The notes below the pieces were generated by a model, which did not search any database, was not told where the DNA came from, and saw only the letters and a list, made by a program, of their open reading frames with translations. A DNA stretch of 64,000 nt from Eledone cirrhosa (lineage: Eukaryota): positions 5,084,001-5,148,000 of the forward strand of contig OZ024758.1 of NCBI GenBank assembly GCA_964016885.1, written 5' to 3'. This document shows positions 1 to 64,000 of this stretch, piece by piece. Position 1 is the stretch's first letter; the number at the start of each line of letters is the position of its first letter. Both the position numbers and the translations under genes were made by a program.

Positions 1-253
1 ATTCAGAAGCTGGATCAAAGGTCTTCCTTCTATCCATTCTGTTAATTTCCAATTTAGAATTATTTCCCTATTCAAGGTTTTTTTTCATAGGCATGTGTTT
101 CTATATCTACTACTACTACTACACTATCCCGACACCCCGTTGCCAAGCGGTTTAGCCTTGTGTTCAGAAAGCCTGTCGTTATTCCCACCATGCATCTCGT
201 CATTCATTGAGTACTCCCTTTGTGGTCAATTCGTCTCAAGTACTTTTAATTTG

Positions 254-400
254 CCAGTTGCAGACTGTGCATCAATATCAGATATTTTTCTCCACAAAGT
301 TGGGTCACCAACAGCAGAGTTTAAAGAGCAAAGATCAAGTCCAGTCCATAGGCTGACATTATCAAGCCATTGTTTTGGCTGCCGGCTTCTATCAGCTACA
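254..400 (-). mobile_element. RTE-type LINE 3' fragment (same family as 5895-6655 and 53718-54300)
   Basis: Near-identical to other copies in the window; the minus strand encodes RRQPKQWLDNVSLWTGLDLCSLNSA-like RTE C-terminal residues. Confidence 0.7.
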
Positions 401-1067
401 TGTGATCAAAAACAATCCACATCACCTTAGAAAGAAGAAAATATTTATACATAACTTTGGCATATGTCAGGTATTGTGAGAGAAATGTGTAACCGATATA
501 ATTAAATCATTCGTTTACTTTTACTTGTTTCATAATACTCCAGGTGAGGATTAAATACAATTGAAAGTCAACTGCGGTGAGATAAAACGAAAAGATGCAG
601 AGAAAATTCATGTAACGTTCTTCCAGTATGAAGATAATTGGTATGAAAATATTGACAAAACATAACATGAAAAAATTAATAGGACATAAACGCAAGATCA
701 TTTTTTAAATATATTTTTAGTTATAAAAATGAAGTGTTTGAGTATCCGTTTGTGGGTTTTTTGTAAAGTTGTATATATTTTGTAAAGTAATATAAATAGA
801 GTTGATAGGAGGAAATTAAAATTTACATTATATTCAATAATATATAAACGATGTTGATAAAAAGTATAAACTATCAAATGCAATGAAATATATCCAGCGA
901 AATTAATATCAAATTTGAAAAATTGTTCTTCTCTCAGAGGAACGAGAACCAATGATGTAAGAACGATTAAGTGAAGCCAATGTGTGTTTTATAGATCGCA
1001 GAATTGTGACAAAAATCAACACGGAGCATGATTTGTAAAGTATAAAAATATACATAGTAAGCCTAAA

Positions 1068-1500
1068 TGTATGTTTATGATGTGTTTATGATCTATGTTT
1101 ATGATCTGTGTTTATGATCTATGTTTATGATCTATGTTTATGATCTGTGTTTATGATGTATGTTTATGATCTGTGTTTATGATCTGTGTTTATGATCTGT
1201 GTATATGATCTGTGTTTATGATCTGTGTTTATGATCTGTGTTTATGATCTGTGTTTATGATGTATATTTATGATCTGTGTTTATGATCTATGTTTATGAT
1301 GTATGTTTATGATGTATGTTTATGATCTATGTTTATGATCTGTGTATATGATCTATGTTTATGATCTGTGTTTATGATCTGTGTTTATGATGTATGTTTA
1401 TGATCTGTGTTTATGATGTATATTTATGATGTATATTTATGATCTGTGTTTATGATCTGTGTTTATGATCTGTGTTTATGATCGGTGTTTTTGATCTGTA
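1068..1500. repeat. 13-bp minisatellite (ATCTGTGTTTATG)n
   Basis: About 33 direct copies with minor substitutions. Confidence 0.95.
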
Positions 1501-1779
1501 AACACATATAAGGGTTTCTACTGTTTTGTTATATCAATACCCATTGGTTCCTTTCGGATAACCACTTCATATCTTGTGGGAAGACAAACAAAACCCTTTG
1601 TTAAACATTCCCAACCAACATTCACTATTTCTCAGTCACTTGTCTCAACCTACTCTAATCTCACTGCCTTCTTCTTCTTCTTCTTCTGATGATGATGATC
1701 ATGACCACCGCCGCAACCACCTCCACCACCGCCACTACTACTACTACTACTACCACAACATCACTAACATCGCCGCCAT

Positions 1780-1814
<35 letters not shown>

Positions 1815-2051
1815 ACACTACTGCTACTCCCGACCATCACAATAGCTAATTAATCTTCGTGTAGTAATTATTATTAAATGGTAATGGTTATAGAATTATT
1901 GTTCCTATAATTAATACTCCTATACTTAATGCATGAGATAATTATCACTGATGAGGTTTAATTAGGGGAAGATTTAGCTGCCAAGAAGATCGAGAGGGTC
2001 CCTCTTTGGCTCTAGTTATCACCTCTGGTTTTCTTCCACTTATTACTATGA

Positions 2052-2320
2052 AGGCACGTGGCTTAGTGGTTAGAGAGTTAGGTTTGCAATCGTGAGGTTG
2101 TGAGTTCAATTCTTGGACTGGATGATGTGTTGTGTCCTTGAGCAAGACATTTTATTTCACCTTGATCCCTCTGCCAGGAGTTGCGACCAGGTAGATAGTA
2201 TCAGCAATGGAAAGACCAATGGAAACATTGTTTCCTTGGTCCGATTTGACGAGGCCCACCCCACTCGACAAGCGAATGAGGTCTGATCTTGTCTATTGAT
2301 CAGAGCGAGAGCGATTACTG
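2052..2320 (+). mobile_element. tRNA-derived SINE family 2 (CORE-like central segment)
   Basis: A-box TGGCTTAGTGG, B-box-like GAGTTCAATTC, then TGTGTCCTTGAGCAAGACA; homologous to 15446-15650 and 45340-45450. Confidence 0.75.
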
Positions 2321-2519
2321 TGCAAATGTTTGTATTGTTATTGTTGTTACTGTTATCGATATTACTGTCATTTCTGTATTTCTATTGATTGTATTCTTGC
2401 TGAAACGAGTCACGTGGCCTTATGGTAAGAGTGTTGGACTTACGATCATAATGACGTGGGTTCGATTTCTGGGCTGGGTTGTGTGTTGTCTTCTTCTTCT
2501 TCTCTGATGATGATGTCGA

Positions 2520-2596
2520 TGATCAACAATACAACCACCACCACCCCTACCATCATCATTACCTCCACCCCCACCATTATTACTACTACCACCTCA

Positions 2597-2628
<32 letters not shown>

Positions 2629-3740
2629 CACTACATCACTAACACCACCGCCGCCACTACTACTATCACTGCCATTACTTACACAACCACCACCAACACC
2701 ACCATCATCACTGCCATTACTTACACCACCACCACCAGCACCACTACCATTGCGAACCACCACCACCACCACCACCACCACAACCACAACCACCATCACT
2801 GCCACCACCACCATCATTGCCATTACTTACTCAACCACCACCAACACCACCACCACCACCACCACCACCACCACCACCACAACCACAACCACCATCACTG
2901 CCACCACCACCATCATTGCCATTACTTACTCAACCACCACCAACACCACCACCACCACCACCACCACCACCACCACAACCACAACCACCATCACTGCCAC
3001 CACCACCATCATTGCCATTACTTACTCAACCACCACCAACACCACCACCACCACCACCACCACCACCACCACAACCACCACCACCATCACTGCCACCACC
3101 ACCATCATTGCCATTACTTACTCAACCACCACCAACACCACCACCGCCACCACCACCACCACCACCACCACCACAACCACAACCACCATCACTGCCACCA
3201 CCACCATCATTGCCATTACTTACTCAACCAGCACCAACACCACCACCGCCACCACCACCACCACCACCACCACAACCACCACCACCATCACTGCCACCAC
3301 CACCATCATTGCCATTACTTACTCAACCACCACCAACACCACCACCACCACCACCGCCACCACAACCACCACCACCACCACCACCACCACCACCACCACA
3401 ACCACCACCATCACTGCCACCACCACCATCATTGCCATTACTTACTCAACCACCACCACCGCCACCACCACCACCACAACCACCATCGCCACCGCCACCA
3501 CCACCACAACCACCACCACCATCACTGCCATTAATAACACCACTTTAGCATACCATCAATCGACACGCTCGCTGCTACTGTTGCTGTTGCTACTATTACT
3601 GTACCAACTGCTGCTGCTGTTGCTACTATTACTGTACCAACTGCTGCTGCTGTTGCTACTATTACTGTACCAACTGCTGCTGCTGTTGCTGCTATTACTG
3701 TGAGCTGTTGCTACTGCTGCTGCTGTTGCTGCTATTACTG
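2520..3740. repeat. (ACC)n/(ACT)n microsatellite organised into a ~63-72 bp higher-order minisatellite, followed by (CTG)n-rich 33-bp repeats
   Basis: Unit CATCACTGCCACCACCACCATCATTGCCATTACTTACTCAACCACC... repeated about 10 times. Confidence 0.95.
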
Positions 3741-4042
3741 AACGGCTGCTGTATATGCTGCCATGACACATGTTATGCAGTGCTGCTGTCTCAACACAGT
3801 TTCTATTAGACTCCATTCCATCACATCTATAACATATCTCCACTTCTAACTCTCTACTTTCTTAAACTTGGTAATCAGAACTCTTCCTCTGTCTGTTGGC
3901 GCACTTCTTCGGGGCTTCGTGTCGCTCATAGTCGGCTCTTTGCTTCTTTCTTTCTTTCTTTTTTTTCTTTTCTTTTCTTTTCTTTTATGTAGTTGGTGTT
4001 TTTGTTTTTGTTTTTTTACTGAAAAAAAAACATGTTATACTT

Positions 4043-4084
<42 letters not shown>

Positions 4085-4086
<2 letters not shown>

Positions 4087-4287
4087 TCATCATCATCATT
4101 TTACGTCCGCTTTTCCCTGCTTGCAATGGTAGGAGGGGTCTTATTCAGCACAGCATCTCTCCACTTGTCACGGTCCTTCGTCATCTCCACCGTGAGCTTC
4201 AGCGATCTGAGGTCTGTTCTCACCACCTCCGCCCATATTTTTCGTGGTCTACATCTACCACGTCTTCCTTCAACTGGCATTTCCTGG

Positions 4288-4290
<3 letters not shown>
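4085..4290 (-). mobile_element. RTE-clade LINE 3' end with (TGA)n tail
   Basis: Minus-strand EMPVEGRRGRCRPRKIWAEVVRTDL...DRDKWR* matches the RTE ORF2 C-terminal GRR-GRP-W motif, followed by a (TGA)n tail. Confidence 0.8.
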
Positions 4291-4335
<45 letters not shown>

Positions 4336-4343
4336 TACACACA

Positions 4344-4397
<54 letters not shown>

Positions 4398-4407
4398 AAC
4401 ACAAACA

Positions 4408-4477
<70 letters not shown>

Positions 4478-4717
4478 TAAAATTAGTCCTTCATCAGTGA
4501 TCTTCCAGCCTTCATTGGTATTTCATCGCTTTAAAGACCATATACGTCTGGTTGGTGCGAGCAACGGCTAAAGAAAGTCGTTGGGACACGTCCCGCTGTT
4601 TACGTGTCAGAAACCGCCGAGGTTAACTTTGCCTTTCATCCTTACGGGGTCGATAAAATAAAGTACAAGTAACGTACTGGAGTCGATTTTTATCGACTTT
4701 CCGCCTCTCCAAAAATT

Positions 4718-4756
<39 letters not shown>

Positions 4757-5031
4757 ATATATATATATTGTTGGCCTTGTAGCTAAACAAAAAAAACAAC
4801 ATTTAATACTGTAAAGTATGATTTTAGGTTGATTTGTCTGCTATTTCTGTTAAGTCCAGTCGGTCGCTAGTTGGCTTCTTAATTTTTTTCCGTGTTTGTG
4901 TGTGTATATATATATATATGTGTGTGTGTGTATATATGTGTATATATATATATACATATATATGCGCGTGTGTGTGTATTGGTATGTATGAGTGTGTTTG
5001 TATATATGTGTGTGTACGTATGCATACTTAC

Positions 5032-5069
<38 letters not shown>

Positions 5070-5171
5070 AGAGTGAGAGAGAGAGAGAGATAGATAGACA
5101 GGTAGACATAGAAGTATAAATACAATATATATTACCATATATATATATATCGGCTGCCAATATATAAATAT

Positions 5172-5363
5172 AATTGTTTCTACTTTTGGCACAAGGCCAG
5201 CAATTACCCTAGTGTATTACTGGTACTTTATTTTATCGACCGCGTAAGGATGAAAGGCAAAGTTAACCTCGGCGGGATTTGAACTCAGACCATAAAGGGC
5301 CGTAACTCTATGCTGCAAAGCATGGCGTCAGACCCTCTACCGATACTGTCAATCCACCGCCTT
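5172..5363 (-). mobile_element. tRNA-derived SINE family 1 (dominant SINE, Nin/Deu-like central domain)
   Basis: Head GGCGGTGGATTGGCAGTATCGGTAGAG, B-box GAGTTCAAATCCC, central GCCTTTCATCCTTACGGGGTCGATAAAATAAAGTACCAG; more than 30 copies or fragments in the window. Confidence 0.85.
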
Positions 5364-5894
5364 AGGAGTTCCCGCGTCTATAACTTTGGTGTTTACGATA
5401 ATGTTTTTATAAGCTAAAGCTTGTCTATCTGAGAATGTCTGCTATCATTAATACATAACAGTGTAAACCAATAATACACATGTATATTCTACATGGAATA
5501 TAATGAAAATATGACTTAGATGTGGGGGGAGAGGTGGAAAGACATTAAAAGGGGGAGAACATTAAGGGGAAAGAAAAAAATTAAAAAGAGGGTAGTATAT
5601 ATTAGAAAAAATGAGGAAGTTCCGTATTTTTTCTAATATATACACTCTGCCTGTGCGTAGAGTGCTTGTTTTGGTATCAACACTAGTAATTCACTGAATC
5701 CCCAAACTATATATATATACAGAGAGAGAAAAAAAGAGAGCCAGAGTTAGGTATATCCCGGCACCCCGGTGACAAGCGGCGTGTATGTTCAGAAAGCATG
5801 TCGCTATACCCACTCTGCATCTCGCCATGCATTGAGTACTCCCATGATATGTGGTGGTCACTTCGTCTTAAGTACTTTTAATTTGATAAATGAA

Positions 5895-6655
5895 TACTAC
5901 TACTTTGACGCCAAACTCCGCCAGTTGCAGACTGCGCATCAACAGGAGATATTTTTCTCCACAAAGTTCGATCACCAACAGCAGAGTTTAAAAATCAAAG
6001 ATCAAGTCCAGTTCATAAGTTGACATTATCTAACCATCGATTTGGCTGCCGGCCTCTGCTTCTCTTACCAGCCAACCTTCCTTCCAGGAATATATCATAT
6101 CTTTCGATCACCAACAGCAGAGTTTAAAAATCAAAGATCAAGTCCAGTCCATAAGTTGACATTATCAAGCCATCGTTTTGGCTACCGGCCTCTGCTTTTC
6201 TTACCAGCCAACCTTCCTTCCAGGAATATATAATACCTTTCGATCATCAACAGCAGAGTTTAAAGAGAAAAGATCAAGTCCAGTCCATAAGTTGACATTA
6301 TCAAGCCATCGTTTGGCTGCCGGCCTCTGCTTCTCTTACCAGCCAACCTTTCTTCCAGACATAACCTACTCACACCACGAGTTGATCTTTTTATATAACC
6401 GTATAGTTTGAGTACTCTTGACTTGACAATTGATGTAATTGGTCTAAGTCTGGTAATCTAACCAATGTAATCGTTTATTATATCAATCTACAACCTAGCT
6501 GAATACGGAATACGGTCTGCTTAGCTACTATTTTGACGCTAAACTCCTCCAGTTGCAGACTGCGCATCAACAGGAGATATTTTTCTCTACAAAGTTCGGT
6601 CACCAGCAGCAGAGTTTAAAGAACAAAGATCAAGTCCAGTCCATAGGTTAACATG
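5895..6655 (-). mobile_element. RTE-type LINE 3' region with an internal ~118-bp tandem triplication and a second 3' end
   Basis: Repeated CCAACAGCAGAGTTTAAA...ATCAAGTCCAGTCCATAAGTTGACATTATC blocks; (AGT)n-like tail; homologous to 53718-54300. Confidence 0.75.
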
Positions 6656-6789
6656 AATACTCCGTCACACTTAATCACCAACATTTAGCTGCGATAAATT
6701 ACTGACGTGAAGTGCTTTTGGATTGCTTGAAGCGACCTATCCTCACGAAATTACACCGTAACAACCTCTCGTAAGCGCTTTATCTTCTG

Positions 6790-6824
<35 letters not shown>

Positions 6825-6896
6825 ATAGAATGCCGTTAGCTTCTTGCTAAAACAATCTCTATACGTCTCATTTATATATATATATATATATATATA

Positions 6897-7088
6897 GCGA
6901 GGGAAAAGTGGTAAAGAACCAGGTGGACCATAACGCACCAAAGTACTCAATACTAAGGGTAGTAGAGTGGGTAATAAGAGTAAGTAAGACCCCGACGGCT
7001 GAGCTCAAGCCGCTTCGACGGCTAATTCAGTACAGAATTAGCCGTCGAAGCGGCTTGAGCTCAGCCGTCGGAGTCTTACTTACTCTTA
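6897..7088 (-). mobile_element. Family A fold-back element in (TA)n (putative PLE pLTR remnant)
   Basis: About 54-bp inverted arms (6975-7028 / 7035-7088) plus a ~78-bp tail; (TA)n on both sides. Confidence 0.7.
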
Positions 7089-7384
7089 TATATATATATA
7101 TATATTGTTAAGTTAAATGTTACTGTTGGTTCACCAATTTAAGCACTCGATGTGGAGGTCACACCTGAATAAACTTAATGGTGATACTTTGTCACGTCGT
7201 TCATTTACTCTCTTTATTTTCGATATTTTTTTCTTTAATAGGACTACCTTTTATTTTTTGTATTCTTCCTTTGTGATCCTGTCTATTTTTGTACCGCTGA
7301 AGAAGGGAGTACTTTCTTTTCCTTTTCCCATATAAAGCGTGAAACTAATAAGAATTATTGTATCCCTGTTTTTTCCTTGAACTA

Positions 7385-7420
<36 letters not shown>

Positions 7421-7421
<1 letters not shown>

Positions 7422-7606
7422 CGAAGGAATTGTGGTAAGGAACCAGATGGACCATAACGCACCAGAGTACTCAATACTTAGGGTAGTAGAGTGGGTAATA
7501 GGAAAAAGTATGACCCCGACGGCAGAGCTCAAGCCGTTTCGACGGCTATTTCTAGACATAGCCGTCGAAACGGCTTGAGCTCTGCCGTCAGGGTCATACT
7601 TTTTCC

Positions 7607-7610
<4 letters not shown>
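7421..7610 (-). mobile_element. Family A fold-back element in (TA)n
   Basis: Same tail and inverted arms as 6897-7088; GTCGAAACGGCTTGAGCTCTGCCGTC. Confidence 0.7.
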
Positions 7611-7662
<52 letters not shown>

Positions 7663-7670
7663 ATAATAAT

Positions 7671-7730
7671 AAATTTGAAGACTAAGAGTGAAAGCAGCGA
7701 TTCTTTGCTCAAACTTTAATTTGTTATATA
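7671..7730 (+). mobile_element. Family B partial pLTR/HHR copy
   Basis: GTGAAAGCAGCGATTCTTTGCTCAAACTTTAAT matches 33015-33047; stem II is deleted. Confidence 0.55.
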
Positions 7731-7994
7731 CATCGTTTGTGTTAGTGAGTATTTAGTGAGTATTTAGGAGCGCGAGAGGAACCAATGCTACAAAAGCAGG
7801 ATTCGGACTTTCCAGGAATTCTTAAGACTGTTAAAGGTAAAAATCAATAAATATGTCGGCGGTGTGATTTCTCAACCACGTTGTTTCGGGTTCAGTGACT
7901 CTTCAGGACACCTTAAGTGTCTTCTACTATAAACTCAGTTTAAATAATGCCTTGTAAGTAAAAATTGATAGACAGAAACTGTGTAGAAGCCGTC

Positions 7995-8061
<67 letters not shown>

Positions 8062-8062
<1 letters not shown>

Positions 8063-8269
8063 CGAAGGAAATGTGGTAAGGAACCAGGTGGACCATAACG
8101 CACCAAAGTACTCAATACTTAGGGTAGTAGAGTGGGTAATAGGAACGAATAGGACCCCGACGGCTGAGCTCAAGCCGTTTCGATGGCTAATTCTGGACTA
8201 AAAATTTTTAGTCCAGAATTAGCCGTCGAAACGGCTTGAGCTCAGCCGTCGGGGTCCTACTCGTTCCTA
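8062..8269 (-). mobile_element. Family A fold-back element in (TA)n
   Basis: Near-perfect palindrome of about 130 bp centred near 8203, plus the shared tail. Confidence 0.7.
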
Positions 8270-8362
8270 TATATATATATATAATTATTGATGTTATTGT
8301 TTTCATTCACTTGATTCTCCGATGTATCTATAAATACCAATGCCATGTGTTACACCCTCCAC

Positions 8363-8471
8363 TATTCCGATGATTTGATCAGAGACACACACTGTATTTA
8401 AGGTCGAGTGACGCAACTTCGAGTGATTAGCGGCCTTTAGACTCCCCTCATCAATGAAACAATTGTTAATA
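8363..8471 (+). ncRNA. Variant type I hammerhead ribozyme (CCGAUGA core, large stem II insertion)
   Basis: TATT-CCGATGA-tTTGAT[~70 nt]ATCAAt-GAAA-CAATTG-TT-AATA; AATAAA at 8477. Confidence 0.5.
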
Positions 8472-8542
8472 CTGTAAATAAAACCCTTTTTGTACAGCCG
8501 ACCATGTTATTCTTCACTCTTTCACTATACATATATATATAT

Positions 8543-8573
8543 AAGGGTATGTGTCCAATTATAGGAGATAGAA

Positions 8574-8665
<92 letters not shown>

Positions 8666-8798
8666 TTCTATCTCCAATAATTGGACACATACCTTTTTGT
8701 GTATTTTTCTCTATATACTGTCTTATAAAGAGCCCGGTATCTACTGCTTGAGCTCATTAAATTATTAAATTGTCTTTAACTCCGTATTTAATTTGATA
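8543..8798 (+). mobile_element. Fold-back element with a (TA)n centre and a TTGAGCTC tail
   Basis: AAGGGTATGTGTCCAATTATAGGAGATAGAATAC versus GTATTCTATCTCCAATAATTGGACACATACCTT; the tail resembles 20980-21025. Confidence 0.55.
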
Positions 8799-8818
8799 TC
8801 TCTCTCTCTCTCTCTCCC

Positions 8819-8878
<60 letters not shown>

Positions 8879-9151
8879 TTATGTATTTCCGTAGATAAGG
8901 TAAAGGAAAGAAGAGTGCTCTATGTGTAATACAGAGCTATTTAATTACATGTAATTAAATATATATATATAGATGTGTGTGTGTGTTGTTGGTTTACGCC
9001 CAGTAACCTAGCGGTTCAATAAACAGGGATAGATAAAATAAGAGCCAAACCTAAAAGTTCTTAGATCGATATATAGATATCAGACTTTGAACTTTTCCGC
9101 CCACTCTCGTATATAGATGTGTGTGTCGGGTGTGTTTGTCGGTGTGGTGGT

Positions 9152-9183
<32 letters not shown>

Positions 9184-9401
9184 CAGTATGTGTGTGTGTC
9201 TAAATGTGTATGTGTCTGTATGTGTGTCTAAATGTGTATGTGTCCTGTTTGTATGGGTATCTGTATGTGTGTGTGTGTCGAGGAGTGTTTTGGCACAAGG
9301 CCAGCATTTACCCTAGTGTATTACTGGTACTTTATTTTATCGACCCCCCGTAAGGATGAAGGCAAAGTTAACCTCGGCGGGATATATATTATTAATATAT
9401 A

Positions 9402-9432
<31 letters not shown>

Positions 9433-9471
9433 ATTTCCACTTTTGGCACAAGGCCAGCAATTACCTCAGTA

Positions 9472-9628
9472 CAGGGCCGTCTTAACAGAATCATAGGCCC
9501 CCGGGCAAAGCAGAGCACTGGGGACCCTACCTACACAACCACTCAGGAATAAAAATACAAATGGGCCCCCTATCCTCGTGGGGCCCCCGGGCAACTGCCC
9601 AGCGTGCCCATGCGTTAAGACGGCCCTG
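9472..9628. mobile_element. hAT-type MITE inserted into a SINE
   Basis: 15-bp TIRs CAGGGCCGTCTTAAC/GTTAAGACGGCCCTG; perfect 8-bp TSD CCTCAGTA at 9464-9471 and 9629-9636. Confidence 0.92.
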
Positions 9629-9985
9629 CCTCAGTACATTACTGGTACTTTATTTTATCGACCCCGTAGGGATGAAAGGCAAAGTTTGCCTCGGCGGGAT
9701 TTGAACTCAGACCATAAATGTTATGTTCTAACTTTAGTGCCAATACGATAGTTTATCTGTCTGTATATATCCTTCCTGTATATATACACGCATACACACT
9801 CATATATACACGTACATATATATATATATGCGTACTGACGTAGATTAATGCTCACACGCACAGACATTCATAGATACATATATACATACATACATACACA
9901 CACATACATCGGAGGCGGAAAAAACTTAAATCTTTCACTCCCTCCTTTTCTAACTCTCCTCTCTCTCTCTCTAAATATATATATA

Positions 9986-10062
9986 CAGGGTGTCTCAAAA
10001 ATGTATAGACATTTCAACAGCATTCTAATAAAAGTGTGTATACATTTTTTCGAGACACCCTG
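9986..10062. mobile_element. Tc1/mariner-type MITE
   Basis: TIR CAGGGTGTCTC..AAAATGTATA preceded by TA; related copy at 63609-63688. Confidence 0.75.
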
Positions 10063-10066
10063 TGTG

Positions 10067-10098
<32 letters not shown>

Positions 10099-10815
10099 TG
10101 CCTATCGATGTCTGTCTATTTCGATTATCATTCAAGTTTTCCAATATTCTATAGTAATATCTGCATCTGTAGCATGTCTATCTTAGTTTACTATCGGTAA
10201 AAATAAAATAATAATATAAATATTACAGGCACTAAATATACACGAATAGCGCGTTGATAATAGCAATGAGCAAATATATATATATGTACATATATATATT
10301 TACTTTTAACTTAATGAAAATATAGTATATCTGCGTGAGAACCACCCAGCTTTTAACAACACTTTCCAAAACAAATGTTATGAATTCATTCTATATAAGC
10401 AAAGCAGGCTTTAGTAAAATAAGATATATAACATTTATAAACAAATGCAGTTGCATGATTTATTAATCTTATCAGCAACACACACCCTTATACGCTCCGC
10501 ACAAACGTAGCATTTTTTTTTTTGTGTGTGTGTGGTTTTTTTTAAGGAAATATGTGAGAATGAAAAGTCGAACATGCAAATGAGTAGGAGATATAGAAGT
10601 AAATAGAGGAAAAGAAAAGAGGTGTGTTGGTCGTTTAGACACCGGTGGATTTGTTAGAATATTCCTCTACTGTTGGCCTCTACCTTCGGACATGATCGTT
10701 AAAAGTTACTGATATGTACAAACGGAAAAGATTGTCACATCAGAGACGGACGCACATGCAGAATGGGTGAGTGAAATTTAAGTTATATACATACATATAC
10801 ACACACACACATATA

Positions 10816-10862
<47 letters not shown>

Positions 10863-10871
10863 AATATATAT

Positions 10872-11040
10872 AACAAAGGAAATGTGGTAAGGAACCAGAT
10901 GGACCATAACACACCAGAGTACTCGATACTTAGAGTAGTAGAGTGGGGAAATAGGAAAAAGTATGACCCCGACGGCAGAGCTCAAGCTGTTTCGACGGCT
11001 ATTACGGCTAGAGCTCTGCCGCCGGGGTCATACTTTTTCC
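10872..11040 (-). mobile_element. Family A fold-back element in (TA)n
   Basis: Shared tail plus shortened inverted arms. Confidence 0.7.
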
Positions 11041-11127
11041 TATATATATATATAGAGAGATATATATATTACACATGTTGCATACACACACAGTAATATA
11101 TCTTTCAAGCAATCCTTCACTATTTAT

Positions 11128-11169
<42 letters not shown>

Positions 11170-11899
11170 TCATGTTTTTATATATATATCGACACACACA
11201 AACATAATCTTTAGCGTGAATCACTCTGTGTGTATCTGTTTGTGGGTGTGTGGTTATTCATTCATAAAGAATTCCTAAGGAAATACTTTTGTCGGCAGTT
11301 GTAAAGTTTTTAGTGCCAAATATAATAAATCTGGAAAGTACCAAGTATTATTCCACGTTGTTATAAATACAAATTACTAATTTAATTTGTTTTCTACCTT
11401 CAAGGAAGCGAACTATATAGTTTCTTTAATATATACAATTTAATAGAAAAAATTAGTTTTTCATTTTTAAATCAAGCCCACCCCACAAATGTTATAGTAT
11501 ACCCGACAGACGGCTTCTTTTCAGAAAACATTTCCCAACAAAGGCCTTCTATTCTTTTATATTCTGTCTGTTGTGATAAACTTTTTCTAGTTTTCATTTT
11601 TTTTTTTTTTTTTACATTTCAATATGCCTTGAAATCCATAATCCGTTATATTCTTCATTTCTCAAGCCGGTAGTGTATGATTTGAGGGAAATCTGGCTGC
11701 TATTTCTAACAGGATCAACAATATCCCTCCCAACACACACACAAATGTTTATCTTTGTAGGTATATTGGAACTGTCTTGTTTTGAGGCAATTGTTATACA
11801 AATATTTTTGTATTTTTATTTATATTGAGTTCTTTAACTGCACAGCTGGGTTCTATCTCAGCTGTAATATTTCTTTGGGGTTTTCTATTTTTTTCTATT

Positions 11900-12360
11900 C
11901 TATATAAAGTACTCTACTTAACATATGTGTACTCTACTTAACATGTGTGTGCTCTAATTGTGTACTCTAAGTGTCTACTCTGCTTAAAATGTGTGCACTG
12001 TTTAACTGTTATATGTTAGAGTACTTTATATAGAATAGAAAATATGTGTCCTCTAATTAACATATGTGCAGTGTCTGTTACTTTTTCTATATAAAGTACT
12101 CTACTTAACAGCATAATTAACTCTAATTAACCATGTACTCTACTTAACAGCATAATTAACTCTAATTAAACGTGTACTCTACTTAAGTGTGTACTCTACT
12201 TAAAATATGTGCAGTGTCTGTTATATTTTCTATTCTACATAAAGTACTCTACTTAACATATGTGCAGTGTCTGTTAAATTTTCTATTCTCTGTAAAGTAC
12301 TCTAGTTAAGCGTGTACTCTACTTAATGTGTACTCTACTTACCAGTGTGTACAGTGTCTA
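11900..12360. repeat. Degenerate ~20-bp minisatellite (GTACTCTACTTAACATATGT-like)
   Basis: Recurring GTACTCTACTTAA motif. Confidence 0.75.
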
Positions 12361-13040
12361 ACTGTAATATTTTCTCTATGCTGTAAGTCTGGTGTTTGTC
12401 TAATATACTTGTCTGTATCGGAATCGGATTATTTTTTAATCTGTACACCCAGGTAATCGCTATTTCTAGATATTTAGGTTTATTTAATATAACATTTTAT
12501 TGATACCAGTAATTAGACTGCTGTCATACTGGAGCAACGATTAATGGATAATTTACTTTTAAGTTTCAAGAGACACATATTATCGCGTCAATTTACACAA
12601 GTATACGCGCGCGCATACATACGTACATACATACGTAGATACATACGTACATACATAAGTACATATATACGCAAATACAGGGGCGGTAGAACTGTGGGTG
12701 GGTGTGGGGCATCCCCCCCCCCTTCCAAAAAATAAATAATTATATTTTTCTCCCCAAACTACCAAAGCACATCTATTTGTAAATATGCTTCAGTTTATGT
12801 ACATGTGATGTTTATCACATATCGAAGTTTTTTTTAAAAATATATATATTGATTGATATTTGATGACAACTAAAGTGATCAACTATATCCCCCCCCCCCC
12901 ATTTATTAAATTGTGGGGGATAAAAGCGAGTGGGGGTTGGAAAAAATCTTTAAAAAATCGATAAGTGAGGTACAGAGTGGACAACGATTATTCGAGACTC
13001 GTGAGTACATTATTTTCGAAACTTGTTTTCTTGCTTGTAT

Positions 13041-13091
<51 letters not shown>

Positions 13092-13094
<3 letters not shown>

Positions 13095-13181
13095 CGACCG
13101 TTGCAGACATACTATTATTGTCTGGCATCCAGAAACCTTTGGTAATGGAGTAGTTATATTTTGTGTTGTTCACTTTCTAAT

Positions 13182-13217
<36 letters not shown>

Positions 13218-13280
13218 TTCTCTGCTTTGTATTGAGTACCTTACTGTGGTTACTCCCGAGTGAACTCGGGATAAATTTAT
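13092..13280 (+). mobile_element. Family G pLTR remnant (5'-truncated HHR plus tail)
   Basis: Matches 23945-24035 (CCAGAAACCTTTGGTAATGGAG); tail ATTGAGTACC at 13231 follows a (TA)n run. Confidence 0.6.
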
Positions 13281-13397
13281 ATTTATATATATGTATATAT
13301 GTGAATCTCTCTTTCTTTATATATATATATATATATATATATACTCTTTTACCTGTTCCAGACATCCGGCTGAGGCCATGCTGGGGCACCGCCCTTG

Positions 13398-13429
<32 letters not shown>

Positions 13430-13944
13430 CATTTCCATTTATCATTCCTCCAGCCCTTTACGTTCTGAGTTCAAACGCCGCCGAGGTTAGCTTTGCCTTT
13501 CAGCCTACGGGGTCGATGAAATAAAGTACCAGTAATACACTGGAGTCGATTTAATCGACTTTCCCTTCCCACCAAAATTGCTGGCCTTGTGCCTATAGTA
13601 GGAATCATTTAGCACCTCTCCCCTATTTCTTTGAATCAACAAGTTCCAAATTATGATCGCTGTTATCATTTTCTGATACCATTTTCTTTTAAGGATGGGG
13701 TCTTAATTTATTGCAATCATTTCTCGTAAATTACTTTAGTTCTCATGTTTATGCAAGTTTCTACTGCCCAATTAAGTGCACCTCGGTGTCACAGAGCTAG
13801 GTGCAACCTTGTAGTGTGGTGGAGTGCTAGAACTCTGTTTCTATTGTATATCTCTATTGCTTTGTAGCTGGCTTTGATTTATTGTGTCGGGTGTTGTTTT
13901 AGTGTTTTGTACATTGTGTTGTATCGTGTTGTGTTTGTTGTACT

Positions 13945-14190
13945 AGATATGTTGTTGTTTGTTGTGTTAAATATGTTGTGTTGTTGTTTGTTGTGTTAAA
14001 TATGTTGTGTTGTTGTTTGTTGTGTTAAATATGTTGTGTTGTTTGTTGTGTTAAATATGTTGTGTTGTTGTTTGTTGTGTTAAATGTGTTTGTTGTGTTA
14101 AATATGTTGTGTTGTGTTTGTTGTGTTAAATATGTTGTGTTGTGTTTGTTGTGTTAAATATGTTGTGTTGTGTTTGTTGTATTGGATATG
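13945..14190. repeat. ~26-bp TG-rich minisatellite
   Basis: (TGTTGTTTGTTGTGTTAAATATGTTG)n. Confidence 0.9.
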
Positions 14191-14799
14191 TCTGATGGTG
14201 TTCTAAGTGTGTTGTGTTAGTTTGTTGGGGGGGGGGGAGACCTATGTTGCATGAGTGTTGTGTTAATTTGTTGTGGGGGATCTGTTTTCTATGTGTGTTG
14301 TGTTATTTTGTTGGGGTGGGGGTCCATGTGAGTTGTGTTCAATATTTTAGTGTCAGGAAGTGAACCCGCGTGGCCTAATGGTTAGAATGCTTGACATTTC
14401 GGCCTACACTCTATTTTACCAATTTGTGTTAAACGAATACCGAACTGATCTAATAATACATTTGAAGAAATGTTGCAGGTTGTTTATCGTAACAAATACT
14501 CATCTCGGTTAATTATAGTTTTTAAGAGATTAGTAATGTCATCGGTTCGATTCCTGGACAAGGTGCTGTGTTGTGTTCTTGAGCAAAACACTTTATTTCA
14601 CCTTACTACTGTACACTCATATAAAAGTGGGTACCAGCAGTAGCTGGGGAGTTAATCCTGTGAGAGACCGTCGTCCTATCCAGGGATAGTATTGTACTCT
14701 CAGTCGCTTTAAGCTAATGAAACTAAGGATAAACACTGGCCTGGTGAGCCATTGGCTTAAAATAGACTTTAATGTGGTTCTGTTGAATATGTGTCAACG

Positions 14800-15040
14800 T
14801 ATCTAAGGTCTGTCTTAGGCCAGAAGGTTCATTTGGTCGGTGTGTATCCCGGTTTCATGGTGTGACAGGACGCTAGTCCATCGCAGGGGTAAACCTCCAG
14901 CTATTGCTGGTACTCATATTCAGCTAAGTATACTGGAGCAACGTGAAATTGTGTTCAAGAACACATGCAACCCAGAAATCGAACCCACGACATTATGATC
15001 GTAAGTCTAACACCCTTATCACTAGGCCACGTGCCTCCGC
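14800..15040 (-). mobile_element. tRNA-derived SINE (family 2-related)
   Basis: Reverse complement begins GGAGGCACGTGGCCTAGTG...GGTTCGATTTC (A and B boxes); a related + strand copy lies at ~14362-14770. Confidence 0.7.
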
Positions 15041-15889
15041 GTGTTAACATATACTATTACATTATTGCATGCGATCTGTGTAGCGTATGTTCTATTATGT
15101 GTTAACCTCTGGGGTGAGGTTGTATAGAATATATGTTAGTGTAAATGTAGGATATAAGATCTGTCTGTTCAACGTTGGGCCTCTGAGAGAAATTCTGCAA
15201 AGCGAAACAACACTGATTTCAGGCCCAGCTAAAAGCATCTCCTTTTAAAATTCAAGGGAGCTGAAAAGCATATTTTAAAGAGGTGCTAGATATTGATATA
15301 ACGTTTAGTGACTCTTCGGGCCCCAGACCACAATTCCGATAGAACTCTCCCCCACCCTAGTATAAGCTCTCGCTGTTGGCAGTATCTCAGATATATTGTA
15401 GTCTTGGGTGCCGGTTATTTAAGAATATATTATTTAATTGGGTGAAGGCACGTGGCTGAATGGTTAGAGAATTGGATTCGCAATCGTGAGGTTGAGAGTT
15501 CGATTCCTGGACCGGGTGATGCGTTATGTCCTTGGAAAAGACACTTTATTACGTTGCTCCTTCTACCTGGAGTTGCGACCGATAAATAGTATTAGCAATT
15601 GGAAAGACCAATGGAAACATTGTTTCCTCGGTCCGATTTGACGAAAGTCGATCGACTAACGATTATTTAATTGTTGAGTTTTGTTTTGCTTTCTGTAGAA
15701 TACGATTTGTGTGACATGTTATTTTACTGGTTAATGAATGTGTAAAGGATGTTTGTGTGTGTGTGCAAGTGAGTGAGTGAGTGTGTGTTTGTGGATGTGT
15801 TGTTTGTGTGTGCAAGTGAGTGAGTGAGTGTGTGTTTGTGTATGTGTTGTTTGTGCTGTTTGTGTTTGTGTTAGAAATAATTATTATTG

Positions 15890-18000
15890 AGGATGGTGGA
15901 TTGGCAGAATCGGTAGAGCGTCAGACACTGTTTTGCAGCATAAAGTTACGGCCCTTTACAGACTGAGTTCGAATCCCGCTGAGGTTAGTTTTGTCTTTCA
16001 ACCCAACGGGATTGATAAAATAAAATACTAGTAATACACTGGGGTCGATTTAATCGACTTGCCCCGCCCCCAAATTACTGGCTTTGTGCCTATACTAGAA
16101 ATCATTGAGGGTGGTGTATTGGCAATATTGGTAGTATCGAACACCATGTTTTGCAGCATAAAGTTACGGCCCTTTACGGTCTGAGTTCAAATCCCGCCGA
16201 GGTTAGCTTTCTTTCAACCCGACGGGGTCGATGAAATAAAATAAAATACCAGTAATGCCCTGGGGTCGATTTAATCGACTTACCCCTTCCCCAAATTTGT
16301 TGGGCTTGTAAATTCCGCCTTACATCGATGTGGGGCCTATAAAATAAAACTACCAGTCAAGAACTGGGGCGATTTAATCGTCGATATCAATGTCTCAAAA
16401 GAAGGTTTGAACACTCTAAAGAAGGCGCTATAGAAAATAAATGTCATGTCATAAAATGAAAATGTCAAAAGTATTACATGTATATCGCTTGACATAAAAT
16501 TACGTGGGCGTCCACAAGTTTACAACGCCCTAAATGGGAGTTTGAGCAATATCTGATAAGAACCACTGGATAAAATATTCCTACATTTGTGATCTTGTTA
16601 TAATGTTTAGAATTATCTTATTATCATTATTGTTAGCAGGGCGGTGGATTGGCAGTATCGGTAGAGGGTCGGACCCCATGCAAGGGCGGTGGATTGGCAG
16701 TATCGGTAGAGGGTCGGACCCCATGCAAGGGCGGTGGATTGGCAGTATCGGTAGAGGGTCGGACCCCATGCTTTGCAGCATATTTCCGGCCTTTTATGTT
16801 CAAATCCTGCCGAGGTTAACTTTGCCTTACATCCTTACGGGGTCGATAAAATAAAGTACCAGTAATGCATTGATATATTTGCTGGCCTCGTGCCAAAAAT
16901 AGAAACAATTATTATTATTGTTGGCAGGGCTGTGGATTGGCAGTATCGGTAGAGGGTCGGTCGGACGCCATACTTTGCAGCATATAGTTACGTTCCTTTA
17001 CGGCCTGTGTTCAAATCCAGTCGAGGTTAACTTTGCCTTTCATCCTTATAGGGTTGATAAAATAAAGTACCAGACACGCACTGAGGTCGATTTAATTAAC
17101 TTTTACCCTCCCCCAAAATTGCCGGCCTTGTGCCTATATAAGAAACCATTGTTGTTGGCTACACTTCTCGTGGAAACTATGTACAATGTTTTCACTCCTT
17201 TAACTTTTTCTGTATATCTTATTCGAGGGCGGATAATTAACAGAATCATTAATTAGAAAGTCGGGTGGAATGACTTGCGGTATTTGTTTCGTTTCTCTAC
17301 TCACTGAGTTCAAATCCCGCCGGGATCAACTTTGTATTTCATCCTTTCCAGGTCAATAAAAAAAAGTATTTGTCTACTAATGGGGTCGGTTCTTCCTCTC
17401 TACCTCTTTCTCATTTATTTTCTATCATTTGCTCTCCTCCTCAAACAGAAATTTGCTGTAGTCAGACCAGGAAATGGGCTCCGTTAGGTTTAACCCTTTA
17501 GCATTTAAACCAGTTTCTGTTTAAACTGGCCGTAAATGCCCACTCATACTTAAGGTATTGTTCTCAAAATAACATCAAAATCTCAGATTCGACATTGTGA
17601 GATAATTGTGAGATAATTATGTGAGGTAATTATGTGATATAAAGTGTTTACCGTGAAAATACAATGGGAAATATAGAGTAATGTGAATGCTAAAGGGTTA
17701 AAAAAAAAAAAAAGCCCTAATAACGCCGTATGTCAATACGGTGCCTCTATAACTCCCTGGGGAGTTACGGATCGATACATAAATACTTCCAGATATATAT
17801 TTTATTCCTCTTTGGGGCGGTGGATTGTCAGTATCGGTAGAGGGTCGGACGCCATGCTTTGACGCATAGTTACGGCCCTTTCCATTCTGAGTTCAAATCC
17901 CGCCGAGTTTAACTTTGCCTTTCATCCTTACGGGGTCGATAAAATAAAGTACCAGTCATGCACTGCGTAATTGCTGGCCTTGTGCCAAAGTAGAAACAAT
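15890..18000 (+). mobile_element. Cluster of about 7 co-oriented SINE family 1 copies
   Basis: Copies at ~15890, 16108, 16638, 16925, 17260 and 17815 with the family 1 head and central domain. Confidence 0.85.
17494..17697. mobile_element. piggyBac-type MITE
   Basis: TIR CCCTTTAGCATT/AATGCTAAAGGG flanked by TTAA on both sides; related copy at ~47840-48117. Confidence 0.85.
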
Positions 18001-18455
18001 ATATTTTATTCATCTTTATAATGTATATCATTCCACATCTGTCGTAATAAGATATTTTCCAACAATGGTCAACAAAATTTTGGTTTTTTATGACCAAAGT
18101 TTGAGACCTGTTCTTGAGTAATTTGGGGACGCTGAGTTTAAAAATGACAACACATTATTCCTATCACGTCAAGTTTTCACTTGTTAGGGGGAAATTGATA
18201 CCATTGAAATCAGTACCTCAAAATCAGCTAAAAACAAAAACAAAAGTTAAGTCAGCAAAAGGTGTATTAACCAGTCTAGAAAGGTGTATTAACAATTAGA
18301 CTTCTCTGTTGAATTAACCTGGTTTTATGTCATTCCTGATAAAGAATTTCCCACAATTATTTTACGGTATTAGAGCCATTCATACTTTGCATTGAAAACT
18401 GTGATTCTTGGTCAGAAAAACATTTTCATTTTTTCCTCTGCTTAACATAGGAACA

Positions 18456-18680
18456 TACGAGAGTCGGCTGAATAGTTCATAGGATGACCAAGATACTCTC
18501 ATGGAATGACCAAGTGGGGTTTATTTTTCAACATAGTCCCTGAAAAGAAACAATGCAGCTAAGAAGAAGAGTTGAAATTAATGCATGCAAGATTTCACAG
18601 TTCTAGCATCACTCCTTCTAGAAAGAAACAATGCAGTTTTTAATAAGAAAAATTGAAATTAATGCATATATGATTTCACA
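18456..18680 (+). mobile_element. mariner-derived non-autonomous element
   Basis: TACGAGAGTCGGCTGAATAGTTCATAGG terminus; copies at ~29800-29965, 40336-40540 (tandem x3), 44912-45120 and 61065-61310. Confidence 0.65.
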
Positions 18681-18979
18681 ACATCATATATAGTGTATAT
18701 ATAGAGAGAGTATAGAGCAGGGGTTCCCAACCTTTTTGTCGTTGTCGCCCACTTTTCCACACACACAAATTCCCATCGCCCACCTGTGCAGTAATTTTAA
18801 GGACGCAAAAATAGAGCATTATTCAGTACGGTTGCTTAAAAAATGAAATATTTATTGAGATGAAATATTGCAAAATGGGGCTAAGCAAATATAAGCCGTC
18901 CATCTGGAAAAAGAGATAAGTTGTATATTTAACTTATCTTTGTCCAAACCTGCATTGTTGTGGCTTTCCAACTTAGAAT

Positions 18980-19046
<67 letters not shown>

Positions 19047-19689
19047 ATACTTGGGGAGGGTCATATTGTTATAATATTGCCAGAAATAATAACAGAACAC
19101 ACTCACTGTTTGTTTTGGGTTGGTTTTTGCTTCTGTATCTTTTATATCACCATAATTAATTTATCTGGCAATCGATGTTTGTTATTGATTGACCAACAGT
19201 TAAAAACACAGATATAAATATATATATAGTCTATCAAAATTCTTTCGTCACACATCTGCGACATCATCAGTGGTACTATTGTGTTTCTTCCAATTGTATT
19301 ATAAAGTCTACGCCATTTTATATATAATTTATCAGATGCTGCTATTAAGTTAGACATGGCCGAAACCTATCTAAGTTATATATAATTATTTCAATCGTCC
19401 TTGCAACAATATTTTCATGCATCAACGCAAGCCCTGAATTTTAATGCTGTAATTATAGTCAAGTCTCCATAACTATTGTAGCCTGAAAGGAGGCTCATGT
19501 GTCCAACTACACTGCTGTTCACTAATTACTACATGCTATACGTTAATGAAAAAAGCAAAAATGAAATGTTGTTTTAACAACTATTGTCATTTTAGTCACG
19601 GAGACAATATCTCCTATCAATGATATACTTGGACAAACTAAGTATTATTTATCCTTCTGGGTAAATATGTGCAGCTGTTTAGAAAGAAA

Positions 19690-20040
19690 ATGTGACTGTT
19701 ATGTTGCCATTTCTAATTGGATAATAAAGCAAATCCCTTGCGATTGAAGTGTGACACTTATATTCACACAAACATGTATATAGTATCTGTCAGTTCTTCA
19801 TTTCATTTTATTTTATTTTATTTTATTTTATTTTATTCACAACATGCGCGATTTTTTAAAGGAGAGATACATGACATTTGTATGGTTAGGAGATGTACAA
19901 ACAATTCCTAGCAGAATGAATTCTTAATAACGACGTGGTTCGTTATTCCTCAAGCTAAACACACGTTGACAATTGAAGAAGGGTTGTTGTTCCTAATAAC
20001 AGCCTATTGGTAAATTTGTAGTTGATAAAGCAAGAGACAC
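19690..20040 (+). pseudogene. Highly degenerate hAT (Buster/ZBED5-like) transposase N-terminal remnant
   Basis: Frameshifted NKANPLRLK-HL..KH (BED finger-like) and PQAKHTLTIEEGLL (cf. AK.KKPHTIGEELI); hAT-like end CAGGGGTTCCCAAC at 18718. Confidence 0.35.
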
Positions 20041-20397
20041 ATGATAGAATTAATTATTTTTTAAAGTCTTATACAATGTCTGTTAATGTTAGTTTTCAGT
20101 GGTCGGAAACTTAAAAAATAACGGCTAGACGTTTTACTGAATCAGATCCATAACTTATATTCGATTTTGTTTGATTCATCGGTTTTGTGCTGATCCTATT
20201 GAATGTACAAAGGTCGGCTGAAAAGGTGAGAGAGAGAGGTGTGCGAGAGATGGAGAGATAGGAGAGAGAGAGAGAGAGTTTGATCAACTTAATTGCTACT
20301 AGGAATGAAGAATGTAATGTTTCCCGTTTGACAATTTGTCAAACTGTGATGAAAAACAGAAAACGTGTCGTATGTTACTTGAGCTGTGGACCAATCA

Positions 20398-20580
20398 TTA
20401 TCATCCGACGGACTCAGCCGAAATGGACTCAACAATTGATATCCACGTGGATCTGTCGTTCATTGCCGTTGCGAAGTCCTGGATTTCAATACCAGAATCT
20501 CTGGAGATGACATCGGGATAGGAGAGCTTGCGCCCCCTGTTATTAGTGACTGCTTGTGATTTCCAAAGTAGTAATGGGGA
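20398..20580 (-). mobile_element. RTE-like LINE 3' end
   Basis: LLWKSQAVTNNRGRKLSYPDVISRDSG...MNDRSTW* plus (TGA)n; second copy at 35720-35895. Confidence 0.75.
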
Positions 20581-20695
20581 CAGGCGCGCGCGAGAGAGAG
20601 AGAGAGAGAAGGGTATGTTTTGAATTACGAGGTGTGGAAAATACATAATTAGAAAGGTAAATTAAAATGCACTAACCCACCTTTATAACTATAAA

Positions 20696-20778
20696 ACACC
20701 TGGGCAGACTCAAAGAAGAGAATGTTTCGCCATAAAGAGTATCAGAACCATAACATGCCAGGGCTCCTCAACAGGTGT
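20696..20778 (-). ncRNA. Degenerate hammerhead ribozyme within fold-back element 20612-20880
   Basis: Minus strand ACACCTG-TTGAGGA-GCC[~30 nt]GGC-GAAA-stem III-CAGGTGT; 7-bp stem I; position 16.1 mutated. Confidence 0.45.
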
Positions 20779-21021
20779 ATCTTTCCAATTATGTTTTTTC
20801 CACTTTTCGTAGACTTTGTCTTTCATTCTCGTGGTTCTCTACCTCTCGTAATTCAAAACACTTCTTTGAATGTTCTTCTCTCTATATATTCTCTATAATA
20901 CGGGGTCGATAAAATAAAGTACCAGTAATGCACTGGGATAATTGCTGGCCTTGTGCCAAAAGTAGAAACAATGATATTATGAAGAGCCCGCTACTTATAG
21001 CTTGAGCTCAGTGCTTTTAAC

Positions 21022-21090
<69 letters not shown>

Positions 21091-21113
21091 ATGTATGTAT
21101 GCGTATATGTATC

Positions 21114-21148
<35 letters not shown>

Positions 21149-21171
21149 ATGTATGTATGCGTATATGTATC

Positions 21172-21206
<35 letters not shown>

Positions 21207-21229
21207 ATGTATGTATGCGTATATGTATC

Positions 21230-21264
<35 letters not shown>

Positions 21265-21287
21265 ATGTATGTATGCGTATATGTATC

Positions 21288-21320
<33 letters not shown>

Positions 21321-21958
21321 ATATGTATGTATGCGTATATGTATCTATGTATATATATATATGTGTATGCGTATATGTATCTATGTTTATATATATATGT
21401 GTATATGTATGTGTATATATATGTATGTGTATGTACATATGTATGTATGTATGTATATATAGACACATACATACAGTTTTGTGTGAAATTAATCATATGC
21501 TCCCCCCTCCCCCGGACACCTTTTAATCCTCCATTTTATTTCTTTATCCAATCCTTTCTCTCTCTCTTCCTCTCGTTCTGTTCTATTGTTTTCTCTACAA
21601 GCCTATACTAACACATCTACACCATTCTTTTAATAACCAATCTATAGTTCTTGTTCGATCTATTTGGTATTTGGGAGTCAAGCTCTTTAGATGTGAAGCA
21701 TGAAGTGCGCATCAATAACAAACATCGATCTTCTGAACACTCTCTGAATCAATATTATTGAAATTGTTTGCCTGGTGTCATAATATAATCGCCGCGTGTC
21801 TATCATAGATATACATGGCTTCTGGAAAGCTGAAGGTTTTCTATGCATGAAAACAACGATCTTCGGATGTGTATGTATGTATATCTTGAGCCTATGTTAA
21901 CATCTTCATGTAAATATATAGTTCTGATATATATTCTGTTATAAATCGTTTAAACCCG

Positions 21959-22000
<42 letters not shown>

Positions 22001-22006
<6 letters not shown>

Positions 22007-22359
22007 AAAAAGAGATGAAATCGAAAATGCAACTGAAGTCTTATTTTTTTTTTAAATATATATATTTATTTAGTTCCTTTACCGGTTTCGCAGTTCTTCT
22101 GCTTTTCAAAAGGTGAGTTGAGATGGAGGGTCTGTGGTTTTTCTCACATCTCAGAAAAACCACAGACCCTCCATCTCAACTCACCTTTTGAAAAGCAGAA
22201 GAACTGCGAAACCGGTAAAGGAACCAAATAAATATATATATTTTTTAAAAAAATAAGACTTCAGTTGCATTTTCGATTTCATCTCTTTTTCTTTATACTT
22301 CCACTCGTGTAGGACACCTCGGTTATTTTTCATTTTGTAAAAAAAACCTCACTTTCTAA
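22001..22359 (+). mobile_element. Family C fold-back element in (TA)n
   Basis: About 143-bp near-perfect inverted arms (22001-22143 / 22152-22296) plus a ~60-bp tail. Confidence 0.8.
22184..22221 (+). ncRNA. Minimal type I hammerhead, U3-A8 variant (mirror copy at 22076-22113, minus strand)
   Basis: CCTT-TTGAAAA-GCAG aagaa CTGC-GAAA-CCGG-TA-AAGG. Confidence 0.7.
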
Positions 22360-22547
22360 TATATATATATATATATATTAAAGAGTTAAACAAGATTCAA
22401 TGATTACATCAAAGAATGAGTTTTACAGTTTTACTGTTGAACCTGATTCAAGTACCTCTGAAATATGTATAATAACATTTAATTGATCACAAGAACATCT
22501 ATTTTATTAATATTTGAATTTTAATATTATATATATATATATATAAT

Positions 22548-22907
22548 TGGTGTGGGATGCTTAAATCGTCCGTAAGCGGTAGGCCGTTTGAGCACTCGAT
22601 GCTCTTACAGAGCAGAGTATAATATCACATAAGAAACGGAGAATCAGTGTTGCGACGAATTGAAATTTATTAGACATATTACAATTGTTTCTCTAGCGAC
22701 CAGCTCGAGGCACGATCGATGCAATGATCGAACCTGATTCTGAAATCGCAAGATCCTCAGATACGTCTCGATTCTTCGAAGCAGAGAAGCAGAGTCGGGT
22801 TCGATCATTGCATCGGTCGTGCCTCGAGCTGGTCGCCAGAGAAACGATTGTAATATGTCTAATAAATTTCAATTCGTCGCAACACTGATTCTCCGTTTCT
22901 TGTGATA
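22548..22907 (-). mobile_element. Family D fold-back element in (TA)n
   Basis: About 120-bp inverted arms (22622-22742 / 22790-22907); tail with ATCGAGTGCTC on the minus strand. Confidence 0.8.
22672..22768 (-). ncRNA. Type I hammerhead ribozyme with extended stem II
   Basis: Minus strand AGACGTAT-CTGAGGA-TCTTGCGATT[~42 nt]GGTCGCTAGA-GAAA-CAATTG-TA-ATATGTCT-AATAAA; 8-bp stem I, GUA site. Confidence 0.75.
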
Positions 22908-22914
22908 TATATAT

Positions 22915-23160
22915 GTATCTCTATCTAAGGCGGGTAAAATTCCCGAGATCCATGGACGAGTTCTCTCCAGCGGTCTCTGTCCCTCATTATCGCTGCCATA
23001 TCCTGCATCTCCAACAGACCAGTGTCTGTCCTTAGGGCCTCAACATATGTTAACCCTGGTCTTCCTCTTCTAGTGTGTCCATGTAGGGGCTCCCAAAGGA
23101 GCACTGAGTGCAATGTCAACTCTGGATGTCGGTGAGCATGTCCAGCCAACCTGTGTCACT
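22915..23160 (-). mobile_element. RTE-like LINE 3' end with (TAGA)n tail
   Basis: AGHAHRHPE...LLWEPLHGHTRRGRPGLTY...DTGL...MRDRDRW; short copy at 26100-26200 on +. Confidence 0.8.
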
Positions 23161-23384
23161 TTTGAGCTGACTTTTGGGATGTATATATGTATGTGAATAT
23201 GTATGTGAATATGTATGTGAATATGTATATATGTATGTGAAAGGTAAACAGAAATAACAACACAATCGGTACAGTATATGGAAGGGATATATTAGGTTAA
23301 CGCTTGATATAGCATACACATACACATACATACAGTAATTTTAAGTTATTCATATATTATATATATATAGTATATTATATATTC

Positions 23385-23538
23385 AATACTGGTGGGTTTG
23401 TTCAGATCTAGCTGTCGAAACGGCCGGAGCTCAGCCGTCGGGGTCCTGACTCTTTTCCTATTACCCACTCTACTACTCTTAGTATCGAGTACTCTGGTGT
23501 GTTATGGTCCACCTGGTATCTTACCACACTTTCTATGC
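23385..23538 (+). mobile_element. Family A element without the inverted arm
   Basis: GTCGAAACGGCCGGAGCTCAGCCGTCGGGGTC plus the shared tail with ATCGAGTACTC. Confidence 0.7.
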
Positions 23539-23568
23539 ACTTCACACGTGCGCGCGCGCACACACACA

Positions 23569-23732
<164 letters not shown>

Positions 23733-23938
23733 ATTGTTTCTACTTTTGGCACAAGGCCAGCAATTACCCAGTGTATTACTGGTACTTATTTTATCGATAG
23801 ATAATTCCGAGGGAAAATATTGCCCTATGTATAGAACAGAGCTGTTTAATTAAAAAGGGAACAACACGCAATATAACTACTCCATTACCAAAGGTTTCTG
23901 GATCTTAATATACGTCTGGATCGGTCATCAGACAACAT

Positions 23939-24006
23939 CTCTGTCTGATGACCGATCCAGACGTAAATTAATATTGTCTGGGATCCAGAAACCTTTGGTA
24001 ATAGAG
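23939..24006 (+). ncRNA. Type I hammerhead ribozyme (family G) within fold-back element 23797-24035
   Basis: CTCTGT-CTGATGA-cc GATCCAGAC..GTCTGGGATC ca-GAAA-CC ttt GG-TA-ATAGAG; canonical core, GUA site. Confidence 0.75.
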
Positions 24007-24047
24007 TAGATATATTTTGTGTTGTTCACTTTCTAATATATATATAA

Positions 24048-24080
<33 letters not shown>

Positions 24081-24825
24081 CACACACATTAAAATAACAG
24101 ATTAAAGTTTAAGCAAAGAATCCCTGCCTTATCGAGCCCTCTTTGGATTTTAGTCTTCACATTTATTATTCTCTTTCTCTATCTTTCTCTTTCTCTATCT
24201 TTCTCTCTCTCTTTCCCTCTTTCTCTCTTTCCCTCTTTCTCTCTTTCCCTCTTTCTCTCTTTCTCTCTCTGTATGTGAAGGACCCCTAGCCTTTGCCAGA
24301 GCATTCTTCTAGGAGAAGGCAACTCAGGAAACTGGGATAACTACCTGCGGCTCAGTAGTTACCGATGATGTTCTTCTTTTCGGGTTATGGCTACTGTCGC
24401 TCAGAGAGTGGGATTGGCTCAGTGCACAGTCTTTCCTAAAATATTCGAGCACACACATACTTGACATTTGTAAATGTCCAGTATATAGCCACTGAGCACC
24501 TCAGTCTATGTACCTTCTACACAGATTAATTTTTTTATTTAACTCTCACCTTTGCTAACATTCTATTCAGTTTTAACATGACATTATGCTACGTTGAATA
24601 AACACAAAGAATGACATCTTAACCCTTTTCTGTATTTCGTTTTCTCTATCTCTTTCAGCACACACTCACACGCACACGCACACGCACACGCACACGCACA
24701 CGCACACGCACACGCACGCACACACACGCACACACAAGTCCATAGATACATAGATATACATATATGTATTTAAAATTATATATATATATATATATACATA
24801 CGAATGTATGTGTCTGTGTGTGTAG

Positions 24826-24858
<33 letters not shown>

Positions 24859-25196
24859 GATATGTCTGTGTGTGTGTAGATATGTCTGTGTGTGTAGATA
24901 TGTGTGTGTGTGTGTAGATATGTGTGTGTGTGTAGATATATGTGTGTGTGTGTGTGTGTGGATGTGTGTGTGTGTGTGTGTGTGTGTGTGGATATATGTG
25001 TGTGTGTATATATATATATATATATGTGTGTGTATATATATATATATGTGTGTGTGTATATATATATATATGTGTGTGTGTGTATATATATATGTGTGTG
25101 TGTATATATATATATATGTGTGTGTGTATATATATATATATGTGTGTGTGTATATATATATATATGTGTGTGTGTATATATATATATATGTGTGTG

Positions 25197-25247
<51 letters not shown>

Positions 25248-25313
25248 CCATATATATATATATGTGTGTGAGTGTGTGTATTTATAGATATATATACATA
25301 TATATATATATAT

Positions 25314-25353
<40 letters not shown>

Positions 25354-25670
25354 GTGTTTACGTGTACATATACATATCTTTCATCTGGGGGGGGGGGGGC
25401 TTCTGAATTCATGTATAGCCTTTAACTTAAGTTGTTCTCTATAGAATATCACATTCTTATTCCCTTTGTCTGCAGTTTTGTTAGCTTCAGTTGTGAAAGC
25501 TATAAAGAATCTTACTAGTTATTAACACCCTAATATACATTTTCTTTACTCATGTATCATGTATCAATCTGTCTACATTATATTTGCAGTGCTTAAACTT
25601 TAGATTTCTATCTACATTAATTTTTTTACTCATGTTTATTTATTTATTTTTTTTTTATTATTATTATTAT

Positions 25671-25706
<36 letters not shown>

Positions 25707-26259
25707 TAATTCTTTTCATGTAAAGCAATGGCGGTTCATTCTATATCTCATGTCTCTGGAACATTTATTTTCTTCGTATCTTTGTATCTACATTAGACAC
25801 TACAAACGCATTTGATCTCTTTCTCATCCCTTGAATCTAAATTATATGAACCCATAACTGCATCTGGTCTTCTATCGCCTAATCAAGCTACCTACTATAT
25901 ATTTACATCTAACATTGATACTGAACTGTATGGTATTTTAAGTCAGTTAAATAGAGTTCCACTATATTTACCTTCACTATCCATTACTCGTGTGCTTCGC
26001 GAATGTTCCATCTAAGACAACGTTTATAACTCCAACTATTAGGCTAATCCCGTCGTATTTTTTACTATTTCTGTATCTAATTATCCTTTATATTCTTACA
26101 CTGGTGTCTGGGATACGCGGCACATAGCGGCGATGATGAAGGACCGCTGAAGATAACTCCTCCTTAGATCTCGGGAATTTTACCCGCCGTAGATATAGAT
26201 ATAATTCTTACACAACCAAACCAAATAACCCCTAATAATCCAGATTTGTGGCATATAAT

Positions 26260-26800
26260 TACGTCTTTTTACGTTCCGAGTTTAAATCTCACAGGGGTTA
26301 GCTTTGCCTTTCATTATTACAGGGGTTGATAAAATAAAGTACCAGTAATGCATTGGGGGTCAGTTTAATGGACTTTCTCTGGTTGGCCTTGTGCCATAAC
26401 TAGAAACCCTTATTATTGGCAGTATTGGTAGAGGGCCAGACATGCTTTACAGCCTAGTTATTGACCTTCACATTCTGAGTTCAAATCTCCGTGAGGTTAA
26501 CTTTGCCTTTCATCCTTACGGGGTCGATAGAATAAAGTACCAGTAATTTACTGGGTATGTGCTGGCCTTGTGCCAAACGGAGAAACAATTATTATTGGCA
26601 GTATCGGTAGAGCGCCGGACAACGTTTCGCAGCATAGAGTTATGGTCCTTTACGTTCTGAGTTCAAATTCCGCCAAGGTTATCTTTACCTTTCATCCTTA
26701 CGGGGTCGATAAAACCAAGTACCACTAATATACTGGGGTTGATTTAATCGACTTTCCCTTCCCATTCAAATTCCTGGCCTTGTGCTTAAAATAGAAACAA
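26260..26800 (+). mobile_element. Three tandem SINE family 1 copies
   Basis: Head-to-tail copies joined by (ATT)n tails. Confidence 0.85.
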
Positions 26801-28506
26801 TTATTATACAGTAAGTCATTGTGGCCCTAGGGCCTAGAGCTCCCTGCCAAGGCTTATGTGTGTATAATGGTGTATAGCTGTGACATGTGTGTATAGTGGT
26901 GTATACACTCTATAACAAAACAAGTAGGTATATAACTTTTCTAGAAACTTCCACAAATTTTCTATAAATTATATTAATTCAGAGTGAAGTCAAAATATCA
27001 GAGAAAGTTGATTTTAGTTCGATATGATCAATCGAAATAGATCTTACAACAAGGAGGAAGAGAATAACAATAAATTTACTTGTGGTCTTTGTTGGTAACA
27101 ACAGAAACAAGGAAATAATATGAAAAAACATTCTGTGGATATTAATAAAAAAAACTGCATAGCGCATATTTCTACCGCTTTTGTTTTACAGTATTAATAT
27201 ATCTTTATAATATCATATACCTACATACACATACATATAATATATGTAGGTGTATGTAGGTGTATGTAGCTATATGTAGCTATATGTACGTATATGTACG
27301 CATATGTATGTATGTATGTTATATATATATCATATATTGTATATATCATATATTGTATATATCATTGTATATATGATATATAATGTATATGCATATATAT
27401 ATTATATAATGTATTCATATATTGTATATATCATATATTGTATATATGATATATAATGTATATGCATATATATATTATATAATATATATATATTATATGA
27501 TTTGATATATAATGTATATGCATATAATATATTATATAATGTATATATTATATGTAATATATATGTATATATATATATATATATAATGTGTGTGTGTGTG
27601 TGTGTCTGTGTGTGTGTATTCTTCTCTATAAATCTTCTCTCCCATGTCTAATCGGGCAACAATTGTTTATATGTCAGACATTTCAAGTGTATTCGGCTCT
27701 TCTGTATTCGGACCTTCTGTATTCGGACCTGGTGTGCAGCGTCAGTTGTCCGCCTTGATGTGTTCTCTCACTTCCTCTCTAAAGTATGCTTAACTGTGTT
27801 CTGTTGTAGCAACAGCTCTACATGACACGTGGCTTCTCACATTGGTAAAGTCGAAATATTTGAATTGAAAATAAAAAGAGTTCAAATCTTTACCACTAAG
27901 TATTTGTTTTATTTCTCCAACTAAGAAACCTTCAATTCGTTGAGTATGTTTTCACACGGTATTCAGTGCATCACCCTTCTAATACCAAGATGTACTTTCT
28001 TTCAGAACGAACAATTGTAGATTGAAATTGAGGAAATCTAGTGCCTGAATTAGTATATTATGTTTTCTTCTTTACTGAGAGATCATTTTATACCAATGAC
28101 GCAGGAATTCAATGATTGAGCAATCAATTTTATAGATGTAGACAACTCTTTCGGATCTCAACCCCTGTTAAATATATCAATACATCGATATATTTCATAT
28201 TTTAAGAAGAACATAATATACATTCAGTAGATAAGAAAAACTAAAAACTCCTGGAATACTGAGTATAGGAAAACATAATGTAATCGTTTGCTATATAGTT
28301 GATCGTTATCTAGTAATACAGACATGAGGAGATCTATACAGAAGTATAGACATACCTGAACTTATATATACATGAGAAGGTTGCGGTAGAAGTATATATA
28401 CACTTGAAAAATGCAAACCATGAAACGTATTTTCATTTATCTTCATTTCATATTTATGGTTTTTATCTATCATATATTTCATTACATTTAAGAGTATATG
28501 TGTTTG

Positions 28507-28545
<39 letters not shown>

Positions 28546-28702
28546 CCACATCTAAAAACTTGGATATAAATATATATTTATTTATTTATATATTTGTGTA
28601 TATATTTTTTTTATGTATATTTTTTTTTTATTTATATATATATACATTTATTTATATATTTGCGTTCTAGCTGAGGTCAGGCTGGAGCATATTCTGACTA
28701 GC

Positions 28703-28740
<38 letters not shown>

Positions 28741-28744
<4 letters not shown>

Positions 28745-29070
28745 CAACATAGAAAACAATCAAATTTTTGTTTAATACATTTAATTGCTGACAAATGTCT
28801 GGAATCATCGCACCATATACAATGTATCTTAATAGATGTTCTAAAGATTAGGAATTTAATTATTTGTTTTAACATTGTATATGCTGGAATGACCCCAGAC
28901 ATTTGTCTGGAAGAAACGATCGTCAGCAATTAAATGCATTAAACAAAAATTTGATTGTTTTCTATGTTGTATTTTTGCTCTGTAATATATCTGATATCTT
29001 ACATTGAGCTAACTTTCTTACTGGTAATTGGGTAATACAAAATATTACCCTTATCTTATTTATAATTGTA
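28741..29070 (+). mobile_element. Family E fold-back element with degenerate HHR (28882-28928)
   Basis: Inverted arms; TGCT-GGAATGA-CCAGAC attt GTCTGG-GAAA-CGATCG-TC-AGCA; tail ATTGAGCT at 29003. Confidence 0.65.
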
Positions 29071-29077
29071 TATAGAT

Positions 29078-29124
<47 letters not shown>

Positions 29125-30260
29125 AGTCACACACATATATAATTACTATTTTCATAAATATATATAGATATAATATATATATATATGTGTGTGTGTGTAT
29201 GTCAGTGTTCGTATGTGTGTTGTGTGGGGGGGGGGGTATATGTGCGTTCGCGAGTCTATAAATGTATATTTATCAGTTTTTCATAAAATGAAGAAGAGAT
29301 TTGTAGATCCACGTAGACTGGTGAGATCAATACGCTTGTTTGATGTCAACATATATAGGCTGACATCTGTTTGAAAAAACATCGACAGAGATTTTGAGCG
29401 TTTTCGTGGACACTTGACCTGCTAGAAATAGCAGCGAAATATTACTCAAATTTGAATTATTTACTCTTTTACTCTTTTACTCTTTTCCCTGTTTCAGCCA
29501 TCCGGCTGAGGCCATGCTGGGGCACCTACGTGCATAATTAAATATATGTTCATGTCTATACAGATGTATATAAATACACACTACTGGAATATCTCTAGAA
29601 TATGTTTGTGAATCACTAGCATCTGTAAATTTGATGTTTTCCTCTTGGTTTTGTAAAGACTTGCCTATTAAGATTTGTGCTACAAAACCAACAGCATAGC
29701 TATAAATTTATAGTCCAAATATTTCTCTATATTTCAATATTTCTCCAAATTTCTCTATATTTCAGTATTTATGAATAAAAGTATGCCTGTATATATGCAG
29801 CTATAAGTTTTCATAGTCCGTCGACTCTAGTACCTCAAGATTTCACAGCTCTAGCATCACTCCACAAGCCTATGAACTTTTAAACCAACCCTCATACTTC
29901 AAGATGTCACAGCTCTAGCATTCGTCCTTTATATTCAGCCTATGAACTTCAGTCGACCCTCGTATATTCCGGATACATTTGGTTCATACAATACTCTTTG
30001 ATTTGTTACCATATTCTACTGGATGAAGATCCTGCAATGGGTTCATGTTTTATGGTATTGATTTTCATGAACCTAATAAAACCATATTGTGTTCTGCAGC
30101 TTTTATGCAAAAGGATCTACATATCTTAGAAGTAAGGATTTCATACCCGAACCTTTATATATATGTTTGTGTGTACATATGTCTTAGAAGTAAGGATTTA
30201 TTATCTGAGCTTTCATATATTCGAAGACAATCTCCACATCAATGATTATATCACTATTTA

Positions 30261-30292
<32 letters not shown>

Positions 30293-30294
30293 CA

Positions 30295-30332
<38 letters not shown>

Positions 30333-30899
30333 TGTGTGTATATATGTCTTAGAAGTAAGAATTTATTACCCGAGCTTTCATATATTCGAAGGCAATCTCC
30401 ATATCAATGATTATATCACTATTTATGTGTGTGTATATTTATATGTGTATATACATGTGTATATATATATATTTATATCAATGATTTTATCTCTATTTAT
30501 TGCTGTTTTCATGTCTACACTAGCGTAATTCAGTTACAATGGTGTTTGCGTGTTAAACATATTGGACATAAAAGGCCTAATTTAAGATACTTATGTGACA
30601 ACTAAAATGCATTATCACGATAAGTAATATAATTTTCATAACTTTGGAAGTTATGGAGTGTAAATACACACACACATTAATACATGCATTCACACACGTA
30701 TACATACATGCGTACACACACACACTCATACATATATTCATGAGATGAACATTAAAATTATTCCTGAGAGAAATTAAGCCAAGCATATCTTGTTGACATG
30801 TTGCCTATAGAATACTGAACTCAAGATGGCTGCCAGTAGCTGGGTGGATTGTAAACCACAAAACGTTTTTCATTAATTGTTAAAAAGAGACGGAGATAG

Positions 30900-31380
30900 G
30901 ATTTAGTCATATATAATATCATGACATCTAGCTCTAGCTAATATCACCATATATGGTAAATGAGATATAAGACCACCAAAATAAGGGATATATAGAGAGC
31001 AAGGTGGAGAGCATATCTGCCTAGAGAATATTGAATTCATGATGGTTTTAAATAGCTCGTTTTCCATCATTAATCGTTAAAAAGAGACGAAATTTAGTCA
31101 TATATAATATCATGACACCTAGCTCTAGCTAATATCACCATATATGGTAAATGAGATATAAGACCACCAAAATAAGGGATATATAGAGAGCAAGGTGGAG
31201 AGCATATCTGCCTAGAGAATATTGAATTCATGATGGTTTTAAATAGCTCGTTTTCCATCATTAATCGTTAAAAAGAGACGAAATTTAGTCATATATAATA
31301 TCATGACACCTAGCTCTAGCTAATATCACCATATATGGTAAATGAGATATAAGAAGACCACCAAAATAAGAGATAGACAG
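30900..31380. repeat. ~189-bp tandem duplication (about 2.5 copies)
   Basis: ATTTAGTCATATATAATATCATGACA...AAGAGACG repeated. Confidence 0.9.
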
Positions 31381-31848
31381 AGACCAAGATGGTGGAAAAC
31401 TTGACGATGGTTGATAACCGAGAAAGAGAAAAATGGAGATTGCATCTTTTCCTGTGCAGCTACGGCTTCCTTATGCTCGAGATTTTGATCGATTGTGTAA
31501 TTAACAATTGTACGTATTCAAACTGAGTTAGACGACTTGCTTCAAGAATGTTCGTTAAGAAATTGAAGTAGCCATAAATTTATTCTCGTTTCATATTTAT
31601 TACTCACATGTAATAGATTTTAAAATAGTAATAACCATTTGACTGTTTAGTCATAAGACATCACTGAAGCTAAGCTTTAGTGTTCAACTGTTTTAACCGA
31701 TTGTATTAACTTTATTACCTCATCTAGTATTTGTTCGAAGTAATCTGATATATTTATCTAAGCACACACACAGCCACCCTCCACATATAAGACATTTTTT
31801 CCAATTCCAACCCGCCCGTCCCTTCAATCTATCTAATTTATCATTCTT

Positions 31849-31884
31849 TCTTCTGATGAAGGACTAGCGTCCGAAACGTTAAGA
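31849..31884 (+). ncRNA. Minimal type I hammerhead ribozyme
   Basis: TCTT-CTGATGA-A-GGAC tagc GTCC-GAAA-CG-TT-AAGA; the downstream sequence runs into (TA)n and recurs inverted at 23241-23314. Confidence 0.75.
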
Positions 31885-31965
31885 CCCTCTTCCTGCTATT
31901 TCAAGCGTTAACCTAATATATTCCTTCCATATACTGTACCGATTGTTATTTTTGTTTACCTTTTG

Positions 31966-32001
<36 letters not shown>

Positions 32002-32021
32002 TGTGTGTGAAAATTTAGATA

Positions 32022-32052
<31 letters not shown>

Positions 32053-32376
32053 ATAGAGAGAGAGGGGGGATAGATATATGTATATATAGAGAGGTATAGA
32101 TATATGTATAGAGAGATGGATAGATATATGTATAGAGAGATGGATATAGATAGAGAGAGAGATATATATATATAGAGAGATAGAGATATATATATAGAGA
32201 GAGACTGCGATGCTGAGATCGGGGATACCTTTAATCGTGGGAGTACTCAATACATGGTGAAATGCAGTGTGTGTATATAGATATGAGAAAATCCCACGGC
32301 GGAAGCTCTATTTTCACTATCTAATTTTAAAATTCTCCGGTGTTTGTAAACAACGCTAAGCTCAGTATCTGATATA

Positions 32377-32415
32377 TTATTTGATAATGCATAAAAATGC
32401 TGAAACCGGTAATAG
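32377..32415 (+). ncRNA. Minimal hammerhead, U3-A8 variant
   Basis: TTAT-TTGATAA-t GCAT aaaa ATGC t-GAAA-CCGG-TA-ATAG; AATAAA downstream. Confidence 0.55.
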
Positions 32416-32565
32416 ACAATTATTAAATATATAAATAAATGCCATTGTTAATTAATAAATAAATCAACTAATACTTCACACAAAGTAAAATATTTCGTTT
32501 TAATCATTTTCTAAAAAAGGGAAAAAATATATATTTTTCTTCCTAATAATCGTCTTTTTCTCCGT

Positions 32566-32607
<42 letters not shown>

Positions 32608-32991
32608 CATGAACAACAAGTCAATAGCTTATAATACCTGTTGACTTGCACCTCAGTTTTATAAATATACACCAGAGTAAACACACTGAACTGCATACTG
32701 AAGGGTCGGTGATTAACTAACACACTCTAATTAATCATATATAATTAATCATATATACTACCAAAATTACTACCAAAATTAAATTCAAGATGCCATGTCT
32801 GAGAATATCAGAAGCATGCGCCATATCACCTGTGGAATAAGCTCAAAGATTCCAAGTAATAAATCCGAGTATTTAAAGAAAATACCCGTGCCTAGCAGGA
32901 AGATGTATTTAAGTATCGTCTGCCTGTTTTCCTTCGGTTGCAACGTTTTTTGAAATATTTACTTCTGCGTTCACAGACTGATTTTTTTTTT

Positions 32992-33042
32992 AGTTTCTGA
33001 GGATCCCGTTAAGGGTGAAAGCAGCGATTCTTTGCTTAAACT
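32992..33042 (+). ncRNA. Type I hammerhead ribozyme (family B)
   Basis: AGTTT-CTGAGGA-t CCC gttaa GGG t-GAA-AGCA..TGCT-T-AAACT; tail ATCGAGCCCTC at 33097, then (TA)n. Confidence 0.65.
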
Positions 33043-33153
33043 TTAATCTGTTATTTGCTCTATGGTTTTTAAATATTTGATATATATATTATCCTTATCG
33101 AGCCCTCTTCGGATTTTAGTTTTCACATTTATTATCATTAATATATATATATA

Positions 33154-33202
<49 letters not shown>

Positions 33203-33629
33203 ATATATGTGTGTGTATATGTGTGTGTGTGTGTGTATATATATATATGTGTGTATATATATATGTGTGTGTATATATATGTGTGTGTATATATATATGT
33301 GTGTGTATATATATATATATGTGTGTGTATATATATATGTGTGTGTGTATATATGTGTGTGTGTATATATGTGTGTGTGTGTGTATATATGTGTGTGTGT
33401 ATATATGTGTGTGTGTGTGTATATATGTGTGTGTGTATATATATGTGTGTGTGTGTATATATATGTGTGTGTGTGTATATATATATGTGTGTGTATATAT
33501 ATGTATGTGTGTGTATATATATGTATATGTGTGTGTATATATATGTATGTGTGTGTGTATATATATGTGTGTGTATATATGTATATATATATATATATAT
33601 ATGTGTAGAATTAGTATATATATATATGT

Positions 33630-33700
33630 GTAGAATTAGTCCAGAATTAGCCGTCGAAACGGCTTGAGCTCAGCTGTCGGGGTCTTACTGGTTCCTATTA
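33630..33700 (+). mobile_element. Family A single-arm fragment
   Basis: CCAGAATTAGCCGTCGAAACGGCTTGAGCTCAGCTGTCGGGGTC. Confidence 0.65.
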
Positions 33701-33997
33701 TATATGTGTATATATATAGTGTAAAATATGTTTTGTAATTATGGTGGTAATTCTTGAAAATGTGCTATTTTCATAGAGTAGCTCAACAGCATTTCATTAT
33801 AATAATGAGAAAGTTTGGGTGCATAAAGATGGAAGCCAGACAGATTTCCGGGAAATTGACATCTTTTCATTTCTATCATCTCCCATTGAATCCAATCAAA
33901 TAGTCTCTCTATGCCATTTTCTCCACATCGTTCTCTCTGTCACACACACACACACACACACACTCTTTGCCTCCCCCCTCCCCTGTCTCTCTGTATG

Positions 33998-34032
<35 letters not shown>

Positions 34033-34084
34033 TAAAATAACAGATTAAATATATATATAATGGTGTCTCACATGCACAAAGGTA

Positions 34085-34124
<40 letters not shown>

Positions 34125-35984
34125 CTAATAGGCATACATGCATATTCAATATATTTTTTTCCAAGTCTATACGACTCTTTCTTATTGGAACCAAGCCCAG
34201 TCTCTTAGTCTCGTATGAAGAAAAACTACATTATCGAGTCTAGAAACACAAAAGGTATAATCGATAACATTTTATCGGAGTTAGAAATTGCGGTACTTAT
34301 CTTTATTATATTATTTATATACACATCATGTCTTTCTCTTTGAATTATTCCTATTAAGGGATTGCTGTCTCTTAAACAAACCAAACGTTATCTCTGGACA
34401 TTTGACAGCAATTAAGATTTATGTGCCACACTTCGGAACTAGCGTCACATATTTCTTTTGTCTGTTTACAGATTAAATTTACTGTATGCATTAAATAGTA
34501 GTTTTCTGCACTTGAAAACTTTACATTTCCATAGCCATTACCTAAATAAGATTATTACTTTTTAATGAAATAAAAAAATATAATAATTGTTTCTACTTTA
34601 GGCACAAGGCCAGCCATTACCCAGTGCATTACTGGTACTTTATTTTATCGACCCCGTAAGGATGAAAGGCAAAGTCAACCTCGGCGGGATTTGAACTCAG
34701 ATCGTAAAGGGACGTAACTATGCTGGAGAGCATGGCATCCGACCCTCTACCGATACTGCCAATCCACCGCCCTCTAAAAAAATATAAGTGCCATCCATTT
34801 CAAGCATAACTTTAAATTTGGAAAATGGTAAAGAATTTCTTTTGAATTTGTTCTGAAAACTTTGGTTTTCAATACGTTGAACATCTCTTCACATTTTAAT
34901 CATAACTTTAAATTTAGAAAATGGTAAAGAATCTGTAGCTTTTGAATTTGTTCTGAAAACTTTGGCTTTGAATACGTTGTACAGCTTCTCTTAACAATTG
35001 GACAGCATGAGTTTTATCTGTGTTCCTAACGAGTACATTACGACTGTTGTCTCTACATAGGGAGAAGTTTTCACAGGAATATAGCACTCGTACTGTATTG
35101 AAAACATGTGATTGTATTCAACAGCAGAAATATTTTATATACTAGAATATATTTCAATATGCTGATGCTTGTTGAAATAAAAAGAAAATTAGCAATTTTG
35201 TGTGCGTATATGTGTGTATGTGCATATGCATACATCTATATGTATGAATATATAAATATAAACGTGCAAACACACACACTTACAACAATACACACCCAGA
35301 CATACATTCATACAAATACACATACATTAACACACACACATACATACTCACACACACACGCACACATACATTCACACAAACATACACATACACTCACAGA
35401 CACTCGCATATAGCAAATGAAACGCCAGTCGCTGTTTTGCTATAGTTTTTTTTTACATCAACTCCTTTTTTTCCTTTTACGCAGGCAGTGTGATAGACGG
35501 AAGTCGCTCAAATCTTTATATAGATTTATCACAATGACAATACCTTGCCAAAAAAGATCATATCTGTACTGCCTTTTTCGGAGTTGATGAAAATATGGCA
35601 AGTTTCATCTACTTATATATGGCTATCGACATTTTCTGTTACATGTTGACGGGTAACTATTTCACTCTCGTGGTTGTTCAACGAATTGTTTTGTTTCTTT
35701 TATTTGTAAAATAATTATCATCATCAGGCGACTTCAGCCGAAAGGGACTCAACAATTGATCTCCACGTGGGTCTGTCGTTCATTGCCGTTGCCAAGTTCC
35801 GGATTTCAACACCAGAATCTCTGGAGATGACATCGGGGTAGGAGAGCTTGCGCCCCCTGTTATTAGTGACTGCTTGTGGTTTCCAAAGCACTAATGGACG
35901 GACGGACGGAAACACTCACACACACATACACACACTCACACACATACACACACACACATACACACACACACATACACACACATA

Positions 35985-36079
<95 letters not shown>

Positions 36080-37474
36080 ACACACATTCAAATACACGTA
36101 CACACAAATGCACACATAAAATCATACCTACATATATTCATACACACACAAATGCATATATACATACAAAAACACACACACACAGGTACATATATACACA
36201 CACACACAAATGCATATATATATATATATGCACACATACATGCACACAAAAATGCATATATAGATATATATATATATGCATACATATCTGCACACAAATA
36301 CATATATATATATACACATGCATGCAAGCATATATATATATACACATGCATGCAAGCATATACATATATACATACATACAAGCACACATATACATACATA
36401 CACACAAACACATATATATAATCTATATATAATCCATACGAATTCGTTCACTCTATGTAAAGAGTGATATAAGAGAGAATTCTTCTGCTTTTTAAGTTAA
36501 AAAAGAAATCATCTTAAGATTAATCTTCTTTTTATGCTTTTAAAGAGCCATTTTATGAATATAAATATGGATTTTCCTTAAGTCACTTCAGCAAAGTTAT
36601 TGTTTTATATGTAAAGGAGAACTCTAATCGTATCAATTATATTCAATAAAAAATAATGTCGTTTATTATCAACGGTTTATGTAGTTCTAGAATCTGATAT
36701 GTTGCGGGTGAAAATGGTTACGAGGTATATATGGCGGTTTATCAATATTATCAAATATTAGATTCTTATTGCTTGTAGGGAATATCTTCATTTTGTGGGG
36801 GGGGGGGTTAAGGCAGATCCCATATCTGCTGATGCATAAACTAGAGATTACTAAAACAAACACACCTACTCACATATATACACACACACACGCATACACA
36901 CACGCATACACACACGCATACACACACGCATACACACACGCATACACACACGCATACGCACACGCACACGCATACGCACACGCACACGCACACGCACACG
37001 CACACGCACACGCACATACACACACACACGCATACCTACACATACACACATACCTACACAGACACACACACACATAGACACACACACACCATACACACAC
37101 ACGCATACACACACACATACACACACACACATACCTACACATACACACATACCTACACATACACACATACCTACACATAGACACACACACACACACATAG
37201 ACACACATACACACCATATACACACATACACACCATATACACACACATATATTTATTTACGATGTTAAACCATAACCACGGGGTTTATTTCTCTGGAGAA
37301 AAGAAACAATAGGCATAAAATTAAATAGCTTTTAGTCTTCTTAGGCTTTCTTGGAAGAATAAATTCATATTCTTAGTCTAGGAATTATAAATAAACTAGG
37401 AGTCACCTAAACTGGCCAATCCAATTTGCATGACAGTGCATACATTCCCAATGGGAATTAATAATTTAATATTA

Positions 37475-40400
37475 TTGGCAGTATCAGTAGAGCATCAGAT
37501 ACCATACTTTGAAGCATAGTTCAAATCCTGCCAAGGTTAATTTTGCCTTTCATCTTTACAGGTTCGATAAAAGTACCAGTAATGTACTAGGGTAATTGCT
37601 GGTCTTGTGTCAAAAGTAGAAACAATTATTATTATTGGCAGTATCGTTAGAGCGTCGGACGTTATGTTTCGCGACAGAGTTATGGCCCTTTACGTTCTGA
37701 GTTCAAATCCTGCCGAAGCTAACTTTGCCTTTCATCCTTGCAGGGGTAATAAAATAAAGTTCCAGTAATGCACTAGGGTCGATTTAATTTACTTTTCCCT
37801 CCACTTCAAATTGCTGGCCTTTTGACTAAAGTAGGAACAGTTATTAGTAAAATAATAAACCAATAAACACCCGCTCTGAGTTTAATAATTAGTTTATGGG
37901 TGTCATCTAAGTAATTCTAGGAAATTGCGATAGATTGAGTTCATATAATTACAGGAAATTATTACTAAGAACTAGCAGAAAAACTACCCTTCGGGTGGTT
38001 TTCTGCTGGTATGTGTAGTGTGAATATTAATATTATACGCAAATAGATATGATACGTCAAATAGATATGATACGTCAAATGAAATTGTAATTGACAATAT
38101 GCACAGAAATTGAACGAAGTCTGTGTTACACTGTCTTCTGTAATCAGTGAAGTAATCCATGATACATTTTAAAAAGACGATATTATATATAAACTGCATA
38201 TATAATAAACTAAAATGTTATGAAAACGAAAAAGGAGAAAATTAGCGGCGGAAATATAAACCTTATATAACGATGCAAATATATGAATGTTTATATAAGC
38301 GATGTGATAAGTGTTATAATATAACGGACACTAACCGGAAGTATTGACATTTGAAAATTTTAAAGAAGTGAATTTTAAAATAAGCAGTACTTTATATATA
38401 AGAATATTTATGTTTAATCAAAAACCACGAAATTTAGTAGATAAATTATATAATATTCATTCATTCATTCATTGGATTGGCAGTATCTGTAGAGGGTCGG
38501 ACACCATGCTTTGACGCATGGAGTTACGGCCCTTGCCATTCTGAGTTCAAATCCCGCCGAGGTTAACTTTGCCTTTAATCCTTACGTGGTCGTTAAACTG
38601 AGGTACCAGTAATGCACTGGGTAATTGCTGGGCAACTGCCAAAAGTAGAAACAATTATTTATTCAAAGTAATCCAACATATTTTACTAACGGGATGAAAA
38701 AAAAAATAAAACGGACGTTGTCCCGCACTCCTCTCTTTATTATATTATAGATATATTATTAGGGCGGTGGATTGGCAGTATCGGTAGAGAGTCGGAAGCC
38801 ATGCTTTCCAGCATAGTTACGTCCCTTTGTGATCTGAGTTCAAATCCCGCTGAGGTTGACTTTGCCTTTCATCCTTACGGGGTGGATGAAATAAAGTACC
38901 AGTAATGCACTGGGTAATTGCTGGCCTTGTGTCTGAAGTAGAAACAATTATATTATAGATATATTATAATGGCGTAGCTTGATTCTTATATAGCCTGTAT
39001 AATAGAGAAATGTGTTCAAGAGGACAACTACATGAATCGATCAGACCAATGCTATATCTAGAGAAGTTTGTAATTTCGTTTACGAGAATTTCAACGAGTT
39101 TCTGTACAATTTTGAATTTTCCTCACACCATGAAATTCTTCCACTTCATAATGCGATGACAATTGCTTGGAATTATTTGATTCTCAGTGAATGTGTTTTC
39201 ATCACCTTTAAGTGTTAGGATATGTGTACTAGTTCAAATATTTGTATAGCTATTGTGTACTGTTTAGTTAATCTTATCCTCTATCTAATTTTCCAGTTCA
39301 TACTACTGGCACATGCTAGATCTTAAAACGCATTTATTCTTCAAATAAGCTTAATTTTTCTTTCATTGGAAAATACTGGTATGTTGTGAAGTATTTTTTA
39401 TTTAATTAGAGGTGCTGATTTTGAATTAAAAGTACTTGTCGAGATATATAATTTACAACGTAGTTCTCACAAAAATAACTTATCCTACCGTACTAGACAT
39501 GTTCTATCGTTGGTTGGCTGTCTATTAACAGCTGTTTCCATTCTTCCACATCTATTTTTTAACGTTTTCTGCAAAATGTGTATATGTGTATGCCGTGTAT
39601 ACTTATAATACTAATGCCATGCATATTAAGAATTGTTTCTACTTTTGGCACAAGGCCAGTAATTACCCAGTGTATTACTGGTACTTTATTCTATCGACCC
39701 CGTAAGGATGAAAGGCAAAGTTAACCTCGGCGGGATTTGAACTCATACCGTAAAGGGCCATAACTCTAAACTGCAAAGCATGGTGTCTGATGCTCTACCG
39801 ATACTGCCAATCCACCGTCCTTAATACTTGTTTCTACTTTTGGCACAAGGCTAGCAAATCCCCCAGTGTATTACTGGTACTTTATTTGATCGACCCCGTA
39901 AGGATGAAAGGCAAAGTTAACCTCGGCGGGAATTGAACTCAGACCATAAAGGGCCGTAACTCCCACAAAATTGCTGGCCTTGTGCCTAACGTAGAAACAA
40001 TTATTTTGTAAAATACGAATGTCTTTTATTCTCATCGATCAACATATAACTATTGTTAGCCAATATATCTATCGATTTCTTCCCATTTGTTACAGCAATT
40101 GTGTATCGTTGTCAATTTTGATACTAGATGGTCATATTTCACAAAATTAATCGTATTTTCTTTTTACTGAAACTGTTTGACAAACGAGAAAAAGAATCTC
40201 TTGTGACGTTGGTGTAAAAATTGAGGTGAAGTATAATATTGATGACATGGTACCAAACCAACCTATTTTTTGTACCATTCATTTGACACTATACTTTGGC
40301 TGTTAATGTATGGAAGACGGAAATAATATAGAGTATACGAGGGTCGATTGAAAAGATCATAGGCTGACCAAGATACTCTCATGGAATGACCAAAAGGAGG

Positions 40401-41135
40401 TTTATTTTTCAACGTACGAAAGTCGATTGAAAAGATCATAGGCTGACCAAGATACTCTCATGGAATGACCAAATGAGGTTTATTTTTCAACATACGAAGA
40501 TCGTTTGAAAAGACCATAGGCCAACCAAAATACTCTCTTGGAAAGAAATTCTCAAAATTATAAAAAGAACGTCTAAAATTGAAATAATTGAATATAACAA
40601 TGTATTTATTGAAAAGGAAATCAATGCTGCTATTTCTTCCTTCCATGCCCACCCTTCACGGAATCAGCTACATACATCTATAGATAGCCAATATATTTAT
40701 TGATATCTTCCCATTTATTATCAGCAGTGAAAAGGCGGTAGTGGACAACTCGCACCATTCGTCGCGCCAGAAATTTTTGAGGAATACATCCTTGAGGAGG
40801 AATTCCTATGAGGTGGAGTGGTTGGTGCAGCGGATGTCTCTGTCAGTTCTCTGTAGCAATGCTTTCTGAAGAACATGCAAACCTCTTCCTATAAAAAAAA
40901 ATTAAAAAACACTCTTATGTCATCCATAGTCGGGATTTATCCATTCCGCCTACAGCATGGAAAGGGAAATAGATTGTTTCTACTTTTGGCACAAGGCCAG
41001 CAATTATCTCAGTGCATTACTGGTACTTTAGTTTATCGACCCCGTAAGGATGAAAGGCAATGAAAGACTGTAAAGGACCGTAACTCTTTGCTGCAAAGCA
41101 TGGCGTCTGACCCTCTACCGATACTGCCAATCCAC
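37475..41135. mobile_element. Dispersed SINE family 1 copies (37475-37845 x2 +, 38474-38655 +, 38762-38950 +, 39630-39960 x2 -, 40973-41135 -)
   Basis: Family 1 head, central domain and tail sequences. Confidence 0.8.
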
Positions 41136-41839
41136 AAAAGGGAAATATATTGTACTTGTCCTCCTCGTGTGTTGTCATCGTCTTAGTGTGAGATACAGAC
41201 TAGAGAACATTAACAGAAGTAGTGTATTATCTCTATCTCAGGGATTTCCTACTTAATTAATTGGTATTCCATATGCTATGTATTCATTACACAACCAGAA
41301 AAGCTATGGTTTCTGATAGTTTATAACTGAGATCTTAATAGACTTTGTCTTGTATAGATAAATATCTAAAATGATTTATATCAGATGTTTCGCAGCCTTT
41401 CAAAATATCTCTAATCTATAAATAAAGAGAAACACGAAATAAAATGTGTTGAAATTTCAATATCATTTATCTTTATGGCTCTGAGTCATTTGTTAATCCA
41501 TAAAACGATGTTTCTTCAGACATATGCATATAACAAACAAACACATACAGAGACACACACACACACAGACACACACACAGACACAGACACAGACACAGAG
41601 AGAGAGACAGACAGAGAGAGAGAGAGGGGGGGAGTGAGAGGGCGGGAGCACGGAAAATATATTTAAAGGATCTGTTTTTCTTTTTTTCTTCTTTATCCAC
41701 CCAAGTGACATTATTGAAAAAAAATGAGAGGAACAATTTTTTTTAAAAAATGACTTTTATAATGTATATAAATTTCTCTATAACCTCTGTTTTGTATAGA
41801 ACCTCACCCCCTTTTCATATATATATATATATATATATA

Positions 41840-42262
41840 TGAAAAGGGAGTGACTTACGCATGTGCGTTTACTAACTTCTGCGTCACTCGCAAAATTGGT
41901 TACAGAGCAAAATTATCTGTTGATAACGTGATATTTCTAGTTCGATCTTTATGCTGAAAGCTTATAGTTTTAAGCAGACAGTATTATTGATTTAGATGTC
42001 ATAGAAACCCTACATTTGGATTTTACCACCAATTCCATTTGGGTCCAGGTTGGTTTTTATCATTTATTTTGTTTGACCTGTTTAGCTTGATTTGTTTTTT
42101 GACTTAGGTGGTTAACGCCTTCTTAACCACTTTTTCAGTTTGTATGGCGTTTTAACTTATTGTTTAGCTCTAGTATTTTAACTATTGAGCGCTTGCCAGC
42201 ATTTCTACGATTTTGCGTTTCGTTTCGCTTTTTCTACCAGCCGAAATACGATTCTCGCCTAA
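41840..42262 (+). mobile_element. (TA)n-flanked pLTR-like element with degenerate U3-A8 HHR (41916-41978)
   Basis: TCTG-TTGATAA...GAAA-GCTTA..TAAGC-AGA; tail GCTCTAG...ATTGAGCGCT at 42167-42193. Confidence 0.5.
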
Positions 42263-42575
42263 TTATATATAAATATATATATGTGTGTATATATGATAGT
42301 GGTTGTGGGAGAGTAGATTGAAAGAGAGAGAGAAGGAGAATGGGAGAGAGAGGTGGTGGTGTGTGTATATATATATATATATATATATGTGTATGTGTCT
42401 ATGACCAGTGTATATAGATCACACACACACACACATTTATAAGTATACATACATACACACACACATATATATATATGGGCTTCCAGTTTCATTTCACATT
42501 ATATACGTCAGTGTATATTCTAATTATTTAAAAATTACTTTTAAGTAAACATAATTTTTTTTTAATATTTAGAAG

Positions 42576-42609
42576 TGAACCTGACCCAACGGGTCACGGG
42601 TGGTCTAGT
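42576..42609 (+). mobile_element. Helitron 3' terminus
   Basis: GC hairpin TGACCC aac GGGTCA followed by CTAG-T. Confidence 0.6.
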
Positions 42610-43431
42610 ATATTATAGAAATAAAAACAGACAAACCAAAACCAAGTTAAATAGTCACAACTGGGAATCGAACCTGCGCAAGAAACTATATTTAGTAACA
42701 ACCTACATTTATTACATAACATGAAGCTCATGGTTTAATTCTGTCTCTATTTGTGATCTCATTAGAAAAAAACAAATATATACTGATTTCTCGATAGCTC
42801 TTTCGCTATATAACCTTTTTTTTTTTTTTTATTCAAACTATTCATATCTGCTTCCATATCACTGTCTTTTCCATTACTATTATTTCTTTTACTTAGCCAT
42901 TCTTACGATGTTGTCGATGTTTCTGTTATTTTTCTTTCGTTTTACTTCTTTCTGTTATTTATTTTTCATTCCTTCTTTCATTCCTTCATTTGTTGTTTGA
43001 CTTTAATATAGTTTCTCGAATGTTCTCAACAGCAAGTGTTGAAATCTTCCTGTTTCCAGAAACAAAAAACAAACACCTACTCAAGGCTGTTTCCAAAAAA
43101 CAACTTTGTAAGCACAATATGTCAGTATTGTATACTGACACATTAAATCATTTATTTTCATACATACATACTTAGTCATATATACTTACATACATACATA
43201 CACACACACACATGTATACACACATGTATACATACACACATGTATACATACATACATGTATACATACACGCATGTATACATACACGCATGTATTCAAACA
43301 CGTATGTGTACATACACACATATACACATACATATATATATATATATATACAAACACATTTGTTGACAAGTACTGATAACATTAAGTTATTTTAATCATA
43401 CACCCACCCACACATCCCTACACACCCAAGC

Positions 43432-43470
<39 letters not shown>

Positions 43471-44362
43471 CGAGTGTATGTATATATGCATGTACAATGT
43501 AATTTTAATAAATGAATATTCTATTATGTGTACCACTGACTACATTAAGTTTTAAGTAAATTATTCAAATCCAAACCGTATAAATGTTTCATATATTTCC
43601 CTTATTAATTTCTATTCTTTGATATGAGGATTAAACTTTGACAGAAATATGTACAAGTCCTTATATTTACATACAAATCTATTGCATTCTACTTTACTGA
43701 CGAGATAAAACATTAAATATATCTAGTATCAGGGTCAGAGTTACCACTAGGCCAACAAGTCAACTACATTGAGTACAGATCTTCAAGATCCGTATTACTA
43801 AACATTAAACTATCACAATTTTATATAAACATAATGGGTAGAGCGTCGGACAACAGGCTTAGTGACAGAGTTATGGCCTTTTATGTTCTGAGTTCAAATC
43901 CCGCTGAGGTTGACATTGCCTTTCATCCTTACGAGGTCGATAAAATAAAGTACCAGTAATGTACTGGGATAATTGCTAGCCTTGTGCCAAAAGTAGAAAC
44001 AATTATTTACTTTCAACTTAATACAACAACAGCTCAATATGACTCGATATTTAGATGAATTTCATCAACTAAGAGGAAATGTTCAATAAAAGAAAAATGT
44101 ATTTTGTACGGTGGAAGTATACCCGACTGTAACCTGCATATCTACACTTGGATTGTTACTTCATTAGTGTTAGTTCTCTTAAACATATATATATATATAT
44201 ATTATATGTATATATATATATATATGTATGTAGTTTGCTTGAAGCATTATATTTAATATATATCGATGGAAGTATATATATATATATATATATATATCGA
44301 TATGTGTATGTATGTATATATATGGATGGACGTGTATGTATATATATGGATGGACGTGTATG

Positions 44363-44411
<49 letters not shown>

Positions 44412-45144
44412 GGATGGAAGTGTATATATATGGATATGTGTAGAAAAGGAAAACAGAAATAACTAAGCAAACGGCACAGAACAATGAAGAAATATGTGTA
44501 TGTATATATTTGAGTGTGTATGAGTGAAAGAGAGAAAGAAAGTGAGAAAGAGTGGGTGTGTGAGGGAGAGAGAAAGGGTGAGAAAGAGTTGGTATATGAG
44601 AGTGAAAGAGAGAGAGATATATATATGAAAATTGTATACTGTGTCAGTATATACAATACTGATATATAAATGTTACGTACTTTTATTTTCGTAAACAGCG
44701 TTGGTGTAGTGTTTTCTGGGGTTTTTTTGCAAACAATGAAATATCAACACTAGCTCTTGTTACTGAGGAGATATTTGGAACGATGAGAGCTTTCTAGTAA
44801 ACACACTAAACGTAAAAAGTAACAAAAGGAATGGAAGAATGAGATAAGACAGAAGGGTGAAAGATATTGTAAAGGGAAGAAATCGACCAGAGAAAGAATG
44901 ACTATATAGTGTACGAGTGTCGGTTGAACTAAGATACTCTCATGGAATGACCAAATGAGGTTTAGTTTTCAACATAGTCCCAGGAAAGAAACAATTTACT
45001 TATTAATAAGAATGATTGAAATTAATCCATGCAAGATTTCACAGCTCTAGCGTCACTCCTTCATAGGCTGACCAAGATACTCTCATGGAATGACCAAATG
45101 AGGTTTAGTCTTCAACATAGTGCAAACAATGTACTTATATTAAT

Positions 45145-45950
45145 AATTGTTTCTACTTTTGGCACAAGGCCAGCAATAACTCCAGTGTATTACTGCTACT
45201 TTATTTTATCGACTCCGTAAGGATGAAAGGCAAAGTTAACCCTGGCGGGATTTGAACTCGGATCATCAACGTCTATGTTGCAAAGCATGGCATTCGACCC
45301 TCCACCGACACTGCCAATCCACCGTTTTTATATTAATAAAACTTTATTTCACGTTGCTCCGTCTACCTGGAGTTGCGACCGATAGATAGTATTAGCAATT
45401 GGAAAGACCAGCGGAAACATTTTTTCCTCGGTCGATTTGATGAAAGTCGATATATATCGAGGGAGTGTAACACGGAGTTACTGTAGGTTCACCCAGGTGA
45501 GCACTCGATGTTTAGGTTCACGTCAGTAGCGAGGTGTAGAGCTAGACAGCGTAATATAATAATTGTTTCTACGTTAGGCACAAGGCCAGCAATTACCCAG
45601 TGTATTACTGGTACTTTATTTTATCGACCCCGTAAGGATGAAAGGTAAAATTAACCTTGGCGGGATTTGAACTCAGAATGTCAAGGGCACTAACTCCATA
45701 CGTCAAAGCATGGCGTCCGACTCTCTACCAATACTGCCAATCCACCGACCTGAGTATATAATATAATAATTGTTTCTACTTTAGGCACAAGGCCAGCAAT
45801 TATCCAGTTCATTACTGGTACTTTATTTTATCGACCCCGTAAGGATGAAAGGCAAAGTGAACCTCGGCGGGATTTGAACTCAGATCGTAAAGGGACGTAA
45901 CTATGCTGGAAAGCATGGCGTCCGACCCTCTACCGATACTGCCAATCCCG
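45145..45950 (-). mobile_element. Three SINE family 1 copies plus a tail-only PLE-like remnant (45455-45553)
   Basis: SINE consensus on the minus strand; the remnant shares GTTACTGT.GGTTCACC...AGCACTCGATG with 7120-7165. Confidence 0.75.
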
Positions 45951-46007
45951 AGTATATAATATAATAATACAAGGACGAATGGTTACTTCTTCATTATGTT
46001 TATTGGT

Positions 46008-46094
46008 TGGTGGCGCGCGTTTCGCTATTGGTCAGCTCAAGGTTCGATCTGTATCGATCTAGCCCGACTCTGGAATCAAAAGCTCGTCGGACCC
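46008..46094 (-). ncRNA. Degenerate hammerhead related to family D (CCGACGA core, extended stem II)
   Basis: Minus strand GGT-CCGACGA-GCTTTTG[..]CAATAGC-GAAA-CGCGCG-cC-ACC..AATAAA; the stem II insert is homologous to 22690-22750. Confidence 0.5.
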
Positions 46095-46730
46095 CTGTCG
46101 TAGTGATGACAGAATCAATATACATGGCATATAAAAAGTTTAACGTTCATATTTTGTTTAAATACATTTATTATAAATGTATTTAAATTTAACTAAAACA
46201 GTTGTTGCATATAATCAAGATCCTGATGCGCAAAATTTTAAAATTCCAAACAAATCAACTGTCTAAAAGATGTGTTAAAAAGAATATTTATCTTTTAAAA
46301 CAATCTAAAATCTATGCCAAATTTAGATAGGATGATATAGCAGTTTCAATCATAGAACCATTCAAGCTGACTGCAAGAGATTAGTATTGAGAAGAAAAAA
46401 ATGTCTTGGAAAAATCGCAAGATAAACACCTATTACGCCAAGAAATAAAATGAAATACAAGCAGAGATAATATAAGGAAACTGGAATTACATGGAAGGAA
46501 TATATCTCGTAATACATGGAGTGTGCCAGATTTTACGGTAATTCGATCAACCAACTGTTAACATTTGAACAAAGTGAACATGGTTTAAGAAACTGTAGAA
46601 CATAAGGCTTTGTTTAGATATGAGAAAATAAGAGGGGTATATATATATATATATATATATATTATATTATATTGTGTGTGTAGATATATATCTGGGTATA
46701 TACAAGTGTGTGTGTAGATATATATGTGGG

Positions 46731-46770
<40 letters not shown>

Positions 46771-46799
46771 CACGCGCACGCATACGCATGCATGCATAC

Positions 46800-47255
46800 A
46801 TCCACTCTTGAGTGCTACTGGTAACATGTAGCCCAGTACAACCTGTCGCATGGTCGGGTCATCGGCGACTAAATCGGCAACCCCAGCAAGTCTACTTTGG
46901 GAGGAGGGTGATTTTGAACACCCTGCCGGACAAAAAACAAAACCTGACAAAGAGTGGAAGAACTCATAAGAGTCAACGGCCACCCAAAAGTGTGTAAATA
47001 TGTGTATACACATGTACCGCGCGGTTAAACCACTGGGAGTGAAGGACCCCTAGCCTTTGTCAGGGTATTCTTCTAGGAGAAGGCAACTCAGGAAACTGGG
47101 ATAACTCCGATATAAAACCTGCGGCTCAGTAACCGATGATGTTGATCTTTTCTTCTTTTCGGGCTATGGCTACTGTCGCTCAGAGAGTGGGATTGGCTCA
47201 GTGCACAGTCTTTCCTCACTTAAAAAAATATCTTCACGCACAGGCATTGCACGAT
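46800..47255 (+). mobile_element. GC-rich repeat resembling a LINE (RTE-like) 5' UTR
   Basis: Second copy at 24275-24445 (GTGAAGGACCCCTAGCC...CTAGGAGAAGGCAACTC). Confidence 0.45.
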
Positions 47256-47324
47256 AGAATTAATTAATGATTATTAATAATGGTATATCGTGCAATGGGC
47301 ATACTCGATAACGAGAGGGAAGCC

Positions 47325-47401
<77 letters not shown>

Positions 47402-48409
47402 GAAATAGCACGGATAATATATTTAAGGGTCTGTTTTTCAGACCCTGAAAATTGGCAATATGTGGGAAAATTAAGGCTATAATATCGCCCCCCAGGACGT
47501 GACAGGTACTTTAATAATGATATCTTAGTAATTAGGACAGTATGGGGTCTTCAAAAAAGCAACCCCACTCGAGCGAGGGATTTCGGTCCTTTACTTCAGC
47601 TTACTATGTTATCTATAACAAGAGTTTAATAATGATGAAGTTCAGATTTATAATCTGTACCCACAGAAGTTTTTTTTTATTTTTTTTTTATCAGTAATCC
47701 ATGCTCTGAGCTATCATGGTAAATACCTTTTCTCGGCCCCCTTCGAAGAAGATTGCTTCTTATTAGTTCATCTAATCATGCTACATGTAGAATCCTTAGC
47801 AAGGTCCAACTCATCGCAGTTAGCATGCTCTAAGGGTTGCTTTTTAGCATTTAAACCGGCCGTATCTGGCCATAATTCTCCCACCTCTTTCTGTTCAAAC
47901 CGGCTATAACTAGCCACTCATACTGATGTTATGGTATTGTACTCAAAATAAATAAACATCAAAATCTCATAGATTTGATATTATGTAAGGTAAAGCCTTT
48001 ACCACGAAAATACAAGAGAATATATAGAGTAATGTAAATGTTATGTGAAATATTATGTAACGTAAAGCCTTTAGCACGAAAATACAATAGTATATATAGA
48101 GTATATATATAGGGTTAAAGTAGAGATGAAATATTTGAATGTGTTAAAAAGTATTTGGTTTCTTTCTGTTGAAGGGTTTGGGTACGTGTGATTATAAATC
48201 TAAACTTTAATTCCAACTTTTACGAAAGACTCTCTTCCATCAATCCCGTTATTACTCCAGACATATCAAATACAGTGACTCATCAATTTCTTTAAGTATT
48301 ACAACAAAACCAACGAATTTTACTGAAAGAAATATTATGCCAGTCTTGTGTGTGTGTGTATATATATATATATATGGGAGGTATATGTATCTGTATGTAT
48401 GTATGTATG

Positions 48410-48450
<41 letters not shown>

Positions 48451-48899
48451 TCTGACAGAATACATACGATCAACTAACAATGTTATGAAATGAATAGTAT
48501 TTCTAAAGTCTTTTTGAATAGATTATTCAAATCAAAATTATATTTTGATCTATTTTATGATGTAGCATGATTTTGAGTTATACGATGTGTTTTAACTCAA
48601 TAAAATCGGAATAAATTATCCGATCTCAATTGATAATGCGTCCATCAAAATGTCACTTTTTCTTTAGTATTTATTAAAAAGTTTACTTTATCTAAGATAA
48701 AGAACATTTCTATGATTTCATAACTCCGGTGACAAGCTATAAACTTACAGTCTGACATTTTCTACATCCAGTCATTGCGATTAATTTGTCGTATTTGACA
48801 AACGTAATGAATTAAATACTGAAATATAGTACTTTATTCCTCATTAGAACTCCCAAAGATATATTGCAAACAAATTTACCATTTATCATTAGAAACTCC

Positions 48900-49200
48900 G
48901 ACCATGTTGCGGCAATATTCGCAACGAAATCATATCGCATTTCAGGAAGTTTTGTATAAATGAGGACATCAGTAAACCATCAAAGATCTTCATTAAATTC
49001 AAAAGAAACTTAGAAGCAGATCCCGAGCAAGATACTTGGATAACTACCAAGAGCTTGGCTGTTCTTCCCTGGGTATCCATCCGGAACAATTGGAGAAAAT
49101 TGCTTCTGACAGAACCCAATGGAAGGCCTGTTTGGGGACTCTGTTCTTCCCCTTCCCACCCATGACCCTCTCAGGAATAAGTGGGTAAGGAAGATAATGA
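48900..49200 (+). mobile_element. Degenerate RTE (Rex3/Expander-like) LINE 3' end
   Basis: RSRSRARYLD..LGIHPEQLEKIASDRTQWKACL..PP* resembles the RTE-1 C-terminus. Confidence 0.6.
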
Positions 49201-50114
49201 TGTATGGTACATTTTAAGTGTCTGGAACTGAATAAGACATCAGACTCCCTTTTCTAAACAAAACTAGCGTCTGTAGTAAGTAGCCTTCTTCTGTTTATCA
49301 TCGATACAAATCAGTTATACAAAAGGTAATTCTGCTAGTCACCAGTTGATGGGCAACCAGAAACAAACCAAATTCCAAGTGGTTACCAACCAAAGAGCCG
49401 AACTCCCACTGTCATCGCCTCCATCTCTCTGTATGGTGAGCAAATTGGGTCACACGTGCTGGCCGCCCCACAATCCCAGCGGACAGAATGGGGAGGCGTT
49501 GCCCCGGAGGATGGTAAAAATTCTGATAAAAATCACAAATAAGATAAATTGTTGATGTTACTAATGTAGAAATAAATCCTATTTCCAATGGCTACAAGCA
49601 TATTTGGAGCTAAATATAGGAAATTGTGGCAAGTTTTATTAGTTTTATTTTTATTTTATTTTTTTATTTATTTTTTTTTATTTTATTTTTTTTTATTTTT
49701 TTTATTTTTTTTTTTTTAATTATTATTATTTTTTTTTTTTCTGATTTTTATTTTTATTCTTTATTGGTTCGAATACTTCTAGGAATTCACATTTTAAACG
49801 AAAATAATTGTTTTTATAACTGGTTTGGTTTGGAGCCTCTAAAGTTATACTATTGATTTTTGTTTTGATTTAAAAAATTTTTTTTTTTATTATTAGCCTG
49901 AAGACAATTTCATGTAAAATAGATGAAGAATCAATTAATCTGAAGCTAAAAGTGCTACTTATTTTATTGACTTGCAAAACTAACCAATGTATATTCGATC
50001 TTGCAAACTTGAATTCAGAATAGTGAATCCTTAAAAGTTATATAACATCTAAAGTTATGTGTCGTTGAACCAACGAGCTCAACCTATATCTATATGATAT
50101 CTCAACTTAATCTA

Positions 50115-50362
50115 TATGGTAGCTCAACCTACCTCTACATGGTAGCTCAACCTACTTCTACATGGTAGCTCAACCTACCTCTACATGGTAGCTCAACCTA
50201 CCTCTACATGGTAGCTCAACCTACCTCTACATGGTAGCTCAACCTACCTCTACATGGTAGCTCAACCTACCTCTACATGGTAGCTCAACCTACCTCTACA
50301 TGGTAGCTCAACCTACCTCTACATGGTAGCTCAACCTACCTCTACATGGTAGCTCAACCTAC
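50115..50362. repeat. 23-bp minisatellite (GGTAGCTCAACCTACCTCTACAT)n
   Basis: About 10.5 near-identical copies with no spacers. Confidence 0.95.
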
Positions 50363-50754
50363 ATTTGTATGATTGTTCAACCTACTAGAAATCGCAGTCA
50401 ATTTTCCCTTAAACCACACCCCGTCGTTGAAACAGTATATGAATGCATTTCATTAAGGTATTGTTGGATATAGTATGACTGATAAACAAATATGAACATT
50501 GTGGCGATCTGCAGTTAAAGAACATCATCATCAACAGTTATCGCTTTCAGACTTGTCAGAAAATCCACATGTTCTCCAAATAACAGATAGTTCGCTAACA
50601 CCATTGTAAACTCCTTCTCTACTAATGATGTAATAGAGCGTGTGTTTCATTGACTTATATTACAACGTCGAATCTTCGCAAATATAAAACCTTCTATAGA
50701 CTGGTATCTAGCATTACAAAGGAGTGAGAAGCCTCTGTATAACATCCTACAGAC

Positions 50755-50940
50755 CAGTGGTCCCCCAAATGGGTTCCATTGAAACTAAGGGTTCCCCAAA
50801 GGAAACTCTGGGGTTACGTGAAAAAAAGGTAAAGGAGTTTATTTATATTACGACCGTATAACAGCATTTAGCTTTGGTGTTCCCCAAAATGTTTCTGAAC
50901 CAAAAAGGGTTCCGCGTTTGAAAATGTTTATGAAACCCTG
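50755..50940. mobile_element. hAT (Charlie-like) MITE, degenerate
   Basis: CAGTGGTCCCCCAA...TGAAACCCTG ends with internal GGGTTCC repeats. Confidence 0.55.
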
Positions 50941-53156
50941 ATATAGTCTGAAACAGATTCCCTTACCACCTCAACTATTCCGCAAAACCCTAAATAGAAT
51001 CTCTGGGTTGAAGCGTCCTCTCCAAATTGCGAGAGTATATTCAATATTCCTGAACCTGGATGTTTCCATAAATATTCCAGAATCTTCTAAGTATGTATGT
51101 GTGTATGGAAGTATGCGTGTATGTTTATCAGCATTAATGTGTGCGTGTATGTAAGTGTGTATATCTGTGCGTGCACGCACATGTGTGTAACTCCATATTA
51201 AATGTGCTGATATAATGCTAATATACATAGAAAGGTCTAGGATGGTAGATTGACCGTAGTATTAATAGAGCTTTGCAATATGGCGTTACCGCCCTCTACG
51301 TTCTGATTTCAAATCCCGCCGCGGTAAGATTTGCCTTTCATCCTTACGGGGTCCGATAAAATAAAGTACCAGTAACACACTGGGATAGATTTAATCGACT
51401 TTCCCTTCTCCCTTCAAATTGCTGGCCTTGCACATAAAGTAGAAATATTTATACATAGAAAGGTTAATAGTTGAATATAATTTAATTTACCATCTAATAA
51501 GTGACCGCCGTTCTAAATGAACCATTTATCAGGAATGAACAACTCCGTTGTTATTAGGACATAGCCATTTGTTGTACAGGATCTTATCACTACAACCAGA
51601 TGTTATTTATTCATTACGAGTTTCTGAAATGTGAAGATTCTTCAGAGATAATTCAATAGTTTTTCTTGTCCGACTCAAAACTTCAAATTTATAACATTGT
51701 GTGTTGACAATTGATTAATTAGCTAAGCCATTAGTATATTTTTGTTACAGATAATTTATTTTATTCATTTATTGATTAACAGTTTTGATTTTTGTTAAAT
51801 AAATCCGTCTCACTCATCGCTAGATCATCAATGTTTGAGAAACAAAAACATCGTTATCTCAGTAATGCTGTCGTTAGCTAGCTCAACAAATGGCAGTTCG
51901 TATTTCTGTACTGCTGAGGAGAAAAGAATCTCAATCAAGTTGTCCTTTTTTTGACAGCTCTACACAGGCTGTAATTGTTGTTGTGATTGATGTTGTTCTT
52001 GTTATTCCCTTCTACAGTGTAAGAATTGAATGAATGAACAAAGCATTTCTTCTCTCAGATTTTCTCATTAACCATTACTGTTTCTTAAACTAACCCTTTA
52101 TGTAATAGGATCACACACACAGCATTCTCCACATGAAATATTATATTTCCATTCAAGTGTAAACCCGAATTAATAATAAACAAGAATAGCAGAAAGTAAT
52201 TCATTTAGAAAGGCCAAAACAAAACTATTTCTGGAATAACAAATATCTTTTCCGCCTTTCTTGCAATCAAATTAAATTGTATTCTAGTTTCCGCAAACGT
52301 TATCATGAAATATATTCTATAATATAGAATCTATATTATAATGATAAAAAAACTATTTATATCTGTTTCAAATATATAACGCCATTCAGGATATATTTCC
52401 ACTATTTGATTTCAACTGAGGAAAAAATGAAATATAATACCTTTCAAACTTTAAGACATTCATTATTTATAACATGTACGTTATGATTAAAAACACAAAT
52501 ATAATACATAAAATACCAACTATTTTAGTTATATAGAATAACATTTCTTTATGATTATAACATTGATTAATTGAAAAGTTTAGATATAAATGGTTTATTT
52601 TGGCGTTTGGAAAAACTCAGAATTATATATTTTTAAAAATCAACAACACCAATAGAGTATATGTATTTAACATTTTTATTTACAAAAGAGATATATAATT
52701 TGGTTCTCATATTGTTAAAAAACCACACATAGACCATAGATACATTGCACGAATCGACAAAAACTAGTATGGTAAGCATTCTATTCAACACAGAGAAATA
52801 CAATTCAAAATGGATATTGGTGAAATTTGAACTCAGAACGTAGATAGATGGTGAATAGAGATGGTGGTTTATTGTTTTATAATTTTACAACATTAGTTTC
52901 CTAAAGTGATGTGATATTGATAAAGAAAACATTTATGTTAACCCAGATATTAAACCTCTTTAAACGGTAAAGCAACCAAGTCATAATATACTGTATATCA
53001 TGAAATATTTCGTCTTTGATCTTAAACTCAATTTTAAAATGAAATGGTATTAAAACTTTCAATTTCTACACTTCAAATGCGCATTCGTATATTCTCTCTC
53101 TCTCTCTCTCTCTCTTTATCTCTCTCTCTCTTTCTCTGTATATTGTATGTATATAT

Positions 53157-53192
53157 ACTAGCAAAATACCCGCAAGCATTGTCCAGGTTAAG
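53157..53192 (-). mobile_element. Helitron-like 3' terminus
   Basis: Reverse complement ends in an imperfect GC hairpin followed by CTAG-T. Confidence 0.4.
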
Positions 53193-53717
53193 TAAATTCA
53201 GCCATATTTGGCTGGCTTTAAAGAACATTATTGGATTTCACTTGAGAAGTTCTTTCATGCAAGAAATTACTTATTTTCCAAGGCGTATATAGCTTTGAGG
53301 CGTCTTAAAGAAATGCATTTAATATTATTAGACGCCGTAATTCATTGCTTGAATGTCATATAATTAATTCATACGTATTGAATAAGAACTCAGGATTAAG
53401 TGGAAGTGAAAAATGTGAGACTTATGTTCATTACGTTACAGATACACGGCCTTATGAATAATATACTTAATTCAATTGTTTAAATTGCATATAAGTAATT
53501 CAGGCGTATTAAATAAGAACACAGAATTATTAGAAGTGAAAAGATTCTAATTAATTTTCAATTGTTATTAAACATGATATTTTATCTTCATTCTTGAAAT
53601 ACGTTAAATTATAAAAGAATGCCAGGATTATGACGTATAATCTATAAATATTTAAGTCTTAGAACTTCTGAAAAATGTAACGACAACACCTAAGGAAACA
53701 ATGTTGTTGGTTATACC

Positions 53718-54300
53718 ATCTCCTCCTCCTTCTTGTGACGCTAAACTCCGCCAGTTGCAGAATGCGCGTCAACATGAGATATTTTTCTCCACAAAGTTCG
53801 ATCACCAGCAGCAGATTTCAAAGAGCAAAGATTAAGTCCAGTCCATAAGTTGACATTATCAAGCCATCCTTTTGGCTGCTGGCCTCTTCCTGGCCAGCCT
53901 TCCTACCAAGAATATATAATACCTTTTGATCACCAATAGCAGAGTTTAAAGAGCAAAGATCAAGTCCAGTCCATAAGTTGACATTGTCAAGCCATCGTTT
54001 TGGCTGCCGGCCTCTGCTTCTCCTTCCAGGCATAACCCACTCACACTACGAGTTGCTCTTTTTATATGGCCGTATAGTTTGAGTACTCTTGACTTGACAT
54101 GATGTAACTGGTTTAAATCAGGTAATGTTTAGCAGCTCAGTGGTACAGATACGGTCGCTGAGCTGTTTGCCAGTCATAAGTCTCATGATGTGGTTCTGTA
54201 ATGTAGAGAGCTTCTGAAGTGACCTTGTCGTCCAATTAACAGTCAAGACCATGTAACACAACTTGTAGGATGGTATGTAAGTATCGAAGATCTTCAAATG
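53718..54300 (-). mobile_element. RTE-type LINE 3' region with a ~120-bp internal duplication
   Basis: MPGRRSRGRQPKRWLDNVNLWTGLDLCSLNSA; (AGG)n tail. Confidence 0.75.
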
Positions 54301-54989
54301 ATAGGAGATTCGTTATACCAGCAGGGACCTAAATATAGTGATATGATGGCCCCCAACTCTTGAGCATCCCACATAAAATTAGCTATCTAGCTCTGGTGTT
54401 CTCATAGCTCACTAGGCGTCGTTGTAAGTGGAAGATATGGTTACAACGACGGAAACATCATTAATTTTTAATAAAAACAAGTTTAAGTTTCAAAGAAACT
54501 GAAGAATTGTAACTTGAAATTGAATTGTAAAATAAATGGTGATTGAAGATATGAAAGTTTTCCAAATATCGACACTAAGTGTCTAATATGATTTACCAAT
54601 ATTTAACCAACGGCAGTTAAGATTAGTTGAAAGTATGAGAGATATAGAATAGGTTTGATAGTAAATGTAAATGGAGGAGATCTGAAGTAAATATATTCAG
54701 CAACCAGTTAAGTAGTGTTGGATGTATCTATATATTGCCAGCCGTTAAACATGGAAAATAACTTTTTATAGACTTTATAAACAATCTATTCTTGTTGAAG
54801 ACATCTTCGGCTTCGTCTAGTGTTTTAATATTTCATTCCCACAACTGCATCAGCTGGAATTGAACCCATACTAACGTGTCTTTACCTACAGGTTTGAAAC
54901 CTTCAAACACGATAATCACTATAGTCTTTTATTTTTCTCATTAAAACATAAAATAGAGTCTAAAATATCCACTCTTTCGGTCGGTATTT

Positions 54990-55210
54990 CTATAAACTCC
55001 TGCAAAATAAGTTAAAATTCTATAAAATAAGTTAAACGCCTGCAAAATAGCAGTTAAACACCTGCAAAATAGCAGTTAAAATCCTGTAAAATAAGTTAAA
55101 ATCCTGTAAAATAACACTTAAAATCCTGTAAAATAACTGTTAAAATTCTGTAAAATAAGTTAAACTCCTGCAAAATAATAGTTAAAATCCTGCAAAATAA
55201 GAATCAAAAT
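54990..55210. repeat. ~21-bp minisatellite (CCTGYAAAATAAGTTAAAAT-like)
   Basis: About 10 degenerate copies. Confidence 0.85.
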
Positions 55211-58200
55211 TGTTAAGAAAATGAATGTTTTTTGTTCATAGTGTACATCTCTTCATTTCTTAGAAATCGTTAAAGATATTCAAATAGTGTTATTTAATTG
55301 ATTGAATTTTACAATTCCTATTGTCTATTATACTGTATAAACAAATACAGCGCTAACTGCTCTGTTTATAAGGCTCATGTTTTCTTTCTCGATGAATTCT
55401 TTAGAAAGTAAAGACGTTCAGGTTTGTTTTTTTTAAAGAATTGAATTAATAATGATAGTTCAGAAACATGAAATTTGCTTTTATTAAGTCTTTTTAAAAT
55501 ATTCACTTTTTTCAATAGAGATAAATAGTGTAATGAATAAATAAATATATTGACAACGAATATATTGGACATGTTTAAAGAAAATTTTACATTGGGTGGA
55601 AAAAAAGAATTCTTCTTGTGAGAGATAAACGTAAACTTTGATAATAACAATTAACTTGTTATTCTTACCATCTCTTTTTGTCTTGTTTCTATAGTTATGC
55701 GAACAAAGTTGATTTCATTTCAATGTTTCTAGCATTTCTGAATACCATAAAAGATGTACTTTAAAATCTATATTAACTACACTAGTTATAACATTTCTTG
55801 ATCTCTTATGATGCTAAATATAATTTAGTAATGATTGGTGTTGATGACTAAAATCTACTGTGTTCTTTCCGTTAGGAGCTCAGAAGAAACCTATTCTAGA
55901 TTTTCATAAATAAATACCGGTCGCTCTCCGACAGGTTTGCGGTCGTACCCTTGGCAGTGGAGACTTCTGGTATCCACGGCCCTAGGGCTACCTCCCAACA
56001 CACCACCATAGGCGCTGAGCTAACCAGCCACAGGTGTGAACCTCGCGAGTTGGAATGACTCTTCCAGCGCGTCTCCCTTGCCGTCCACCGGGGCTGTAGG
56101 GAGGCCATCAGTATGATTGACTGTCATTTTATGATGTACTTTTTATATATCTATATCTGTCCAACACCAACTTAGGTTGCTGTATATTTTGGCCTTCTAA
56201 ATATTTTTTATTAATAATTAAAAACGGAAAAGAAATGTAAAGGCAAGGAATGTAGGGTGTTGGGGCTGTGTACCGCGGACAATGGCCAGCGACACCTGCT
56301 GCAACAACCAGCCCACCTTGCGGGGCTCCTTCCTTCCTCAGTCGGGCTGTTGACGTTCCGACCTTGCCTTCAAGGGCAATACACAATGCTTATTCCGTTG
56401 TCAGGACTGCGTTGTGTTCAAGAACGTGATACGCAGCCTAATATTTCCAACCAATTAATACTTAATAGAAATAGTCAAACGTGTCTTTATATTCTGAAAT
56501 CAACTCCAATTGGAGTCCCCTTTATTGTTCATTCTACAGGGGTTTATAAAATATGCACTACTAATTTACGAATTTTAGTTGTGCCTTTAAACTTTCTTCT
56601 TACAAACATTAACCTTCTAAGTATAATACCTCAAGGTTTTGGTATAGAGGTAAAAACACAGAAACTAAGACTTGCAAGGTGAATATAACAAATATTCTCC
56701 AAGCTACGCACTCTATCGAGTAACGTTACCCCAAAGACCCTTCGAAGAAACCCCATTTTGGCCGCTTGTATTCTTTGTCAAATTTACCCCAAATTCATGA
56801 CCGTGGGAAAGGCTTAGCACGAATGCCGAATTGAAGAGTTTAACTTTTACATTCACCTCCCTTCTTCTGGTTACTTAATGATGAAGTTAGCACATTACTG
56901 CACCAGCTCCTGTAATTCTGGCACAAGTTCTGTAAATAGGATTTTGCAATTCTTCAACATTTTAGAATGACTCGGTCACAAGAAATCTCAAATTACAATG
57001 CATTTCTAGAAGCTGACTTATGCAGACCTGTCAACTCTTCCCGTCCGACGTGGAGATTTCCCACCCACTTTGGGGTGGGTGACAGATGTCTTCTTTTGTG
57101 AAAATGGGTATAGCTTTCATTATGTAAAATCTCCCCAGAGCGGTGGATTGGCAGCATCGGTAAAGTCGGACACCATGCTTTGCAGCATAGAGTTACGGTC
57201 CTTTACGGTCTGAGTTCAAATCCCGCCGTGGTTAACTATGTTCATCCTTACGGGGTCGATAAAATAAAGTACCAGTCACGTACTGGAGTCGATTTAATCG
57301 ACTTTCCCCTCCCCCAAATTATTGGTCTTGTGCCTATACTAGAAATCATTATGTAAAATCTCCCCATTTTGCTTCATTTCTCCCCGATTTGGGGCACTTT
57401 TATTCATGGCACTCCCCGTTTGGGTTCTTAGAAGTTGGCAGGTATGCTTATGGTATTGGGAGACCACATTTAACGTGTATTAGTCAGAAGAGGGTTCACC
57501 AAAGAATATTTACTTACTCTTACAATAAGTTATATTGCTTCAAATATACATATTTCCAAATAAGGAAAGATATCACACGACTAAAAGTTACATTGGTAGT
57601 TCAACATATCTAAAGATATCGAGTTATCTACGTATGTAGTATATTTGTCTATATAGGTGATTATACCAAATATCAACCTATAAAACATATATTATATGTT
57701 GTTCCAGATACGATAACTGTAGAAAGTACTTTTATATAATATTCTGCTATTTTGCTGCCTTGTTTAGCTTATAAATATATTAACCAAAACTGATAACGGT
57801 TCAGGGAAACATAATTGTTTGAAAGATGGACAACGTCTAAGGCCCCAATTTTATTATATATGTGGCAACCATTTTTATATTTAGCCGTTAAGTTTAAAAT
57901 TAATAATAGATAGATCACAAGTTGATCGACATTTGATCTTCTATTGAAGGAAACTACAAAAGAAATGAAACACATATTCGTATTTATCAAATTGTTTTAT
58001 CAACGTGAAACGATACAACAGGGAAATAACTCTAATAACCGAGATGGTTCCATTGTTAATATTTTCCTAAAATATGACATTTATCTGTTGTAGTGAAATG
58101 GATAATTTACTAACTAAAATATAATCATTGACTTTTCCATAGATACGGGGATTAAGTACGTATCTAGTTATATTGTCTTATGCAGAGCATCACTCCGTTA

Positions 58201-58269
58201 CACATACACTTTCATAATACACTGAAATATAATCACACTAATGTAAATGCTGAATGTGCGTCTCAATAT

Positions 58270-59335
58270 ATACACACACACAGACACACACACAGACACA
58301 CACAGACAGACACAGACAGACACACAGACAGACACAGACAAACACACAGACAGACACAGACAAACACACACACAGACACACAGACAGACACAGAGAGACA
58401 GGGAAACAGAGACAGAGAAACAGACACAGACAGAGAAACAGAGACAGAGACACAGAGACAGAGACACAGAGACACAGACACAGAGACAGACACAGAGACA
58501 GACACAGAGACAGACACAGAGACAGACACAGAGACAGACACAGAGACAGACACAGAGACAGACACAGAGACAGACACAGAGACAGACACACAGAGACAGA
58601 CACACAGAGACAGACACACAGAGACAGACACACAGAGACAGACACACAGAGACAGACACACAGAGACAGAGACACAGAGACAGAGACACAGAGACAGAGA
58701 CAGAGACACAGAGACACAGAGACAGAGACACAGAGACAGAGACACAGAGACGGAGACACAGAGACGGAGACACAGAGACACAGAGACACAGAGACACAGA
58801 GACAGAGACACAGAGACACAGAGACAGAGACACAGAGACACAGAGACACAGAGACAGAGAGACAGAGACACAGAGACAGAGAGACAGAGACACAGAGACA
58901 CAGAGAGACAGAGAGACACAGAGACAGAGACACAGAGACAGAGACACAGACACAGAGACAGAGACACAGACACAGAGACAGAGACACAGAGACACAGAGA
59001 CACAGATACACAGATACACAGAGACACAGAGACACAGAGACACACAGAGACACACAGAGACACACAGAGACACACAGAGACACAGATACACAGAGACACA
59101 GAGACACAGAGACATACACAGAGACACAGAGACATACACAGAGACATACACAGAGACATACACAGAGACATACACAGAGACATACACAGAGACATACACA
59201 GAGACATACACAGAGACATACACAGAGACATACACAGAGACATACACAGAGACATACACAGAGACATACACAGAGACATACACAGAGACATACACAGAGA
59301 CATACACAGAGACATACACCATGACAGAGACAGAT
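58270..59335. repeat. Compound (GACACA/GAGACA)n microsatellite ending in a 12-bp unit CACAGAGACATA
   Basis: Directly visible; it explains all ORFs in 58180-59428. Confidence 0.97.
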
Positions 59336-59961
59336 ACTTGGGTTTATGCTGCATCAATGTCTAAAAGCCTCCTTACTCCGAAATATCGTGAACAAATTCT
59401 TATTAATTATCTAAATAGTGTTATCTAAATAGTAATTCTAATTCCAAATGCCATGGAAGAATTATTAATAATTTGAAGTCAGTTTTCCAGTGTCTCTCAT
59501 TGGAATTATATGTTTGGCTTCACTTTGGAAATAAATAAATAAATAATTTATGGTCAACTCGTCAAACTGTTGATTGCATGTAATTATCCATTTCAGCGAA
59601 AACCTATGGTTTTGAAATGCTAATAAAGTTTATTTTGGTACCACGAAGAAAAAACATATTTATAACAACTGACTAGCGATATGTTGTATATTGTTTTTTG
59701 TGTGTTTTTGTTTGTTTTTTGTTGTTTTTTTCTTTTAATATTATTGTTATTCCAGTTAAATAACTACAGATATGAATATTAATTTGAGATTACCTAAAGT
59801 CATATTACATCTGCTTCAATGAAGAAGTATTTCTAAAGATGAATATAATCTAATTTGGAAAGCAATAATGGTGTGGACAGTTCCTTCTATATAATATGTG
59901 ATATAAAACATGTCGATATATAACGTGAGACAGCAATGTATGAAGAACCTGCTTGGATGGA

Positions 59962-59998
<37 letters not shown>

Positions 59999-60000
59999 TA

Positions 60001-60160
60001 AAACGAAGGAAGTGTGGTAAGGAACCAGGTGGATCATAACGCACCAGAGTACTCGATACTTTGGGTTCAGCCAGACTACTGCTGTGCTAACAATACTGCG
60101 TGAGTTCAAAACTAGATGTCGAAACGGCCGGAGCTCAGCCGTCGGGGTCCTCACTCTTTT

Positions 60161-60163
<3 letters not shown>
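60001..60163. mobile_element. Family A element with oppositely oriented halves
   Basis: Tail on the minus strand joined to a + strand arm GTCGAAACGGCCGGAGCTCAGCCGTC; followed by (TA)n. Confidence 0.65.
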
Positions 60164-60204
<41 letters not shown>

Positions 60205-60207
<3 letters not shown>

Positions 60208-60537
60208 GATATTAAATAAATGGAAACTATATTTATAAAACCATATCTATTTCATTATATATATTTCAGGGATATCATATTAACAATATGTTATGCCTTC
60301 CTCAGACAAAATACAATATAGACAGTTTTATAAATAAATAGATTTGACATACCGTTCAACATAACATATTGTTAATATGATATCCCTGAAATATATATAA
60401 TGAAATAGATATGGTTTTATAAATATAGTTTCCATTTATTTAATATCGTAAATATACTCCAAATACTTGTTGAGTGCTTTTATATCAGTTATAAATATTT
60501 ACTAGTTGTAACCCAACAATTTAAATATAACTTTCCA
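60205..60537 (+). mobile_element. Fold-back element in (TA)n with GTTGAGTGCT tail
   Basis: About 91-bp perfect inverted arms (60205-60295 / 60360-60450). Confidence 0.7.
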
Positions 60538-60714
60538 TATATATATATATATATATATATAAATTTTGAGTATATGTTGGTTGTTTACCGACACCTCACA
60601 ATGCAGATTGGAGCACTCGACGAAGTACGCAGGTTGGTTTGGTTACTCCGGAGTAATATAAAATAAAATAAGTAAGTCAAATATTTAAAATTTGGCTTCG
60701 TTTATTAAAGGTGT

Positions 60715-60769
60715 ACTGCTATATATATTTCGGTGACAGCCATACTTAGCTGTGGCTTCTTCAGGCAGT
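60715..60769 (-). ncRNA. Type I hammerhead ribozyme in element 60562-60880
   Basis: Minus strand ACTGC-CTGAAGA-agcc ACAGC..GCTGT cacc-GAAA-TATATA-TA-GCAGT, then AATAAA and tail GTCGAGTGCTC. Confidence 0.7.
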
Positions 60770-60879
60770 CCGAATTGGTGTGGTAGAGACAGGTACACAT
60801 GTTGTTGAAGTGTTTAACTCCGTCAATACTCCGATATGCTCAGTTCCTGGTTGGGTTGTTATTTCTCTGAGGAACTGGA

Positions 60880-60926
<47 letters not shown>

Positions 60927-61399
60927 GTTCCACAACAGTTAGTTCACCATACCGAGAACAAATGTTTCACCTTATTCTCAGCTCGGTCTAGAGACCGAAA
61001 CTCGTCCCATGGACTGCGTGCTCTACTATTACGGATATTACCCTCCAGATATGTAATATCTATCAGTGTCGGCTGAAATGTTGATAGGCTGATCAAGATA
61101 CTCTCATGGAATGACCAAATGAAGTTTATTTTTAAACATACGAGAGTGGACTGAAATTTTCACATGCTGATTATGAAGGAGTGATGCTAGTGCTGTGAAA
61201 TCTTGCATGCATTAATTTCAACTTTTCTTATTAACTTCATTCTTCCGTTCCAGGGACTATGTTGAAAAATAAACAACATTTAGTCATTCCATGAGAGTAT
61301 CTTGGTCAGTCTAATATTATTTACATGTAGCAAACATGTAGATTTCATTTCATTTGTCAACCCCAAAAAAGTCATTCGAAAATATAAATGACGAATTCC

Positions 61400-61820
61400 A
61401 TAATGGTTTCTGATGTAGACACAAGGTCAACAATTTGGGGAGAAAAGAAAGTCGAGTACATCGACCCCAATACGTTGCTGGTACTTTATTTTATCGACCC
61501 CGGAAGGATGAAAAGCAAAGCTAACCTCAGTGGGATTGGAACTGAGAATTTAAGGGGCCATAGCTCCATGCCACGAAGCGTGTTGTCCGACGCTCTACCG
61601 ATTCTGTCAATCCACCTTTTAATAACCAATTACATAATAATTGCTTCTACTTTTGGCACAAGGCCATCAATTACCCAGTACATTACTGGTACTTTATTTT
61701 ATCGACCTCGTAAGGATGAAAGGCGAAGTTAACCTCGGCGGGATTTGAACTCAGACCGCAAGGGGCCGTAACTCTTTGCTGCAAAGCATAACGTCCGACC
61801 CTCTACCGATACTGCCAAAG
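61400..61820 (-). mobile_element. Two SINE family 1 copies
   Basis: Consensus match on the minus strand. Confidence 0.8.
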
Positions 61821-62769
61821 ACATCTGCTATATATGTGTATTTAATATGCTGCAAGTAATTATGTCTTCAGAAAAATATTATTAGTATCTGTATCTATCA
61901 TTGTAGAATGAATGGTTAACCATTTATATTTCCATAACGTATAGAACAATGGTTCTTCCTCGTTGTCAATAACCATTATATAGAATTCTCTAAATAAATC
62001 CGTACCGCCTTTCTACACAAATATGACACAGAATATGACGGACAATTTTCTTGTTGATTTCTGGAAGAAACAAAATGGAGTGTCCATTAGTTTAATTACA
62101 GCTAATGAAATGTATATAATACTACACTGATGCTGTCAGTTTATAAATGTCTTGATTTTAAATCCATTTTACATGGAATTGATGAAAGGTGATAATTATA
62201 TAAGAACAGGTAAATGTTTTTTTTTATTAATGTAATTGAAATAAGCAGGAAACAAATAAGATTTTATGGAGCCAATTAAGATCATTTGTTTAATCTTCTA
62301 TCACAATTTCTAAACAACAGCATCGTTGCTTTTCTACATGTTGTGAGATATATTTTAAAATCATTACCAGATGTTCAGTTTTATAATGTTAATTTCCATT
62401 TATATAATATTGAATCTGATCATTATTAAGCTGTATGAGTTGTTCATTAATTAAACCAAGCAATATGATTTTCATTTGGTATTTTATAACCATTTACTTC
62501 AGTTAATAATTTATTTCTATTGCGGACGCCCACGAACAGTCTTTATGCAATATCAGTTCTAAATTAACCTGTCTCAATTTTGCAGCCTTCGACTGAAGCT
62601 TGAACGTCACAAATGTTCTATATTTCTCAAATTTAAAGTTTACATTGAGTCAAATTTAACGTTAATAATTTATCAAATATAACAAAATAGACTTTAGTAT
62701 AATAAGAAGCAGTTGGGTGATGGATATTTCCTTTATTTTCTCTTAGACATTATCTCTGTAAATGAAATG

Positions 62770-62970
62770 TCTATTACTGCTGCTACTACTACTATTGCTA
62801 TTACTACTGCTACTATTACTACTGCTACTATTACTACTGCTACTATTACTACTGCTACTATTACTACTGCTACTATTACTACTGCTACTATTACTACTGC
62901 TAGTATTACTACTGCTACTATTACTACTGTTATTACTGTTACTACCACTAGTATTACTGCTACTACTACT
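62770..62970. repeat. 15-bp (ACTACTGCTACTATT)n repeat
   Basis: Directly visible. Confidence 0.95.
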
Positions 62971-64000
62971 GCCTCCTTCGGTTAGGGCTAACCTGAAGAT
63001 ATCAAAATATCTACGGTATATGGCCACAATATTGAAATGCATTATTTCTAGGTGGATTGGCAGTATCGGTAGAGGGTCAGACACCATGCTTTCCAGCATA
63101 GTTACGTCCCTTTACGATCTGAGTTCAAATCCCGCCGAGGTTGACTTTGCCTTTCATCCTTACGGGGTCGATAAAATAAAGTACCAGTAATGCATCTTCT
63201 CATAATGCCGTCTCTCTCTGGTTTTCAAATAGGTACCATTCCCCTCACCCCAACATCATCACAATGATTCTATTTAATCGTACTCTGTATTACAACAATA
63301 TTCTGGAATATATTTGGCATTCACGTTTACCGTACGTATTATCTAACTAATTCTATTCCCACATATTCTAGACGTTAATCCAACTTAGGTAAATATTAGT
63401 TTAAGAAGCTATATTAATGTGTTACACTCCATAACTTAGAATATAATCTTTTGTCATAACGTCAAGCAAACTTTGATAAAAATAAAATTCCATTTGTAAG
63501 TCGTAATGTCACCTCCGTATTGTGTATTATTAACAAATATGGAAAGACATGTTTTACTACCGTATTATAAATCGTATCTAAGCAAATGTCATCTGACTTG
63601 TAAATATATAGGGTGAACCAAAACAAAATGCATAAAACTTTTATTAAAATGCTGTTGAAGTGTGTATACATTTTTAGGGGACACTCTGTATGTATTTTTG
63701 CACAAATGTTATTTTTTCTGACATTACCTCGTTGCCAAATTGATTCGCGCTTTTCTTTGTCTTCCCCAGTGTTTGCTCATATCTACTCATGTTCGTTCTC
63801 AAAAATATCTTGTTGAACTGTAGTCTTCGGAAACAGCGATTTTTCTTTTTTTTTCATTTCTTTTCATTTTTTTTTTCCATTTTTTTTCCATTTTTTTATT
63901 TTTTATTTTATTTTCATTTTTTTTTTTCATTTTTTTTTTTCATTTTTTTTTTTCATTTTTTTTTTTTCATTTTTTTTTTTTCATTTCTTTTAACATTTTT

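Follow-up and report, generated by a model that had tools for sequence, protein, structure and literature searches.

Minimal hammerhead ribozymes (min-HHRs) with a U3-A8 core have been described in the Cercyon Penelope-like elements (PLEs) of Schistosoma mansoni, where about 1,300 hits were counted, and PLEs have also been found to carry hammerheads on opposite strands in pairs 100-700 bp apart, the copies being mostly single and truncated (Cervera and de la Pena 2014, PMC4209133). In the same work, a min-HHR showed low in vitro activity as a dimer, and a model with re-ligated circles was put forward; cleavage by hammerhead dimers has been reviewed (PMC6765202), and retrozymes have been linked to pLTRs (preprint 10.64898/2026.07.22.740005). 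A natural covariation from C3-G8 to U3-A8 is cited as active in vitro (Perreault et al. 2011, PMC3088659), in passages that do not deal with PLE dimers. As for integration, it is standard for PLEs that an inverted, 5'-truncated copy adjoins the main one and that just one of the ends has a tail, and an ORF1 set off by a frameshift is mentioned in the legend of Fig. 1 of the same paper (Craig et al. 2021, PMC8557442). The Anolis Poseidon element PAc has been shown in vitro to have both target strands cut and extended, its hammerhead needing protein and being dispensable for insertion (Frangieh et al. 2024, PMC11167929).

We analyzed a stretch of 64,000 nt from the genome of Eledone cirrhosa (contig OZ024758.1, forward-strand positions 5,084,001 to 5,148,000; hereafter, the window), in which a preliminary description had placed a U3-A8 hammerhead on both strands of a hairpin of about 143 bp. 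In our reading, to which we give a probability of about 0.8, 22000-22359 arose when a young PLE inserted into a (TA)n tract and left two truncated copies, and its U3-A8 motif was inherited from the source element (family A), which likely cuts RNA weakly and as a dimer only, while the window copy is likely inert.

The U3-A8 core and the mirror arrangement are already published, and family A is a fresh example of a known system. Like Cercyon and other metazoan PLE min-HHRs (PMC4209133), it has a type I motif in the pLTR with a short helix I, a palindromic helix III and the U3-A8 pair, which it also shares with the hammerheads of Perreault et al. (PMC3088659). Unlike the motifs described in PMC4209133, however, family A has a 4-bp stem II with no extra base after A9, a 4-nt CCGG insert in helix III and a GUA triplet that permits a U3-A17 pair; it is also homogeneous and about 10 times more numerous, and U3-A8 is the norm of its whole clade. 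In terms of protein, the element resembles the Neptune/Nematis PLEs of PMC8557442 (RT, CxxxxCxxC, GIY-YIG with CCHH cysteines, DKG motif) and agrees with the PLEs of that paper in its partial tandems, inverted 5'-truncated copy, one-ended tail, (TA)n targets and frameshifted ORF1, but its tail is 62-66 nt, compared with 30-40 there. Two internal RT start sites would bound the tail, as they do in PAc; the PAc sites lack homology to the DNA that is cut, whereas both ends here are TATA words matching (TA)n (PMC11167929). The new details are that the two arms end on different internal TATA words, that none of the 82 longer copies starts at the cut site, and that a U3-A17 trap is predicted as possible. 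Among the papers listed by our literature searches, none dealt with a U3-A17 trap or with cephalopod PLE hammerheads. While existing knowledge is little changed, the family is of value as material: being young, with intact enzymes, 82 copies longer than the unit and sister families differing at position 17, it offers a clean system for the role of PLE hammerheads and, likewise, for the question of how PLEs make inverted insertions with a one-sided tail.

A mirrored hammerhead motif between (TA)n tracts

The hairpin has arms of 145 nt each (22000-22144 and 22153-22297), 97% complementary around an 8-nt loop, and bears out what had been described on both strands (features in Table 1). The right arm extends to 22359, and both outer ends adjoin (TA)n. 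The plus strand has all parts of the motif, namely stem I (5' CCTT, 22184-87; 3' AAGG, 22218-21), the TTGAAAA core giving U3 and A8 (22188-94), a 4-bp stem II (22195-22207), GAAA (22208-11), CCGG (22212-15) and the GUA site with U16.1-A17 (22216-17); they are mirrored on the minus strand, where the core starts at 22109. The motif has the type I residues U4 G5 A6, A9, G12 A13 A14, A15.1-U16.1 and H17 together with G10.1-C11.1, a palindromic helix III and stems I and II of 4 bp each, stem I being marginal. The cut is predicted between 22217 and 22218 on the plus strand, and the short end of the left arm and the long end of the right arm are TATA words lying 76 and 142 nt past the cut site, respectively. 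When both strands of the window were scanned with positions 3 and 8 left free, the looser setting hit the two hairpin motifs only, and a second setting added one AT-rich match at 60305. In Rfam, no hammerhead model matched among the 150 of 159 rows listed.

Table 1. Features of the hammerhead hairpin and of related sites in the window
Feature	Position	Strand	Basis
(TA)n target tract, left	21964..22003	.	sequence
Inverted 5'-truncated PLE 3'-end copy, short end	22000..22151	-	96% to L078 inverted arm
Mirror U3-A8 minimal hammerhead	22076..22113	-	motif scans
Head-to-head junction of two truncated copies (hairpin loop)	22145..22152	.	
5'-truncated main PLE 3'-end copy (pLTR), long end	22153..22359	+	97% to L078 3' end; family alignment
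Type I minimal hammerhead: UUGAAAA, palindromic ACCGGU helix III region, GUA triplet	22184..22221	+	
62-nt tail, one arm only	22298..22359	+	arm comparison; tail concept as in PMC8557442, PMC11167929
(TA)n target tract, right	22360..22378	.	sequence
Family B (sister PLE) U3-A8 motif; UUGAUAA core, U.U closing stem II, same CCGG	32377..32415	+	
Core-like words, candidate motif with unconvincing stems	41920..41966	+	in repeat ~41850-42295

A PLE as the source of the motif

In the genome (3.0 Gb), the 30-mer that spans core to triplet has 11,539 exact occurrences, often as minus/plus pairs, and its reversed control has none; the motif is therefore not a product of chance. Thirty loci proved alike on both sides of the motif, with a (TA)n end at one of two places, and in locus L001 a GIY-YIG piece was noticed 1.0 kb upstream. 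A search with this piece gave 150 scored matches out of 10,487 candidates, and among the 17 stretches fetched around the longest frames, 16 held a stop-free frame of at least 775 aa. This ORF2 was hit by Pfam GIY-YIG (E=3e-6, above the cut-off) and by RVT_1 (28.7 bits, E=1e-6, just below the cut-off of 29.6), and its translation has a C-X4-C-X2-C linker before the endonuclease. RT followed by C-terminal GIY-YIG is the layout of an EN+ PLE, with 819 relatives; with the CX2-5CxxC type of linker and the (TA)n targets, the source element, a C-terminal EN+ PLE, has the anatomy described for the Neptune/Nematis type (PMC8557442). The minimal hammerhead, called PLE-type from its letters alone, is thereby tied to an RT-GIY-YIG element.

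Four loci (L072, L073, L075 and L078) contain a 4.7-kb unit in the order hammerhead, tail, 400-aa ORF1, TTTTTTA heptamer, 775-aa RT-CxxC-GIY-YIG, 3' UTR of about 1.05 kb and hammerhead, so that the sense-strand hammerhead of the pLTR follows the stop codon at a distance of about 1.05 kb and precedes the start of ORF1 by 172 nt. Partial tandems, inverted arms and a one-ended tail, as known from PLEs, are seen in the same loci. Among the 16 intact copies of ORF2, the mean difference is 0.5%. A non-LTR retrozyme was also considered and rejected; such elements are tandem non-coding monomers of a few hundred bases, and the unit here is a coding element of 4.7 kb.

A side observation concerns the two reading frames: ORF2 overlaps the 400-aa ORF1 in the -1 frame at the TTTTTTA heptamer (L072:2315-5754, L073, L075, L078 and L081), and a predicted stem-loop follows the heptamer in all five. 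The overlap likely represents a programmed -1 frameshift.

Insertion ends and the second copy of the motif

In the loci sampled, we found 40 inverted pairs, in which the two arms were long and short (17 pairs), long and long (1) or short and short (0), or one arm ran through into ORF1 (17), the remaining 5 being of other kinds. Among the 18 pairs with two fixed ends, 17 were thus long and short (binomial p=7e-5), and the spacing over all 40 ranged from 55 to 1,512 nt. Both insertion ends are TATA words of the element itself, and their match to the (TA)n target suggests priming by pairing. In a scheme built on these insertion ends, the enzyme would cut both strands of the (TA)n tract, and each of the two DNA ends would prime reverse transcription within the RNA at a UAUA word of its own, both words lying downstream of the hammerhead. 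At the window locus, both cDNAs would have stopped early (after about 150 and 210 nt) and then joined head to head, which would yield a hairpin with the 62-nt tail on one side.

The presence of the motif on both strands, pointed out in the preliminary description, is a by-product of integration, namely the known inverted, 5'-truncated PLE copy. In predicted folds, furthermore, a single RNA through the hairpin reaches -237 kcal/mol, G5 pairs to the other arm at P>0.999 and hammerhead stem II has a probability of about 1e-18; with the motif buried in a 145-bp duplex, the arms would be barred from forming a dimer in cis, and the window copy is in all likelihood inert.

The 3-8 pair within and among families

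When the CCGG-TA tail was fixed and positions 3, 7 and 8 were free, the genome gave 20,477 matches (control, 181); by eye, 98 of the first 100 listed were U3-A8, which corresponds to about 20,000 overall. With a slightly wider gap allowed, the single variants C3-A8 and U3-G8 numbered 151 (control, 12) and 135 (control, 15), and C3-G8 with the CCGG-UA tail numbered 14 (control, 8), a few of these 14 being older relatives (L148, L150, L151, L152 and L155), too few to call families. Single variants are hence not as common as the double variant, which answers the genome-wide count proposed in the preliminary description but says little on selection, since such counts reflect only how copies derived from a few source elements have decayed. 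Indeed, all 129 copies selected through flank anchors have U3 and A8, and most flanking bases were equally invariant. We also considered an excess of the U3.G8 wobble as a possible evolutionary intermediate: among the first 100 matches listed, judged by eye, U3-G8 and C3-A8 stood at about 27 to 5 in family C (contigs 1-4) and at about 21 to 56, the reverse, in family A.

The comparison of elements is more informative. When 97 PLE loci from other samples were scanned without constraint on positions 3 and 8, there were 45 sense hits (37 C-G, 5 U-A, 1 A-U, 1 G-C and 1 A-G), not all independent, since some motifs were hit more than once, as repeats or in another register; the pair was Watson-Crick in 44 of the 45, and the lone A-G was an off-register overlap of a C-G hit. 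This agrees with the proposal that the change from C-G to U-A is compensatory. Of the seven antisense hits, 3 were C-G, two of which are sense motifs in inverted copy; 1 was U-A, and 3 were unpaired. On a 38-row tree with one locus per distinct motif and rows unnamed, U-A needs six changes, at least five of them forced by starred branches; from the scan and this tree, the U3-A8 swap is recurrent in PLEs at the level of sequence. The labels cluster weakly on the tree (43 of 500 shuffles were as low), which fits repeated swaps and also mis-called motifs. As side observations, A3-U8 and G3-C8 cores were each seen as single hits in PLE motifs of metagenome contigs (L300:1968 and L303:116), rarer than U3-A8, and hammerhead PLEs also turned up in contigs filed as metagenome-assembled bacterial genomes (L333-L349), which are probably host DNA binned in error.

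Within E. cirrhosa, families A, B and D are all U3-A8 and form one starred clade (100/98) with ORF2 identity of about 57%, on a tree of 18 rows from which L402, having no RT segment, was dropped. Between families A and B, the 3' UTRs can be aligned at the hammerhead only (best match E=2e-4, next E=1.3), and the catalytic core bases have all been kept in families A, B, C and D while the UTRs diverged. Selection on the 3-8 pair in source elements, as read from the sequences, is therefore supported by this comparison of families and not by the number of copies; to that extent, the selection for activity suggested before is sustained.

Sister families and the sites at 32381 and 41920

Two further sites of the window, at 32381 and 41920, had been offered as signs of such selection, and they fared differently. 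The former is a real U3-A8 motif of sister family B, whose loci contain ORF2 pieces 50-63% identical to those of family A. The latter belongs to a repeat (41804-42295 in the window) that has at least 160 copies and forms partial tandems of about 600 nt (L158 and L164), and lies about 375 nt from the fixed end of the repeat. Of 10 loci, 9 retain its core words and one has G8, but stem I does not form in register and no more than 5 pairs, two of them G.U, are present in stem II; the site is thus unconfirmed as a hammerhead and gives no evidence of selection. It may be a degenerate hammerhead relative, and its repeat is perhaps a non-autonomous PLE derivative.

Family D (L400-L405) is another young PLE with stop-free ORF2 copies, about 57% identical to the family A ORF2, and its motif has the same core as family A with other stems, C17, a 5-bp stem II and a 2-bp stem I. 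C17 in family D and U17 in older copies of family C account for 2,974 matches, mostly of family D. A C3-G8 family is present in the genome as well (1,071 matches; C-G in 32 of 36 rows). No ORF2 homology was detected in 17 stretches of family C (6 kb each), 3 C3-G8 stretches, 30 loci of family E or 10 loci of the 41920 repeat. We also noticed that the C3-G8 family, which has a long stem II and a CC-TTT-GG helix III, ends in CACTTTCTAA-(TA)n words as family A does, and that a fold-back copy of it lies in the window at 23849-24037 (motif copy at about 23940-24005); no ORF could be linked to it.

Does the motif cut?

Two copies of the motif are predicted to cofold at -20.3 kcal/mol through a 6-bp intermolecular helix III (P=0.999), with a value of -8.3 kcal/mol for the ACCGGU duplex, and the dimer, invoked in the preliminary description too, is hence a plausible active form in these models. 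Two hammerheads in multi-unit transcripts would pair via the ACCGGU palindrome and process the RNA, either releasing it from read-through transcripts or cutting and re-joining it into circles. U3 would pair with A8 in the active fold, and the alternative pairing of U3 with A17 could damp the cleavage; the predicted probability of this pairing is 0.56 for the monomer and 0.46 for the dimer. On balance, useful cleavage by the dimer of the source element is somewhat more likely than not.

Among the 82 copies longer than the unit, not one begins (5' end) less than about 10 nt from the cut site: 59 reach farther upstream, and 23 break off at scattered downstream positions. The seven 5' ends at -475 are not true ends, as a subfamily differs there from the reference, and the eight near -1,020 mark where the fetched DNA runs out. 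Cut linear RNA is therefore not visible as a template, and the ends fit uncut templates or re-ligated circles. Stem I is short, too, at 4 bp in family A and a mere 2 bp in each of B, C and D. In the lizard PLE, similarly, hammerhead mutants had no effect on insertion in vitro, and no RNA-seq reads started or ended at the cut site (PMC11167929).

With the same PLE origin, these ends would also suit a hammerhead that no longer cuts usefully, U3 being held by A17 over the cut site and the motif being kept as a damped switch or as a site of protein binding or folding; we consider this unlikely, if worth serious weighing. The minimum-energy fold includes U3-A17 for monomer and dimer alike, and a comparable C3-G17 trap slows minimal hammerheads at least 300-fold, G3-C8 being more active with G17 than with C17 (PMC3884650). 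The five U3-A8 motifs from other samples carry U17 or C17 and none A17, and Naiad PLEs spread without canonical hammerheads (PMC8557442). Zero of five is, however, not significant, A17 being uncommon anyway; re-ligated circles would likewise hide the cut site; and the retention of the core bases in the four diverged families speaks for a working ribozyme. The U-A pair is also weak, as forbidding U3-A17 costs 1.2 kcal/mol in the dimer, where the constrained fold also opens stem I, and A17 is not fixed in the clade: older family C copies have U17, and the C17 of family D means that A17 is not required there. A more speculative and doubtful combination is that U3-A8 with A17 forms a natural off-switch, in which U3 shuts the ribozyme in RNA to be copied until the protein of the element or a partner copy opens it, together with insertion by two-end priming on two UAUA words, one per arm. 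If that were true, family D (U3-A8, C17) would be a natural control.

As to the hairpin itself, a functional two-strand ribozyme cassette with both copies selected at the locus is highly improbable. Both copies are indeed intact and their motifs identical, but identity is expected from youth, as the arms differ at few places overall. Inverted pairs occur at all spacings, moreover, the through-hairpin RNA leaves stem II virtually unformed in the prediction, and no ORF or upstream unit remains in the window copy. Still less credible is a microRNA precursor or a MITE with terminal inverted repeats in which the likeness to a hammerhead arose by chance in AT-rich DNA. The long, near-perfect hairpin in TA would suit it, and Rfam microRNA models do match there; the scores are, however, far below gathering (62 bits of 142 for the best match, 57 of 88 for another), and the hairpin does not qualify as a microRNA. 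The inner ends vary freely and the outer ends fall on two fixed sites, as in 5'-truncated retrocopies, and such an origin is refuted by the identity of the hairpin sequence with the 3' UTR of an RT-GIY-YIG element. If transcribed, the hairpin could yield small interfering RNAs.

Other repeats in the window

A second long hairpin (22618-22913), with 121-nt arms of 93%, lies 260 nt from the hammerhead hairpin and is unrelated to it in sequence. An abundant repeat inserted in (TA)n, with fold-back ends and a long and a short arm, was noticed at 6898-7089, 7421-7611, 8062-8270 and 10873-11043, and the same type recurs at 23397-23537, 33634-33700 and 60003-60165; it is without a canonical hammerhead core. 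A dispersed SINE-like repeat of 190-350 nt is also present in many copies, at 5173-5364, 34579-34773, 38473-38971, 39623-39963, 45137-45968, 61396-61818 and others.
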